Source: Paramoeba atlantica | Taxonomy: Eukaryota > Protista > Discosea | Reading direction: 5' to 3' | Length of the DNA: 64,000 nucleotides | Assembly: GCA_977017575.1 (NCBI GenBank) | Contig: CDRNVI010000012.1 | Span: forward strand, 1,054,001-1,118,000 | In this document: positions 1-64,000 of the stretch, piece after piece | Numbering within the stretch: the stretch's first letter is position 1 | Layout of the letters: each line of letters begins with the position of its first letter | Made by a program: the position numbers and the translations under genes | The notes under the pieces: model-generated | What the model saw: the letters and a program-made list of their open reading frames with translations, nothing else | What the model was told of the DNA's origin: nothing | The model's database searches: none

Positions 1-215
1 TTGATATTCGCTCCGTAAAAAATCGAATGTTTTCCTCGGTTTTGCTTATTTTAAACTTCTTACTTCTGTGGGTAGTATGTTTTGCGCAGGGGCGAAAGAT
101 GTAAAAAAAATCTCTTTATCTCTAGAGACAGCGTATGTAGAAATCTTCAAAAGTGTATTACAAGTATATTACAGGTTAAAAGGGTATTTTAGTTCATATA
201 ATTTCGCCTTTGAGC

Positions 216-995
216 ATGTCGCTTTATTGTCATTATGTGACATTCAGCGACAGCACTATCAGCCGTTCACGTTTAGGGAAAGCCAGGGCATCACTTCCGC
301 AGGAATACAACCTCGCGCGATGCATACAAGGTATTGAGAATCCCAGAGATTCGTGGAACGTTAATACAACAGCTTGCAGTTGGGAAGGTATCGCCTGTGA
401 TGAAAATCAGAAAGTAGACAAATTCCGTTTTTGGGGGTGGCAAATACGAGGTTATTTGGAGTGGGCTTATTTACCAGAGACGTTAAAGGTCGTGGACGTC
501 AGTGACAATAAATTGTTGGGACCGCTGTGCATTGAACAGCTTCCACGCGCGCTGACTCGACTATCTGCTTACATTAATTTGTTGTCTGGTAGCCTTAATC
601 TGTGCGAATTTCCTAATACAATGCTCTCTGCTTTTCTTTACAGAAATAATTTTTCAGAATCCATTGACTTACGTTGTCTCCCTCAAGGCATGCAGTGGTT
701 ATCCATAAGGTCTAATTTTCTCACAGGAATGCTCAATTTAACTGAGTTGCCGGTCACGATGTACGACATTAACGTTTCAACCAATTTCTTTCATGGTGCA
801 GTTACCTTAGATTGCTTACCACTCAGCATGGAACACATTGATTTGTCAAACAACCCTGATCTGACAGGAGTGTGTAATCCTTCCCTGCTACCGACGAATT
901 TGCGTCATAAACGTGTCGGGTGGTTTCGGTTTGTTTATACTGTTGACGATACAGCCGTCCTTTTTGAGAACACTGAAATCAAAGTGGTCGAATAG
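216..995 (+). CDS. Short leucine-rich-repeat protein (family copy 1)
   Basis: ORF 210..995, first ATG at 216. RLGKARASLPQEYNL motif, cap SW..TTACSWEGIAC, then repeats of LPxxLxxLxLxxNxFxG type. Confidence 0.9.
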   Translation: MSLYCHYVTFSDSTISRSRLGKARASLPQEYNLARCIQGIENPRDSWNVNTTACSWEGIACDENQKVDKFRFWGWQIRGYLEWAYLPETLKVVDVSDNKLLGPLCIEQLPRALTRLSAYINLLSGSLNLCEFPNTMLSAFLYRNNFSESIDLRCLPQGMQWLSIRSNFLTGMLNLTELPVTMYDINVSTNFFHGAVTLDCLPLSMEHIDLSNNPDLTGVCNPSLLPTNLRHKRVGWFRFVYTVDDTAVLFENTEIKVVE

Positions 996-1217
996 TTTGC
1001 AAGTATCACACAAGATTTCTAAGCGGTGAAACTTTCGGCATTGAAGTGGTGTGGTACTTACCCCCTAGTAATAGACCGGTGGATTATCATCCAGCGCACC
1101 ATTTTTTTTAGATTATCATATCCAGTGCACCAAAAGTCTATTTTTGGAAATTCGTTGCTAGTTCTATTCTATCAATATTTATATTGTATACTCTAATTGT
1201 TCTTTTCTTTATTCCTC

Positions 1218-1714
1218 ATGTCAAAATATCAGGGCCGGGCAAAGGGACAGAGTCACCATTCAAGAGATGTTTGAGGCAGGCGCAACACGGCGTGAGATCG
1301 TCACGGTAAATCCCGTAGCACCATTAGCCATGGGCTGGCCCGTAACAAGAAACGGGGTCGGCGTTACGAGGCCAGCCGCGCACACAGAGTGTCAAAGCGT
1401 CGCCTGGTAAGTAAGGGTGTGCGTCCCTGCCTTATCCGTGGGCCTGTGGAACGAGACAGAATTTTCGAACATGAAAGAGTGAATAAAAAGTTCGTTGCAA
1501 TTCATATTTTTGCGCTCCGTACCATTCATGGGAAAAGGGGGCGGTGGAAAACATGAATGGTCTAATTCATCAACACCGCAAGGCGACCGACTCATTTGAT
1601 TCTCTCAGCCTCACGGAGGTCACCAAGACAGCAAGAAAGTTGAACAAGCGGCCGAGGAAGGTTTTGTGGTGGGAATGTCCGAAGAATATCAAAAACCTGT
1701 TTGTTAAAGTTTGA
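1218..1714 (+). pseudogene. IS30-family DDE transposase relic, frameshifted and internally deleted
   Basis: Across frames: RDRVTIQEMFEAGATRREI / RSTISHGLARNKKRGRRYEASRAH (HTH_38-like), NETEF / FEHERVNKKF, and open frame 1487-1714 CNSYFCAPYHSWEKGAVENMNGLIHQH...KLNKRPRKVLWWECP, matching the IS30 C-terminal signature. Confidence 0.85.
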
Positions 1715-2193
1715 AGAGTGACGTTATGTAGGTAAGTAGAAAGTAATAGTACAAAAGTAGAGTATTGAGGGAGATACGGTGAGTAACTAACTCGCTTACC
1801 AAGGTTAATTCCACGAGCCCAAAATCGGCATAAAACGAGCACAAAAACGATTTTTTCAAAATTTTAAAAACAGAGGTATGGCTCATCATCAATCTCTGTA
1901 ATTCTCCAAAAATGAAAAAAATCGAGTACAGTCCGCCGTTTTTAGAACGCTTTTACCGAAAACGAGACTCGGAATGCGGCTCAGAAACGGACATTTCAAA
2001 TCCGAAAAAAACACGAAGATGCTTGATTATGTTCCCAAAATTGACAGACTACAGCTGTATCAAAGCTTGGGGAATATTTTTGAGCTCCTAAACTAACTTC
2101 CAGGACTATCTTTTTTTTTTTGAAACTCATTTCACTCGCCGACGGCATGACAAATGAACGAAAAAAAAGTATAATTTTTTCGGCCCTGAAAAA

Positions 2194-2702
2194 GTGGCCA
2201 GCTGGCCACCACCTGGAAAAATGGCCAGCTGACTACCAAAAAATACAGTTTGCATTTCGTATACGTAAGATGAATGGCGACGTCCAAAAAAAGTCGCAAG
2301 CTCGCCAACTCCTGCACGAAAGGACAGCTGGCCACTTTTTCAGTGGGTGGCCAGGTGGCCACTTTTTCACAGGGCGACCAGGGGGCCACTTTTTCTTAGG
2401 GTGGCCAGGTGGCCCCTTTTTCAGAGGGCGACCAGGTGGCCACTTTTTCAGAGGGTGGCCAGGTGGCCACTTTTTCTTAGGGTGGCCAAGTGGCCACTTT
2501 TTCAGGGGGTGGCTAGCTGGCCACTTTTTCAGGGGGCGGCCAGGTGGCTACTCTTTCAGTCGGTGGCCTGCTGGGTACTTTTTCAGGGGGTCGTCATCCG
2601 GCCACTTGTTTAGGGTGTGGCCAGCTGACCACTTTTTCAGAGGGTGGCCAGGTGGCCACCTTTTCTTAGGGTGGCCAGGTGTCCACTCTTTCACAGGGCG
2701 AC
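2194..2702. repeat. 27-bp minisatellite with palindromic core GTGGCCA-NN-TGGCCAC
   Basis: About 14 regular units at 2325-2702 plus degenerate units upstream. Perfect 16-bp palindrome gtggccagctggccac at 2194-2209. Confidence 0.9.
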
Positions 2703-3586
2703 CAATCCAAAAAAATCCAAATCATTCCGGATTGCTCCGGATGGGCACTGGCAAGCCAGACCCTTCACCGACAGATTTGGAAGTTCCGAGGCCGACGTCC
2801 TCTACTAGTTTCCGCTTGTCCAAAGCGGCACCAACGTGCTGTTGCCAACATGCTGCGTCGACGAACTGTACGTCAACACGGCTTACCCAAGAGGTGTAAG
2901 CCGGGTAAGGGAGCTGGTTTCCTGAGGGGAGGGTCCGGGACGGTCCTCCGAGTACTGGGCCTAGTCGGTTCTCAGCCCAGCCTCTTAGAGTGAGGCCGCC
3001 GGGAATATTGCGATGAGCGGGTTTGAACTCGCCGTCTGAGCACCATGTGCTTCAAACTTTGAATTCTTGCCATTCCGCCACCTCCGCGGTCCCAATCACC
3101 ACGGTCCCAATCACCAAAATCAACATTTCCAAGCAAAAATTCGAATCCACGAAAACGGAAATGGAGAGCGGTCGGGGGACAAAAAATACATTTATGCGAC
3201 CCCAACAAGGGGGCATCCGCCATTACTCCAAAACATCCCCGAGGCTCTACAAAGAAGCAATCTGCTTCATCTCACAAACACAGCTTGAATTCAGACCTCG
3301 CGAACCAGTGGCCCACTGTTAAGCAACTTCGTACGTAAGCCGTTTCGTTGTCGCGTTCGGTCGTTGCGGTGATTGGTCAGAAAATAACCCATTTCAACTC
3401 GTCCACCACGTAAAACGCTGAAATGCGCAGGGGAATTGCCAAACTCGTCTTCCGCACGCAATTGCGTTGCTGAAACAGGGTCCAGCAAACAGGCACCGTC
3501 AGGGATATGCTTTACGAGAGAGGCTTGATCGTCCCTGCGTTGTTCTGTGTCGAAATCTTGGCGTGCTTTCAAACTTGTGCGTTCAG

Positions 3587-3722
3587 TGGGCGACCAGGTG
3601 GAACTTTTTCGCCACTTTTTCACAGGGCGACCAGGTGGCCATTTTTTCAGGGGGTGATCTGGCCACTTTTTAGGGTGTGGCCAGATGGCCCCTTTTTCGG
3701 AGGGTGGCCAGGTGGCTATTTT
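3587..3722. repeat. Second block of the 27-bp minisatellite
   Basis: About 5 units of gggcgaccaggtggcca/gggtggccaggtggc type, with indels. Confidence 0.85.
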
Positions 3723-3811
3723 TTACTGATTGATAAGACGAAAGTGTTTTACGAAGTTTAAGACGAGACTGATTGATTTTACTGATTGATAAGACAAAAC
3801 TGTTTTTGTAG

Positions 3812-4032
3812 AATCCAGGTATAAAGGGAATTCAAGTATAAAAGGCGAGTGAGATACGAAGCAACAGATGTAGCAGATTCCCACTGAAAAGAAATCGTAT
3901 CTCCCTGCACGAATTTGGCTCCAAGCTAGCAAGCGCATAGGCATTTCTCGTGCAGGGAGAGACGATTTCTTTTCAGTGGGAATCTGCTACATCTGTTGCT
4001 TCGTATCTCCCTCGCCCCTTTATACCTGGATT
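3812..4032. mobile_element. Fold-back/MITE-like element
   Basis: 69-bp arms 3844-3912 and 3948-4016 with 2 mismatches and a 35-nt loop, plus outer aatccaggtataaaggg (3812-3828) inverted at 4016-4032. Confidence 0.75.
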
Positions 4033-4937
4033 TCTGAAAGGTCCAGACTACTGCTTTGTTTCTCACCAATATGCTTGTTTAATGCTGCTTTATCATTTTT
4101 GATTTTCCAAGTCATTTTTTCTGATGTCTAATGCCAGTTTCATGTAGAAATTTATACCAATCATTTTGTTATCCAATAAAGTCCATTTTTTTATAAATAT
4201 TCTTGGTGAACTGGATATGAAAAAATGTTTGACACCTGTGAACGGGCTTCTTTTTCATCTTTTTTGGTGCACTGGATACGCGAAAATGTTGGTGCACTGG
4301 ATATGATAATCCGTGACCCTTAGTAACGAGGATTTGACCCTTTTTGGGCCGACCCCCAGTAACAATGATTTGGGTTGGGAGCGTGGTTGGACGGGCACGG
4401 ATGGCGTATATATACAGTTGTAGTTGCCTGGTTGACATACCTGTAGTATGTTTTGCCTTATCGTGAACAAGGGTAGGTGACATATCTTCCCCCCTGGAGT
4501 TTCGGCAATTAGGGTAAAAGAAAATTTTGCTGTCGTTTATTGTGCTGCTGTTTCTTATTTCATTTTTTCCTGTTTTTCTACATACAAACTCAGGACTTCG
4601 TTTCTATACAGCGGGATATGCAGCAGAAAAGTCATGTAAACTTGAAAAAATGAACTTCATTTTTTTGATAAATTGAAGTGCCAATTTTCACCACAGTTTT
4701 AACTAAAATCACATGATGATTGCTCTTGTAGTGATTCGTTGAAATGATACAACTTAACCCACAATTCGCTGAATGTATGAAGGTCTCTCATAGTTGGATA
4801 ATGCATAATTTTCCTTTAGACGATGGTTCTCATAAATTTTACGTGTGTACGTGTGTGCGTATCTGATACAATTTCTTTAAATTATACACACTTCGAACTA
4901 TTCAATAAAAAAGTCTTTCATAAAAGACCCGAATTGT

Positions 4938-6593
4938 ATGCAACTGTCCCACCTATGGGACAATTTGAGTTTACTTGCGGACTACACGTTGAATCGTTTG
5001 GATTTTTCAAGCGGGGCGAATGACATAGTTGTCATACAGGATACACGAGGTCTTCTTCGTTCCACTCCATTTCACATTCGCTTTGGAAGGTGGAAACGTT
5101 TTGGGTCACAATCTAAAAGAGTGAGTATTGAAATAAATGGTTCACCAGTGGATATGTCTCTTTATCTTGGTGAGGATGGATATTGTTACTGGCTTTCACC
5201 GGACTCTTCAGTTATTGATAACAATGAAGATCCTATTTTTGGGATACCTGTACTTGGTAGTCCGCGCGGCATAGAAACCTACGAGAGTGGGTGGAACAAT
5301 AAAGCAAGAAAATCTTTGTTTCCTACTGAGTGTGTTTTACGCGAACTTGCTCCTCATGAAGGCAAAAATGTAATTCGATTTTTGTTAGATCGTGACTCGA
5401 ATACTTGTCGTGATATCACTGCCAATATTTTTCGGTGGAGAGAAGACGCCCAACTTGTTATCAGTGACATTGACGGTACGATCACTAGAAGTGACATTTT
5501 GGGGCATATTCTTTCAGGGGTCGGTAAGGATTGGACTCGGCAAGGGACGTGTGCATTTTACCAGCGTGTTGCTCGCAATGGATATCATTTTATTTATCTC
5601 ACTTCACGAACCTTGGGTCAGCAAGGACAAACGAGAAAATTTTTGACGAACGTTAGACAAGGAGATCGCGGCCTTCCCGATGGGCCTGTTGTCGTAGCAC
5701 CGGATCTTTTCTTTTCCGGGTTTCAACGAGAAGTGTATCATCGGCCTTACGAGTCAAAAATAGCTCTACTTCAATCACTTGGCCGGTGCTTTCCCAAAGG
5801 TTGTCATCCTTTTTCCGCCGCGTTCGGCAATACAGTTAGTGATGTGGTTGCCTATACATCTGTGGGGATACCTTCATCACGCATTTTGATTTTAACGAAA
5901 TGGGGAACAGTCTTATTAGGAGGTGTTGAGTCTTCATATGTCGATTTAAACGAATTGGTTGAATTGCTTTTTCCTCCACTAGTAGCTGATAGTCGTTGTA
6001 TCGGCTCGCCATTTTTTAATTCGTACCACTATTGGCGAATGCATTTGTCGTCAGCATGTGCATCGGAGTTTTTGAAATTACATACGAATGAAACAGTGCA
6101 AGAAGGTTCTAACAAACTTTTTTCTAGTACAGATTGTCTCCCCGGTACCTACCTATTGCGCAATGCGCACTGCGACGGCTTTATGGCTTTGCACCAAGCA
6201 GAGTCTTCCCAAGAAATATCAGCCATCGTTGTGAGTGCAAACACAGCATCGAAATCAGGCCTTGTGAAAGCGGCATGTCTGTGGTATCTTCAAAAATGTT
6301 CAGAAGACTCATCATTGCCCCGTCATTATCTAATAAACTGTATAAGCCGACATAAGCTTTCCCTCTCTTCACACGATGGGCTAGTAGGAGACTTTCCGGA
6401 GCAGCCATCATTGAAGTATCATGTAGAGCATTTCTCAGACCGCAAGGCACTTCGTTTTTTGGATGCCAAAGGAAATGCCCTCGCAGTTGACAAAACAATG
6501 TGTGTTGTGCAAAAATCTCTAAATGAATTGTATCATCCAGATGCGGCTTTGTGGGCGTTGGTTCCAATCACAGTGGACGAAGGCAGCGCTTAA
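4938..6593 (+). CDS. Lipin/Pah1-type phosphatidate phosphatase with C-terminal extension
   Basis: N-LIP motif STPFHIRFG, HAD motif ISDIDGTITRSDILGH, FGNTVSDVVAY. Confidence 0.9.
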   Translation: MQLSHLWDNLSLLADYTLNRLDFSSGANDIVVIQDTRGLLRSTPFHIRFGRWKRFGSQSKRVSIEINGSPVDMSLYLGEDGYCYWLSPDSSVIDNNEDPIFGIPVLGSPRGIETYESGWNNKARKSLFPTECVLRELAPHEGKNVIRFLLDRDSNTCRDITANIFRWREDAQLVISDIDGTITRSDILGHILSGVGKDWTRQGTCAFYQRVARNGYHFIYLTSRTLGQQGQTRKFLTNVRQGDRGLPDGPVVVAPDLFFSGFQREVYHRPYESKIALLQSLGRCFPKGCHPFSAAFGNTVSDVVAYTSVGIPSSRILILTKWGTVLLGGVESSYVDLNELVELLFPPLVADSRCIGSPFFNSYHYWRMHLSSACASEFLKLHTNETVQEGSNKLFSSTDCLPGTYLLRNAHCDGFMALHQAESSQEISAIVVSANTASKSGLVKAACLWYLQKCSEDSSLPRHYLINCISRHKLSLSSHDGLVGDFPEQPSLKYHVEHFSDRKALRFLDAKGNALAVDKTMCVVQKSLNELYHPDAALWALVPITVDEGSA

Positions 6594-6754
6594 GTGAACA
6601 GGAAATACGCCTTTCTTTTCTTACATTACTCGAAAGTACATCGAGCACGGTAGATGTAACTTTTGTAGACCTTTTTAGAACAAGCTTAAAGTTATTTTTC
6701 TATCATACCAGCGATTTTAATTTAGATTTTTAGTGTATTTTATCTTGATTTGTT

Positions 6755-7378
6755 ATGAGCAATTCTTCATTGGAAGAAACGACTGCGAGTATTACTCACT
6801 TAAATCTCTCTAGAGAAAGCACACCGGGTGAGGTATCCCACACAGAATATTCTCCTATAAAAGACTACGAGAACGGGGAAGGGTTTCATGTTTCAGAGTT
6901 TAAGAGCTCTGAAGTAGAGCCTGAAACTAGAATCCAAACAAGTAGCCCTCTCTCCGTTAAAGGATCGGAAACTCCAACTCATGCGACAAAAACGAAAGCT
7001 GACTTTCTGTCTGATTTTGAAAAATCCACTCAACAGCGTTTGGCGCAGCAGGCCTCGGCTGAGCAAGCTCAACTGTTACATCAGGAGGAGCAGGCACGAA
7101 TATATCTGCTGAAGCACGAGGAGGATCGAAAGGCACTGACTGCCCAGCGTCGTGCGATGCATGAGTCTGCGGGTTGCTATGACACGCCATGTGATCCCAC
7201 GCCTGCTCAAACGGGAACGCCTACCTGGGAGAGGGTGTCCCAATTAATTGATTTTGGGAAGCTGAAAAGTCGAGAAAATGTGAACGCACGTCGCATGGAA
7301 CAAATCTTGCGTTCGCTGACGAAACCAGGAAAAGGGACCTCCCCGACGCACTCTTCTCCTACCAGCCCGACACGTTAA
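6755..7378 (+). CDS. Clathrin light chain-like protein
   Basis: Acidic N-terminus, central helix, C-terminal WERVSQLIDF...RRMEQILRSL. Confidence 0.7.
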   Translation: MSNSSLEETTASITHLNLSRESTPGEVSHTEYSPIKDYENGEGFHVSEFKSSEVEPETRIQTSSPLSVKGSETPTHATKTKADFLSDFEKSTQQRLAQQASAEQAQLLHQEEQARIYLLKHEEDRKALTAQRRAMHESAGCYDTPCDPTPAQTGTPTWERVSQLIDFGKLKSRENVNARRMEQILRSLTKPGKGTSPTHSSPTSPTR

Positions 7379-7690
7379 GCTGTACATTGGCATAGTTTGT
7401 GATCGCTTGAACTTCTATTCTGACTTTCTATAAATTCCCTATTTTTTATGTAATTTTTCCTCTGCACGCTTCGTTCTGGAAAAACAGAAGCGTTCTCTTA
7501 TACAACCTCATTCTCCATTCGACAGCCTTCATACCCAACTCAAACCTCATCCATTCTTGTCCAATACCCGTACCTCTTTTCAACTCGTTTCAACACACAC
7601 AAAACCAAACCATTTCCCTCCCTCTCCTCTTTCCCTTCCTCTTTTATACTCTCTTCCTCCCCCACCCCCACCCCCCCTCTCCCCTCCCCC

Positions 7691-8416
7691 ATGCACGCCC
7701 TCCTCTCCACCCTCCCCCCCTCCCTCACCTCCTCCCCCGCGGTCCGTGCCGCTCTCCTCTCCACGGACCGCCGCCACTACGTCCCCCCCGCCTCCTCCCC
7801 CCTGGCCTACACCGACGCCCCCCTCCCCCTCGGCCACGGCGTCACCATCTCCGCCCCCCACATGCACGCCATGGCTCTGGCCCTCCTCGAGCCCTATCTC
7901 CTCCCCCGAACCGATCCCCCCACCACCCCTCCCCTACGCATCCTGGACGTTGGCTCCGGCTCCGGGTACCTCACCGCGGCGCTCGCGGCCATGGCCGGGG
8001 TGGGCGGGGAGGGGGGGGACAACGACAACCGCAGTGGTCGTCGGCCCCCCCCCGTGGTCGTCTACGGGGTGGAATCCGTAAAGGAGCTGGTCCCGGTCTC
8101 CAAGGCGAATCTCGCGGCGGACGGGAAAGGGGCGTGGGTGGAGGACGGGAGAGTGGTGCTACGGCACGGGGATGGGAGTAAAGGGGTACCGGGGGAGAAG
8201 GGGCCGTATGCGGCGATCCATGTGGGGGCGGCCGCGGGGGTGTTCCCGCGGGCGTTGGTGGAGCAGTTGGCGGCGCCGGGGGGGATGGTGGTGCCGTTGG
8301 GGGGGCAGGGGGAGGTGCAGCAGTTGACGTTGATTGAGAAGGATGGGGAGGGGAGGGTGAGGATGAGGGAGTGTTGTGCGGTGCAGTATGTGCCGTTGCA
8401 TATGGAGGGGGGGTGA
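7691..8416 (+). CDS. PCMT1: Protein-L-isoaspartate O-methyltransferase
   Basis: TISAPHMHA, ILDVGSGSGYLTA, GPYAAIHVGAAA, QLAAPGG, VQYVPL. Confidence 0.93.
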   Translation: MHALLSTLPPSLTSSPAVRAALLSTDRRHYVPPASSPLAYTDAPLPLGHGVTISAPHMHAMALALLEPYLLPRTDPPTTPPLRILDVGSGSGYLTAALAAMAGVGGEGGDNDNRSGRRPPPVVVYGVESVKELVPVSKANLAADGKGAWVEDGRVVLRHGDGSKGVPGEKGPYAAIHVGAAAGVFPRALVEQLAAPGGMVVPLGGQGEVQQLTLIEKDGEGRVRMRECCAVQYVPLHMEGG

Positions 8417-8418
8417 GG

Positions 8419-8607
8419 GGGGAGTGAGGGGTTGCGTTGCTGGGGTTTTGTTCCTGTTGGGAATGAAGATTAGTTGTACATACGTGGGTTAGCGTTATTA
8501 CAAACTGCAACCGGGGGTAGGGGGAGTGATGGGTTGCGTTGCTGGGTTTTTTTCCTGTTGAGAATGAAGATTAGTTGTACATACGTGGGTTGTACATACG
8601 TGGGTTA
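8419..8607. repeat. ~72-bp direct duplication in the PIMT 3' flank
   Basis: ggggagtga.gggttgcgttgctgg...gaatgaagattagttgtacatacgtgggtt at ~8419-8490 and ~8521-8591, followed by a third gtacatacgtgggtt. Confidence 0.85.
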
Positions 8608-8784
8608 GCGGTATTGCTTTATTAGTAGATTACTTAACATACGAGTGACTACATACTGTCAGTCTTAGAGTGTATTATTCAATACGTAGACTTCAACCAG
8701 AAAAAAAATCAGACGGGGATTTGCCCTTATAAAGCAAAACATCGTGTACGCATGGCATAAGTTTTCTTTTGGCATAAGTTTGCT

Positions 8785-9417
8785 ATGTACTGTATATGTT
8801 TATCGTTCGTGGACGAGTTACAAACTGTAACTCGTGCTGGTAAAGTAAGAGGTAACATACTTCCGCCTGAACACACACTTTCTTACTTTATTGAGAACGT
8901 GGAAAACCCGCACCCCTCATGGAACACTACTACTCCGGCATGCAGTTGGGATGGAATATGCTGCACTGAATCGGCCCAAGTTACAGAAATAAAATGGCAG
9001 GGTCGTAGACTGCGTGGCTTCCTGAATTGGGGTAAACTTCCCAGTACGCTGGTATCGATAAACGTAGGCACTGGCGTCTACGGACTCCGTAATCATCTTA
9101 CTGGGATGATAGAATTTATCCTTTTGCTTCCAGGTTTGGAAAAACTCCTCGCCATGAAGGCTAATTTTTCGGGGGATCTTGACTTTACACAGCTTCCAGA
9201 CAGTATGCGAAACGTTGTATTGAATGGAAATCGATTTAGCGGTGGGCTAAATTTCCTACAGTTACCTTCAGGATTAAACACTCTGGTGCTAAGCAGCAAT
9301 TTTTTCTCAGGTGTTGTCGATTTCACTAACCTTCCGAGTAAACTGCATCATCTAGAAATTGATGCATATGTTATCATTCCTCTTGGGAAAGTGCCTCCAT
9401 GTGTGATTTTCGTGTAA
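8785..9417 (+). CDS. Short LRR protein (copy 2)
   Basis: TRAGKVRGNILPPEHTL, TPACSWDGICC, LP..L..L.L..N.FSG repeats. Confidence 0.9.
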   Translation: MYCICLSFVDELQTVTRAGKVRGNILPPEHTLSYFIENVENPHPSWNTTTPACSWDGICCTESAQVTEIKWQGRRLRGFLNWGKLPSTLVSINVGTGVYGLRNHLTGMIEFILLLPGLEKLLAMKANFSGDLDFTQLPDSMRNVVLNGNRFSGGLNFLQLPSGLNTLVLSSNFFSGVVDFTNLPSKLHHLEIDAYVIIPLGKVPPCVIFV

Positions 9418-10071
9418 TTATTGAGTGGAAGGTCCCTTGATTCCCCTGATACATTTTTCGAAATATGGTGTAATTGGAGGTAACACTATGTTGTCCTGAT
9501 TTATTTATTGTTCTCCTTCTCTTCTGATACGTGTTACGCTTCTCGGGCAACCCTCTATTAGTTTTTCTGCATCCGTTATCTCCTCGTACCTCCTTTGCGG
9601 AGATGAGCCACTGTCAGTGGCGACTTGGCCGCGTTACAATTTCTTTTTCATAGCACAGAAAACAAAATTCCAGTAAGTACTCAAATATTTCTTCTGAAAA
9701 ACATACGGCAATATTCAAGTTTTTTGAAAAGGATTACTGTCGCAGGCTTACAGTTCTTCAAGAACAGAAGAATTACTCAGCATCGGTTCTTACGACCTTT
9801 GCGAAGCCACGCCGATTCAAAGATGAAATATTCCTGAACTTCCGTGCGTGATACTTCGCCGGTAACAACCGTAAAAGTAGTGGGAACGGTGTGGTGTGCA
9901 TACGCCACGAAAGTAGTACGCTTGGCGTACTCCCGGTACCACGTATGCACATTCCAAATCCCCTTGAGCCCGCTTGGGCCTTGATGAGGTGAAGAGAAAC
10001 CATGCATTACACATCACTTTCCCTATTATCATCAGTCCTTTCTGGACTTTCTGTATGTCCTTTCTTTTCTT

Positions 10072-10152
10072 GTGATGAGTCTTACGCTTCTCAGGCAACC
10101 CTCTTCTGAGTAACCTGAAGAAAATGAGCACCGAACCCATATATGCACCTGA
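10072..10152 (+). ncRNA. Candidate box C/D snoRNA (copy 1)
   Basis: Box C GTGATGA 10072, D' CTGA 10106, C' TGAAGA 10116, D CTGA 10149; 81 nt. Homology with copy 2 stops 1 nt after box D. Confidence 0.5.
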
Positions 10153-10590
10153 AAGTCACTATCTTTGCTCTAAAATGCAGTTATACAAATTGGGTCTATG
10201 CTGCATTTTTCAATTCTATATATTTATTTTTTCTCCTACTCAAAATACTTGCTTGTTTTTCACCACAACCTGTGCAGTACCTTTCAAAATTATTTATCTT
10301 ATCGGTTCTTACGACCTTTGCGAAGTCGCGCCGCTTCAGAGATGAGATATTCCTGAACATTCATGCGTGATACTTCGCCGGTAACAACCGTAAAAGTAGT
10401 GGGAACGGTGTGGTGTGTGTACGCCACGAAAGTAGTACGCTTAGCGTACTCCCGGTACCACGTATGCACATTCCAAATCCCCTTGAGCCCGCTTGGGCCT
10501 TGACGAGGTGAAGAGAAACCATGCATTACACATCACTTTCCTTATTTTCATCAGTCCTTTCTGGACTTTCTTTATGTCCTTTCTTTTCTT

Positions 10591-10671
10591 GTGATGAGTC
10601 TTACGCTTCTCAGGCAACCCTCTTCTGAGTAACCTGAAGAAAATGAGCACCGAACCCAAATATGCACCTGA
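10591..10671 (+). ncRNA. Candidate box C/D snoRNA (copy 2)
   Basis: Same box layout, 81 nt, near-identical to copy 1. Confidence 0.5.
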
Positions 10672-11383
10672 ACATAACCGTCCTTTCCCCCTGAACGCAG
10701 TCGCATGAATTGGGGAATTCGGATTCTTTTACTTTTATAAACTTTTTCCGTTTCGTGTTACTTCAAAATATTATTTGTCTCATCGGTTCTTACGACCTTT
10801 GCGAAGTCACGCTGCTTCAGAGATGAAATATTCCTGAACTTCCGTGCGTGATACTTCGCCGGTAACAACCGTAAAAGTAGTGGGAACGGTGTGGCGTACT
10901 GTATACCACAAAAGCAGTACGTTCATCGTACTCCCGGTACCACGTATGCACATTCCAAATCCCCTTGAGCCTCTTGGGCCTTGACGAGGTGAAGAGAAAC
11001 CATGCATTACATATCTTCTATACAAACAAATAAATACATAAAATGTATTACAAACAGATAAGATTAATTAATGTTACGGTATGACAAATGTGAGTTTCGT
11101 TCTTTTCACTACAAGATGAATGCTTCGAAGTTACTGCAATTGTCATGCAAATTTTTAAAGCTTTTTTATAGAATAGCTTCGTCATATTAAGTCTATGTCG
11201 CTCTTCTAAGACAAAAAATTATGCACAACTTCTCTGTATGAACTCATAGGAGAATTTTATGCATGTACAATGTATGCAATTCGTTTTTATATCGTTAATC
11301 TCTGGAATGTCAGTTGAATGTTACAAAACGATTCAGTCAAGATACTGATGCTGCGGATTACAAATTCCATCTAGATCTCAACG

Positions 11384-11806
11384 ATGAGGACAAGGGCCGT
11401 ACAAAGTGAGATGTGGTTCAATGTGTTTTCGATGAGCATAGTTCTTGGAACATCTATTCTTTGGAAGTGGCTTAATGTAATTGACACTATTTATAACGAA
11501 ACTATAACTGGCAACAAGATTTTATGGATGTCACACGCATGCTGGGCAATTCTCCTTTTTTTAGGGATATACCATACATGGTATGATCTTCCATCTAATG
11601 CTACATTCAACACAGCTTCACATAACGGGACAATTATTTCCGAGACTAAATTCACGGCGTTCATTAAATTTTCTACGGCAATCTTTGTCACAGGCTGCAC
11701 ATGTTGGTGTTTAGCACTATGGCAACAGTACTCTGTATTTATATTTTTTCTAGGATTCTGGACAATTTTGAGCTTTTTACATTTATTGCCATATCTTTCA
11801 ATTTAG
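11384..11806 (+). CDS. Small multi-pass membrane protein, TMEM128-like
   Basis: Four hydrophobic segments and a TAIFV..C.CWCLALWQQY motif. Confidence 0.6.
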   Translation: MRTRAVQSEMWFNVFSMSIVLGTSILWKWLNVIDTIYNETITGNKILWMSHACWAILLFLGIYHTWYDLPSNATFNTASHNGTIISETKFTAFIKFSTAIFVTGCTCWCLALWQQYSVFIFFLGFWTILSFLHLLPYLSI

Positions 11807-12098
11807 TTGTCAAAAGTACGCAGAATTCGGTTGTCTCGAATGAAAGCCTCCTATTGGAATTCTGTCTTTCCTTGCTAAAGGGTATTGGAATTCAAGTTTT
11901 TTCCTATTCGAATGTGTTCTATGATTTATGGTGGTATTGGATGACATGGTATTAGACACGACATGGTATTAGACTCTCATGCGCTTTTGATTCTATTTTG
12001 ATTCCAATATTCGAATACTTTTTTATTTGCCAGGAAAGATCCTTAGGGGAGAGTACAAATTTAGGCGTCCTTCGTGTTTTCGATATTTTCCTTTCAAA

Positions 12099-12746
12099 AT
12101 GTTTACTTGTTCTCTCCTGCATTTTTGTGGCAAAGATTGTGCGGCTCCATCGAGGGGTCACAAAGTAAGAGCTAATCTTTTTCCAGCAGAACACAGTCTT
12201 GCTTTGTTTGTTTGTGATATTGAAGACCCTGATGAAAGCTGGGTGGGCTATAATGCCGCGTGTGACTGGTTCGGAGTTACCGTTAACCAGGCAAGATTTG
12301 TTACAGAAATTCGCTGGAGTGGTATGGGACTACAGGGTACGTTACAATGGAAGCACCTTCCCGCAACCGTTGAAGTCTTGGAAATAGGGGCTGGTTTTCG
12401 CGATCATTTGTTTCGACAGAACCATTTACAAGGTACACTCGATTTCTCGCTTTTGCCTCCATGTTTGGTCTGGTTCTCTGCTACGGCTAACGACTTCTCA
12501 GGTACCTTAGATTTTACTCAGCTACCCCCATCTTTGCGCCACCTAGGACTACATGGAAATCAATTTAACGGCGAGGTGGATCTAACTAATTTGCCCCCCA
12601 ATATTGAACATATATTTATTGGCAAAAATCTTTTTTCTGGGCGTCTTGATTTTTCGAAGTTGCCGAGAGGCCTGAAGCGGCTTGAAATTAACAAATACCG
12701 TATCACCTACTCGGGTAAATTGCCAGATTGTGTTTTCTTCGATTAA
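12099..12746 (+). CDS. Short LRR protein (copy 3)
   Basis: First ATG at 12099. SRGHKVRANLFPAEHSL, AACDWFGV, LRR repeats. Confidence 0.9.
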   Translation: MFTCSLLHFCGKDCAAPSRGHKVRANLFPAEHSLALFVCDIEDPDESWVGYNAACDWFGVTVNQARFVTEIRWSGMGLQGTLQWKHLPATVEVLEIGAGFRDHLFRQNHLQGTLDFSLLPPCLVWFSATANDFSGTLDFTQLPPSLRHLGLHGNQFNGEVDLTNLPPNIEHIFIGKNLFSGRLDFSKLPRGLKRLEINKYRITYSGKLPDCVFFD

Positions 12747-13172
12747 ACGGTTCCGAAATCCGAGTATTGATGTGAAGCATCTAAGTCATGTTTCGTTTCT
12801 TTTATTATCGGACTTATAAAATAGGAACTTAATTAGTAGTAGGAACTGTAGCTTGGTACTGTACTAATAGGATACAGCCAATTGTTCATTTTTCATATGG
12901 TTTAATTTTTAAAAAAGATATATTGTACTTAACACACGTCAATGTGTTCTTTGTAGATCCTTTTAAGAAATATGATATGATTACTCTCATAACGAAACGT
13001 ACAGTGCAGTATTGTACGTAGGTGTAGCGTAGCAGGCGGAATCTTGTCTTTTACACCAAAAAACCGAATTTTAAAAACTAGAATTAAATAATGTTGAATT
13101 AATGGAAGACTAGAATCTTGCAATATCGAGCTAGTAAATTTTTGAACTATACTTGTTCTTGTTTGACATAGC

Positions 13173-13946
13173 ATGCAGTGTGCTGACGTGCCGGTTCGAG
13201 CAGCGAAAGTTCGGGGTGGCACTCTTCCCCCCGAGTTGGAGCTCAGCCGATTCTTGGGCGATGTGCATAACCTGCGTTCTTCCTGGTCTGTGGAGACTCC
13301 GATTCACAAATGGGAAGGAGTGCGGTGCAATGAAGAAGGGAACGTTGAGGAGATCTCGTGGCCTACATTTGCTCTTCGCGGAACGATTCATCAATGGAGT
13401 TATCTTCCCTCTACGCTTCGTGTACTGTGTCTTGGGCCAATGCTGGGCACGGGCAATGAATTGGAGGGCAAACTAATCACCGAGGATTTGCCTCGCCAAG
13501 TTAAACGTCTTGTGCTTAGCAACAATAATTTCACCGGACCGGTAAATTTTGAAGCTATTCCAGCCGATGTGGTGAAATTCGATCTTTTTGGCAACAGCTT
13601 CTCAGGTGAGGTCATCTTTAATAATCTTCCTTCCCGTCTGGAGTACTTTGATTTGGGAAGAAACGAGTTCAGCGGGAAAGTTTGCATGGCGAACCTGCCT
13701 CATTCTCTCACCGTAATGGATCTTTCAAGAAACGATTTTAGTGGAACCCTGGAGATGACATCATTATGCCCAAAGATAAAAGTTCTCTATTTAAACCACA
13801 ATAGATTCACTGGAATCGTCGATCTGTCAAAGTTGCCTTCCACTCTTGTAATTCTTCAGCTGTTCGGCAATTCAATTCAAGTGTCCGACACGTACGTTCT
13901 TCCCGGATGTGTTAAATTGGGAGATCCCAATCCAATGGTAAAATAG
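13173..13946 (+). CDS. Short LRR protein (copy 4)
   Basis: VRAAKVRGGTLPPELEL, TPIHKWEGVRC, about 6 LRRs. Confidence 0.92.
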   Translation: MQCADVPVRAAKVRGGTLPPELELSRFLGDVHNLRSSWSVETPIHKWEGVRCNEEGNVEEISWPTFALRGTIHQWSYLPSTLRVLCLGPMLGTGNELEGKLITEDLPRQVKRLVLSNNNFTGPVNFEAIPADVVKFDLFGNSFSGEVIFNNLPSRLEYFDLGRNEFSGKVCMANLPHSLTVMDLSRNDFSGTLEMTSLCPKIKVLYLNHNRFTGIVDLSKLPSTLVILQLFGNSIQVSDTYVLPGCVKLGDPNPMVK

Positions 13947-14199
13947 ACTTTGTCGGTCTAGGTCATAATGCACTAGGTCATAGTTTATGGCAATGTGTAA
14001 CCTTATACAGATAAGTTGTAGATACTGTAAATTAGCTACAAGGGTGGGCAAACATGGGGGGTCAAAATCTGTAAAACAAAATATCCAATTTTGGAGGGTA
14101 TACCGCATTGGAAAGCTCTCGCAAAGTTACATACCGTCCAACCATGCGTTTCCCGCAGGTATAGGGGCTCTCACCACCTTTTGTCGAAGGGACTAAAAC

Positions 14200-14714
14200 T
14201 GAGAACTTCAACCCATGCCAAATAAAATGACGTTTTACTTGAATGCTGTTCCCGCTTAGTTCCGAAAATGTGCAACTCAATGTATTGAAGTTTATGTGTC
14301 TGAGCACCTTTGCCATTGCGTGGGTCTCGTTATTCACGTTAACGAGCAAGTGGCTTGTACCTTGATAAATAAACTCCAATATCTTGATCTCTCCACGTGC
14401 ACTAGACAGAGCGCTGCTGAAAAATCCTTGCTTTTCTGAGAAAAGTTTTCTCGACGTGCTGAGATTATGCGAGAGATCCGTTTCCATGTCCAAGTCGAGT
14501 TTGCTTGGCCCAATCCTAAGCATGCGAAGAACTCATCAGCATTCTAAACAAGCTCTTTTTGACACCCATACTTGTAGCGTTCCAGCTGAGCAAAAAATAC
14601 ATCCCAAGCTTGTACAACTTTCTTTGGCGTGACGGTGCGATCACTGGCTGCATGGCGTGCGCTGATGTTGTTTTGTTTCATCCAATCTTTAGCCCATGAC
14701 AATGAAAATTTCAT
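14200..14714 (-). pseudogene. pogo/Tigger-like (Tc5-HTH + DDE_1) transposase relic
   Basis: MKFSLSWAKDWMKQNNISAR...ELV*NADEFF...STWTWKR, then after a frameshift KQGFFSSALSSARGEIKILEFIYQGT. Confidence 0.7.
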
Positions 14715-15135
14715 CGTTCCACCGCCCAGAGACGTAGAATTTGGCGAAAGGCCCTCTTTAATACCCTAGCGTCTACAGGTGGGTTATATTGCACCCATTT
14801 CTAAAAAAACGAAAAAAGCGTGACCATGCATTTTCAGACATAATTAAATTTCATCTTTTATCACAAAACTTTCTTTTCTGTCGGATTTCCGAACACCAAA
14901 CCTCCTTAGGACTTCACTGTGTGACGTCACTTCTGTCACAAGAAATGTCTGAAAATATTAAAAATAGACCGTATCTTCAACATACATCTCAGCACTCCTT
15001 CCTTCACACTTTTTTCACGGATTCATGAAACGCTGGATCAAGTTCCATGTTTCTTTGTCTTCTGCCTCCGTTGCTGTTTCTTCCACCTCTTCCATGCACA
15101 TTGTTCCTCTTCCTCTGTTTCACTTTCAAGGTCCT

Positions 15136-15540
15136 TCATCCATATTCGGCAAGCTTTTCCCAAGTTTTGGACACAGAAGTAATGATTGTAGATGTTCTTT
15201 TTTGACGACTTTTTTGATCCAAAGCGTATACAGGGCAATGCATTTCTCTGCTTCTCTCGGTTTCATAGACAACCTTCCTTTCCTTCGGACTGAACGCTTC
15301 TGCATGATTTGTGCGCACCCGCTCCGCTGTGACAAACCGGTATTTTCCGCTTCTGGAATGGTTCACAGTTCGATGTTGCACTGTATCACCCAGGCCTCTA
15401 TAGGCACGCCATCCATCGGTGTACACTACTGTTCTTTTTCCTCAGCAAAGGGTATTTCTTCACAGGGTTCTGCAGCGTTACGGCGTCCCTTGTCGCCCGT
15501 AGTACCACATTTTTGTACTAATTTTCACCGCTGTGGAATC
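15136..15540 (-). pseudogene. Merlin/IS1595-family transposase relic
   Basis: RDAVTLQNPVKKY (frameshift) VYTDGWRAYRGL...HRTVNHS...FV...RTNHAEAF. Confidence 0.8.
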
Positions 15541-16226
15541 TCTCCTGCAATTTGCTGTACGCTATTGGAACTCTCCGGCAATGTATTGCGCGCTTTTGAA
15601 ATGATCAGTGCACCAGCGTGCGGCACCGCCTAAATGTGGGGCGGGTAGGTGCTAACTGTATGTACATCTATAGCGCATTCTATAGCGCATATAAATTCCA
15701 GACCCCTGTTGTTCTTAAAAGTTCGTTTTTTCCTGCAATTGATTCGGCGCTCGCAAAGAAATCCACCTACCCCAGGGTGTGGTCATTCGCGGGTATACAA
15801 TATGCGAGCACACAAACGCAAACATACGAAAAGAAATAAAACAACAGAAACAGCCCGTGCATAACCCCGCGCCGCTTCGCCGCCTGAAACTTTTTGACCT
15901 CTTTTTTTGACGCGGCTACATATGCGCATTTTTGGGCCGAAACCACGTTGCGTTTCGAGTAACTGTGCGAGAGGTCTCCAATACGGTGCCACTTTCCAAA
16001 ATTGGACAATTTTTACAAATTTTGATCCCCCCATATTTTCGCCCCTACTCCTGTATGTTATTGAATATTCACGAAGCATGTTTCTCTCATTCAGTATATA
16101 TTTTTTACATCCCTACGTAACATCTTCTTTTGCGAATAAGTTGATACTTGTAAAAGAATTAATATTTGAACAAGTGGAAGTTATGCAATACTGATTTTTT
16201 TGTCCACTCAACACGAGAATGAGATA

Positions 16227-17168
16227 ATGTCACCGCGCCGGTCATTCACTGGGCGATACATGGACATTATGGAGGCATTACGGCGCTTGGAGAGCGCTCA
16301 ACCAAAACTCATTGAGGTAGGGCGTCCAACTCCGCAACTTGTGGTTTCGTTTGGTGGATCGGGAGCACTGGTAACCTATAGCCTGGGTGTGGCCCAGTGG
16401 CTGTTGGAGAACAGAGGCGATTTACTAAATCAGTGGTACTTTGTGGGTTCTGGCACCGGAGTGCTCCCCGCCGTTGCCCTTCCTTTAGCCGTGCAGAAAA
16501 AAGAGCCTCACTTGTTACGCGAGATATCCAAGTACGTCGTACAGCAGGCTCCACGTCACGTCTTTGATGAGGATCTTCGCCGTAAGTATATTCTGGACGG
16601 CCTGCGAAAATTTGTTCCAGAGGATGCTCATTGCGTACTTGAGGGGCGGGTGTGTCTATTTGCTCACATTAACTTCGAATTTATCATTGGACGTACCCAC
16701 GAGGATCTTCCAAACTCTTCTATTTTGTACGGGAATCCGTTAATTAAGTGGGACTCATCTGCGGAGTTATCGCAATGTATGGATGCCGCCATGGTGCCTT
16801 ACAGAACGCACTCTATAGATTTTAGAGGTATACCACTTCTCTCGGCGACCAAATATTCTCTTTCCTCGGAGGTGAGTTCTCATTTGCGCCACGTTTATGT
16901 ACACGGATATGCCGGGAATGCCATTCGTACATCTCATACTCGGCACAATTATGTATTTGGTCGTCATGGTACTCTGGCGAATACATCCGTTTCTTTCAGA
17001 AGACAATTTTGGGCAAATTGCTTTCCTGGATGGTCAAAACAGGTCCTAGAATCTTCGTATCACGCGGGTTATCGCGACGCTTCAAGGTATCATCGATGGG
17101 AGGAGGACCCTTACTATCGTGCAAGAGGGTTGTCGGAGGTTGAGTTCGCGGAAGCCATCAAAAATTGA
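16227..17168 (+). CDS. Patatin/PNPLA-like protein, probably catalytically degenerate
   Basis: SFGGSGALVTYSLGVAQWL Gly-rich motif. The GxSxG position reads GSGTG and no DGG motif is seen. First ATG at 16227. Confidence 0.65.
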   Translation: MSPRRSFTGRYMDIMEALRRLESAQPKLIEVGRPTPQLVVSFGGSGALVTYSLGVAQWLLENRGDLLNQWYFVGSGTGVLPAVALPLAVQKKEPHLLREISKYVVQQAPRHVFDEDLRRKYILDGLRKFVPEDAHCVLEGRVCLFAHINFEFIIGRTHEDLPNSSILYGNPLIKWDSSAELSQCMDAAMVPYRTHSIDFRGIPLLSATKYSLSSEVSSHLRHVYVHGYAGNAIRTSHTRHNYVFGRHGTLANTSVSFRRQFWANCFPGWSKQVLESSYHAGYRDASRYHRWEEDPYYRARGLSEVEFAEAIKN

Positions 17169-17334
17169 AATACACCAATGCTCTACCTGCCTACACATCT
17201 TTGTAATAACCTGAACATCTTACTTCTTCTGTAAAGTTTTTGATTTCTTCGTACTGCTTTTTTCTTTCAGTTACACTTCGTATATTACTTCGTAGTGTTT
17301 TCTCTTGATTCTGCTCTCTTTGCACCTGATCTGA

Positions 17335-19536
17335 ATGAACGCTGTAGAATCTCTACTCGCCAAGCTCGGCTTGGATCGCTACAACTCGAATTTCCGCCGC
17401 GGTCAAGTCGATCGCGTTGCCACGCTCCGTTCCATGAGCGACGGGGAACTCACTCGTCTCGTTCCCCACGCCTCCGACCGCTCCACCCTTCAACGCGCGT
17501 TGCACCGCACCCCCACCCCGACCACCACACGAAAGCCCAAAGACGACAAGAAACACGGCACTGGACCCCTACTCCGTACCTTCCCCAGCCATGAGTCCAA
17601 CCCTCCCTCAAGCACTCGTCCCTCCGATCCCACCAAAGGCTCTCGCAACCGTTCTTCCCGAAATCCTCCATCTCAAAACACCCATGGCCGCAGTAGCAAC
17701 AACCACCCCTCCTCTTCCTCCTCCTCCCCCACCCTCCCACCTGTGTGTCGTGCCTTCCACACCCCCACCGGGTGTCCCCGAGGAACACGTTGTCCGTACC
17801 GACACAGTGATTCTCCTATCCCCAACAACAACAACGATCTCCCCATCTCTTCTTCTTCTTCCCCTACGACTACCCCCACTACCCGTGCTGCCCCGGTGTG
17901 TCGTAACTTCAACTCCCCACACGGGTGCGTCTCCGGCCAAGGGTGTCGGTACCGTCACGTGGTGTTACGACAGGGGGAGAAGACGAAGGCGGAGAACGGC
18001 AGTAGCAGCAGTACCCCCACAACAGCAGCAATAGCCCATGAGGAGAACCCCAAGAAGAGCCACAGCCGTCCCGCCGGGGTGTGTCATAACTTTAACAGCC
18101 CGGAGGGGTGTGGCCGAGGGGAGGGGTGTCGGTATTTTCACATGAGCTATGAGGAGGCGCAGAAGGTGTTGCCGGGACCTGGGGAGGTTGCCGCGGGGAT
18201 GGCCACGACGGCAGTGATGACCCCGGGGAGTGAGGGGACGGGGGAGGGTGGTGTCGTCCCTCCACGGTTTCCTCCACGGTGGAGTCCACGGGAGGGGGAT
18301 GCGGAGATTACGGTGACGATTCCCGCGTACAAGGTGAAGCTGTTGTTGGGGAATGGAGCCGCCGCGTTGGTGGGGATTAACAAACGGCATAATGTGGTGA
18401 ATAGTGAGATTCCTCACCCGGAGGATTTTACGTCCAACATTTCCTTCTCGTTGTATGGGGCGTTGGAGTCGTTGGAGGCGGCGAAGGAGGAGGTGCAGCA
18501 TTTGGTGGGAATCACTAAGGAGAAGGAGGCACAGAATCGGCTGGATTATCTTCTGCACCAGTCCCAGCGTAATGTGCACACGATGGAAATTTTGGGTGTC
18601 GCGAATGTGCGCCACCAAGGTACAGAACGTGAGCTCCCGGAGCCCATTCTGCGTCAAATCGCCAGTAAGTTTTCCTACCGCTCCCCAGAGCTCCATGTCA
18701 AGGAGTATTTCATTGTCGTCGACGCCATGGACAACAAACGTATCCAGCTTCTGGACGTCATTCTCAGTTATATGGAGAACCGTGTCCAAAGTGTGGTATT
18801 CTGTGCAGCAGAGAAGATTGACACCGTGACAGCACTCAGCGAGCGAACTGCGGGGATTGCCCCGTTTGGGGGTTTCACCACTCCCACCTCCCTGAAACCA
18901 CCCTCGGGCCAGAGTGATGGTGTGGAGAGTAAGATCCACCGCATGACGCAGCTGGAGAAATTTAAGCTCGGGGTCGATACGGCATCACCAGTAGGGGGTC
19001 AGGGATCCGCGGGTGTGGTAGCGCAACGTCTGCTCGTCACCACAGATGACTACGCCCGGTACGCTCGTACTCACACGGTGCCCTATGTTAATCTTGTGCT
19101 CCATTACAATTTCCCTGCCAACAAGGAGGCGTACCTTCTGCGACGCCGGCTACTCGGTCGTGGGCTCGAGACTCGGGGCTGCAGTATTCTATTTGTGTAT
19201 GAACGGGAGCAGTACAAAATTAAACAGCTCCAGGGTTGTGCGACTCTGGAAGAGTTGAAGCTGGAGAACCTTCCGGAGCAAATGATGAACATTGCCGAGG
19301 CGCTTTCGGTGGAGACAAAGGGGAGTCCGTACGTGCAGTATTCTCAAGTAGAGCCGATGGGGATGAACTGGAAAGAGGATATCTACCGGAGGGAAGAGGA
19401 GAAGGCCGCGGCGCGTGTAGCGAAGGAAAAGGCCAAAGAGGAGGAAAAACTAGCAAAGGAGAAAGAGAAACAGGAAAGAGAACGCGAACGGCAAGAAAAG
19501 GAGCTCGAAAAAGTTGCACAACCTGTACAAGCTTAG
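17335..19536 (+). CDS. SAM + 3xCCCH + KH + degenerate helicase-C RNA-binding protein (ZC3H41-like architecture)
   Basis: N-terminal SAM-like helices, three C-x8-C-x5-C-x3-H fingers, KH-like IPAYKVKLLLGNGA, helicase-C-like LLVTTDDYARY / VLHYNFP. Confidence 0.75.
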   Translation: MNAVESLLAKLGLDRYNSNFRRGQVDRVATLRSMSDGELTRLVPHASDRSTLQRALHRTPTPTTTRKPKDDKKHGTGPLLRTFPSHESNPPSSTRPSDPTKGSRNRSSRNPPSQNTHGRSSNNHPSSSSSSPTLPPVCRAFHTPTGCPRGTRCPYRHSDSPIPNNNNDLPISSSSSPTTTPTTRAAPVCRNFNSPHGCVSGQGCRYRHVVLRQGEKTKAENGSSSSTPTTAAIAHEENPKKSHSRPAGVCHNFNSPEGCGRGEGCRYFHMSYEEAQKVLPGPGEVAAGMATTAVMTPGSEGTGEGGVVPPRFPPRWSPREGDAEITVTIPAYKVKLLLGNGAAALVGINKRHNVVNSEIPHPEDFTSNISFSLYGALESLEAAKEEVQHLVGITKEKEAQNRLDYLLHQSQRNVHTMEILGVANVRHQGTERELPEPILRQIASKFSYRSPELHVKEYFIVVDAMDNKRIQLLDVILSYMENRVQSVVFCAAEKIDTVTALSERTAGIAPFGGFTTPTSLKPPSGQSDGVESKIHRMTQLEKFKLGVDTASPVGGQGSAGVVAQRLLVTTDDYARYARTHTVPYVNLVLHYNFPANKEAYLLRRRLLGRGLETRGCSILFVYEREQYKIKQLQGCATLEELKLENLPEQMMNIAEALSVETKGSPYVQYSQVEPMGMNWKEDIYRREEEKAAARVAKEKAKEEEKLAKEKEKQERERERQEKELEKVAQPVQA

Positions 19537-20074
19537 ATTCTGTTTTACAAGTTCTCATGATTCAGGAAACAATTTTACGCTGATAGCCATTTTCGCTTTT
19601 GCTATGTATTACATTTTTCGAGATTTATTATGGGTACATACTTGCAGCAAAATTATTCAGAAAAGGGGAACTCCTGTTGTGTGTAAATCAATGTATGAGC
19701 GCATGCGTCGTTTCCTGTAACATTAAATTGCGAACGATTGGAATTTTTACTTTAACCGACTATTTCTCATCGCCTCTGTATTCAAACAAGATGCATACTG
19801 GATAGTATAGAACGTCATATTTTTAACCTTGCTGGTGCTCACTGACACTATTGTGAGGACTGCACAGGGTATACTTGATAAGATATTTTACAAGGAATGG
19901 GAGCGCTTTTGTCTACCACACTACGTGCTAAGCAGCATTCAGTATGAGAAAAGCATATTCCAGCTTAATTTACATTGGCAATTCAACGCCACTACACCCT
20001 CTTTCTCCTTGATTTCTCAAACAACCATTTTTCTTCAAAAGCATTATTTTTTTCTATTTCATCGTTCTTATACC

Positions 20075-20779
20075 ATGGTACGCCACAACAACCGCATCGT
20101 TAAAAACCACTTCCGGTACCACTGGCACCCGGAGGCGAGTCAGAAAGGTCACGTCAAAGTCCTCCTCGGCCAAGCCAAGGCAGCGCAACGACGTCGGGAG
20201 CAGCGCAAGAAAAAAGCCCTCGCCGTCTTCCCCCGACCCGTTAGCGGTCCGCTGCGTCCCGTGACCCGCTGTGAGACCATTCGGTACAACATGAAACGTC
20301 GTCTCGGTCGTGGCTTCACCAAGGAGGAGCTTAAAGCGGTTGGGCTTTGCCCGGCCTACGCGCGCACCATTGGGGTATCCGTCGACCACCGCCGGGTGAA
20401 TAAAAGCGAGGAGGGGTTACAGGAGAATATTACCCGGCTGAAGGAGTACCTCTCCCGGCTCGTGGTCCTCCCCCGCAAGGCACGTAAGGTGCCAAAGAGC
20501 AAACAGGCGGCGGAGGGCAAGACGAAGGGAGGGAAAGGGGAGATGGTGGATCTTACCCAGGTCGCACAGGACCGTACCCGGAAGAGTCCTCTCCTGCTTG
20601 AGACGCAGACAGTGCCGCGGGAGGCCCCTCGGGAGCTTACGGAGCAGGAGAAGAAGAGGCACATCTTCCAGTTTCTACGTAAGAGCTACCGAGATGAGTA
20701 CCTTGTGGGTGTGCGTGAGGCTCGTGCGAAGGCGAAGGAGGAGAAGGCGGCGGAGGAGGCTGCAGGGAAGAAGAAGTAA
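20075..20779 (+). CDS. RPL13: 60S ribosomal protein eL13
   Basis: MVRHNNRIVKNHF, RPVSGPLRPV.RC.TIRYNMKRRLGRGFT.EELK, IGVSVDHRRVNKS.EGLQ.N. Confidence 0.96.
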   Translation: MVRHNNRIVKNHFRYHWHPEASQKGHVKVLLGQAKAAQRRREQRKKKALAVFPRPVSGPLRPVTRCETIRYNMKRRLGRGFTKEELKAVGLCPAYARTIGVSVDHRRVNKSEEGLQENITRLKEYLSRLVVLPRKARKVPKSKQAAEGKTKGGKGEMVDLTQVAQDRTRKSPLLLETQTVPREAPRELTEQEKKRHIFQFLRKSYRDEYLVGVREARAKAKEEKAAEEAAGKKK

Positions 20780-21187
20780 AGTTGGGTGTAAGGAAAGCGT
20801 GGTAATGTGGAAAGATGATGGGAAGTGAGTTTCGTGTTGTGTAAAACATGTTTTAATACATTCATTTATTCAATTTTGGTATGAATTGAATGCCGAGATA
20901 TGAAAATTTGTTTACTTTGACTAAATAAAATGGACTATTTTACAAAAACTAAACGTGTTTTCTTCTATTTTCACCACTGGATCAGCTCATGAAACCGGGC
21001 CTTGGTCTAAATGCATCCGATTCCTCGTTTTGAGCGAGACCTAGAAATGCTGCTTATGGATGTTGCTGTTGCACGATGGTAATAGTGGGTCGGATATTGT
21101 AGATGGGGGCTCTTGCTCCTATTTAGACGCGTCTTATCATCGCACCAATCGCCTCGATTTCAGTACACAGTATATTTGGTCACATTC

Positions 21188-23701
21188 ATGACAAAGGATA
21201 GTTTTACCCGATCAGAGAATGGCCCGGACCAAATTTCTATGGACTACAACTTGTCAATTGATGCAATAGAGTCCTTATCATTGGAGCGTAAGGATCCAGG
21301 AGGGCATTTCCTGACAGATTCGATAAGCAATGCTTCTGCGGATCGAGTAGGAGTCCAGAACGAAGCAAGTGAATGTCACATTTCGCAAACATCGACAAAC
21401 GTCGGCACACTTGTCTTGGAAACCGAAATCTCAGACCGAGCAAACGATGACACTGCTCCTCCTCTGTCATGCCCTTGTTCCGATAATGATGATCAAGTAT
21501 CAAATCGAGTACCTTCGGTAAATTCACAATACAGCAGTTTTCAAGAAGGGGCAGCGCAACTGGAAAAGGTTTCTTTTTATGCTGAAAATTTACTTGACTC
21601 ATTGGACTCGCTACGCACTCGTTTGACCTCTTTGTTGTCAGAATATCACGAACGAAAAAAGTTACTTGATTATCTCAAGCGTCAACTTGCTAAGACGCAA
21701 CATTTTTGTCGCGTATTGCGTTACCACATGCAACAGATAGTGCTTGAGAAGCATCATACCCAAAGCTTGATGCGTGATCCTGTGAATTCCGATGCTTATC
21801 AAAATGCTCACAAGGCGCTCGAGCAAACTTTGCAGCGGATTTCGAATTATGATAACAAGCAAAAAAGTGACTCACAGCTGAACACTGCTGTATCTTCATC
21901 GAAAGACTCTTCAGAAAAAATAGCTACATTATCGTCGCAAGACGCAGAAACTAGCTCGTCTATGAATATGCCACGATTACATGGCTCTGATCCGAATAGC
22001 AAGAAAGTAAAATTGCTAATTCATCAGCTTCATGACATACACAACGCGCTTGTGACGCATGCTGGTCTGCGTTTGAGTAGTTTTTTGAAAGCACGCGTTT
22101 CAAGGCAACAAAATGATGCTTTTGAATCAAGCTCCTCCGATAATTTTTTAGGAGAACATCGGTTCCTTGTTCTCCTACTAGGGAAGCTTAATTACGCATC
22201 TCTTTCGGAAACACTTCAACATTACGCGAGTTTTCAATGTGCTAAATACCGTGAAGTGTTTCACAAATACGCGATTTTTCTGTTGGCTGCGTCATTAGAA
22301 TACGAAAAAGAAATTAGTGACTCGGAGAGGAAGTCTCATAATTTATTTGAAAAGTCAGCGTTGCTTCAAGGAGCTGATCCAGTAGCTCACAGTGTGTCAT
22401 ACGTAGTTTCACATTTGAGATATCAGCCATTACTTGAATCACTTTCTTATTCGGATATTCTCGACTACAGAACTAACAGCAAGCGTCTTACACACTTCGA
22501 AACGATCTTTCAGTGTCTAGTGAACCTTCTCCTGGACCTCACACATTATGAATATCACTGCTTAACATCTTTGACTTCTGTAATAGAATCTGTCGAACCA
22601 TACTTATCAGTCATGTTTGATCCGATTCTCACAGAATTGTGCAAAATACACAATATCTGGGTGGATTCAACTGATGACTATATCGCGTTGTTGCACGTCA
22701 TTCGGTGCATTGAGAAGACCATGGCGAATCCCAGTATGAAAATCTTTAATGCTTCTATTTGGAAAGTGATGCACAAAAATAGTTGCGAAACTTTATTTAC
22801 CGTTTTTCAAGGCCAAACTGAAAGTCTGCGTTCGATACGAGAGGAGACATCATTGGAAATTCCATGGCATAGAGTTTCTGTGTTACCCAGTACAGCGCGC
22901 TACGCAGAGTTTACTGCGTCCCTTTTACGATTTTGCATATTATTTCGTGAAACGAAGTGCAGGACAAGTGTACAGGACACGTATGTTTCCTCGGATAATA
23001 ATCTTCAAAATTGTAATCATATCACGGCGAATGTGGACAAAAAACCATTACATCATGATAGTTGCACTACGGGCACGTCTTCTAAACAGACTGAGATGAA
23101 TTGTTTAGGCTCAAGAGTAGGCACAGAATCTATTTTTGTTGACTCTTCGGTTCGATTACGTTCTCAGGTAGCATTTACGTATGCCCCGGCTGCACTTGAG
23201 TTTCCTTTACATGACTCGTTATCGGCCTTCGTAAGTTACGCTTGGAGTATTTTTGAGCAGTTTATTATTTTTGTATCTCGACTTATACCAACGGAAAGAT
23301 CTGTGGAACGCTGGCTGCTGAATAATTACTATCACGTAGTATTGGTGTACAAGGAGAGAGGGATTCCCCAATGGCGAGAGCAGTATCCTATCTTGAAACA
23401 GCTTGATGATCGAGTTCGGTTGTATCAGGAACACCTTATGGAAGATTGCTTAAACAAATTTTCAATAACTTCAGAGACACACTTGGGAGATGAATGGAGA
23501 CAAGTTATGAACTCGCAGTATCATGAACGTTTCAGTCATAATTTTGGTTCTTCGGATATGGGAAAGCTTTTCTACTCAGCTCTTACTAGTGATCTAGTTC
23601 ATGCCGATTCTAGAGAGGAGCTGTCAAAACTTTGTGCAGAAAAAATAGTTTTTCACAGCGAACACTCTGAAAATCGGGAGTCTTATAGTGTGCCACCTTA
23701 A
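21188..23701 (+). CDS. Vps52/Sac2-like GARP subunit
   Basis: N-terminal coiled coil, STARYAEFTASLL, RWLLNNYYHVV. First ATG at 21188. Confidence 0.65.
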   Translation: MTKDSFTRSENGPDQISMDYNLSIDAIESLSLERKDPGGHFLTDSISNASADRVGVQNEASECHISQTSTNVGTLVLETEISDRANDDTAPPLSCPCSDNDDQVSNRVPSVNSQYSSFQEGAAQLEKVSFYAENLLDSLDSLRTRLTSLLSEYHERKKLLDYLKRQLAKTQHFCRVLRYHMQQIVLEKHHTQSLMRDPVNSDAYQNAHKALEQTLQRISNYDNKQKSDSQLNTAVSSSKDSSEKIATLSSQDAETSSSMNMPRLHGSDPNSKKVKLLIHQLHDIHNALVTHAGLRLSSFLKARVSRQQNDAFESSSSDNFLGEHRFLVLLLGKLNYASLSETLQHYASFQCAKYREVFHKYAIFLLAASLEYEKEISDSERKSHNLFEKSALLQGADPVAHSVSYVVSHLRYQPLLESLSYSDILDYRTNSKRLTHFETIFQCLVNLLLDLTHYEYHCLTSLTSVIESVEPYLSVMFDPILTELCKIHNIWVDSTDDYIALLHVIRCIEKTMANPSMKIFNASIWKVMHKNSCETLFTVFQGQTESLRSIREETSLEIPWHRVSVLPSTARYAEFTASLLRFCILFRETKCRTSVQDTYVSSDNNLQNCNHITANVDKKPLHHDSCTTGTSSKQTEMNCLGSRVGTESIFVDSSVRLRSQVAFTYAPAALEFPLHDSLSAFVSYAWSIFEQFIIFVSRLIPTERSVERWLLNNYYHVVLVYKERGIPQWREQYPILKQLDDRVRLYQEHLMEDCLNKFSITSETHLGDEWRQVMNSQYHERFSHNFGSSDMGKLFYSALTSDLVHADSREELSKLCAEKIVFHSEHSENRESYSVPP

Positions 23702-23801
23702 AATTCACGAAATCTTCGCAATAATGTCATAGATCTGATACCTTGGGGGAAATATCGGGTTTCAGCCCTCTTAGATTCTTGGAGCAACATCACATTGTTC
23801 G

Positions 23802-23904
23802 TACAATCTGATACTTCATTCTGATTTTATGAATTCATTAAACATCATACTGTTCCTACAATCTGATACTACATTCTGATTTTATGAATTCATTAAACAT
23901 CATA
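23802..23904. repeat. ~50-bp tandem duplication
   Basis: tacaatctgatac..cattctgattttatgaattcattaaacatcata occurs twice. Confidence 0.85.
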
Positions 23905-24790
23905 GGACACTGTGCAAGTTTACCCTCCCTGTGGATGGCACGAAATGGCACAGGATGGCGCGGCGAGTCTAGTTTTAGGAATCGTCATCCTCCTAAGTAG
24001 CATTTTAAATAGGAGTAAATTTTCGGATGCTCTTTTGTAGTTTTGCATATTGTTTGATAATTCATAATTTGGAGGTGTCTTTACGTCACGAGTGGGGAGG
24101 TAAGTAAGCACAATCTTCCAGCTACCCTAATCTTCTCTTGCGAAAAAAGCGCGGTCGTAGTGATGATGAATTGAAGCAAACTAACTTAGACCATTTCATT
24201 GTTTATGGTAAGAATTGTACGGAAAGAACGGCTTCTGATTCTCTTCACCTCACTATCCTCGAGTCATGAACTCATATGAACTTATGGGAGAGAAGTAACG
24301 TAATATAAAAAAACGTTAACCACCGCGTTTAATGGATCGACTGCAAACTTGTACTTATAGTTGTTACCGCTTATGAGTTCCCCCAATTCTGGTACGCTTA
24401 TGAGTTCCTTTTTCTAAGGCGAATGTTTTTGTACCCACTTTTCGCGAAGCGATCTTTTTTTGCAAAGAACCCCAATTCATAAAAATCCCAACAACCATAC
24501 GTCAGGCTGCTCTACAGACTCGCTCACTGAGCGGATAATCATTTTAGCGCCAGTATTATTGTCAAGGAGAACCCGCGGCGCTTCGCGCCGCGGGCCCGAA
24601 TTTTCTTTTTTTTATGGCTCGAATTCTGGTCTGGTACGCTTATGAGCTCCTTTTTCTCAAAACCGGGGAACTCATAAGCAGGAGGGGTATAGTGCTTGGA
24701 ACCACCCCGCCTTTTCTTGTAAACGGGTACCAAGATCCACATGAAGACGAGCGCCAAAGGTCGTCATTGTGCCAAAAATCTTCGCTCTGG

Positions 24791-24850
24791 ATGGCACAGG
24801 ATGGCACGGAATGGCACAGGATAGCACCGAATGGCACAGGATTGCACAGG
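24791..24850. repeat. 10-bp minisatellite ATGGCACAGG x6
   Basis: Six degenerate 10-mers. Three related units also occur at 23935-23964. Confidence 0.85.
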
Positions 24851-24916
24851 ATAACTGCATAGTGTCCATAGACCACCATAATTCCATAAACAAACGTAAT
24901 TCGGTCCAATTTTTTG

Positions 24917-25290
24917 ACTAAACCACATACCCGTTTAACATACCTATACCTTGGATAACATACCGGGGGGGTATGTTATTCTGGCCTGCGACAGTTAACA
25001 TACCCCCCCTCGTCCTACGGCTTTTTTTTGTGCAACAGTACAAAAATCCAACCGTAATATCACGTACTTTTTTAACAAAATGTTTCTTTTATGCGTTTTT
25101 AGATGTATTTTTATACGTTTTAGCATTTAGTACTACACGCGGTACATCTTTAGATACAGGTTCTATCTGTGAGAGTGATTCTTTTCTTTCCTATTTCATT
25201 ACCAGTCTACTTAACATACCTATACCTTGATAACATACCTATACCTTGATAACATACCGGGGGGTATGCTAAATGGGTATGTGGTTTAGT
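24917..25290. mobile_element. MITE-like element with ~28-bp TIRs
   Basis: actaaaccacatacccgtttaacatacc versus the reverse complement of the right end, actaaaccacatacccatttagcatacc. Internal aacatacctataccttg repeats. No clear TSD. Confidence 0.7.
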
Positions 25291-25298
25291 TCTTTTTC

Positions 25299-25931
25299 AT
25301 GGCGCTCTTGATAAACTCTCTTAAACTGTTTCAGAATATGGATTGCTCTGATATCCCCGCTAGTTCTCGAAAAGGCAAGGTATCGGCGGCTAACCTACCT
25401 TCACAATATGCCTTATCTCTTATGATACAAAGTCTTGAGGTCCGTCCAAAAACCTGGACTGTAGAAACGCCAGCGAACGAGTGGCCCGGAGTAACGCTAA
25501 ATTCCCGCTCCGAAGTGGACACCATTATTTGGCGAAACAAAGGTCTTGTAGGAATAATTCTATGGAAATATTTACCATCCTCCATCAAAGTATTCGATTG
25601 TGGTCTGGACGCTTATATGTCACGCAATCGTCTTACCGGGGAAGTCGATTTTGCATTGCTTCCCGGCAATTTGGAGGAACTTCACTTGGGCTTCAATAAG
25701 TTTTACGGTCCTGTACAAACGAATTTATTTCCTTCATCTTTACGGATACTAGGGTTGCAGTGCAACAACTTTTCGGGCAAAATAGATTTTACAACGCTGC
25801 CACCATCGATGATCAAGATTAATGTGCAGCACAATGCAGCACTAGTGGGTACTTTCATTAAAGCGCAATCTCCAGATTTTACTTTGTTTTGTTCGGGGAC
25901 AGGTATCACAGTACTTAGTAGGGACTGGTAA
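25299..25931 (+). CDS. Short LRR protein (copy 5)
   Basis: SRKGKVSAANLPSQYAL, TPANEWPGV, LRRs. Confidence 0.9.
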   Translation: MALLINSLKLFQNMDCSDIPASSRKGKVSAANLPSQYALSLMIQSLEVRPKTWTVETPANEWPGVTLNSRSEVDTIIWRNKGLVGIILWKYLPSSIKVFDCGLDAYMSRNRLTGEVDFALLPGNLEELHLGFNKFYGPVQTNLFPSSLRILGLQCNNFSGKIDFTTLPPSMIKINVQHNAALVGTFIKAQSPDFTLFCSGTGITVLSRDW

Positions 25932-26200
25932 GTGACGAGAGTTTTCTACTGTTTGGCATGGACTTCGATGTTCTTGAAAGTATAGTTTGCTCTAAGGGCA
26001 GATTTCTAATCGACGAAAGGGTAATTTAAAGGTTCTGCTTTCGCTCCTTTTTTTCTTGTGGCAAATGTCTGCTTTTTATGAAGTCTAATTTTGTAGTGAT
26101 AGTTTATCTATAAAGATACTTTAAGTTCGATTATTTTACGATTCATGCATGTATAAACTTTTCTTAGGCAACGTATTTTAATAGATCTTTGTTCTGTTTG

Positions 26201-26596
26201 ATGGCACATTCGCTCGAGACTCCAGATTGGTCGAAGGATGAAGCATCGCTTGAAGGCGCCAAGGAATATCTCCGTATTGGAGATACGGTGGATTTTTTTG
26301 AATATGTGCTCTCGAGTTTAATGAGACAAAAGCCCGAGCAAATACCTTCGTTTTGTCTTGATCTTGTGTTAGGCCTGCGAAAAGATGGATCCGTGTACCC
26401 GCTGAATACCTCTCAATATACAAGAGAAAAAGAAGGTGCATATCTTGAGGAGAACGGGATCTGTGATTTTCTCAATCAGTGGATCGTAGAATTATTGAAT
26501 ACCCGCCCAGAGACCAACGAGGATCGAATGGAGTTTCATGAAAATTACCTTAAAAATATCCTTGTGCAGAAAAATATTTCCAAAGTTGTAGAATGA
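26201..26596 (+). CDS. Small protein with two RIIa/Dpy-30-like dimerization-docking motifs
   Basis: KEYL...DFFEYVLSSLMRQKPE..F and YLEENGICDFLNQWIVELLNTRPE. Confidence 0.6.
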   Translation: MAHSLETPDWSKDEASLEGAKEYLRIGDTVDFFEYVLSSLMRQKPEQIPSFCLDLVLGLRKDGSVYPLNTSQYTREKEGAYLEENGICDFLNQWIVELLNTRPETNEDRMEFHENYLKNILVQKNISKVVE

Positions 26597-26819
26597 TGTC
26601 TTTTTTATTTTCTTTTTAAGTTCGACACCAATGTATGCTTAACACAGCTCAACAGGTGCCGTTCTCGGTTTCTCATATCTTGCCCACAAAGCTTTGTTAG
26701 CTTTTCTCTCTACACTACAAAGCTTGTGGCATACATCTCACTACGTATTCGCTACAAACTCATTTACATTGCATTTTCTTTTCTACCTCCCCATCGTCTC
26801 CAAAACCCTTTTTACCCCC

Positions 26820-27614
26820 ATGCCCGCCATTCTCCCCACCCTTGACCGCGACAACACCTGTGCCGCCTCCCGTGTCGGGCCCCACTACTCCGCCTACAAC
26901 AAAGCCGTCGACCACCCCGACCCTTGCCGCAAATTCTCCAAATTCCCCGCGGGGTGCGCCACCCGTCCCACCACCTTCGCTCTCGCCCCACCCGACCCCT
27001 CCCCCCTCACCCCCACCGCCATGCGCCAAACCCCCCGCTTCCGTCACACCCCACTCCTCCGTACTACCGGACCACAACAACAGCAGCAGCAGCAGCAGCA
27101 GCCACAACAACCCTCCCATGGCCTACGCCACGGCTACCCCCGGGCCTACGCCTCCGAGGGCTTCACCATCACTACCCCTCTACGGGCGACCCCGAGCAAG
27201 CCCGCACGCAAGCCCCTCCCCGCCCCCGCGACCCCCGCCGCCCCCACCCCCCCACGGGGCTATGCCGGCGGGATCAAACCCCGCCGTGACATCAACGCCC
27301 AGTGCCGCACCGAGGCCCCGGGGCCCGCCGAGGTCAGCCGGGCGATCCGTGCCTCCTCACGGTACACCCACTCCGGCCGCGTGAGTGTCGGCGGGGGTGG
27401 GGGGCGGGAGGGGAGGGATGTGCTGCGGTTGAGTCCGGCCTCCTCCCCGCCCGGGGAGGGGGTGCGTCGGAGTATTGGGAGGCCGGGAAGGTACCGGTAC
27501 ACCCCGCGGCCAACGGATCAAACGCTGAAAGGGGTGTTTAAGGAGGACCCCGAGGCGAATCGGCGGGTGAGGCCGGTGGCGCGGCCGGCGCCGTATGGGG
27601 TGGATAGAAGTTAG
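26820..27614 (+). CDS. Hypothetical Pro/Arg-rich protein with polyQ tract
   Basis: Long ORF with first ATG at 26820 after a pyrimidine tract. No family recognised. Confidence 0.6.
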   Translation: MPAILPTLDRDNTCAASRVGPHYSAYNKAVDHPDPCRKFSKFPAGCATRPTTFALAPPDPSPLTPTAMRQTPRFRHTPLLRTTGPQQQQQQQQQPQQPSHGLRHGYPRAYASEGFTITTPLRATPSKPARKPLPAPATPAAPTPPRGYAGGIKPRRDINAQCRTEAPGPAEVSRAIRASSRYTHSGRVSVGGGGGREGRDVLRLSPASSPPGEGVRRSIGRPGRYRYTPRPTDQTLKGVFKEDPEANRRVRPVARPAPYGVDRS

Positions 27615-28028
27615 GGAGGGAGGAAAGGGTGGGGGGTTGTGTGTCAGAGGATGGGGATGTGGATAGATATCGATCGTGTGTTTGGTTTCTAGAATTTTTG
27701 GACAGGTTTTTGATCCACTCACGGTTTTTTGTACGGCATTTTTAGTTTTCTTGTATAGCTCGGGTATGAAAATTGGTCGCATCTCGAAATTGTAGATATA
27801 TTGTTACGACAGGGATAGAATGTGAGTTCAAAAAAAATGGATACATTGGGGGTACTCTTAAAGATATAATTTCTTGGACAGTCCGGGTAGCGTTTCAATT
27901 TTGTGGAGAAATCGCGTAAGAATCTGGTCAGTACGAATAGATCTATCAGACCGTACGTGTGCATGTACGTAGCATATGACATATGAGATATTAACTGGCT
28001 AGTCTTTTTTATAAGATTGAGTTATTCG

Positions 28029-31000
28029 ATGCGTCTGGAAAATTTAATAAAAAGGCAACCCCAGCAGAACGTACGTTTCGGTGCACGTCTTGAGCCCCCT
28101 CTAAAATCAGGCACATGCTCCCGTCATTCTTCTTTAGACAAAACGAGGCAATCAGTGGCTCTTGCCGGAGATGGAATAGTATCAACGACTTCATTACGCG
28201 CAAATTACGGAATTTTGTTTCGAAACTCACCTTTCACTGCGCAAAGGTCTCATTACGCGCGAAGTAGTGCACTCTTCACTCCACTTTTTAAGCCTTTTAG
28301 TGCTGGAGATGAAGCGGAATTGGTCTCTGTTCTTACCACACGGCCTCGACACGTGCTAAGAAAAGTTCGGTTGATGGTGGAGGGCAGTCGACAGCGTCTC
28401 GCCACATTTCGAAACACAGTTACATACTTAATGATTGTTCTTCAAGCCCAACTGCAGAAAAAGGTATTGAGTGCGGAAGCCGCAACTGAGATTATAGCCG
28501 TCATCTTGGAGGAGTGTACCAAATGGGATACCTCTGACCTTGCCCATTTACTGTTTCGCGCCTCATTGCGTTTTGCCAAATACGGCGTGAAGACCTCTCC
28601 CAGAACAATGCATCTTTTACTTCAATCTTACAAAAATGCAAAGAGTGCCCGAGAGTTGATGCTCAAACTCGGGGGTGAATTACAAGGCAAGTCGAGCACT
28701 GAATCATTGGCTATCGCGGCGTATCTTTTTGCAAAGGATCCTGCAAGGGCGGAAAAGGTCAGGGCTGATTTAAAGCAGAAAGGTCCGCTTACGATAAATG
28801 CTTACCAAGGGCTTGTAGAAGGATATGCGCGTCTAGGAAATACAAACAAAGTGGTTGAGAACATTAAAGAGTGTGTAAACGCAAAAACAATAGGAAGAGA
28901 ACCAGAATTAGAAGACAGTGATGACGGCGAAGCTGTTTACACTGCAAAAAGTGCGCCAAATAGAAAAGAAATTGTCAACATGCTTGTTGAGGATGCCCTA
29001 TGCTCGTTTCCAGCCGAATATGGCAAGGCGGAGGACGCGGAAAAAATTGTGCAACTTTGTGAAAGGCATGGGACCGGAAAACTCTCTGACGAAACTTTGG
29101 GTCATCTCGTCCGACTTCTCTTAAGCCGCGCACAAGACAGTCAAAGCATTATGAAGGTAGAGGAAAGAGCTAAATCGTTATCACGCTCTCGCGGGGCATC
29201 CGGAGAAGAGGGTACTGTAGGGGAATCAAAAATGGGTATTCACGTCCTTTCAGCTATCGTATCCGCCTTGAGTCGTGTACGAGACGAGGAGTCCAAAGCT
29301 TCGGACGGGATAATGCGAGAAAAAGTCAGCTCTTTGCGACTCGTCTTGGAACAACGCTTGGAAAGCGTCGAAACACGTGACGACGTTACGGGAAAACATT
29401 TAAGCATTCTAGTGCGAGGGTATTCTGCCTTGGGAGATAGTGAGGGGATGAAAAGTATTGTTTCCATGTTGAGAACGAAAGGATACACGTGTGACACCAC
29501 GATTTACATCGAACTGCTTCGAGGCTTTGGTTCCATGGGTAATGTAAAAGATTTGCTTGCCTTAAAAGAGCAAATGGACAAGGAAGGAGTATTTCAAAAT
29601 GCAGCTTCTTACGCCGCCCTTTTTCGGGGGCTCGGAAAATACTACCCAACCTTGCTTGATCGATATGAAAAGGAGATGAGAAGTCGTGGAATTCGTCACG
29701 AGCCGGTAACTTATTGCGCGCTCATCCCGCTCTACAACGATATGCAAAATTTGAATAAAATTGACGAGTACGTTGCTGACATTCATCGCCGTCACGAGCG
29801 CGGAGAGTTCATGTTCACATTTCCGATGATGTGTGCAATTCTTCGCGCTTACGTTTCAGATTTCGAGCGTGCTTCACGATATATCGATGTTGCTACAACA
29901 CTGAGCCTTGATTCTGATCCTATGGTACAGTCTTGTATTTGCTCCGTGTACACCTACCATGAAAAAATGGATGAGCTGCTCTTGTTTTTAAAACGCACTT
30001 CAAGTTACGGTATTGAAGTCTACAATCAGCTTATCTCGTATTACGGCCGCAAAGGAAATTGGGAAAAGCTCAAGGAAACGTTACAAAACCTGCGTGTCAG
30101 TCGAATTCCTTACAACGAGCACACCTACACCGCTCTTGTCCATGTCTACGCCAAAAACAAAGCGGTCAACAAAATCGCAGACCTGCTCCAAGACATCAAA
30201 GATTCTCATATGTATATCAGTGCCAATTTCTACAGCGCTGTCGCTCTCGCGTACCAAACCTGTGAGAACAGCTCAGAGGTGGAGGTCGCGTGGCGTGATC
30301 TCCTTGCCAGTCGCGTCCCTATTCCCACCCGGGTGTATAATCAATTCCTTGAGCTGTTTGTGGAGCAAAATAACTTTCCGCTAATCCAACAAGTTCTTGG
30401 CACAATGATGTCTCGCCTTCCACCGAATTCTATTACCCTCACTACTGTTATTGACATGTTAGGGAGGTTAGGGCGAGTAGAGGAGATGGAGTCCGTCTTT
30501 GAGGAGATGGTCCAGTGCGCGGAGGCCCAGCCTACCGCGGTGACTTACCATCACATGATGTCTGCCTACGCAAAGCGAGGAGATGTGACAAAGATGGAGA
30601 CCATGCGTCGGAAAATGCACGAAGTGGGGTGCTACGATGACAGCGGGGTGACCTATAACGTGCTTTTGGTAGGCTACACCCGCGCGAAACAGTTTGAGAA
30701 GATTCCGGAGATTATTGCAGAGCGAGAGAAACGGGGGATGCCGATGGATGACATTAGCTATGGTGTCCTGATTCGCACCTACGGATTCTGTCAATTGGAG
30801 TCTCGATTAGACGAAGTGGTGCGAAAGGTGGAGACGCAACTTGCCGAATCAGGCTCGGCGTCTCCAAACGTTGATAATGCTAAACGACCCATGGGCCTCC
30901 GGCTGCTGTTCTCTATTGCATCTGCGTACCAAAGCTGCAATCACAAGGCCAAGGTACACCACTACGGGGAACAAGTGCTAACGCACCCCCAACGTGGGTT

Positions 31001-31400
31001 GCGTGAAATTAACGGTATTCTGGTTCTCTACTGTAGAATGAGCGACTCCGAGGCTATCGAGAGCGTCCTGGGGCGTTTCGGTTCCGTGCAGAATGCAATG
31101 TTATACAACACCGCGCTACGTGGGCTTGCGCGGTCCAAACTATGGGATCGTGTTCCCTCGTTGCTGGATCGCATGAAGGCCACGGGGGTAGGGGTGGATG
31201 CCACAACCGGGATGGAACTCAGTGCTGCCCTCATGAAAAATGGAGACATGGAACTTGCCAAGCGAGTATTGCTCCTGCAACAGAGCGACGACAGTGTCCG
31301 AGCTCGAAAAGGGAAGAGAAATGTTTCCTCGTCCAGAGTGCGTGAGGTTGAGGCACAAAAGGCCAAAATAGAAGCCGACCTGAAGGATTCTTTTATATAG
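28029..31400 (+). CDS. Large pentatricopeptide-repeat protein (probably mitochondrial RNA metabolism)
   Basis: Many 35-aa repeats, e.g. EVYNQLISYYGRKGNWEK..., AVTYHHMMSAYAKRGDV..., VTYNVLLVGYTRAKQF. Confidence 0.9.
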   Translation: MRLENLIKRQPQQNVRFGARLEPPLKSGTCSRHSSLDKTRQSVALAGDGIVSTTSLRANYGILFRNSPFTAQRSHYARSSALFTPLFKPFSAGDEAELVSVLTTRPRHVLRKVRLMVEGSRQRLATFRNTVTYLMIVLQAQLQKKVLSAEAATEIIAVILEECTKWDTSDLAHLLFRASLRFAKYGVKTSPRTMHLLLQSYKNAKSARELMLKLGGELQGKSSTESLAIAAYLFAKDPARAEKVRADLKQKGPLTINAYQGLVEGYARLGNTNKVVENIKECVNAKTIGREPELEDSDDGEAVYTAKSAPNRKEIVNMLVEDALCSFPAEYGKAEDAEKIVQLCERHGTGKLSDETLGHLVRLLLSRAQDSQSIMKVEERAKSLSRSRGASGEEGTVGESKMGIHVLSAIVSALSRVRDEESKASDGIMREKVSSLRLVLEQRLESVETRDDVTGKHLSILVRGYSALGDSEGMKSIVSMLRTKGYTCDTTIYIELLRGFGSMGNVKDLLALKEQMDKEGVFQNAASYAALFRGLGKYYPTLLDRYEKEMRSRGIRHEPVTYCALIPLYNDMQNLNKIDEYVADIHRRHERGEFMFTFPMMCAILRAYVSDFERASRYIDVATTLSLDSDPMVQSCICSVYTYHEKMDELLLFLKRTSSYGIEVYNQLISYYGRKGNWEKLKETLQNLRVSRIPYNEHTYTALVHVYAKNKAVNKIADLLQDIKDSHMYISANFYSAVALAYQTCENSSEVEVAWRDLLASRVPIPTRVYNQFLELFVEQNNFPLIQQVLGTMMSRLPPNSITLTTVIDMLGRLGRVEEMESVFEEMVQCAEAQPTAVTYHHMMSAYAKRGDVTKMETMRRKMHEVGCYDDSGVTYNVLLVGYTRAKQFEKIPEIIAEREKRGMPMDDISYGVLIRTYGFCQLESRLDEVVRKVETQLAESGSASPNVDNAKRPMGLRLLFSIASAYQSCNHKAKVHHYGEQVLTHPQRGLREINGILVLYCRMSDSEAIESVLGRFGSVQNAMLYNTALRGLARSKLWDRVPSLLDRMKATGVGVDATTGMELSAALMKNGDMELAKRVLLLQQSDDSVRARKGKRNVSSSRVREVEAQKAKIEADLKDSFI

Positions 31401-31772
31401 TAGTTACAGTAGTATACTATCACAAACTTACCGTTAGTTATCACAAACTTACCGGTAGTGGTACTGTTTTCAGATAGAAAGTATCTTTCACTTAACTTTT
31501 TGTAGATACACATTTGTGGATATATTTTGTTAGTTTATTTAATAACCACATTACTTAACGGGTGTTCACTTGAATAAGGGCAATAACATGACCGTTGGAG
31601 CAATAGAGATATTTCTATTGTACAGATTAAATTTCTCTCATTATTTTCGAAAAAACAAAAAAGGAATAATGAAAAGGCTTTATCACTCTTACCTTTAAGC
31701 ACTATTTTACTAGAAAATTTGAATCATATAGTTGTAAGTTATCTTACCTCACTAATAACACTCCCCCCCACC

Positions 31773-33068
31773 ATGGACTCTCTACTCATTACGGAGGACA
31801 CTGTCGAGACGGCACAACTACGGTACGACGCTCTTGTCGCTGAATTTGCCTTCCTCGAGAAAAAACTAGAACAAGTCAACCCGGTAGTACGCGAGGAGTT
31901 CCTTAAAGATCGTGAGGAAAAAGCCATGACGGAGATTGAGGCCAAATGCCGTTCTGAGGCTGCGGAACTCACCCAGCGACGGGAGTTACTTGACAAGGAG
32001 CTGCGCGCCGTCGACGCCCGTGTGGAGAAACTACGCCACGACGCTCTGGAGTTACAGCCGGAGACCTTCGACCACAGCGAACTCCACGCACGGTTCTCCG
32101 CTTTACGTGATGAAATCTCCCGTGAGAACACCCGACTGACTCGTGGACCTCATGAACGTCTCGCTGCTCACGCGAACGCCCTGGCAGAGTTGTACCAAAC
32201 GCGGTGTGATGTGGCACAGAGTCGTCTACGACTCGTCGAGGGGTTCCGTCACACCGCACAAGCCCTTGAACAAACATTAGCAGATTCCGCAGCCCAGCAA
32301 GCTACATGGGAAAATGTCACAGAGCACATGGAGAGTGCGCAACAAAACGAGATAGCTACCGCTCGGGAACGACAAGGAATTGAGGCAGAGTTCGCGGCCC
32401 AGGAGCTGACCTACCACGAGGGGGCGACACAGAAATGGGAGCAGTTGGAACACGAGACCCGTCACCTGGCAGCGCTACAGCAGGAGCACAGTGAGGCAGT
32501 AGCTCGGCTAAACACACTGGAGTCCGAGTGTTACACTCTGTCTGCGGTACAAAGCGCAGAGGTCGCCCAGCTCCGTCGACAAATTCAACAGGAGGTGACA
32601 CAAAAAAGAGACGGTCTTAGGGAGGTACAGGAGGCCGAGACGACGCGCGTACAGGATGCCCATCAGCTGGAATTGGAGAAACTACATTTGCTCCGTGAGA
32701 GTGTGAGCAAGGAACAGGAAGCGGATTTCACGATCACACATCAGCTTGTTGCTTCACTTGACAGTGCGATAGAAGGATTAAGGCAGCAAGCCGCGGAGGA
32801 GGACATAATGCGGTATAGGCATGTTGAAGCTCAACATTCGGTGGTTGCGCTTCGACACGCATTATCTGAGTTGTATGGCACTATTGAGGTGCAAAAACAG
32901 TCTATTATTGATTTAGCACAGGAATATGAGCAGGTCAAACAAAGCATATCGGATATTAAGGTGCAGACTACATTGACCAAAGGCGTGGGGTTGTATCCTG
33001 GAAGTACCACAGGCCTGACACCATACAAGACTCCTAGACGTTTGCAGACTACTCAAACTTTTGAATAA
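31773..33068 (+). CDS. Coiled-coil protein
   Basis: E/Q/R/L-rich heptads throughout. First ATG at 31773. Confidence 0.75.
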   Translation: MDSLLITEDTVETAQLRYDALVAEFAFLEKKLEQVNPVVREEFLKDREEKAMTEIEAKCRSEAAELTQRRELLDKELRAVDARVEKLRHDALELQPETFDHSELHARFSALRDEISRENTRLTRGPHERLAAHANALAELYQTRCDVAQSRLRLVEGFRHTAQALEQTLADSAAQQATWENVTEHMESAQQNEIATARERQGIEAEFAAQELTYHEGATQKWEQLEHETRHLAALQQEHSEAVARLNTLESECYTLSAVQSAEVAQLRRQIQQEVTQKRDGLREVQEAETTRVQDAHQLELEKLHLLRESVSKEQEADFTITHQLVASLDSAIEGLRQQAAEEDIMRYRHVEAQHSVVALRHALSELYGTIEVQKQSIIDLAQEYEQVKQSISDIKVQTTLTKGVGLYPGSTTGLTPYKTPRRLQTTQTFE

Positions 33069-33264
33069 GGACTTTTCATACTGTATATTCTATAATACCT
33101 TAGGTGCACTTCTGTATTGATTTTCCAAACTATGATGATCTAGGGTGCCGGTAATATCAATTGCATATTAATGAAAGGCGTCCGAACATTGCGTTTCGCG
33201 CATAGTCTTAGAATCAGTATGTTTCAGAACCGTTTTTCTTGTATTTCCAATTCAAAAAAATTCT

Positions 33265-34302
33265 ATGCCTACACGCGAAAAGCAACGCCGGGAACTGATG
33301 GAAGATTTTATTCTGGAAATTAGCCACTGTGATCGCGATCGCCACGAGCTTTTGCGTCAACTTCACCCATGCTACCCTTTTTTTCGTCATAGAAACTGTC
33401 CTCGTCGCGCTTCATGTCCGTACGCGCATACTAAAGCTCAGGTCCCTCGTACTCTTACCAATCTGGAAAAAATTCATGGTCTCAAACATGGGACGCTGAC
33501 CAGAGAAAATGGGCGAGCTTGCGTAAATCAGATTGTAATTGAGCCTTTTTCGAGTGCGTTCTGTCCAGAGAAAATAAAAAAAGGTTACTGCTCCAACGCA
33601 CCTTGTACTTCAGCTCACACCGCTTCAGAATTATGGCGCGCGATAAAATTAGTAACCAAGGCCCGGTGTCCTTCCACATCTCACGTCGATTTCAAAGGCA
33701 AAAGTGCACTATACATTTACTCTTCTCGGATATCTGCAAGCAATTCACGGGATAGCTCTTCTTACGCAAACGGGAGGTCTGGACAAGTAATGCGCGATTC
33801 TACAAGCATACGCGTACCAGAGGAACCCTTTTGTGAAGAAGTTGTCGATCGGATCAACACGAAATCAGCAGTGGTTGAGTCACGAACACTTTCTGAAAGT
33901 CGCCCGGGAGATCAAGTGAACCACGAAAATGAATGCGCCCTTCGAAATCGCTTACGTTTTTGTCAGAGTTTGATGCAGCGCGGCTGTTGTCCCCGTAGAC
34001 AAGATTGTCCACATGCGCACAAGATGGGAGAAATACGAGTAGCCTTTCAAAAACTTCTACGCTTATGTGCCTACGATAAAAAGGCTTTCACTGCACGTAT
34101 CCAGAGACAGGGGGCGCGAAAAACACAGTATCGCAATCTAAATGTGGAGCTACTGAAATCTCGTGCAATATTTTGTGAACAAATGATCAAGGAGAAGTGG
34201 TGTAGTCGTGAGAATGAATATCCATTTTCGCATCGTGGAGAGCTTATGTTTGCTATATTGCAGTTAAAAGAATATCATGCGCACCGACGAATGTCACATT
34301 AA
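33265..34302 (+). CDS. CCCH zinc-finger protein (3 fingers plus 1 degenerate)
   Basis: CYPFFRHRNCPRRASCPYAH, CPEKIKKGYCSNAPCTSAH, CQSLMQRGCCPRRQDCPHAH, CEQMIKEKWCSRENEYPFSH. Confidence 0.8.
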   Translation: MPTREKQRRELMEDFILEISHCDRDRHELLRQLHPCYPFFRHRNCPRRASCPYAHTKAQVPRTLTNLEKIHGLKHGTLTRENGRACVNQIVIEPFSSAFCPEKIKKGYCSNAPCTSAHTASELWRAIKLVTKARCPSTSHVDFKGKSALYIYSSRISASNSRDSSSYANGRSGQVMRDSTSIRVPEEPFCEEVVDRINTKSAVVESRTLSESRPGDQVNHENECALRNRLRFCQSLMQRGCCPRRQDCPHAHKMGEIRVAFQKLLRLCAYDKKAFTARIQRQGARKTQYRNLNVELLKSRAIFCEQMIKEKWCSRENEYPFSHRGELMFAILQLKEYHAHRRMSH

Positions 34303-34987
34303 AAATATGGATTGGTGCAACATCTTCACGTACAGGTGACATTTCCAAAAGCTTGCTTTTTTATAGTTATTCTTCTGTTATGATATCTTCTGTTATGATC
34401 ATAACGCCGTATTAGTCCTATTTTTTGTGTACTAACTATTTTTTCTTGCCCTAAGTATTTTCTGATTTGAAATATCATTATGTTACGCTTTTTGGCGACG
34501 GATACATGCACTTGAATAAGACTTGTAGTTGTTATAAAAAGAATCCATGTATACAGTGTTATATTTAATTACGCTTTTAAGGTTATTTTTGGACAAAATT
34601 AATCTTAATTAAATTGACTGTAAGATAATCCACTCGTAAATTAATAATTTTTGAACACACCTTTTGAGTAATGTTTAAAAAAAACGAATTTCGCTTCGGT
34701 TTAGCCGAATTTTTCATTACGTAAGTATTTCTTGTGAGCATTAGTACGCATAATTCTCTTATTCGAAATGTACACTATTTTACAAATATTGTTCATTTTT
34801 CGTTTCCGGCAATAATTATAAACTCAAAATATTAGGTGGCAGTGTATGGTACTTTCAGTGCATTTTTTCGTCTTTTTGAGCAAAGTACTGTAGATTGGAT
34901 TAACATTTTCACGGGATGAAGTCATCAGCAAATCGAAACTCCACGTCCTCGTTTTCGTAGCTTGTCCGCGCTCAAAATAGACACTCA

Positions 34988-36169
34988 ATGACAACTTTGA
35001 AAAAAATGATCCTACCGAAGAAAATGTTGGATGACATAAATGCAATGGCTGCGATCATCTCCGGAATTTTATCAAAAAACGCAATTTGCGACCCGAATTA
35101 TGTGGCCGCTGATGTTGATATGTGTAGCACTGGTGATCTCACACTTTCTATGGCGCAATACTTTCCAACAACTTGGTCAATTTACTCTGATCCAAGTCAA
35201 TATAGTGAATTAGATCATCGTTTAAGAGGAGAAACTACTCCGATATCTCGCTCTGATCAATCCAGTGTTTCTAATGGGAAAAGGGCCTCTTTTGATATGA
35301 CTAATGCAGTGCTCCAGAGGAACCGTATTGAACTCGCTTGCAACTCAATTTATGACGGAGAAAATCTAAAGTTGCCTTTTCTAAATAGTTCTATAGATCT
35401 GATATTTGTGTCCCAGAAGATAAAAACTCTTCTACCAACCCAAATGTGCAGTTCAATAATGACAAATCTAGTTGACCCTACATCAATTAATAGCCTTTCA
35501 CATCTTATCGAGGAAGGGTACCGGTGTTTGCGAACGGATGCAGGAGTATTAGTCATTTACGGTACGTTGTCTCCAGAACTTAGCGAAGTACAACTAGGTG
35601 ACAGTAGTTGGATCCAAATACCGGACATGCCTCAAATACAAGAAGGATGGCTAGAGATCAAGCGAGAGTTAGGTTTGTCCAAGAGTTCCTCACTTAAACA
35701 CGAAAAAGAAATACTTACGAAAAATATAATGACCATGAAATGCACTCCTTTCGGAAAACATCAGCTCTCAAGCTCTTGGAGGTCACGTTCGTATTCCCGA
35801 TTTACGCATTATTTTGATACAGCACAACTGACCCTTCCAGAATTTTACCTTGAATTAAAGTCTTTGCCACAATATCAATTTTTCGTGCGTCCCATGAACG
35901 ATCCAGAGACCGTCGGCTGCCACAGACATCACGATAATAATGTTGTCGAAAGTTTTTGTCTTTTTCTTCAATATAATAAAATTAAAAGAGTCCGATTGAG
36001 GCGTACTCATCGTCTTTTCCTGCTTTCCTCCTCAAGAAGCCTAATACACCACGAATTATTGTTTATGAAAGATGATGAAACCTCAGTTTTCGATGCTACT
36101 AAATCTAGTGCACACTCTTTCAACCAAATTGAGAGTCACATCCACTTGTTAGGTCGAGAAAAGAAGTAA
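34988..36169 (+). CDS. Class I SAM-methyltransferase-like protein
   Basis: Degenerate motif I ADVDMCSTGDLT, LPFLNSSIDLIF, YRCLRTDAGVLVIYG. Confidence 0.6.
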   Translation: MTTLKKMILPKKMLDDINAMAAIISGILSKNAICDPNYVAADVDMCSTGDLTLSMAQYFPTTWSIYSDPSQYSELDHRLRGETTPISRSDQSSVSNGKRASFDMTNAVLQRNRIELACNSIYDGENLKLPFLNSSIDLIFVSQKIKTLLPTQMCSSIMTNLVDPTSINSLSHLIEEGYRCLRTDAGVLVIYGTLSPELSEVQLGDSSWIQIPDMPQIQEGWLEIKRELGLSKSSSLKHEKEILTKNIMTMKCTPFGKHQLSSSWRSRSYSRFTHYFDTAQLTLPEFYLELKSLPQYQFFVRPMNDPETVGCHRHHDNNVVESFCLFLQYNKIKRVRLRRTHRLFLLSSSRSLIHHELLFMKDDETSVFDATKSSAHSFNQIESHIHLLGREKK

Positions 36170-36326
36170 AAAAACGTGATCCCAAATTAAATAAATAACT
36201 TTATAATGGAGCTTTAATCGTTGAAAATAACCCTGCTTAATGTAGAATTCAAAATTATTTTTACTTGAAATTGGGTGTGTGTCATGTTTCACTCTTTTTA
36301 TCAGCATTTTTCCGCATCTCGCGTTT

Positions 36327-38747
36327 ATGGAATTCGTCCCACTTTCCCCTTTATCCAGGGTGCATTGTAATCTGCTCAGCGTCGATTTGGGGTCCTCCGG
36401 CACATTTCGCGTTCTTCTTGACTGTGGGTGGAGGGAAGATTTCGATCCATCGCTGGCGAAAGCGCTTCGTGGGTGTGCACCACTCTTGGATGCTATTGTA
36501 ATTACGCATGGAACTGTGTCGCACATCGCAGCACTTCCCTATCTTATTGGCGTCCTTCGCGTTTCGTGTCCCGTCTACGCTACTGTTCCGGCTACTCGAT
36601 TGGGGCATCTAACATGTGTTGAAATGTTTTATAATCGCTCAACTGATATTATTTTGCCCTCTGTAGATTGCTACACTGCTGCTGATATCGATACAACATT
36701 CTTTCCTAATCGTATTACCGAGGTTGATTTTGAGGAACGTGTCGAGCTTCCACGTGGCCTCACCCTTCAAAGTGTATGTGCGGGACATACACTTGGCGGG
36801 AGTGCGTGGAAAATCACTTCCATTTCGTCTGACACCATTCTATATAATCCAGAGTGTTCAACAAGCAGAAACTTTTTTCTTCCTTCAATATCACAATTAA
36901 ATTTTTTACGCTCAGAGATAATATTAGTGTCATCTTCTTGCGCTCGTCGCACAGTATGTTCGGAAAGTTTTGAAGCGTGCGCTGAACCAATTTTGAAAAC
37001 GATTTGTGAAACGTTGCACAATAATGGGAATGTGCTTATACCATGCGATGCAGGTGTTGAGGTGCTTCCTTTCTTGCTTTACGTCGACCGCGAATGGCGT
37101 AAAAAGGGAATGGCAAATTATCCTTTGGTTTTCCTTTCTCATACAGCCATAATCTGGTCTGATCTCATTAAATCTCTTTCGAGCTATGCGTCAGAGGACG
37201 TGCAGCGTGCCGCACTTGAAGGAAAGAATAATCCTCTGGATTTAAAGCGACGCAAAAATATGTTATTTTGTCGGGATATTACTGAAATTCGTGAGCTCTC
37301 TGGACCGAAAGCGGTTTTTGCTACTCCTTTTAGCATGTGTGCGGGATGGTCTCAAGAACTTTTATTGATGTGGTGCGATGACCCCAAAAACACTATCATA
37401 TCTTTAGATCAGTCAAATAACGATGGCGTAATGAAACGAATTGTCGATGACATGAACGAGGCGAGACGTCCTTCAACTTATACTTTGCGTGTTTTTTCTC
37501 GTGAAACAGGAGAAGAATATGATGATAGCATTTCGGAAACCAGTTCTTCCAGTTCCTCAACGCCCATAAAATCTCGAAATTTTAATAACCTTGACGAAAT
37601 ACATTCCCCTTCATCAGATGGGGAAATTGATCAAAATACTTCCCGCGAGCGAATTCTTAATCCCAAAGAAGGGGAAATACGTCCCGGAGTATTCGTCTCT
37701 CGAGAGGTTAGGGGGGCACTACGTAAAAACCAAGGACTACTTGCGAATCCGGCCATCCTTCAGTTTCCTTTTTCAGATCCTACAAGTCCCACTTGTGCGG
37801 AATACGGTTCGGACATTCCGCGCGAGCTGCTTTGCGCGTGGCGAACTCAGAAAGGCAGAGTCAAACCCAATGTAGAGCAGGTGAGAGAATCTCAGTCAGA
37901 TGAGCGAAAAATATCAGAATATACATGTAATGCCCAAAATGATTCAGAGAATCACATTGATGAGCATGCTACAGAAATAGGTAGCTCTGCACTTCAAGAA
38001 CACGGGGCGACACAGGTTGTAGGGAGGTTAGATCTTTCTAAGAAGCTTCGAAATTACAACGTACAGTGTCGCGAGCAAATAATGCAATTGCGAGCAAAGG
38101 TTTATTCCTCAATACTTGTTCCTTGTATGGACTTTACCGCTCTGACATCGGTACTACGTTCTCTTAGCGAAAAGACTCGTAAAGTGTGCTTCATAGGAAG
38201 TAAAGAAGAGAATGAGTCCGTTCGAGAATGGGTGGCAGAATATCTCCCAGAGTCACGAGTGTGGTATGCCGAGGATACAACAGCGAAGCTCGTTCTCTCT
38301 TCACCCATTCAGTGTACTATTCACATTCATCTCGAAACGCTTAAAAGTGGAAGACAGCATCATATTGCTAGCGAAGACTGTAATCTATTAACTCTACGCG
38401 GGGAATTTGTACCTTTCAAGGAGAGTAATGGAGATAGAGAAGCTGAAACTGAAAATGACGATTCGTCTCGTCGAGCTCAACAGGATCACTATTCTATTGT
38501 TCCATCTTCTGAAAAGGTGTATCATACACCTCCTACTGTATTTGTGGGAGAAAGCAGTTCATCTTCTATTTCTACGTCTCTTCAAAGGAGCTATGTAAAT
38601 CATACCTCACACTTGGATATGCTAATGCTACAGGATTCTCTCTTACTTCACAGCGAAAAACAGGGTGATTTATGTATGGAGATGGTGGTATCTTCTACTG
38701 CGTTGAATGCACGCAGAGCTGTACGGGCTCACTTTGTCGAAATATAA
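36327..38747 (+). CDS. CPSF2: Cleavage and polyadenylation factor 100-kDa subunit
   Basis: VLLDCGWREDFD, DAIVITHG..SHIAALPY, AGHTLGGSAWKI, LHNNGNVLIPCD, beta-CASP region. Likely start MEFVPLS at 36327. Confidence 0.85.
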   Translation: MEFVPLSPLSRVHCNLLSVDLGSSGTFRVLLDCGWREDFDPSLAKALRGCAPLLDAIVITHGTVSHIAALPYLIGVLRVSCPVYATVPATRLGHLTCVEMFYNRSTDIILPSVDCYTAADIDTTFFPNRITEVDFEERVELPRGLTLQSVCAGHTLGGSAWKITSISSDTILYNPECSTSRNFFLPSISQLNFLRSEIILVSSSCARRTVCSESFEACAEPILKTICETLHNNGNVLIPCDAGVEVLPFLLYVDREWRKKGMANYPLVFLSHTAIIWSDLIKSLSSYASEDVQRAALEGKNNPLDLKRRKNMLFCRDITEIRELSGPKAVFATPFSMCAGWSQELLLMWCDDPKNTIISLDQSNNDGVMKRIVDDMNEARRPSTYTLRVFSRETGEEYDDSISETSSSSSSTPIKSRNFNNLDEIHSPSSDGEIDQNTSRERILNPKEGEIRPGVFVSREVRGALRKNQGLLANPAILQFPFSDPTSPTCAEYGSDIPRELLCAWRTQKGRVKPNVEQVRESQSDERKISEYTCNAQNDSENHIDEHATEIGSSALQEHGATQVVGRLDLSKKLRNYNVQCREQIMQLRAKVYSSILVPCMDFTALTSVLRSLSEKTRKVCFIGSKEENESVREWVAEYLPESRVWYAEDTTAKLVLSSPIQCTIHIHLETLKSGRQHHIASEDCNLLTLRGEFVPFKESNGDREAETENDDSSRRAQQDHYSIVPSSEKVYHTPPTVFVGESSSSSISTSLQRSYVNHTSHLDMLMLQDSLLLHSEKQGDLCMEMVVSSTALNARRAVRAHFVEI

Positions 38748-38895
38748 GTTGAAATATGACGTTGAACTGTTTATTAAGTGGTATCTCAATTTATTTCCCT
38801 TTCCACTTTTCGTGGTCGTCGCTTCGAAAGCCTTTAACATAAATTTCTATAATTTTTGTAGAAGTGTCATACAAACAAAAGTAACATAATCAAAA

Positions 38896-40338
38896 ATGAA
38901 AATAGATATTCATGCCAAGAGAGCTTCCTACGCACAGCAGAGAGGAGCATCCTGTGAATTTAAACCTGAACGGCACGAACAGCCATCGAATGAGCCTAGG
39001 TATGTGCTTCCATCATCAGATTTGGATGACTGCGATAAAAATCAAAAGGTTGAAACTACAGTCACTCCGTGGGAGGTGCAAGGTGAAGTCGATTACGAAA
39101 AGTTGATTCGCGATTTTGGAAGTGAACCTATAACTGCGGATATGGTTGAAAGTCTTAAAATTTTGACAAACTCACGACCCCACCATTTCTTATCTCGTAA
39201 CATTTTCTTTAGTCATCGTGATTTTCATCGTATTTTACAGGCACACTCTAGTGGGACGCCTTTTTACCTGTATACAGGAAGAGGGCCTTCCTCCGAGGCC
39301 ATGCATTTGGGTCACCTTGTCCCGTTTCTCTTTACAAAGTGGTTACAAGACGTTTTTGACGTTCCTTTGGTGATACAAATTACGGATGACGAGAAGTACC
39401 TTTGGAAAGACATCACGATGGAGAAAATGGACCGCATCGCGCATGAAAACATTAAGGACATCATTGCTTTGGGTTTCAATCCCCAGAAAACGTTTATCTT
39501 TAAAAACTACGAATACCTTGGATCTATGTACCGCGTGGTGTCAAAGATTCAACGCGGTGTCACTGCCTCCCAGGCGCGTAATTGCTTTGGCTTTCGTATG
39601 GAAGACAACATTGGAAAGTGGTCCTTCCCAGCCATTCAAGCCGCTCCCTCTTTTGCTGCAGCTTTTCCTCATCTCTTCCCAATGCCAGAAAAAGAACAGA
39701 GGAACGTACTGTGTCTCATTCCTTGTGCGATTGACCAGGACCCCTACTTTCGTCTCACGCGGGATATTGCACCGAGGCTGGGGTGGCCCAAACCTGCGCT
39801 ACTGCACAGCATCTTCTTCCCCGCTTTGGTCGGTCCACATACCAAGATGAGTGCCTCCGCCTCTCACACGTGCATTTACCTCACCGATACACCGGAAATG
39901 ATAAAAGATAAAATCTCTCGGTATGCTTTTAGTGGCGGGGGCGCGACGCGTCGAGAGCATCTAACCCTTGGGGGGCACGCGGAGATAGACGTCCCGTTAC
40001 AATGGCTGCGATTTTTTATGGAGGATGAGAATAAACTCGCGGAGCTCACCTGGGGGTACCGCACGGGACGAGTCTCCACGTCTGAAGTGAAGAAAGTGCT
40101 TATTGAGGTGCTGCAGAAAATAGTAGCGGAACATCAACGAGCTAGGGCATTGGTCACAGATGCTGATGTCAAATCATTTACTTGTGTGCTTTCAAACAAA
40201 CCAAAGAATCAAGGAGAAAACGTGACCAACAGAACATCTGTTAACAAGAAATGTATGCGTGAGAAACTCACGAAGTTTTGGACTGCTGCATGTCTTCGTC
40301 TCAGCAAAAGCAAAGCATGCTTTCGGAATTTGATTTGA
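38896..40338 (+). CDS. WARS: Tryptophanyl-tRNA synthetase (eukaryotic type)
   Basis: VTPWEV, YLYTGRGPSS, HLGH (HIGH), IPCAIDQDPYFR, KMSAS. Confidence 0.96.
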   Translation: MKIDIHAKRASYAQQRGASCEFKPERHEQPSNEPRYVLPSSDLDDCDKNQKVETTVTPWEVQGEVDYEKLIRDFGSEPITADMVESLKILTNSRPHHFLSRNIFFSHRDFHRILQAHSSGTPFYLYTGRGPSSEAMHLGHLVPFLFTKWLQDVFDVPLVIQITDDEKYLWKDITMEKMDRIAHENIKDIIALGFNPQKTFIFKNYEYLGSMYRVVSKIQRGVTASQARNCFGFRMEDNIGKWSFPAIQAAPSFAAAFPHLFPMPEKEQRNVLCLIPCAIDQDPYFRLTRDIAPRLGWPKPALLHSIFFPALVGPHTKMSASASHTCIYLTDTPEMIKDKISRYAFSGGGATRREHLTLGGHAEIDVPLQWLRFFMEDENKLAELTWGYRTGRVSTSEVKKVLIEVLQKIVAEHQRARALVTDADVKSFTCVLSNKPKNQGENVTNRTSVNKKCMREKLTKFWTAACLRLSKSKACFRNLI

Positions 40339-40449
40339 TGTATTGTAGTTTTTTAGTCCATTGTCTGGAACAATGTCCACTGCTCATTTTAAATAAGCGT
40401 CTTGTCGGGTAAAAAATTATTTACCGTATTTTATGGACATGATACACAT

Positions 40450-40871
40450 TGCTTACTACGTGGAGAGCGTAAGTTCATAGTTTGAGTTAAATCTTTGAGT
40501 ATCTGTTGCGGACAGAAGGATAATTTTCAAACGATACTTTTCTGTTAATGCATTGATCAACACATCTTCCAGTGTAAACAACACAGGTACTGGCAGAGGT
40601 ATTGAGTCTGGAAGCCTCGAAAGGATTCGAATCACTCAGCCTCCTTGGTAGCCACGAGGCACTTGGCCTTGAGGCTGAGGCCGATGCACTTAGTTTCCCT
40701 TCCTAGGGAAGACATTGCCTGAGCATACAAGGAGAGAGCAGCAATAGTTACATCAACCAAGTTGAAATCCGTGGAAAACTTGTCCGTGCATTTTTGTGTA
40801 CCTATTTATAAAAGCATGAGGCCGAGGTGGTCCCCCTGCCTCAATCCCTTGCTGATGATAATCTTTTCATC
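40450..40871 (-). pseudogene. Non-LTR retrotransposon reverse-transcriptase relic (CRE/SLACS-like)
   Basis: IIISKGLRQGDHLGLMLL*...STDFNLVDVTIA...LGRETKCIGLSLKAKC, corresponding to the GxRQGDPLG, degenerate YLDD and GLxLNxxK regions. Confidence 0.7.
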
Positions 40872-40889
40872 TCAAAATACTACCGTATA

Positions 40890-42660
40890 CGGGGGGGGGG
40901 GCACGAAAACTAACAAGGTCCGCATTTTAGCGTCCTGAGGCCGTTTGAGCTGATTTTTGTCGCAAACGAGAGATCTCGTTCTGAATATCGTGTCTACACT
41001 ATTTGGATCCCGTTTCTTCTCAAAAACAATTATTTACAAAATACTGGAATTTTGGCCAAAATATTTTGCAAAAAGTACTGAAAAATGTAAAAAGGTTTAT
41101 TTTTTCTTCTTTTTACCTTATTTTGGGCAAAGGGAATAGATTAAAACGTCGCCAGCTATCACCAGAACAGTGTTCATATCTTGTGCACATTGTTTGTGCA
41201 CACAAACAACTATTCCGGATACGGCACGTATGATGAACTGTTCAGAGAGCTCTGTTTCTCGGTACAAAGCTGCTATTCCAAAGGCCAAGGAATTGTTGAA
41301 CGAATGTCACGAGGCGTGTGTAAACCATAGCTGTAAAATTGCGGTGGTTGTAAAACTACCGCTCTACACTCGATTATTGAAGAAAAAGTGAACAAAAACA
41401 GTGAAAATATAAAGGGGAACACAGTAATATAATAGAAGAAAAAAATATAAAAGGGGGCTCCGGTGGACCAAAACTGAAAAATTGAAAAAAATGGGGGGTC
41501 CAGGGGGGGGTCATGGTCGAGCAAATTTTTTCGAAAAAATTAGTTTTCGAAAAAAAAACGCAGAAAGGGTAGCCGGGGTCTTGGCGCGCATTTTCCACCC
41601 CCCTACCCGGGGGTGACCCCCCCGCGTATCCGCAGGACGGGTCCGCCAAGTTCGGATTTTTTCGGAAAAAACATTTTGAAAAAAATTTCAACTTGGCGAA
41701 AAAAATGGCAAAAAAATATTTTTCCAAAATCGTTTCCCCTATTGTATTTTGATAGTTTGGGACCTACACTAGCTTTCTCCGCAGTTGTTTTCGCAAGGTA
41801 TCCCTTCTTCTAACCGTGGTGCGCCCCTCAAAATGACTCATTTTTGACTATAAAAGGTGAAAAAGTATTTTTCGGACCCAAATGGGCCTTTTTGTGTCGA
41901 AAGAATGGTATGGTTGGAGTCGTATTCTCTACCCAATACGTTCAGTAGGGTTCATGCTTACGAGTGATTTCCCACACGAAAATGTCGGATTTAGTGCTCT
42001 GACAGCAAAAATACGCGAAAATCACCCCATTTTTACCCGAAATTCGGCTATTTTTGGCTATAATCTTTCCGTTTTTCAGGCTAAATTTTCTTTTTTAGGC
42101 TCTTCGTTAAACGCGGTGGTAGTTTTCAACGCGAAGAGCGCAGCATGAGTGACTTCTAAGTTGAAAACAACCACCGCGTTTAACGAAGAGCCTAAAAAAG
42201 AATTGAAAAAAAAGTGAACAAAAACAGTGAAAATTTCAGTAATCATGTTAATTTATTAATAATTATTAATAATTGACCCTTTCTTTTAATAATAATTATT
42301 CATAATTATTATTAAAATTATTAATACAGCTATGGCGTAAACACGCTAAAGAGACACCCCACGCGCCTCGCTACACTACGTGCGCGTGGAGGTGGGAATA
42401 CTGGCTATTAAGACCTACTTTCTGGGTACTTTTTGGGCCGTGGTACGTAAAAATTACGAATTTTACCCGTTTTTCAATTTGCAAAATCTTTAAATTTTCA
42501 CTTTTGTAACTCATTGGAAACGTTTTCCGGTGAACGTTTTTGTATTTTAAATAGCGTAGACACGATATTCAGAACGAGATCTCTCGTTTGCGACAAAAAT
42601 CAGCTCAAACGACCTCAGTACGCTAAAATGCGGACCTTGTCAGTTTTCGTGCCCCCCCTG
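40890..42660 (+). mobile_element. 1771-bp TA-flanked Tc1-like deletion derivative with ~112-bp TIRs
   Basis: TIRs 40890-41004 and 42549-42660 are near-identical, with TA on both sides. HTH relic at 41123-41268 and C-terminal relic PTRLATLRARGGGNTGY* ending at 42411. Confidence 0.85.
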
Positions 42661-42956
42661 TATATCCCTCAGTAATACCTAGTGTACCTACCTATCTACC
42701 TACTCGAAAAAACTTTCATTTGTTTTCCCCCTATTTTCCGGTACATCTTAAGTAAATTGTTTTATTATTTTAAGTTACCTTACAGTACTAATCGAATTTT
42801 CATAAAACCATGCTCACTTTACGTGGCTTTAGTGTAAGCGCTTCAAACAAATGTATGTCATTGCTTCGCGATGATTGCAGCACTTTTTCTTGGGCCTTTG
42901 GTTCAAAACAAAGCGCACACGAAGCTTAACATTATGATCATTCAAAATCTGTAGTC

Positions 42957-43328
42957 ATGATGCCTCTTTTAAAACGAACGATTTCTATGAGAGATGATCT
43001 AGCCATATCTCTTTTAGTTAAGTTGAGGAAGGATCATAAGACGCCGTGTTCCCACCCTTCTCCTTGTCGAATAACAAAAGACTCTTCACCGATATTGGAC
43101 CAGCGCGCCATTTCTTGCCCTTTACAATACCATAGCACATGCATGAACAAAAGTGGACTGATTGCTCCAAGTTCCCCACTTTGCGGTGGTTATGAACTTC
43201 TACAAACTATAGATTCGGATTACTTTACTTTTGACATTAGATCAGAAAATGAAGCAGCTGGTGCTCATGCATTGATGAAAATCCATGATTTTCTTGGCAA
43301 GCTAGAGGGGAGCTTATCTCCTGTGTAA
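42957..43328 (+). CDS. Hypothetical protein or gene fragment with partial PHD-like Cys/His motif
   Basis: ATG-initiated 123-aa ORF containing C...C...CPLQYHSTC. It lies inside the TE cluster. Confidence 0.35.
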   Translation: MMPLLKRTISMRDDLAISLLVKLRKDHKTPCSHPSPCRITKDSSPILDQRAISCPLQYHSTCMNKSGLIAPSSPLCGGYELLQTIDSDYFTFDIRSENEAAGAHALMKIHDFLGKLEGSLSPV

Positions 43329-43584
43329 GTCGAAATCATGTACTTTGAGCCATCTAACGGAAATGTGTGGTGCTCATTATCTCGTTTTCTTATAACGTGG
43401 GTAGTGTTTACTGCAACGTCATAAATGCTATTTACGCTTGCATATCCATGTTTTTTTATGAATCTCTGATAAAATTTTTTAGTGAAACTACAATTTAACT
43501 AATTAGATATTTCTTTCCGCGTACCGTTGCTGATACTGTTGTAGGTTCGGATTTCTTGCTTCCAGCTTTTTGTATTAAAAATCA

Positions 43585-44090
43585 CTGTCCCCCCTACTTA
43601 AGAGTCCTTTTTGACGGAGCCTCGGGCTGCCTGCGGCGCGAAACGCCGCCAGATTTTTTTCTTTTTCTTTGATTTTTTTAGTTGTCTTCCCGTTGCGTTT
43701 AGTTGCATTTTTAGTATTTCCAAACTATTTATACTTGATGGTACTCCAAGGAAGGAGCAGACTACGGGCAGGCATGGTACACAACCATCCTCCTCAACCC
43801 CCTTCAACTCTCTCGCGAAATGATCGAAGTAATTTTATCAAATTCATAAAATTTACCACTCCTCATGTGAGTGCGCAACGGGGAAGTATGGTCAGGACCT
43901 CCTCGTGGTCTTCCCTGGCACTGCTATCTTATCGATAATACAGACGCCGACCTTCATTAGACAAAAAGTAGAGAAAAAAACATAGACAAAAAAGGAACCG
44001 GCCATATTGAAATTTTATGAAAAAATGCTGACCCCCCCACTTAAGAGTCCAAATGCCCAAAATCGGCGGACTCTTAAGTGGGGGGGACAG
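43585..44090. mobile_element. 506-bp MITE with 23-bp TIRs and an extra internal TIR copy
   Basis: ctgtccccc(c/t)acttaagagtcc at 43585-43607, inverted at 44068-44090 (followed by TA), and a third direct copy at 44028-44050. Confidence 0.75.
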
Positions 44091-44177
44091 TATGTCAAAG
44101 TGGTAAAGTGGTGGAATACTGTCTCCCCCGTTTATGTGGAGCCTCTTGACTTCCGCGCAATATTTTACTAGCAATTA

Positions 44178-45454
44178 CACCCCCGCCAAAAAGTATTGTT
44201 CACAAAAATGGCCTACACAAAAGTATTGTATTTAATAGTGTCGACCATTTTTTTGAGTTTTGACCTGAATTTTAGTTGTTTTTTTCGAATTTTCAGGAAA
44301 TTAGCATAATGAGTTCTGATATACGCGGCCACTTGATCACCTCGAGGGAAGCTGAGTGATTTCTCTCCTATTTTTGTGCTTCACTATACGTTTACACAGA
44401 TCCGATATGATAATGTCCAACTTTTTGGAGGCCAGTGGAAAATCGTGAAAATCGACAAAAAGCATTGTATTTATTAGTATCGATCAAACATTCGTGGTCG
44501 ATACCAATAAATTTAGGCTCTTCGTTAAACGCGGTGGTTATTTTCAACTTCAAAGTCACTCATGCTGCGCTCTTCGCGTTGAAAACTACCACCGCGTTTA
44601 ACGAAGAGCCTAAAAAAGAAAGTTTGGCATGGAAAGCTGAAGAAAACAGAAAGATTGTAGCCAAAAATAGCCGAGTTTCGTGTAAAAATGGGGTCATTTT
44701 TGGGTATTTTGGAGCACTAAATCCGACATTTTCGTGTGGGAAATCACTCGTAAGCATGAACCCTACTGAACGTATTGGGTAGAGAATACGACTCCAACCA
44801 TACCATTCTTTCGACACAAAAAGGCCCCTTTAGGTCCGAAAAATACTTTTTCACCTTTTTCGGTCAAAAATGGGTCATTTTGAGGGGCATACCACGGCTC
44901 GAAGAAGAGATATCTGGCGAAAACAACTGCGGAGAAAGCTAGTGTAGGGCCCAAACTCTCAAAATACAATAGGGGAAACGATTTTGTAAAAAAAAAAATT
45001 TGCCATTTTTTTCGCCAAGTTCAAATTTTTTCAATTTTTTTTTCCGAAAAAATTCGAATTTGGCGGATCCATCCTGCGGATACGCGGGGGGGTCACCCAC
45101 GGGTAGGGGGTGGAAAATACGCGCCAAGACCCGGCCTACCGCTTCTGCGGGTTTTTTTAGAAAAATATTTTTTTCAAAAAAAAAATCGTGCGGTAACCCC
45201 TCTAGGACCCCTCTAGACCCCCCCCATGGACCCCCCCCGGACCCCCCCATGGACCCCCCCCTAGACCCCCCATTTTTTTCAAATTTTATTTTCGATTTTG
45301 GACCACCGGAGCCCCCTTCTATATTTTTTTCTTCGATTATATTATTGTGTTCCTCTTTATATTTTCACTGTTTTTGTTCACTTTTTTTTCAATAATCGAG
45401 GGTAGAGCGGTAGTTATACAACCACCGCAATTACAATACGTTTTGGCGGGGGTG
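44178..45454. mobile_element. 1277-bp TA-flanked TIR element
   Basis: caccccgccaaaaaagtattgt (44178-44199) versus inverted 45433-45454, with TA on both sides. The interior 44510-45431 is an inverted copy of ~41333-42200. Confidence 0.75.
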
Positions 45455-45565
45455 TATATGCAGTCGGATTCTCGCACAACTTTTTTAGCTTATCGAATTT
45501 TAATAATCTTTTATGTACGAAAGAACTTTTGTTCCTGTGTTCTTATTGTTAACTTCTTTATTGGT

Positions 45566-46267
45566 ATGAACGCTGCTGGCATCAGTTGTAAGGATCCGTT
45601 TCCATGTGAAACAGAAATGACTGGCAGTGGTAATAGCTTACACTCTACTGAAGGTTTAGGAAGCAATCAACAAAGTGTATCCCGGGCAGGAAAAGTCAGG
45701 AAGTCCACATTGCCGCAGGAATTCCAACTCTTCCGTGTTGTCAAGAATGTGCGAAACACGCACAGTTCTTGGTTGGACACCGTACCGATATGTGAGTGGA
45801 GCGGAGTCATTTGCGAAGATGGACAGGCAAAAGAAATATATTGGGGGTGGCGCGACTTGTCGGGAACAATAGATTTTGAGTCCTTGCCTCACTCTTTAAA
45901 TGCGTTTTCCGTTTGCACAAATGATCTCTCCGGGAACGTAGCTTTCGAGAATCTGCCACAAGTTCAGTATTTTAGCTTAACCAAAAATGCCTTCTCAGGT
46001 ACTCCAGTGATCGAATATCTCTCAAATAATTTAATTGTGCTATTTCTAAGTTACAACGATCTTGAAGGTTTCGTCGATTTTACGACCCTTCCCACATCTT
46101 TGAAAGAATTATGGTTACGGGCAAACGAAAAGTTGACCGGTGATTTGGACATTCCAAAACTTCCACTTTTGCTTCAGTATGATGTGGCATGGACTAGCAT
46201 TACAGTATCAAATGGAAGGGAAAATAGATGGCTTTCGACTCCCTTAAAACATGGCTTGCTCTGGTAG
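45566..46267 (+). CDS. Short LRR protein (copy 6)
   Basis: SRAGKVRKSTLPQEFQL, VPICEWSGVIC, LRRs. The upstream ORF extension runs through repeat DNA, so the start is uncertain. Confidence 0.88.
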   Translation: MNAAGISCKDPFPCETEMTGSGNSLHSTEGLGSNQQSVSRAGKVRKSTLPQEFQLFRVVKNVRNTHSSWLDTVPICEWSGVICEDGQAKEIYWGWRDLSGTIDFESLPHSLNAFSVCTNDLSGNVAFENLPQVQYFSLTKNAFSGTPVIEYLSNNLIVLFLSYNDLEGFVDFTTLPTSLKELWLRANEKLTGDLDIPKLPLLLQYDVAWTSITVSNGRENRWLSTPLKHGLLW

Positions 46268-46604
46268 AAAAGGAGTGTTGTCTTTTATAGTCTATATACA
46301 CAATTTTTGTCTTTTACAGTCTACTACATGAACATGCATAGGGTTTGGTTGATTATTGTGCACGTCACAAGTCTTGAATCAGTATCAGGTGGAATATTTC
46401 GCACCTTGTTTGAGGCGAATATTCCATCAGGTATTTGTTAGTCGCACCTGTTCATAGTCACAACTTATAAATTCATAGTCACAATTTATAAAGTCACCCT
46501 ATTCCCAACATTTACTAATGACTATCATATTTCTCATTTTCCATTATCCAATCTCATTTTTACGTTTTTTTTTCGTTTTTACCTCTCTCCTTTCTTCACC
46601 CTAC

Positions 46605-47429
46605 ATGGCATCCACCATTCCCTCCCCCGAGGCCCTCTTAACACTGGGTCAGTCTATGAACCTGGAGCGCTTTCTCCAGCTCCCCCGTGCGCATCGCGTC
46701 GCGGTCATCCCCTACTGCTCAGTCGAGGTCCGGCGTGAGATCGCGGCCCTGGCTAAGGAACCCTCGGCGGCCGTTGCCGAGGCCCCCGAAGACTCCACCC
46801 CGGAACTCTCCCTGCTCGACTTCAACAAATCCCCTGAAATCCTGACGCTTCACCGCGGGCCGACGGGCATCCATGCCGTTGCCGCGCGTGATCTCCGTGC
46901 GGGAGAAGAAATATATACCCTCCGAGGCCCTGTGCTGCCGTACGCAACCATCTTTACCCTCCAGGTCACCCAGGGACTTCACATGAACCCCTATGATGGC
47001 TCCGAGTTCATTGCCCATGGGTGCCGTCCGAATATTCAGGTCGTGGTGGATGAGCTCCCGGAGGGACCAAAGTGTGCGATCGGGCCCGAAGGTATCGAGG
47101 TCGCGAACAAGAATGAGACCCAGGACTTTATTCTCACTCACCCCTACGTGTTGCGCTGGATCACGTTGTGTGATATTCCTAAAGGTGCGAGTTTGAGTTT
47201 TAACTATCTAACGACGGAGTACGTCATGGATAAGCCCTTTGATTGCCTCTGTGGAGTGATGAAAACCGGAGACGTCTCTGGTGGAGGTCACCCGGAAGGG
47301 ATTACGTGCTTTGGGAATATTAGTGGCTTCAAGTTTCTAAGTGCGCAAGATCGTGCCGCGTTGGCCCCGTATATTACGCCAGTCGTAAAGCAGGCTGCAA
47401 TTGCGGAGGGATTATTGAGTCAACCGTGA
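46605..47429 (+). CDS. SET + post-SET domain lysine methyltransferase
   Basis: GIHAVAARDLRAGE, FIAHGCRPN, LSFNYLTTEY, FDCLCG...CFGNISGF. Confidence 0.85.
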   Translation: MASTIPSPEALLTLGQSMNLERFLQLPRAHRVAVIPYCSVEVRREIAALAKEPSAAVAEAPEDSTPELSLLDFNKSPEILTLHRGPTGIHAVAARDLRAGEEIYTLRGPVLPYATIFTLQVTQGLHMNPYDGSEFIAHGCRPNIQVVVDELPEGPKCAIGPEGIEVANKNETQDFILTHPYVLRWITLCDIPKGASLSFNYLTTEYVMDKPFDCLCGVMKTGDVSGGGHPEGITCFGNISGFKFLSAQDRAALAPYITPVVKQAAIAEGLLSQP

Positions 47430-48134
47430 GTGAGAACAAAATAGAGAAACTTGTAGTAAATTATTGTAGATTGACTGCAGTAGAAATACTTTTTGGACCT
47501 CCTTAATAAAAATGAATGATTTTCCATAAATATTCTCTTTTGCTTCTTTCACTTTTGCCACAGTTGGCTTAACAATATTTTTTCTTTTTTAATCCTTTTC
47601 AACATAACACCGCTACTGGATTAACCTAACTCATGCGTAGCAAAATTGTTTCTTGTGACCAATACTAAATAAACTTTATAATGCATCGCAGAAAAACGAT
47701 TTAATACCTCCTATGTCGCTAATTCATAAATAGTTCTGAAACGTACACGTATTCACAACAAAGTTTTAACCATGGAAATTCTTTTAAAAATATTTTTTGT
47801 TGACTGTTATAAAGGCATTATTTTGGTTTATTGGCTTTTATACACAAATTTTTAATTATCTGGCGTTCATTTGAAGGTTCGTCGAATCTTGTTTTGCTAA
47901 CCTTATAACAACAAGGTAAAAGTACAAAAGAGTTAAAAAAATCGAGTGATTGCAATCCGGAGGTACAAAAATAATGACTTGTTATTTTTCTATTATTAAG
48001 AAACAATCTCTATCCTATATGGCATTGAAAACTTTGGTCGCATGGCATTGAATTTTTTACTTGCACTTATTTTTTGGTATCCCTTTCGTCATTACCTTTT
48101 GGTAAATAAATTTGTTTTTCTACACATTACTCTT

Positions 48135-48956
48135 ATGGGATTTCTAGACGACTCGTCAGCATCCAACAAAGCGCTCTTACAATGGTACCGACAGGAGATC
48201 GAGAGATTACAAAAAGTAGTAAGCGATCTGACCGCCGAAAATGCGCATCAACGTACCATTTATCATAGGCAAATTGAACAAATTCTCGCACAGCATTTGC
48301 AGCAAACTCCAAAAAGCACACTTGTCGATGTCAAACGCCTGCTAAAGGACTTTCGGAGTGCTTTCGGGTCACAGAAAAATAATTCGGTACCTTCATCAAC
48401 TGCAACGGCTACTGTTGACTCCGTTTGTTCTAAAACTTTAAAGCCCGGATCCCATACGCTGCACACATCGATCCGATCTCAACCCTGTGCACCTTCGCCG
48501 AAGGATACTCAACGTCTTTTAGGAAAACTTGCGCTACATCTAAAACGAGGTCGAGAAATCGATAGAATGAATTGCTCTGAAAAAATCTGTGAGGAGAAAC
48601 TGGAAGCGGAAGCCAATGTGCCTTCCGAACATGAGCGTCCTTGCTATTCCTACAAAAAACACCGACCCATGGAGCTCCTGCAACGTGCAGTCTCTCTCCC
48701 ACGAAATACGACAACTGAGACTCAGGCACCCTCTTATCTTTTTGAAGCCTTGCTCGCTTCCACAGCGTCTCGTTCGGTTAGCCAAGTACCATCTGACTTT
48801 TCTGCTACCGCACCTCACCAGGGAAATTCTCGTCGCTGCGGTACGGTGGGTCGACGTGTGCCCACTCCCTCCCCCACACCTTGTCGACGAAGCGTGACTC
48901 CTCCCACTTCCCATAACCGTGGAAGCGCTCCGCGCGAACTAAACGTGGATGCTTAG
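48135..48956 (+). CDS. Hypothetical protein with N-terminal coiled coil
   Basis: WYRQEIERLQKVVSDLTAEN heptads and an S/P/R-rich tail. Confidence 0.65.
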   Translation: MGFLDDSSASNKALLQWYRQEIERLQKVVSDLTAENAHQRTIYHRQIEQILAQHLQQTPKSTLVDVKRLLKDFRSAFGSQKNNSVPSSTATATVDSVCSKTLKPGSHTLHTSIRSQPCAPSPKDTQRLLGKLALHLKRGREIDRMNCSEKICEEKLEAEANVPSEHERPCYSYKKHRPMELLQRAVSLPRNTTTETQAPSYLFEALLASTASRSVSQVPSDFSATAPHQGNSRRCGTVGRRVPTPSPTPCRRSVTPPTSHNRGSAPRELNVDA

Positions 48957-49291
48957 ATCAAAGGCGAAAGACAAACAATCATCATAAAAACAAGTACTTC
49001 CTCGTTTAGTTTCTTCAAAATATTTTTTGTTATCCGCCTTTTTTTGTTTCTGGTCGACAAGTTTACTACGTTGAGGTTTACTACGTTGGGTTTTTTAGCC
49101 GACTAATGAGACAATCGTGTGATACATACAATTGTACCCATAGCACACGAATAGTAAAGAATGTATCATCATCTTGACTTTAACTTTTTTTTGTTTGCGA
49201 TAAAATAGCTCAATATTAAGTATTCTGTAAATCTTATTCCGTTATTCTTATTGAAGAATCTCTCTAAAATCCACTTGTTAATTTCTCCTAA

Positions 49292-49516
49292 ATGGCTGCT
49301 CCTGCTAAAAAGGCTGTGAAAAAGACCGTTAAAAAGGCGAAGAAGCCCGTCGTTAAATCACGAAAAGTACAAGCCAAGCGAGCAGTAAAGTCCAAGAAAG
49401 CCAGTCCGGCCAAGAAATCGGCTACTAAAAGCAAGAAAAGCCCTGTCTCGAAGAAGAGTCCCGTGATTAAAAAGAAGTCGTCTCCCAAAACTAGTGCAAA
49501 GAAGACTAAAAAATAG
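49292..49516 (+). CDS. Histone H1-like (kinetoplastid type, no globular domain), copy 1
   Basis: 74 aa, K/A/S/P/V-rich, with SPxK motifs. Confidence 0.85.
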   Translation: MAAPAKKAVKKTVKKAKKPVVKSRKVQAKRAVKSKKASPAKKSATKSKKSPVSKKSPVIKKKSSPKTSAKKTKK

Positions 49517-50059
49517 GAAAAGTCGAGAAACTCTTAGTTCAAACGATTCCTAGAACCGAAAGAAAGCTGTGTCCTTAAAATTTAACACAAATTTGTTCTT
49601 TAAAATATACAAAAATATTTTTATGCAACATAGTCTATGATATGAAGTGCTATGATAGCACTTACAATATAAATCATAACAAGTCAACTGTAGATCTGTA
49701 GTTGGACCAGCGTAATAGTAGTAAAAAACTCTCGCTGCTTTTTAATCATCGGTAAAAACCATCGGTAAAAAAAAAGTAAATATAATATGTATTATGTTTT
49801 GTAGTTTCTTTTATATACATGTATAAACTAGTGTGTGTTTTGACATTCACCCTTTATCGAATTTAGAAAGTTGTGCAATTATCGAACTTCAATTAAAGCG
49901 TGGCTAAGAAAAGCCATTTATCCAGGTACTATCCAGGCAACGATAGGATAAATTTTTCTTTAACATGTTTCTTGCATTTTTCGTGTCGTTTCAATAGTTA
50001 CGATTGAAAAAGATGTAGTATTGGTATATTTTTATCTTTTGTTTTTCATTTGTAGCATA

Positions 50060-50317
50060 ATGACTGCTCCTGTTAAAAAAATTGTGAAAAAGAGCGCGAA
50101 GAAACCGGTAGCTCCAAAGAAACAGGTCTCAAAACCACGTAAAGTACAGGCTAAGCGCATTGTAAAGTCTAAGAAAACGAATTCAGTCAAGAAAGCATCA
50201 ACTAGAAAGAGTCCGGTCCCAAAGAAGAAGTCAGCTACTAAAAAAACAACTGTTAAAAAAGGTTCGGCTAAAAAGAAATCTTCCTCAAAATCTACCGCAA
50301 AAAAGTCGAAGAAGTAG
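50060..50317 (+). CDS. Histone H1-like, copy 2
   Basis: ATG at 50060. Shared core RKVQAKR.VKSKK. Confidence 0.85.
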   Translation: MTAPVKKIVKKSAKKPVAPKKQVSKPRKVQAKRIVKSKKTNSVKKASTRKSPVPKKKSATKKTTVKKGSAKKKSSSKSTAKKSKK

Positions 50318-50844
50318 TGTAGTGCATTAAGGTATCTTAATCGAGATATTCTGTGTATATTAAGTTTTTTTAGCAATCTTCCTTTTTTATAGTGTCAAAA
50401 GTAGATTTTCTCTTAAGATTCTAAAAATCTTTTCTCGTAATTTTCACAGGTTACATGCCTTTTACGAGCGTGATAGGAGCTGTATTTTTCTTAATGTATT
50501 GTATGTAGTGTTTGCTCAACGCTGTTTTTAAGCCGAATAATTTCGTAAGAATCATACATTATTAAATATTTACAATGGTTTTCCGCATACAATATAAACT
50601 TATAGGTTTTGGTGAATTCAACCTATTTAAAGGTATCAATACTGACAAGGATACATAAAAATGCGCTTTTCACAAGGATCGCACTTGATTCCAGACCTTG
50701 TTTTCACCTCATTAGCTGTCTTCAATCGTGTCTTTAGTTTATTGAAACTTGTATATTTTTGAAAGCATGCACTTGGTATGTAAGGTCACTGGTGTTCTCG
50801 TCTGTTTATTATTGTTATTATTCTCTTTGTAAACTTAGAATTCA

Positions 50845-51108
50845 ATGGCAGCTCCCGCTAAGAAGGTCGTCAAAAAGGTATCAAAGAAGCCTGTGGTATC
50901 AAAAAAGGCTGTTGTCAAGTCGCGAAAAGTGCAAGCAAAGCGCTCAGTAAAATCCAAGAAAGCTAGTCCGGCCAAGAAATCGTCTACCAAGACCAAAAAA
51001 AGTCCAGCCTCGAAAAAAAGCCCCGTGTCTTCAAAAAGCTCAGCTAAGAAAGGATCTGCAAAAAAGAATTCCTCTTCCAAAACTAGCGCCAAGAAATCAA
51101 AAAAATAG
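50845..51108 (+). CDS. Histone H1-like, copy 3
   Basis: Same core SRKVQAKRSVKSKKASPAKKS. Confidence 0.85.
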   Translation: MAAPAKKVVKKVSKKPVVSKKAVVKSRKVQAKRSVKSKKASPAKKSSTKTKKSPASKKSPVSSKSSAKKGSAKKNSSSKTSAKKSKK

Positions 51109-51619
51109 TCTCCAAATATTAGGAAGCGTAGTATTAATACAATAAGCTAGTAACATACACAAAACATTGAATGGGAACAATGCATACTGCTAGTCAAGAA
51201 TAGTTTAACACAAAAATGTGACCGTATTAGCTACCACTTATTTAGTTTACGGTCTTAACTTCATTGTATAGTCTTAGCTTTATACAATGCAATATTTTTT
51301 TAGGATTTAGGCATGAAAAATATGCTCATATGCTCTTCTGTTATCACATCTAATTCTTTTTTTATCCTAGTGATATTGTTTTGCATCGTTAATTTTGAAA
51401 GAACTGTACAACTTGTTTACTATTACGCTGAATTGTGAATTATTTATGTAGATACACTGTAACTGTCATGTGCTACGTTGAACTAGTGCTACACTGCATA
51501 CTAAAGGGCTTGAATCATTATCATTGCTTATGAAATCCTTGGTAATCAAAGACAATCTATGAAGGTTCACTATTTTTTCTATTTGTACTCTCGGTTATAT
51601 TCTAATTGTATTTTCTCGA

Positions 51620-51886
51620 TTGAACATGACAGCTCCAGTCAAAAAAGTAAAAAAGGCTGTTAAGAAAGTTGCAAATACTGCACCTAAGAAATTGATTTCT
51701 AAATCCCGTGAAGTGCAGTCTAAGCGTGCTGTGAAATCTAAGAAGTCTAGACTAGTTAAAAAATCCGTTACCAAAGGCAAGAAGAGCGCAGTTTCGAAAA
51801 AGAGTCCCATTGTTAAGAAGGGTTCGATCAAGAAAGGACCTGCGAAAAAGGTTATCTCTAAAAGTTCTAAGAATGTCAAGAAATGA
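51620..51886 (+). CDS. Histone H1-like, copy 4
   Basis: Core SREVQSKRAVKSKK, most diverged copy. Confidence 0.8.
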   Translation: MNMTAPVKKVKKAVKKVANTAPKKLISKSREVQSKRAVKSKKSRLVKKSVTKGKKSAVSKKSPIVKKGSIKKGPAKKVISKSSKNVKK

Positions 51887-52560
51887 AAGCGGGGGAATGG
51901 CGCATATCCCGAATGTAAGCGAGTTATTCACTTTCAGCTTAATCTTCAAATATAGATGGAGCAATAGTTCAGCGTAGCGCATGGCAGTTAGAGTGTACAT
52001 AAAGTGTAAGTTACAGTGTGTTACATGTACATCTACATGTATATCTAGTAAAGTAATATAATATAATAATGTATTATCTATAGTAGTAATGTTATTTAAT
52101 AGTTGATGTTTTTTTCTAGTTTAATGTATGGAGTTAAGTTACTTAACTCCATTCGTACTCAAAGTACGAATTGTTGGTTCGTACCACGGAGATAACATTA
52201 TGGGCAATGATTGCTGAGACATTTTAATCAGGGTAGAAAACTTTTCTCACACTTTTAAAATTTCTAACTTATCTCTACAGGTAAGTCTTCTCACTGATTT
52301 TGTTATAACGTATGTAGAATTGCGCTTTGAATCTCTACATCATAAAAGGTTACTATAGCACGCCAAAATATTCCTTTTCCTCAAGATCGGATACCGAAAA
52401 ACCGAGAAATTGATTGTATGATGTTTTATTGCACGATCTTTATTGAAGCTTTTTAGACACCATTATGAGCTTCTGCCGGCTCCCAATCACTCTCCTTTGT
52501 CCTCCGTGACTTCTCTCTCCTTACTCCCTCCCCCACGCCCGCACTGCCCCCCCCCACTGA

Positions 52561-53781
52561 ATGAAATGTCCCCGTATCCATTCCACCCTCGGCTTCACCT
52601 TCCTCCTCGCCTGGCTCATCACCCTTGGCGTTCTCCTCGTCACGCTGTGTGTCACCGTCTCCCCCACCTCCTTCCAACCCGTCGCTGTGGTCTCTCTCTT
52701 CCACGACACCCCGGAGGTGTTGGAACTTAGTGGATTCCCCTCTATCGAGTCCCACTCCCCCTCCGTGGGTGCCCTCCCACGCTGTCCGTGGTACGTGCTG
52801 TTCTATGCGCCCTGGTGTGCACACTGCCGGCGTGAGGCCCACACATATAAACAACTTGCGGTGAACATCTCACGCCAGGGCGACAACCCCACACACATTG
52901 CTGCCGTGGACTGCTCCCTCTATGGACGACACTTCGCGGAGGCCACCATCGAGGCCTACCCCACGTTGTACTACGGAGGGCGCGAGAGCTGGAGAGAGGT
53001 GGATCTGCCGGACGGGGACTTGTCTCGGGTTTTCTCGGTGGGTTCCGCAGGGGGGGAACCCAACACGGAGGCGAGTCGTGCCCCGTTGCTGTGGGAACAA
53101 AACCATACCGCCACCCGGGTGTGTGTGGCCTCACGAAATGAGGCGGTCGACCGCCGACGACAGCTCCCCCGTACCAATGCGGTGTTTGTTCCCCGGGTGG
53201 GGTGGTACAATTACTACCAGAGTTTTTATGCCGCGTTGCAGGAGGAGGTGGATCCACACACCCGGGAGCTCGCGAGTAAGCTTCCGGAAGAGCACTGTGA
53301 CTCGGATACAGAGGTGGGCTCTCCGGTGTGTGTGTATATGAAATTCCGTGCCGCCGCCCTGGCAGGGGTCCCGGAATTACAGTATACGTTAGCACCGGAT
53401 CCGCTGACGGACTGCGGGTACACTTGTGGTCTGTGGTTGCTCTTTCATCGAATGATACAAGCCCCGGAGGCTCTTGAAACGCTGGATGCGATACGGAGTT
53501 ACGTCCTAACTTTTTTTCGTTGCACTGCGTGCCGGGATCACTTTCGGAAGATTCCCTACACCCCGAATCGGAGCTCTGGGGCACGAGAGGATGAGGCGAG
53601 GCTGTGGTTGTGGCGGTCGCATAACGCGGTGAACCTCCGTTTAGGCAAAGCTCATTTTCCCTCCCCCTCGCAGTGTCCAGAGTGTGTAGATGAGAACACG
53701 ACATTGGATTTTCTGAGCACGTATTATGGTCCCATGCCGAACACTCCGAAAAAGAGATGGTTTGGCTTCTTTCCATGGTAG
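52561..53781 (+). CDS. QSOX: Quiescin sulfhydryl oxidase (thioredoxin + Erv/ALR domains)
   Basis: N-terminal signal/TM segment, FYAPWCAHC, YTCGLWLLFH, FFRCTACRDHF, LWLWRSHNAVN, FPS..QCPEC. Confidence 0.88.
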   Translation: MKCPRIHSTLGFTFLLAWLITLGVLLVTLCVTVSPTSFQPVAVVSLFHDTPEVLELSGFPSIESHSPSVGALPRCPWYVLFYAPWCAHCRREAHTYKQLAVNISRQGDNPTHIAAVDCSLYGRHFAEATIEAYPTLYYGGRESWREVDLPDGDLSRVFSVGSAGGEPNTEASRAPLLWEQNHTATRVCVASRNEAVDRRRQLPRTNAVFVPRVGWYNYYQSFYAALQEEVDPHTRELASKLPEEHCDSDTEVGSPVCVYMKFRAAALAGVPELQYTLAPDPLTDCGYTCGLWLLFHRMIQAPEALETLDAIRSYVLTFFRCTACRDHFRKIPYTPNRSSGAREDEARLWLWRSHNAVNLRLGKAHFPSPSQCPECVDENTTLDFLSTYYGPMPNTPKKRWFGFFPW

Positions 53782-54440
53782 AAATCACCTCGGACGGCAT
53801 GAAGCTCGCGTTCTTACAGTATGTGGGTAATGTGCATTGTAGAGGGCACTCTTCCCAAAATCGCAATGATCTTGAAGTGATGCAGACGAATACAATACGA
53901 ATATACAATACGAGTGTACTTTCGTACACTCGCTAAAACTCTTGAAAGAAGAACATGGCATTTCTTGCAATAGTGGGCAAGTGACAAAATCACGACTGCA
54001 AGTCATTGCTTTTTTCTGACGTGAACTCCGTTTATGATCTTATTTTCGAAGGTTGAATACGTTTTCTGCTCCTACCGGATCATAGTTCCGCTTTTTTTCT
54101 ATCGTGGGTGACTTATTCCCCCACAAGTGAAGACTAGCAGATGACTTGAGAAGCTTTAATTCTTGTCTACGTCGGACCCTTTCCTCTTTTTCTCGTGGGG
54201 TACCCTTTCCTACAGTGGATCGCAAGCTCTGGTACAATGTACGAATGTACTACAACAGTACTCAGAAAATTGTGGTCTGTTTTCTTATTTCTCTTAGAAG
54301 ATGGTTTTAATTTAAAACTTTTAAACTCGTCTATTCCTTTAACTCTTTTTTCCCTTGATTTTTTACAGAATGCTTCTTGCGTTGTGTAGGATTTCGTGCA
54401 GTTTATAGTTCTCTGAAATTTCGTCTTACAATATTACCGC

Positions 54441-55946
54441 ATGGTATTACATGAGCTGGGGCACAAGATCGCGGGTGCCCTGCACAACTTTCACAAGCAC
54501 GCCATTGTAGGCGATGAGGAGATTGATCTTCTTCTGAGAGACATTGGTAACGCGCTGATGCAGTCGGATGTCAATGTAAAGATAGTGATGAAGCTTCGCA
54601 AAGACATTAAGACCCAACTGATGCTTACAGAAAACCAGGCCGGAGGTTTTAGTCGGCGTAAACTCGTTCAGAAGGCCGTTTTTGATGCAATTAAACAGAT
54701 GATTGACCCTGGAGTGAAGGCCTATCAACCCAAACGAGGACAATCGAACGTAATCATGTTTGTCGGGATGCAAGGCGCAGGGAAAACCACTTCATGCACG
54801 AAATACGCTTCCTATTACCAGCGAAAAGGCTTTAAAGTAGCACTGGTGTGCGCTGACACGTTTCGTGCGGGGGCATATGATCAGCTAAAACAGAATGCTT
54901 TAAAGGCTAGAGTTCGATTTTACGGCAGCTTTGCTGAGGGCGACCCAGTGGCCCTTGCCACACAGGCAGTAGAGACCCTCAAGACGGAGGGGGTGGAAAT
55001 CATTATTGTGGACACCAGTGGCCGTCACAAACAGGAGGAGGCACTGTTTGTAGAGATGCAAGAAATTCGGGATGCTATTCAACCCCGTGACATTGTCTAT
55101 GTCATTGATAGCACGAATGGTCAAATGGTGCAGGAGCAGGCGGCAGCATTTCAAAAGTTTGTTCCCGTCGGGTCCATTATTCTTACCAAGCTTGACGGCC
55201 ACGCAAAAGGAGGGGGCGCGCTCAGCGCCATAGCAGTTACCGGGAGCCCCGTCATTTTTTTGGGAGTCGGCGAGCACTATGACGAGTTTGAGCCTTTCAA
55301 TGCGCAAAGTTTTGTAAGTCGTCTTCTGGGCTTTGGCGACGTGGAAGGCTTGGTGGACGCGTTAAAGGACAGTGGGTTTGATGAGAAATCCGTGTTATAC
55401 AAGCGTTTTGCAGAAGGGTCCTTTACGTTGCGCGACATGTACGAACATTTGGAAAATGTGATGAAACTAGGACCTATGAACAAAGTTTTGGAAATGATGC
55501 CCGGACTTGCGATGACCGACAGCCGTGGTCGCGGGGAGCAAAACACTTACCAGTTGAAATGTTATATGACTATTATGGATAGCATGAACGAAGCTGAGTT
55601 GGACGCCCCAAATGTGAAGAAGTTTTTTACACCAAGTCGACTTGCTCGAATCTCGAATGGGAGTGGAAGGGCAATGTGGGAGGTGCAGGATCTACTAAAA
55701 TCTTATAATAAGTTTGACGATATGGTACGGAAAATGGGTAAAATGAATTTTAAGCAGCTAACTAAGGATCCAAGTTTGCTATCCACACACACAGGGCAAG
55801 AGCAAATGTCGAAGCTTGCTCGAGCCATGGACCCTCAAATGTTGCGACGCATGGGTGGGGTGTCGGGACTGCAAGCTATGATGAAACAACTTTCTGAGTA
55901 CGAATCAAGTGGGAAAAGTGAGAAAAAAACTGGAAAAAGTCGTTGA
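54441..55946 (+). CDS. SRP54: Signal recognition particle 54-kDa subunit
   Basis: GMQGAGKTT, ADTFRAGAYDQL, DTSGRH, TKLDG, Met-rich M domain. Confidence 0.97.
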   Translation: MVLHELGHKIAGALHNFHKHAIVGDEEIDLLLRDIGNALMQSDVNVKIVMKLRKDIKTQLMLTENQAGGFSRRKLVQKAVFDAIKQMIDPGVKAYQPKRGQSNVIMFVGMQGAGKTTSCTKYASYYQRKGFKVALVCADTFRAGAYDQLKQNALKARVRFYGSFAEGDPVALATQAVETLKTEGVEIIIVDTSGRHKQEEALFVEMQEIRDAIQPRDIVYVIDSTNGQMVQEQAAAFQKFVPVGSIILTKLDGHAKGGGALSAIAVTGSPVIFLGVGEHYDEFEPFNAQSFVSRLLGFGDVEGLVDALKDSGFDEKSVLYKRFAEGSFTLRDMYEHLENVMKLGPMNKVLEMMPGLAMTDSRGRGEQNTYQLKCYMTIMDSMNEAELDAPNVKKFFTPSRLARISNGSGRAMWEVQDLLKSYNKFDDMVRKMGKMNFKQLTKDPSLLSTHTGQEQMSKLARAMDPQMLRRMGGVSGLQAMMKQLSEYESSGKSEKKTGKSR

Positions 55947-56106
55947 TTCTTCTGTATATTTTCTTGTACGTTATTTATTATTTTAAACTTTTAATGTTGT
56001 ACGTATTGGTAATCAAGCAGAAACGCTTCCACTAGCCCACATTTAGAGAGAGGGTCATAATCAAGATTCCTTTATGGCTTAACAATAGTATTTTTTTACA
56101 TGCAAA

Positions 56107-56916
56107 ATGATACATACAACTTTCTTGGACACTGATTCTCTTGTTTCTCCCCCCAGAAAACGTCGTATGACGGGTAAGGTTAGCTTGTCCATTATGCCAA
56201 ATGAAATTCGACTCCACCGATTTGTTCAAAAGATAAAAAATCGGCCACGGTCATGGAAACCCGGTGTGGACGTTTGCAAGTGGAAAGGGGTGATATGCAT
56301 TGGTGAAAACATTACGGAATTACATTGGAACAATTTGGATTTGCGGGGAAACGTTACATGGGATGCAATTCCCGAATCGGTTGAGAATCTTTTGATCGGC
56401 AAAGACCTCTACGGGTTGGATAAGCTTCGGGGGGGATTCGATATGAAGTTGCTTCCTGCAGTTCTAAATTCCCTTGACATGAACGAACATGCATTTGCAG
56501 GCCTGGTGGATTTTTCCCATGCGCCTCGTGAGATGAAATTTTTTGTTGCTGCTGGCAACTCGCTACATGGGCCTCTGGATCTGACGCTTATGCCATGTAC
56601 CATGGAACATGCAGAGTTACAGCGAAACCTTTTTGTTGGGACACTAGATCTCACCAAGCTTCCTTCTGTGTTGGAATTGCTCCATTTGGGAGATAATTGT
56701 TTTGCGGGAAATGTGGATGTTTCAAAACTTCCTGATTCAATTTTGGAGATTGGTCTTTATCGTAATCGACTACAAGGGGAGATAGATGTTCGCGATCTCC
56801 CAGATGGACTTCAAAAGCTTGAATTCAACGGTAATAATGTTACTTTTAAGGAAAACTTTAAACCCCCTAACGTGTTTTTTGATCCTGTGGACGACCAATA
56901 TTTCCATTATTTCTGA
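56107..56916 (+). CDS. Short LRR protein (copy 7)
   Basis: RMTGKVSLSIMPNEIRL, VCKWKGVIC, LRRs. Confidence 0.9.
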   Translation: MIHTTFLDTDSLVSPPRKRRMTGKVSLSIMPNEIRLHRFVQKIKNRPRSWKPGVDVCKWKGVICIGENITELHWNNLDLRGNVTWDAIPESVENLLIGKDLYGLDKLRGGFDMKLLPAVLNSLDMNEHAFAGLVDFSHAPREMKFFVAAGNSLHGPLDLTLMPCTMEHAELQRNLFVGTLDLTKLPSVLELLHLGDNCFAGNVDVSKLPDSILEIGLYRNRLQGEIDVRDLPDGLQKLEFNGNNVTFKENFKPPNVFFDPVDDQYFHYF

Positions 56917-57122
56917 AATTTCGCATCATCTCATGAGAAGCATTAGAACTTTTCCTTAGTTTGCTGTCTCTGATTGTTTGACTACCGCGAACTTTGATTA
57001 CACTGTCGCCAAAAATCATTGAATTTTTAATTATTGTCGAAACCGTGCAACTTTTAATAAAAAATTCATTAATTTTTAATTTACCTTTCTAATTTGCCTT
57101 TCTCTGAAAACCTCAGTAATAC

Positions 57123-57983
57123 ATGATGACAAGTCGGAATGTGAATGTGCGTTTCAAGCGATGCAGTACCGCTTTGCTATTTAGTTACGCAGTTGATGTA
57201 ACAAATACTAGCGTAAAAAGTGTGCTAGGTAAAGTACGAGGGGCCCACTTACCGCAAGAATACGAACTTTCTAAGTTTGCTGCGAATATTACCCATCACC
57301 GTCCTTCTTGGAGTACTTCAACTCCTGCCTGTGAGTGGGAGAACGTGTTCTGCAAAGATAACATACATGTTACGGGTATTGATTGGAGTTGTTCTCACCT
57401 TTCCGGTTCACTGCGATGGGATTTTCTGCCCCTCACATTGTGTACGCTTTCATTGATGGACAACAAACTTACGGGAATTGTTGAACTAGACATGTTTCCA
57501 CAGCAGATAGTGTACGTAACATTAGTAAGTAACTTTTTTAAAGGCACGATTGACGTAGAAAAATTGCCCCACAGTATAAGTGGTCTGGATTTGGAGTACA
57601 ATGAGTTCGAAGGAAGCTTGAATCTAATGCATCTGCCCAAAAATATGAGAGTACTGCACGCAGGTCATAACAATTTGAGTGGAAATGTCATTCTTTTACA
57701 TTTGCCACCGATTATGAAGTCCCTGTATCTATCTTATAATAAATTCTCAGGCACCCTGGATTTGCAGCACTTACCATCGGAGTTTCAAGATCTTCGATTG
57801 AATGTAAATAATTTTTCCGGTCTTATATTCTTGGATGACCTTCCTAAGGGCCTCAAAACATTATGGCTGTACGGCAACGAAGAACTGCAAGGAGAGATCG
57901 ACGCAAGAAAGCTTCCTGAAACTTTGGCCAGCTTTTCGTACAGCGATACAAAAATTGAAATTTTACCTACTCCTCAACAATAA
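57123..57983 (+). CDS. Short LRR protein (copy 8)
   Basis: VLGKVRGAHLPQEYEL, TPACEWENVFC, about 7 LRRs. Confidence 0.92.
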   Translation: MMTSRNVNVRFKRCSTALLFSYAVDVTNTSVKSVLGKVRGAHLPQEYELSKFAANITHHRPSWSTSTPACEWENVFCKDNIHVTGIDWSCSHLSGSLRWDFLPLTLCTLSLMDNKLTGIVELDMFPQQIVYVTLVSNFFKGTIDVEKLPHSISGLDLEYNEFEGSLNLMHLPKNMRVLHAGHNNLSGNVILLHLPPIMKSLYLSYNKFSGTLDLQHLPSEFQDLRLNVNNFSGLIFLDDLPKGLKTLWLYGNEELQGEIDARKLPETLASFSYSDTKIEILPTPQQ

Positions 57984-58039
57984 TTAGTATAAAATTTATA
58001 CTCAATATTTCTACAATTACAGTACTCAATATTACGTCG

Positions 58040-58240
58040 CTTATACCGTCAAAGCATAATTTATGGCCTTGGGACATAAATGACATTTTATGAGTTGTGA
58101 CCAAGGACGAATGCGTAGCACCTGGATCACTTTTGTGGTTTGGGTTGTATGGAAACTCACGGTGGAGCATAACCTGTGGTCATGGCTCTCATCGATTTTG
58201 TTTACCTTCTCTGGCTTTACGGTGACACAGAGCCTGAATT
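58040..58240 (-). pseudogene. Possible piggyBac-like transposase relic
   Basis: Across frameshifts: KPEKVNKIDES / MTTGYAPP*VSIQPKPQK*SRCYAFVL, then QGHKLCFD, resembling the first and second catalytic-Asp motifs. Confidence 0.4.
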
Positions 58241-58510
58241 CGGATCTCTATACCAATAGGTACGTACCCGTATTGGTGGTAATCCGAATCGGCGACCTGT
58301 GCCGCACTCATGAAGATAACGAATATAGAACACCTAAGCTCAATCACTGAAAGAGATTGAGAGGGACGCCGCGAAGCGGCGCTATATTTTTTGGGGGTTT
58401 TTTATTCCCATTTTCTCGAAAATGACTTTGTTTGTTCAAGAACACATCCCTTAAATACAGTCTGTAGAAATTTTGTAGAAAACATTTTTTTTTTGCATTT
58501 TAGACAAAAT

Positions 58511-58556
58511 TTAGTATACCGTACCCGCTTAGTATACCGTACCCACTTAGTATGCC
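58511..58556. repeat. 18-bp tandem repeat ttagtataccgtaccc(g/a)c
   Basis: Two full units plus a partial unit. Confidence 0.8.
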
Positions 58557-58812
58557 TACTAGGTATACTATCCTGGAACATGGTTTACTATTCACAAAAA
58601 AATGACGAAAAGTTTGTGAATAATAAATGGGTCCCCCCTTTACTCTTCTGGTCAAAAACAGAGGAAAAGGAAAATCCAGAAAATGACATTTAATTCTGTC
58701 ATTTTCAATTCCTTTCCCATTTTCCTTTATTTTTGATCAGGGTAGAGAAAGTCATACCTTTTGGTTCAATGAACCACGACTGAACCAACCTACAAGGCGT
58801 ACCCCCCCTTCA

Positions 58813-59547
58813 ATGTATTTATTAAATTTATTGTACATTTACGCTAAAATGAGATTCTCCATGTTCGCATTACCCGCTGAGGACAATATACCACGTTCAC
58901 GTGCCGCAAAAGCAACAAGGTTGTTTATTCCGCAAGAGGATCTATTGCAGCGCTTCCTTTACGACGTATCCGGGCATCACGATAGTTGGGTAACAACCCG
59001 AAAAGGGTTTTTTGGTGAAAAACCTGTTCACGTTTGCGAATGGTATGGGGTGGAATGCAACGTGAAAAAAGAAGTTGTATCCCTAAAATGGCGTCAAATT
59101 TTAGGCTTAAAACTCGGAGGGGTCCTTTCCTGGGGTGACCTTCCCCATACTGTCCAAATAATCCGTCTGGAAAACAATGTTTTACGAAGTTCCATTGATT
59201 TTCCAGTACTTCCTGACGGATTACTCTATCTGGATCTCACAAGAAACCGCTTTAGCGGTACCATTGATGGTACCCGGCTTCCTCCGCATATAAGAAGCGT
59301 TCGCTTAGGTTCTAATCGCTTTACAGGAATACTTGATCTCACTTTACTTCCCTATACTCTCGAGCATTTCAGTGCTCCAAGTAACGAGTTCATCGGCACG
59401 CCCAGTCTGAAGTATCTTCCTGACGCACTAAAGGAGTTGGATCTTAGGGAAAATCTGTTTCAGTGGGAAGGTATCGAACCCCCTCCTCCCCCTCCGGAAA
59501 TTTTAATTTATCCGCAGAGCGTCAAACAGGAATCGGAAGATGAATAG
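58813..59547 (+). CDS. Short LRR protein (copy 9)
   Basis: RSRAAKATRLFIPQEDLL, VCEWYGVEC, LRRs. Alternative start at 58849. Confidence 0.9.
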   Translation: MYLLNLLYIYAKMRFSMFALPAEDNIPRSRAAKATRLFIPQEDLLQRFLYDVSGHHDSWVTTRKGFFGEKPVHVCEWYGVECNVKKEVVSLKWRQILGLKLGGVLSWGDLPHTVQIIRLENNVLRSSIDFPVLPDGLLYLDLTRNRFSGTIDGTRLPPHIRSVRLGSNRFTGILDLTLLPYTLEHFSAPSNEFIGTPSLKYLPDALKELDLRENLFQWEGIEPPPPPPEILIYPQSVKQESEDE

Positions 59548-59940
59548 ATTAGGTAAAATGTATGTGTATTCGCATTTAGTTATTGCCCCATCCTGTATTT
59601 GCTGGATACCATGCAAGTTGCTTATTTTTCGGTTTCTAACACTGACGAGTTGAGTAACACTGACAGATGTGACTAACACTGACGAGTTTATGCTTTTTGT
59701 ACGCAATAACATCGGGCGAATTTTTTACGTGCATTTTCTGTAAAGGAAAGCCGGACACTTTTCTTTTTTCAGATGACAGAAGTTTCGTCAAAGTAAAGCC
59801 GGTACCTCGTTCTGACCGAAAATGGCTGACACTATTTAGTGCTGATTTTTTTTAAATTTCATTCAACACTTAACAGGGAGGGACGCCTAAGCGTCTCAAG
59901 TTGTCTTCGTAACACTACTCCTCCCTTTTTATTTTTATAA

Positions 59941-60492
59941 ATGACTTCTAAAAGAAAAGTTCATAAATATGTGAATAAAAATATTTCTATCTCTTCTACA
60001 CGTAGTTTGTGGCACTTTTTAATGGACCATTTTTTAAACGAAAGGGGTACGATGTATTTACTACACACTATATGCCTGCTGTGGGCAAGTAGTGGCGGCG
60101 TGGCTCAGATATTTTCTTCACGTTCAGTGTCCTATTCTCTAACTTCAGATACACACGGAGAAAAACGAGCAGCAGGCCTACGAAAAAAGGTGAACGATAA
60201 CACTGCAAATCTACACGCTCACGATAAGAAATCTCACAAAGCAGAACCAGTTCACGAAGAGAATAACGATTCTCGTGATTCATCAACTTCTTTTTACGAA
60301 ACTTTGGAAGATATGTGGGATTATTATCGTACGTCAGTATGGCTTCATGTAGCTTTATTCTATGTAGGTATAATGACGTATCAGTTTGCTGCTCTTGGGA
60401 CGATATTGGGAGTGCAAATTTCCTTGGTTCTGATTATATGTTCTTGTGTTGGCTTATTCGTCCACGGTTGGCTTGGCACGGGCCCGTCTTAA
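59941..60492 (+). CDS. Hypothetical membrane protein
   Basis: Two C-terminal hydrophobic segments. ATG 60052 would give a signal-peptide-like start. Confidence 0.55.
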   Translation: MTSKRKVHKYVNKNISISSTRSLWHFLMDHFLNERGTMYLLHTICLLWASSGGVAQIFSSRSVSYSLTSDTHGEKRAAGLRKKVNDNTANLHAHDKKSHKAEPVHEENNDSRDSSTSFYETLEDMWDYYRTSVWLHVALFYVGIMTYQFAALGTILGVQISLVLIICSCVGLFVHGWLGTGPS

Positions 60493-61189
60493 ATTCTAGC
60501 ATGCGTCATAATAATTTTGAGAATAACTTTTGGTGAAACGTAGAGTAAATGCAGCAATATTGATTTGTTTCTTGTTTCATGCTGAACATGGTATCGGGCT
60601 CAAGATCAAACCCGCTATAGGGTTTTCTCCTACGAATATTTACCCGAATAGAGATTTGGGTTAAATTCAAGCTAATTTGGCTTTGTCTTCAATTTCCAAA
60701 AAAATGTTCTTTTTACAACATTCATTCCGAAATTCTTTCCCTTTAATCCTTACAGCTTTAATAGCTACTGCTTCCTTAACTTTGGGAGCAATGTACTGGT
60801 AGTTCGATCGGGAACGATTTCAGTGACAATTTGGACTTTTTAGCCACTGCACACAACCCTTCACAGAGACACTTTGCTCACAGTGGACTCTTTGTGACAG
60901 GAAAATCGAGCACGCTACCCACAGGGCATTATATAATACTATTATTAGATACCGAAACAAAACCAGATATTTCAAAAACATGTGATTCATGAGGAATGAT
61001 TGCTTCTACAGAAGTCGTAAATAAAAAATTTGCTTTAATTTCACCGAGATTTGCTATCTATGCCAATAGCCCAGGATACAGCCATTTGGATGGGAAGTAT
61101 TTCAAATGCGAATAACGTAAAATTGTTTATTTCTAATGTTATATCTGAAGATCTACCAAATATAACTGATCACTCAACTTTTCCTACTA

Positions 61190-61675
61190 ATGTTGCGTTT
61201 GGCATGGAAGGTGTCTTCGCGCATCATTCCCGGCTACCTTCGCTATAAACACAAAGACATTGTAGTCCCCCCTGATCGATGCGAATTCATTGCCATGAGA
61301 AATTCTTCGGGTCCTGGAGGTCAAGCAGTGAATGCATCTTCAAATAGAATTGAATTGCGAGTGTCTGGAATCCACCGCGTGCCGTTTCCAAATATTGATA
61401 ACGAAACGTGGTCAAGATTCTTAGCCAGACATCGAAACTCTGTATGCATGAGATCGGATACTTTGATTATACACTGTAGAGAGCATCGTTCTCTTTCTGC
61501 CAACAAAACGGGGTGTATAGATAAAGTTCGACACATGATAGCCAATTCCTCCTTTGTTGAGCCTCGGGCGGAGATTATTCCTCCGAAAAGTGAAAATAGA
61601 AAACAGAAAATCGTTACAAAAAAGAAATTTAAAGGAACTAAAATGCTTGCGAAAATCGCTAGATCACTTTCCTGA
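61190..61675 (+). CDS. ICT1/ArfB-like peptidyl-tRNA hydrolase (mitochondrial)
   Basis: SSGPGGQAVN motif, basic C-terminal tail, N-terminal presequence-like segment. Confidence 0.85.
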   Translation: MLRLAWKVSSRIIPGYLRYKHKDIVVPPDRCEFIAMRNSSGPGGQAVNASSNRIELRVSGIHRVPFPNIDNETWSRFLARHRNSVCMRSDTLIIHCREHRSLSANKTGCIDKVRHMIANSSFVEPRAEIIPPKSENRKQKIVTKKKFKGTKMLAKIARSLS

Positions 61676-61988
61676 AATACTTTCCTGTATAATGTTATGC
61701 AAGTTAAAGGTTAGTGTGATACAAAAACCCCCCACAGTGAAAAGTCACCCCCCTCTAACTTTTCAGTCAAGTGCCCGTTTGAGCTCATTTTTGTTGCATT
61801 TTGCAGATCCCAACGCAAAGACTTTGCACATTAAAACATGGAACTAAAAATCTCAAATGCGGGCATCCGATAGACGGATTATCACTTTCTTCACATTTTT
61901 CAAGAGACCAATTTCTCACATTTCAACTAATTAAATCTTCCCCCATGAGAAATTCAATTATTTCTTATGGCTGATGATCTCATGGCAG

Positions 61989-62546
61989 CAGATGGCTCCG
62001 CCTTCTGCTTTTTGCCTTGCTCCTCCTCCTTCCTCTACGATTTTGCAGATCACAAATGTAACAAGCCTTAGCGTTGATCAAATCACACTCGTTGACGGGT
62101 CAACCAAATGGCAGCCACTTCGTTGACAGTCGGGTTTATTGTCAACGAAGTGGCAGTCAATTGGTTGACCCGTCAAAGAAGTAGAGACGTACCCGGATAT
62201 TTTACTGTCAACGAAGTGGCAGCCAATTGGTTGACCCGTTCCCAATCCTAACATCTCCGTGGTTCCAAAGCAGATCCTAGGGCTTCTGTTGTTGTTGTTG
62301 AGCTCCTTACAGATTCCCATGCGAGGAAGTCGTCGTCGCTACATCGAAAAGGCAGAAGGCTCCGCCTTCTGATTTTTGCCTTGCTCTTCCTCCTTCCTCT
62401 ACGATTTTGCAGATCACAAATGTAACAAGCCTTAGCGTTGATCAAATCACACTCGTTAACGGGTCAAACAAATGGCAGCCACTTCGTTGACAGTCGGATT
62501 TACTGTCAACGAAGTGGCTGCCATTTGGTTGACCCGTCAACGAAGT
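61989..62546. repeat. ~190-bp direct duplication, each copy ending in a 40-bp palindrome
   Basis: Arms 62455-62494 / 62502-62541 (2 mismatches) and 62091-62130 / ~62138-62177, with a third half-arm near 62194-62239. Confidence 0.85.
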
Positions 62547-62860
62547 AGATACATAGCCAAATTTCCTCCCCCTTTTGTAGTTCCGCCTTCAACCCAACAG
62601 GTAGTAAATAATGCATTGGAATGATCATTCCCAGGGTTACATTTCACAGGTCGATGTGTAGGGGTGGCATTGTAATGGCATCACGTAAGATGTCGTGATC
62701 AATTTCTTACATATGATATGTTTTTTTATAGCTTTTCTAAAATGATCAATCATCTGGCATGCAAAATAAAAAAACTCTTTAAAAATATTTTGATGCAATA
62801 CGCAGCATTTAAGCAAAGTATACATTTGTTGGTTTCATTGACAAGTATATTTGATTCTCT

Positions 62861-63343
62861 ATGAACAGTACAACTGAAGCTGCACCGGCCTTTCATTCGT
62901 CCAGACGCGGAAAAGTTACAAAGAGTGCTTTGCCTCTAGAATATTCTCTTTCTCGTTTCATAGAAAAAGTAGAAAATCCGCATTCCTCGTGGAAGGCAGA
63001 TAACCCAGCATGTGAGTGGAAAGGAGTGAAATGCGATTTCGGAGGACATTTGCTTTGCTTGGCTTGGGCTAACTATGGCTTGCTTGGGACACTTCTCTGG
63101 CATCATACTCCTCCGATACGAGGAAACTTTTTTGTACATTGTAATTCTTTGCAAGAAAATGTGGATTTGAGTCAACTGGAAGATGCAACAGAGCTGTGCA
63201 ATTTAAGTCACAACAAATTTCAAGGTATGATAGATTTTACGCAATTGCCATCAGGCTTGGATTCACTGTGGCTTTCATACAATGAATTCTCTGGAAAAGT
63301 AGATCTTACAGCCTTGCCCACTGGACTTCGATTGTTATTATAG
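62861..63343 (+). pseudogene. LRR protein (copy 10), 3'-truncated in mid-repeat
   Basis: SRRGKVTKSALPLEYSL, NPACEWKGVKC. The ORF ends LPTGLRLLL*, and the TAG falls inside the SL-like sequence. Confidence 0.75.
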
Positions 63344-63369
63344 ATACAGTTTCTGTACCTTGTTGGTAC
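63336..63369 (+). ncRNA. Spliced-leader mini-exon fragment (nt ~10-39) plus GT donor
   Basis: TATTATAGATACAGTTTCTGTACCTTGTTG|GTAC contains the invariant CAGTTTCTGTAC and the exact 30-nt spacing to TTG|GT. The 5' AACTAACGC is absent. Confidence 0.8.
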
Positions 63370-63374
63370 ATTTT

Positions 63375-63917
63375 GCTAGCCCTTCCTTTCTTTTCCCGGA
63401 AACGGGCATATTCTTACTTTTAAATGCCCGTTTCCGGCTGACGGCTAGCTGGAACTGTCCCTCTTTGTCGCGGAAGTAGGGGACGCACTTCGCACTCTTC
63501 ACCCCTCCCCGGCTCGCTCTCTTCGAGTGAGCTTTCTTCCCTCCCCGGCTCTCTACTTCTCGTGCTTTCTTCTCCCGGGAGCTATGCGCCATGGTGGCCT
63601 CCTTTGAGGACCACTGGGCGTGCTACAGCGGGAGGACACGTTGTATGCGTGTATAGGGGATGCGAACTTGCACCCCTCTCTCCCTACATGCTGTAGCGAG
63701 TGCGGAGGTAACGGACCTCCCCATGATGCATCATGATCCACGATAGACCATCTGACAGCATGAACCCACGGCTTGACCGTGTTGCAGCATGAACCATGGC
63801 TATACGTGCTGTAGCATGACCGATGGGCGACTCGTCTCCTACCTCGCACTCCACTCTCTGTGTGACACCCGTCGTATGCGGGTCATGCGCTGATGGTATC
63901 GGCCGTCACACAGAGAG
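63375..63917 (+). ncRNA. Unidentified highly structured RNA or retroelement UTR
   Basis: Multiple perfect stems, two three-way junctions with a shared loop and three AGCATGA-hairpin repeats (see findings). Confidence 0.55.
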
Positions 63918-64000
63918 ACGTATCTCTGCGCCACGAGCGTATGATCATAACCCTTCAAAATAACGTATTTTGTGGAACGCTAATTTTAAATTTTCTTCCA

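Follow-up and report, generated by a model that had tools for sequence, protein, structure and literature searches.

SIDEs are non-autonomous derivatives of R2 that are mobilised by the R2 protein (Eickbush laboratory), the reverse transcriptase (RT) of which can perform end-to-end template jumping. Among the retrotransposons of trypanosomatids, CRE1 and SLACS are flanked by target duplications of 29 bp and 49 bp, respectively. CRE1/CRE2, SLACS and CZAR are specific for the spliced leader (SL) gene, and their insertion site lies between nucleotides 11 and 12 of the 39-nt mini-exon (PMC5814959, PMC12278014). RIME, NARTc and SIDER are the non-autonomous partners of ingi/L1Tc in trypanosomatids (PMC3820030, PMC8190864), and SL relics have been reported in retroposed genes of dinoflagellates (PMC5585692). 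Here, a window of 64,000 nucleotides (C12:1054001-1118000 of assembly G000, which comprises 45.7 Mb in 248 contigs) was analyzed together with an overlapping stretch of the same contig (L031, C12:1116001-1126000). We conclude with good confidence that positions 63340-63951 of this window are a very young copy of a SINE-like retroposon, designated family A, in a free-living-type kinetoplastid, and that this copy entered codon 5 of an LRR repeat (LxxLx^LxxNxF) in the sense direction, presumably by the mechanism proposed below.

The 5' part of the interrupted LRR gene, comprising an LRRNT_2 cap and the first repeats, occupies 62861..63339 on the + strand, as judged from the ORF list, Pfam and identity with contig C2. 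Its ORF (62861-63343), in which LRRNT_2 reaches 22.4 bits against a Pfam cut-off of 20.7, closes at a TAG (63341-63343) that is made by the junction itself, which bears out a preliminary description in that LRR coding stops in mid-repeat. Coding is broken at 63339 and is followed by the SL exon, from about nt 11 to the exon end, and then by GTAC; the letters (63343-63365, GATACAGTTTCTGTACCTTGTTG, with GTAC directly after at 63366-63369) also confirm that LRR coding leads directly into the exon fragment and GTAC. The 13-mer ACAGTTTCTGTAC had a single occurrence in the window, compared with a mean of 0.14 matches in shuffled sequences when one mismatch was allowed. The LRR frame is picked up again at 63952 (c ctt caa aat aac gta ttt tgt gga, LQNNVFCG), and the resumed gene (63952..64000, + strand; LQNNVFCGTL..., supported by frame analysis and C2 identity) contains a weak LRR_1 match and runs past the window end. 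On the + strand of the window, 27 LxxLxLxxNxFxG motifs were detected in at least eight clusters (480-59300), and this crowding suggests that the genome carries a very large plant-type LRR family. Just upstream of the interrupted gene, two near-perfect palindromes of ~90 nt each (62453-62544 and 62086-62180, with the core TGACGGGTCAACCAAATGGCAGCCACTTCGTTGACAG and its complement) match several miRNA-precursor models below the model cut-offs; these miRNA-like matches were the only ones obtained with Rfam in 62000-64000, and the palindrome pair is probably a small inverted-repeat element.

An uninterrupted LRR allele and target-site duplications had both been named in the preliminary description as informative, and the former was found on contig C2. 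This empty site was derived from separate searches of each flank, not from one flank-joining pattern. The 5' flank (63036-63338) matched C2:998433-998735, the 5' junction query (63150-63349) matched up to 63339, ending at C2:998736, and the 3' flank (L031:1953-2158, corresponding to 63953 onward) matched C2:998738-998943, all with 100% identity. As the two flanks are one base apart on C2 (C2:998736 vs C2:998738), the insert measures 612 nt (63340-63951) and has no target-site duplication, with a loss or change of at most one base; the single base between the flanks on C2 is probably the c of a TTC codon. The same locus is therefore filled on C12 and empty on C2. These two contigs seem to be colinear over a long distance, since pairs of RT hits with identical scores are found at a coordinate offset of ~180 kb, implying either homologous chromosomes or a large duplication. 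Judged from sequence comparison, the insertion is younger than the divergence of C2 and C12, which is nil across the 509 nt compared. The presence of filled and empty alleles in one assembly shows that the family is active now, and hence that the mechanism is testable in culture. A further feature of this region was noticed ~150 nt past the window end, where the C2 match to L031 halts at L031:2158, after ...CTCACAATG; the next ~100 nt (L031:2151-2255 region, GTGAGTCTCTAGTTCACC...) are repeated at 22 or more other places with 76-98% identity, and represent either a further insertion by which C12 and C2 differ or a shared module of intron-like or terminal type.

The sequence downstream of the exon is not particular to this locus, being common to 21 of the first 30 loci fetched. 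BLAST of L031 against the fetched loci revealed a common head of ~284 nt as well as longer matches of 611-633 nt to L001/L037 and L025/L038, and pairwise alignments resolved family A (~612 nt), family B (~580 nt) and family C (~585 nt), the bodies of which differ, along with A2 and D as further variants of the superfamily. In the window copy, which was delimited by comparison with L001/L037 and L025/L038 and by the C2 empty site (63340..63951, + strand, 612 nt, non-coding), the following parts of the + strand could be distinguished. The SL-exon fragment (63340..63365; SL nt 11-13, a 2-nt gap and nt 16-38, by comparison with the SL genes in L005, L017 and L018) is followed by GTAC (63366..63369), whose GTA equals the first three intron bases of the SL gene. 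Both belong to the head module (63340..63622, ~284 nt), which is common to families A, A2, B, C and partly D, as shown by BLAST against 20 loci, alignment and RNAalifold. The body (63623..63920) is specific for family A; among the fetched loci it was present only in L001/L037 and L025/L038, and a genome search with the 330-nt family A body detected at least 40 further copies with 98-100% identity. The 3' tail module (63921..63951) consists of ATC-TC, a 5-bp stem-loop (TGCGC ... GCGTA), T-GAT and a short A/C-rich end (CATAAC), and was recognized by comparison with the tails of A2, B, C and the LINE in L046.

The 3' ends of the element families generally follow the order ATC-TC, 5-bp stem-loop, T-GA(T) and then 6-10 A/C-rich bases, and the stem covaries between SINE families (TGCGC/GCGCA vs TGCAC/GTGCA). 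Poly(A) is absent from the 3' end of every family, and the CATAAC that closes the window copy contains no A run. No sense-strand ORF of 100 aa or more was found within the 612-nt element, and a short ORF on the opposite strand overlaps its head. An exact string search for the SL 23-mer plus GTAC yielded 108 occurrences in the genome. Taken together, many dispersed, near-identical, short non-coding copies with fixed ends are present, as expected for a SINE-like retroposon. It had been considered that dispersed SL fragments might have random breakpoints and no shared downstream sequence; instead, the head is common to the families, and the 5' ends are clustered in 18 of 21 copies.

Several copies have distinct histories. 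In two family B copies that lie on different contigs (L008 and L016; G000:C4:128700 and C9:631172), the flanks are identical and the end of the tail is doubled (CATGAACATCAAAA twice), a pattern that shows a segmental duplication carrying the element and slippage at its 3' end. An old, internally deleted superfamily copy with 76-85% identity was found on the - strand of an SL array spacer (L018:2181-2483, G000:C11), where it is embedded in the SL/5S repeat unit in reverse orientation, with a long (GA)n run in place of its head region. Family A copies also occur in enlarged 7.3-kb units of the C74 SL array.

Compared with the systems described above, the element resembles SIDEs in being short and non-coding, with a LINE carrying a restriction-enzyme-like endonuclease as its presumed mover, in its structured 5' module and its structured 3' end, the architecture of which is like that of the LINE tail over ~30 nt, and in that it inserts precisely, with variable bases at the 5' junction and at most a small target duplication. 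It differs from SIDEs in that it is not located in rDNA, its head begins with a piece of the host SL and has no match to HDV-like ribozymes, it seems to prefer a fixed LRR register, and it occurs in several families with different bodies. With CRE1/CRE2, SLACS and CZAR it shares a kinetoplastid host, a presumed partner LINE with RT, CCHC and restriction-enzyme-like endonuclease, and the SL breakpoint of the head, which is equivalent to their insertion site and leaves 28 exon nucleotides. In contrast to these retrotransposons, the window element is non-coding, lacks poly(A) and lies outside SL genes, its own 5' end is the downstream part of the SL, and the relatives of its partner are R2-type. 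RIME, NARTc and SIDER are likewise short non-coding kinetoplastid retroposons with a functional 5' module and, as may also be the case here, ends shared with an autonomous LINE; however, their Pr77 signature, poly(A), 12-bp target duplications and APE-type endonuclease have no counterpart in the window element. In dinoflagellates, DNA copies of the leader also precede retroposed sequence after reverse transcription of leader-bearing RNA, but the dinoflagellate cases are processed copies of genes, the leaders of which are whole or nested, whereas the leader of this mobile non-coding element is fixed, inherited and truncated.

The SL genes of the organism itself provide the appropriate reference, as had been suggested in the preliminary description. 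The true SL exon is AACTTTAACGATAAAGATACAGTTTCTGTACCTTGTTG, 38 nt in length if it starts at the first A, and the intron begins GTATGAGAAGC. These genes are organized in tandem arrays with 5S rRNA on the opposite strand; 34 of them, with CCCTTGTT context, are located on C3, C11, C24, C74, C97 and C107, and all have GGTAT. Not one of the 34 is interrupted, contains an element copy or has the SL exon followed by GTAC. Relative to this SL, the window copy retains nt 11-13 (ATA), is two A short at nt 14-15 and agrees at all 23 positions of nt 16-38. The complete 38-nt exon beginning AACTTTAACG is thus not in the window copy, from which nt 1-10 are absent and nt 14-15 deleted, in agreement with the earlier observation that 5' nucleotides of the SL are missing. 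Only GTA matches the SL intron after the exon, BLAST similarity ends at about base 30 of the element, and no tandem array, 5S rRNA or promoter-proximal SL context was found at the window site.

Other SL variants are present in the genome. Lone copies of SL RNA occur outside the arrays in L013 (G000:C6:27086-27125, - strand) and at C83:133026-133065. The L013 copy, which contains the SL from nt 3 (CTTTAACG) and the real intron to GGGGCTT, followed by AAAAAA, has the appearance of a retrocopy of complete, unspliced SL RNA, i.e., a true orphan SL pseudogene. Within the C11 array, variant SL genes (L018:1794-1823 and L019; G000:C11:3783 and 6676) have GTCCC for GTACC within a 297-bp local duplication, and further variant genes in an array (G000:C97:23409 and 25953) have AAAGGTACAG.

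Along the lines of the preliminary description, dispersed SL fragments were counted (the 108 exact heads and at least 528 others), and 5' ends were read in 21 copies. In 18 of the 21, the first element base is that of ATAAAG or lies one to two positions within this motif (SL nt 11-13), often with variable first two bases (AG, AC, GT, CT, CC or AA). The same start is observed where the head abuts the 3' end of another element, which implies that the RNA template itself terminates at SL nt 11-13. A longer SL is present in about nine copies of the head family, in two of which it is CTTTAACG, i.e., from nt 3, and none of these longer-SL copies includes sequence from upstream of the SL gene. They do not fit a simple inherited head beginning at nt 11 and call for an additional route, for example a switch of template to SL-bearing RNA or descent from an older full-SL form.

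The next base after the further SL 23-mers in the genome (at least 528) is never G and is mostly A; these 23-mers are joined to at least 15 different post-SL sequences (ATTT, ATTA, TTTC, CTTG, TGAC and others), mostly with the SL from nt 3. Three other SL-headed families begin with GT after the exon (GTTG, GTTT and GTTA). On C1, SL-headed copies recur every 5.09 kb on the - strand (G000:C1:9751, 14844, 19937 and 25029), like tandem elements. As unrelated SL-headed families also start with GT, a GT after the exon is not diagnostic of an SL gene. The earlier argument that the GT points to the SL gene as the source, and not to a trans-spliced mRNA, is therefore not supported, considering also that only GTA matches the intron and that sister copies have the SL from nt 3. 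In the DNA copies GTAC is preceded by TG, not AG, so the same junction cannot be re-spliced.

The head is strongly structured. When 18 heads were aligned, the SL part and GTAC were invariant, partly by construction since the sample was picked by SL pattern, and the remainder had a mean column identity of 80%. According to RNAalifold, GGTAC (63365-63369) pairs with GTACC of the exon (63355-63359) in a 5-bp hairpin, which is kept in 18 of 18 sequences (columns 18-22 with 28-32 of the consensus fold; one sequence via a G-U pair), and the exon segment ATACAGTTTC pairs with an internal GRAACTGT ~110 nt downstream. A long conserved head hairpin (63395..63437, + strand; CCCGGAAACGGGCAT ... ATGCCCGTTTCCGG) has 16 bp, in which the families differ by compensatory changes. 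At pair 66/104, C-G was found in 9 sequences and A-U in 7, at pair 60/112 the numbers were 11 for C-G and 6 for U-A, and a change from GCTAGCC/GGCTAGC (family A) to CCTTTAGT/ACTAAGG (family B) could be recognized by eye. Rfam gave no match to the head in 62000-64000 at E values up to 10, including HDV-like ribozymes, a kind that sequence models easily miss, and no tRNA, 7SL or 5S origin of the head was found. Together with the TTTT runs inside the head, the lack of an Rfam match implies that the element is not a classical Pol III SINE. The head was also examined as a functional mimic of SL RNA, which was rejected because the Sm-like site after GT differs between families (AUUUUG in A, AUUUUC in B and CUUUUU in C).

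The landing sites were examined in 19 copies with both ends readable. Six of them, belonging to families A, B and C, reside in LRR genes (L001, L011, L012, L022 (this window), L023 and L025), and each of them is inserted in the sense direction between positions 5 and 6 of LxxLxLxxNxF, which places it 9-11 nt upstream of the conserved Asn codon. Given the great abundance of LRR genes (27 + strand motifs in the window), location in an LRR gene is in itself unremarkable, and the case for targeting rests on the shared register, read at six sites. By our estimate, the chance of each further site having the same register and strand is ~0.02, which gives roughly 3e-9 for five further sites. These data suggest that one particular register of a protein-coding repeat can be favored by a retroelement. 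The non-LRR targets share only a weak TT^Y context. SINE-to-SINE tandems are also present, and resident heads were considered as a preferred target that would produce tail-to-head arrays, which was dropped as the main mode in view of only six strict genome matches.

Candidate partner LINEs were found in L046 (C30) and L020 (C11). Both encode an RT domain, a CCHC finger and a CCHC-RH(D)-E-RPD-x13-E endonuclease motif; the LINE in L046 contains a stop and a frameshift, and that in L020 is intact. The CCHC-RHD-E-RPD-E arrangement is the pattern of the SLACS/CRE-type restriction-enzyme-like endonuclease (PMC12857005). Nevertheless, the best solved relatives of the partner LINE are R2 proteins (1.7e-30 vs 1e-26 for L1 ORF2), its named homologues are R2-type, with none among them called SLACS, CRE or CZAR, and a protein-cluster look-up of its C-terminus returned only generic RT clusters. 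By its named relatives, the likely partner looks R2-like rather than CRE-like. The end of the L046 LINE (ATCTCTGTAG...CTACATGATAACATA) has the SINE-type tail architecture with a third version of the stem, so that tail stems covary across the SINE families and this LINE (GCGC/GCGC, GCAC/GTGC and GTAG/CTAC), and a related tail is present in the L020 LINE. The likeness between LINE and SINE tails is a ~30-nt motif of shared architecture, with no long alignment by BLAST. As read in the sequences of L046 and L020, the last base of the LINE abuts the ATAAAG or TATAAAG of a head. A LINE followed by a head was observed four times by coordinates (C30, C11, C47 and C54), with 1.49-2.06 kb from the RT domain to the downstream head and both on the same strand, as compared with ~0.05 such adjacencies expected by chance according to our estimate. 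By analogy with R2, the simplest reading of these joints would be that an R2-like RT jumped from the 5' end of the SINE RNA to the 3' end of its own LINE RNA.

Based on these observations, the following mechanism is proposed. The element would be transcribed, probably within read-through transcription, and its RNA would gain a 5' end at SL nt 11-13, possibly through self-cleavage or an internal start signal in the head. The 3' stem-loop may then be recognized by the RT of R2-like LINEs with a restriction-enzyme-like endonuclease, the RNA would be copied at the nick by target-primed reverse transcription, and the 5' end would be joined with zero to two odd bases. Sometimes the RT may jump to the 3' end of a LINE RNA or of another SINE RNA, which would generate tail-to-head tandems. 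The SL piece would thereby be passed on as DNA rather than renewed in each round, and it may have been kept because it is part of the folded head, pairing with its internal complement and with GTAC. The chances seem roughly even that this piece goes back to the trans-spliced RNA of an ancestor, as it does in the many other SL-headed elements present here.

Of the explanations put forward in the preliminary description, that of an SL-headed non-autonomous element inserted into the LRR gene is borne out by the 612-nt insert, its defined ends, its many copies and the empty site. An SL-exon fragment beside a broken LRR frame might suggest an orphan SL pseudogene or the joining of LRR cDNA to an SL target, and genuine whole-SL-RNA retrocopies do exist elsewhere (e.g., L013). 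However, what follows GTA is not the SL intron but the 284-nt head of ~108 copies, within a 612-nt repeat that has its own 3' end, and the idea that LRR mRNA was copied onto an SL target fails because the LRR frame continues after the insert between flanks that are contiguous on C2; both possibilities are refuted by these findings. An assembly chimera joining the LRR gene to a repeat also seems very improbable. Among the short Logan contigs of four public runs, neither junction was bridged (L031:800-2600) and the unique 5' flank was uncovered, holes of a kind that prove nothing, but both flanks belong to one LRR frame, lie one base apart on C2 with 100% identity, and the same type of junction in the same LRR register recurs at five other loci. 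Two further candidates were rejected: a retrocopy of a trans-spliced mRNA, since the SL begins at nt 11 instead of about nt 3, the body is a repeat without an ORF and there is no A tail, and an insertion of CRE/SLACS/CZAR itself, since the site is an LRR gene and there is neither an RT/endonuclease ORF nor poly(A).

The origin of the SL piece leaves more room for alternatives. One possible but less likely explanation is that it is a fossil of SL-gene targeting at the CRE/SLACS/CZAR position, where a staggered cut duplicated exon nt 11-38 plus GTA; this flank would have become the 5' end and let the cDNA anneal to SL targets, with SL specificity being lost later, so that the lineage would now land at other sites, such as LRR repeats. 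The head indeed keeps exactly 28 exon nucleotides, equal to the remainder past nt 11/12 of the 39-nt mini-exon, both cuts precede the conserved GATACAG core by 5 nt, GTA follows the exon as in the SL gene, and the partner LINEs have the endonuclease pattern given for SLACS/CRE (PMC12857005). To this extent the breakpoint does coincide with the SL-retroposon target, as was noted early on; against a link to such elements themselves, no copy lies in an SL gene and the likely partner LINE looks R2-like by its named relatives. Moreover, intron homology is limited to three bases, none of the 34 SL genes is interrupted or has GTAC, GT is likewise the start of three other SL-headed families, the hairpin with GTACC gives GTAC a separate, structural reason, the named relatives of the LINE are R2-type rather than SLACS, CRE or CZAR, and there are copies in which the SL extends from nt 3 and is preceded by non-SL sequence. 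Other retroelement copies that begin with SL nt 3 number in the hundreds here, and these, along with the roughly nine longer-SL copies of the same head family, would instead be compatible with each copy arising from freshly trans-spliced full-SL RNA, RT or 5' joining tending to halt near nt 11. This appears quite improbable, as the TG before GTAC does not allow re-splicing of the junction, other SL-headed families reach nt 3, so that the SL is no block to copying at nt 11, and ~90% of copies begin at nt 11-13 in all families and contexts, including tail-to-head joints. Of these origins, a trans-spliced ancestor with subsequent inheritance of the piece as DNA is rated highest, at roughly even odds.

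For this genome, the results imply that SL-like 23-mers are mostly retroelement ends and not SL genes (34 genes vs more than 630 other copies), which is relevant to annotation. The 5' end of a mobile element formed from a truncated host SL that has been folded into a conserved head appears to be a feature for which the searchable literature offers no published account, although such absence does not prove that none exists. A bolder view, which we consider doubtful, is that an R2/CRE-type lineage of a kinetoplastid switched its landing site from the SL gene to one codon register of LRR repeats, with the old SL target half surviving as the first 31 nt of the RNA within a self-processing 5' module. 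If true, the element would document a change of target at the molecular level and would be the first known example of a retroelement that homes to a repeat motif in protein-coding sequence. A preference for a fixed register would make the very large LRR family a moving target for insertional loss and rearrangement.

Follow-up and report, generated by a model that had tools for sequence, protein, structure and literature searches.

A spliced-leader-headed non-coding retroposon whose covarying 3' RNA modules probably serve as handles for R2-like reverse transcriptases

Introduction

Positions 63594-63917 of the 64,000-nt stretch of Paramoeba atlantica DNA analysed here (the window; GenBank assembly GCA_977017575.1, contig CDRNVI010000012.1, 1,054,001-1,118,000, forward strand) raise the question of what kind of RNA they encode and to what larger unit that RNA belongs. 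The first-pass annotation, made from the letters alone, had read the segment as an unknown multi-domain RNA in which two three-way junctions (J1 and J2) flank an array of AGCATGA hairpins, and had proposed either a new non-coding RNA or the UTR or ribozyme region of a spliced-leader (SL)-associated retroelement or SINE-like unit. The R2 protein binds its own 3' UTR RNA to prime reverse transcription at a nicked target, and the 5' RNA of R2 directs second-strand cleavage. R2 SIDEs are short, internally deleted, non-autonomous derivatives of R2, and some SINEs share the 3' end of a 'stringent' partner LINE, as in the eel pair UnaSINE1/UnaL2; a classical SINE, for its part, has a head derived from tRNA, 7SL or 5S and an internal pol III promoter. 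On the evidence presented here, the segment is the 3' half of a non-coding, SL-headed retroposon whose structured modules are probably recognition handles for target-primed reverse transcription. The host genome is kinetoplastid-type.

Results

The segment does fold better than shuffled sequence. For its 324 nt, ViennaRNA gives -143.2 kcal/mol (z = -5.65; none of 100 dinucleotide shuffles equals it), and the helices that had been proposed are all present in the sequence, at the coordinates given for them, as well as in the MFE and centroid folds, which contain both junctions and the long-range stem 63698-710/63840-851. J1 (63622-63697, + strand) consists of an outer 8-bp and an inner 5-bp helix, a hairpin A with the loop UUGUAUG and a hairpin B; J2 (63854-63917, + strand) consists of a 13-bp stem, a hairpin A with the loop UCGUAUG and a hairpin B. 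The first hairpins of the two junctions have the loop UYGUAUG in common and differ by an A-U to C-G change, as had been noticed. Each junction taken alone folds about five standard deviations better than its shuffles (z = -5.23 for J1 and z = -5.28 for J2, with 0 of 200 shuffles equalling either), and both are therefore real, non-random structures. The AGCATGA hairpin array was an over-reading: the motifs do lie at 63757, 63786 and 63813, but the region that contains them (63711-63839) folds at chance level (z = -0.72; 56 of 200 shuffles fold equally well), and we reject it as a structured domain. Tandem Repeats Finder identifies 63744-63826 (+ strand) as a degenerate repeat with a period of 27, 3.0 copies, 75% match and a score of 78, and the count of AGCATGA in the whole window is not above chance. 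The AGCATGA stretch is thus a short 27-nt tandem repeat with no demonstrable fold; it is partly common to a related subfamily (A2, below), in which one hairpin has a compensatory change.

The statement that the segment contains no ORF was nearly right, since only short, unconserved frames of at most 98 aa are present; the two longest have no Pfam match, and the element to which the segment belongs has no coding capacity of its own. No known RNA family accounts for it either. ARAGORN reported no tRNA or tmRNA, and Rfam gave nothing relevant at gathering scores on the whole window or at E up to 10 on 63300-64000, where the five weak hits are chance-level miRNA or sRNA models; the earlier impression that the segment resembles neither tRNA, 5S, 7SL nor hammerhead holds up in both searches.

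The nature of the locus became clear from two public runs of the same organism (X1 and X2), whose contigs join window position 63339 directly to 63953 (1440 to 2054 in our extract L001). The joint skips 613 nt and has a single T between the flanks; the insertion at 63340-63952 (+ strand) has thus cost one target nucleotide and duplicated nothing. In the empty allele an LRR ORF runs in frame across the site, reading through ..LRLLFLQNNVFCG.. and encoding ..LPTGLRLLFLQNNVFCGTL.., whereas in the filled allele of the assembly the ORF, whose 5' part occupies 62861-63339 (+ strand) and which resumes at 63953, stops after 160 codons inside the insert. Because an empty allele exists and restores the reading frame, the insertion is young and polymorphic and has an intact empty site; 63594-63917 form its 3' half, and the whole insert is one copy of a non-coding retroposon subfamily that we call A. 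Insertions of the family favour one LRR-repeat position: the motif LxxNxFxG occurs within 66 nt in 23 of 74 downstream flanks, compared with 1.7% of random 90-mers. Other sequence has taken up copies too, a retrotransposon RT gene among it. The insertion studied here is not at the 28S rDNA target site, the flanks being LRR ORF. The same LRR gene carries a second, unrelated segment of 1057 bp that is absent from the X1 and X2 contigs (L001:2253-3309, 152-1208 nt past the window end); it has no SL head, has a CTCAC(C)AAT direct repeat at its flanks and ..ATACTCACAGCGA.. repeats near both ends, and the LRR ORF of the empty allele ends just inside it.

A search of the 45.7-Mb assembly (248 contigs) with 63400-64000 as query returned at least 47 matches at 97-100% identity on many contigs, most of them spanning the same ~553 nt, and exact J1 patterns occur 63 times in the genome. 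Copies start ..ATAAAGATACAGTTTCTGTACCTTGTTG and end ..GCGTATGATCATAACC, and the insert studied here has the tail ..ATGATCATAACC; nine matches begin 74-95 nt into the query and represent 5'-truncated copies. Flank comparison revealed neither poly(A) nor target duplication, and the copies have no terminal inverted repeats. Tandem stacks exist, in which a 5'-truncated copy lies directly behind the 3' end of another element. Beside subfamily A we distinguish the non-coding subfamilies B, C, D, E, F, G and A2, the last with at least 23 copies of ~735 nt. The subfamilies differ by many indels; their first ~290 nt and last ~90-100 nt can be aligned with one another, whereas the middle, which in A comprises J1 and the 27-nt repeat, cannot be aligned between A and B-G, and in B, C, E and F is a different unit of ~75 nt present once or twice. 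Some tails are lengthened by short repeats, with ATATCAT-type units behind A copies, (AT)n after the coding element M1, and (TG)n after the coding element M4 and a B copy (positions noted: the 3' tails in L011, L016 and L018, L042 8320-8350 and L070 about 960-1020).

The insert is therefore a member of a dispersed, young and polymorphic family of non-coding retroposons. The strong folding z-scores and the conserved structure would suit a non-coding RNA gene family with a host function, of which the repeats would be the gene copies. The copy studied here, however, destroys an ORF and is absent from other samples, while its relatives include 5'-truncated copies, occur in head-to-tail stacks behind other elements and are spread through coding sequence, with no Rfam family and no similarity to tRNA, 7SL or 5S. 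The empty allele and the behaviour of the copies exclude a cellular RNA gene, for which we see virtually no chance, and the first-pass proposal of a new non-coding RNA falls in that sense: the stretch is a multi-copy insert within a coding gene.

The 5' end of the insert reveals what kind of transcript was copied. Window positions 63340-63365 (+ strand) match the exon of the genuine SL RNA gene of this genome, which we read in L033/L034 and whose exon ends ..CCTTGTTG, followed by GTATGAGAAGC. The head of the element corresponds to the exon from nt 11 to its last base (nt 38), in this copy minus two A's. This genome does not contain the SL pattern that is canonical for trypanosomatids (AACTAACGC..). 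That the head could itself be an SL RNA gene unit was considered and rejected, the real gene being different before nt 11 and after the exon: it has AACTTTAACG ahead of the start of the relic and GTATGAGAAGC.. behind the exon, the element lacks both, and neither the complete exon (nt 1-38) nor the SL intron is present in the element. We compared 51 distinct 5' junctions: nt 11 is the exact starting point of 24, and nt 10 that of another 10. The modal junction at leader nt 11 coincides with the position at which CRE/SLACS/CZAR cut SL genes.

Genome-wide there are ~690 SL relics, of which 161 are followed by GTA and 528 by another base. In the window the relic is followed by a 14-nt piece of the form GTAC..pyrimidine..AG (63366-63379, + strand). 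Exactly these 14 nt, GTACATTTTGCTAG, are missing from four copies (L003, L005, L009 and L013), so that in them the relic is joined directly after the AG. On sequence grounds these A copies look like copies of a re-trans-spliced template, and the joining of the leader at the exon boundary in at least four lineages argues for trans-spliced templates more generally. Two hairpins complete the 5' domain. One, with a 14-bp stem (63396-63437, + strand), is kept in all non-coding subfamilies, with an A-to-C change matched by T-to-G in the opposite arm; the other, a small hairpin at 63594-63614 (+ strand) that forms in the 324-nt fold, is the last conserved piece of the domain and is kept in subfamilies A to E, G and A2. 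A pairing of the linker GUAUCU with AGAUAC of the SL relic was also tried; it holds in A and B and fails in C, D and the masters described below, and was rejected. The SL RNA genes themselves lie in tandem units with a period of ~2.6-2.9 kb (L033 and L034, the latter G000:C11:1-7400), and in each unit the SL gene is followed, 0.4-0.7 kb downstream, by an inverted C-like 3' module. Elsewhere (L036:537-600) a subfamily-A head of 61 nt, 100% identical, breaks into unrelated sequence and represents a truncated or interrupted copy.

The same leader heads autonomous elements. These masters, of ~4.9 kb, begin with SL nt 11-38 joined at the last exon base to 5' UTRs of their own, which differ from one another and are followed by long open frames. 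The ORF2 tested, an intact frame of 798 aa from master M2, matches RVT_1 at 1e-32 and contains a CCHC knuckle and a restriction-like endonuclease motif (..IIELTVPWEEN..K..KY); it aligns with solved R2 proteins over residues 42-748 (E 1.9e-33), and the R2 complexes matched by the master protein include 8gh6, 8ibw and 9dou (E 1e-28 to 1e-33). The masters are thus R2-like, combining a reverse transcriptase with a CCHC knuckle and a restriction-like endonuclease, and the genome holds more than 1800 RT candidates. On the minus strand of contig C1 (G000:C1:9751-25052) there is an M1-type master head every 5093 bp, which indicates that whole masters also occur in head-to-tail tandem arrays.

What links the non-coding elements to these masters is the 3' end. 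Window positions 63918-63952 (+ strand), although outside the annotated segment, belong to the same module as J2 and consist of a linker (..UAUCUC), a terminal 5-bp hairpin (63927-63941) and the tail UGAUCAUAACC. The layout of J2, linker, terminal hairpin and tail recurs in subfamilies B, C, D, E, G and A2 and in masters M1-M5. The covariation that had been proposed from two hairpins alone holds, and is much stronger across subfamilies. Between A and B all 13 pairs of the J2 stem are kept with four changed on both sides, while hairpin A shows a C-G to U-A change and hairpin B a U-G to C-G change. In the A-D alignment, 90% of cells pair (31-46% with slid partners) and 8 of the 29 pairs show a compensatory change, a count that 0 of 500 shuffles reach. 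Across 12 lineages, 92.3% of cells pair (28-44% slid) and compensatory changes affect 23 of the 29 pairs (7-12 slid), figures that lean towards the structure because this alignment is model-guided and fitted to it; the hand-checked helices are independent of it. Inspection by eye together with a pairing script defined a layout common to masters M1-M5 and all non-coding lineages, namely a stem around a hairpin that is closed by C-G and has the 7-nt loop UYNNNKG, often a second hairpin, a ..UCUC linker, a terminal hairpin and a YAUGA tail. The loops found are UCGUAUG, UUGUAUG, UUGUGGG, UUUUGUG, UCAUAUG, UUUUGGG, UUGAUUG and UUGAAUG, and the C-G closure extends to masters M1, M2, M3 and M5; exceptions are a 6-nt UCAAUA in B, a 5-nt loop in the A2 copy L084 and one of 9 nt in M4, where the closing pair also differs. 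The inner pairs of the terminal hairpin have seven different sequences, all of them complementary.

A covariance model built only from the non-coding subfamilies (R1) finds at least 150 copies above 84 bits and ~3000 candidates in the genome, and it recognises the module in sense at the exact 3' ends of M3 (35.8 bits), M2 (26.1 bits) and M5 (16.2 bits). The 3' end is thus held in common with autonomous, RT-coding partners as architecture and motifs, not as sequence identity, and this applies to all of M1-M5 in relation to subfamily A. On all four points tested, the insert behaves as a non-autonomous non-LTR retroposon of the SINE/SIDE kind that is mobilised in trans, and of the readings offered by the first-pass annotation it is the UTR of an SL-associated retroelement or SINE-like unit that agrees with the SL nt 11-38 head and the R2-like 3' architecture. 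Module hits also form long arrays; their period is 2556 bp on contigs C97 and C107, ~3.4 kb on C88 and ~5.2 kb on C65. In the one metagenome scanned with the terminal-hairpin pattern there was a single chance match, in an apparent bacterial coding region with no SL and no module.

Another suggestion is that a new self-cleaving ribozyme resides in either three-way junction and would trim the element RNA from a host co-transcript. HDV-like ribozymes are known at the 5' ends of R2 and L1Tc, the junctions are compact, conserved and covarying, and the element probably needs processing from read-through transcripts. Nevertheless, no Rfam ribozyme matches 63300-64000 at E up to 10, an HDV-like one at the 5' end included, and neither a covariance-model match nor a catalytic core was found for hammerhead, HDV-like, twister, pistol or hatchet ribozymes. 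The strands at the junctions are only 0-5 nt long and vary between lineages, with nothing like a hammerhead-type core; the modules lie at or near the 3' end, where cleavage would take off the conserved tail, and for the 5' end the spliced leader is explanation enough. A new ribozyme is quite unlikely in view of these short, variable strands and of a 5' end that is accounted for, and the ribozyme region of the first-pass proposal finds no support in the Rfam searches.

The first-pass annotation had favoured a + strand RNA from its G-U pairs. Taken alone these are not decisive and we reject them as a strand indicator, there being 13 GU and 11 AC cells across lineages, and the minus strand of 63594-63917 folds similarly well overall (z = -5.61). 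The + strand is established instead by the SL head, by the RT-coding masters, in which the module lies at the 3' end in sense orientation, and by the model scores of 105 bits in sense and 24 bits in antisense. The near-equal folding of both strands and the similar GU and AC counts might nonetheless suggest that the inverted repeats act in DNA, as cruciforms or hairpins for a DNA transposase or recombinase. Against this, the element is headed by a processed spliced-leader exon, J2 loses 4.2 kcal/mol of stability on the minus strand, there are neither terminal inverted repeats nor target duplications, and the 5' truncations together with the RT masters that bear the module at their sense 3' ends point to an RNA intermediate. 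In view of the masters, the processed leader and the truncations, we consider a DNA-level role very improbable and retain a function in RNA.

J1 differs from J2 in being internal. With J2 excluded and filters off, the best match of R1 within the element is 63622-63731, aligned end to end, a weak match of 10.9 bits (E 0.0066 for 518 nt). The alignment places J1 on the junction, GGAGGU/ACCUCC on the terminal hairpin and CCAUGAUG on the tail, and thereby delimits at 63698-63735 (+ strand) a relic linker, the hairpin GGAGGT/ACCTCC (63704-63720) and a CATGAT tail within the palindrome 63722-63735. Subfamily A2 has an equivalent internal unit (..AUUCUG, hairpin UGGG/CCCA, UGAUG) and a different 3' module of its own at its end. 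The J1 helices of A and A2, the two lineages compared, have entirely different sequences and the same architecture; RNAalifold recovers J1 as their consensus; two pairs of the outer helix have compensatory changes, and such changes also occur in the inner helix and in hairpin B. J1 with the following hairpin and CAUGAU tail is thus an internal second copy of the 3' module. It may be what remains of an ancestral 3' end that was later extended by a further 3' part, or else a protein-binding site of auxiliary function; we propose that the two-module composite could have arisen by read-through of a tandem stack.

This internal position invites the view that the junctions serve another step of the life cycle, with J1 binding the second protein subunit, which would direct second-strand cleavage, or else with the junctions acting in RNA stability, export or localisation. 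J1 is kept with compensatory changes between A and A2 in spite of being internal; B and C, which carry a different repeated middle, have no J1-type module, from which it follows that J1 is not essential for priming. J1 is, however, laid out like the 3' module, and the relic hairpin and tail that come after it give it the look of a fossil 3' end; we regard such another role for the junctions as unlikely. A recognition handle for reverse transcription remains the reading that we prefer.

Discussion

From the empty allele, the dispersed copies, the covarying structure and the architecture held in common with RT-coding masters emerges a scheme for the mobilisation of this element. The trans-spliced element RNA, with the leader at its 5' end, would be the template; a master protein would bind the J2 junction and the terminal hairpin; the tail would anneal or abut at the target nick, usually at one LRR-repeat position; and target-primed reverse transcription from the nick would run until cDNA synthesis reached the leader. 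The family shows a precise 3' junction, variable 5' truncation and no duplication. In one further run (X5), whose identification as RNA is a guess rather than a record, a single 153-nt contig covers the 3' end of the element, next to a different flank. That a protein binds the module, and that the module acts in priming, is suggested by analogy with R2; any role of J1 is more tentative. A bolder version would have J2 serve first-strand priming and J1 second-strand cleavage, one handle per protein subunit, the portable handle being sufficient to recruit the R2-like RTs of this genome; we hold this to be doubtful, but if true, a 600-nt non-coding RNA would supply both roles that R2 splits between its 3' and 5' RNAs.

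The analysis turns an orphan RNA into a defined, testable problem of RNA-protein recognition, in which the module is small, strongly covarying and common to several R2-like retrotransposon families and their non-coding riders in a free-living kinetoplastid-type genome. R2-type enzymes are under development for site-specific gene insertion, and natural minimal RNAs are therefore of practical interest. For genome biology, the family is young and polymorphic and breaks LRR genes, and its SL head shows that trans-spliced templates were used. New here are the anatomy of the 3' half, the covariation across 12 lineages and the recognition of J1 as a second, internal module, together with the downgrading of the hairpin array.

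R2 SIDEs and the SINEs of partner LINEs are the closest parallels. Like them, the element is non-coding, keeps the 5' leader and the structured 3' end of its master, and is probably copied in trans by target-primed reverse transcription; its copies, too, lack poly(A) and regular target duplications and can be 5'-truncated. Unlike R2 SIDEs, it has an LRR-coding repeat rather than 28S rDNA as target, and a spliced-leader relic rather than an HDV-like ribozyme at its 5' end; unlike both, its 3' module resembles that of the masters in architecture and motifs only, and subfamily A carries two such modules in tandem. It differs from a classical SINE in that its head is a spliced-leader relic, with no tRNA and no Rfam family. 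As in R2 3' UTR/protein complexes, a folded 3' UTR would be the element-specific handle for the RT, and the master protein is homologous; this likeness to R2 rests on the proteins compared, and we claim no homology of RNA folds.

The kinetoplastid elements in the literature are CRE/SLACS/CZAR, ingi/L1Tc, VIPER and TATE, and relict leaders are reported from dinoflagellate retrogenes; a leader-headed R2-type family with non-coding riders is not described in the open-access literature text searched. Elements of the CRE clade (CRE1/2, SLACS and CZAR) insert in SL RNA genes between nt 11 and 12, have a poly(A) end and produce target duplications (PMC12278014). The present family has in common with them the host group, the combination of RT and restriction-like endonuclease and the link to SL position 11, but here SL nt 11-38 are the 5' end of the element itself, insertion is into LRR genes, and there is neither poly(A) nor duplication. 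The relict spliced leaders of dinoflagellates belong to retrogenes that are each a one-off retrocopy of a host mRNA (PMC5585692). In both cases the DNA copy of a trans-spliced RNA keeps a 5'-truncated leader, and some copies here likewise look re-spliced at the AG just behind the relic. In contrast to those retrogenes, the leader here heads a self-propagating family together with its masters, and the insert at 63340-63952 is a non-autonomous rider that mimics the 3' end of its LINE.
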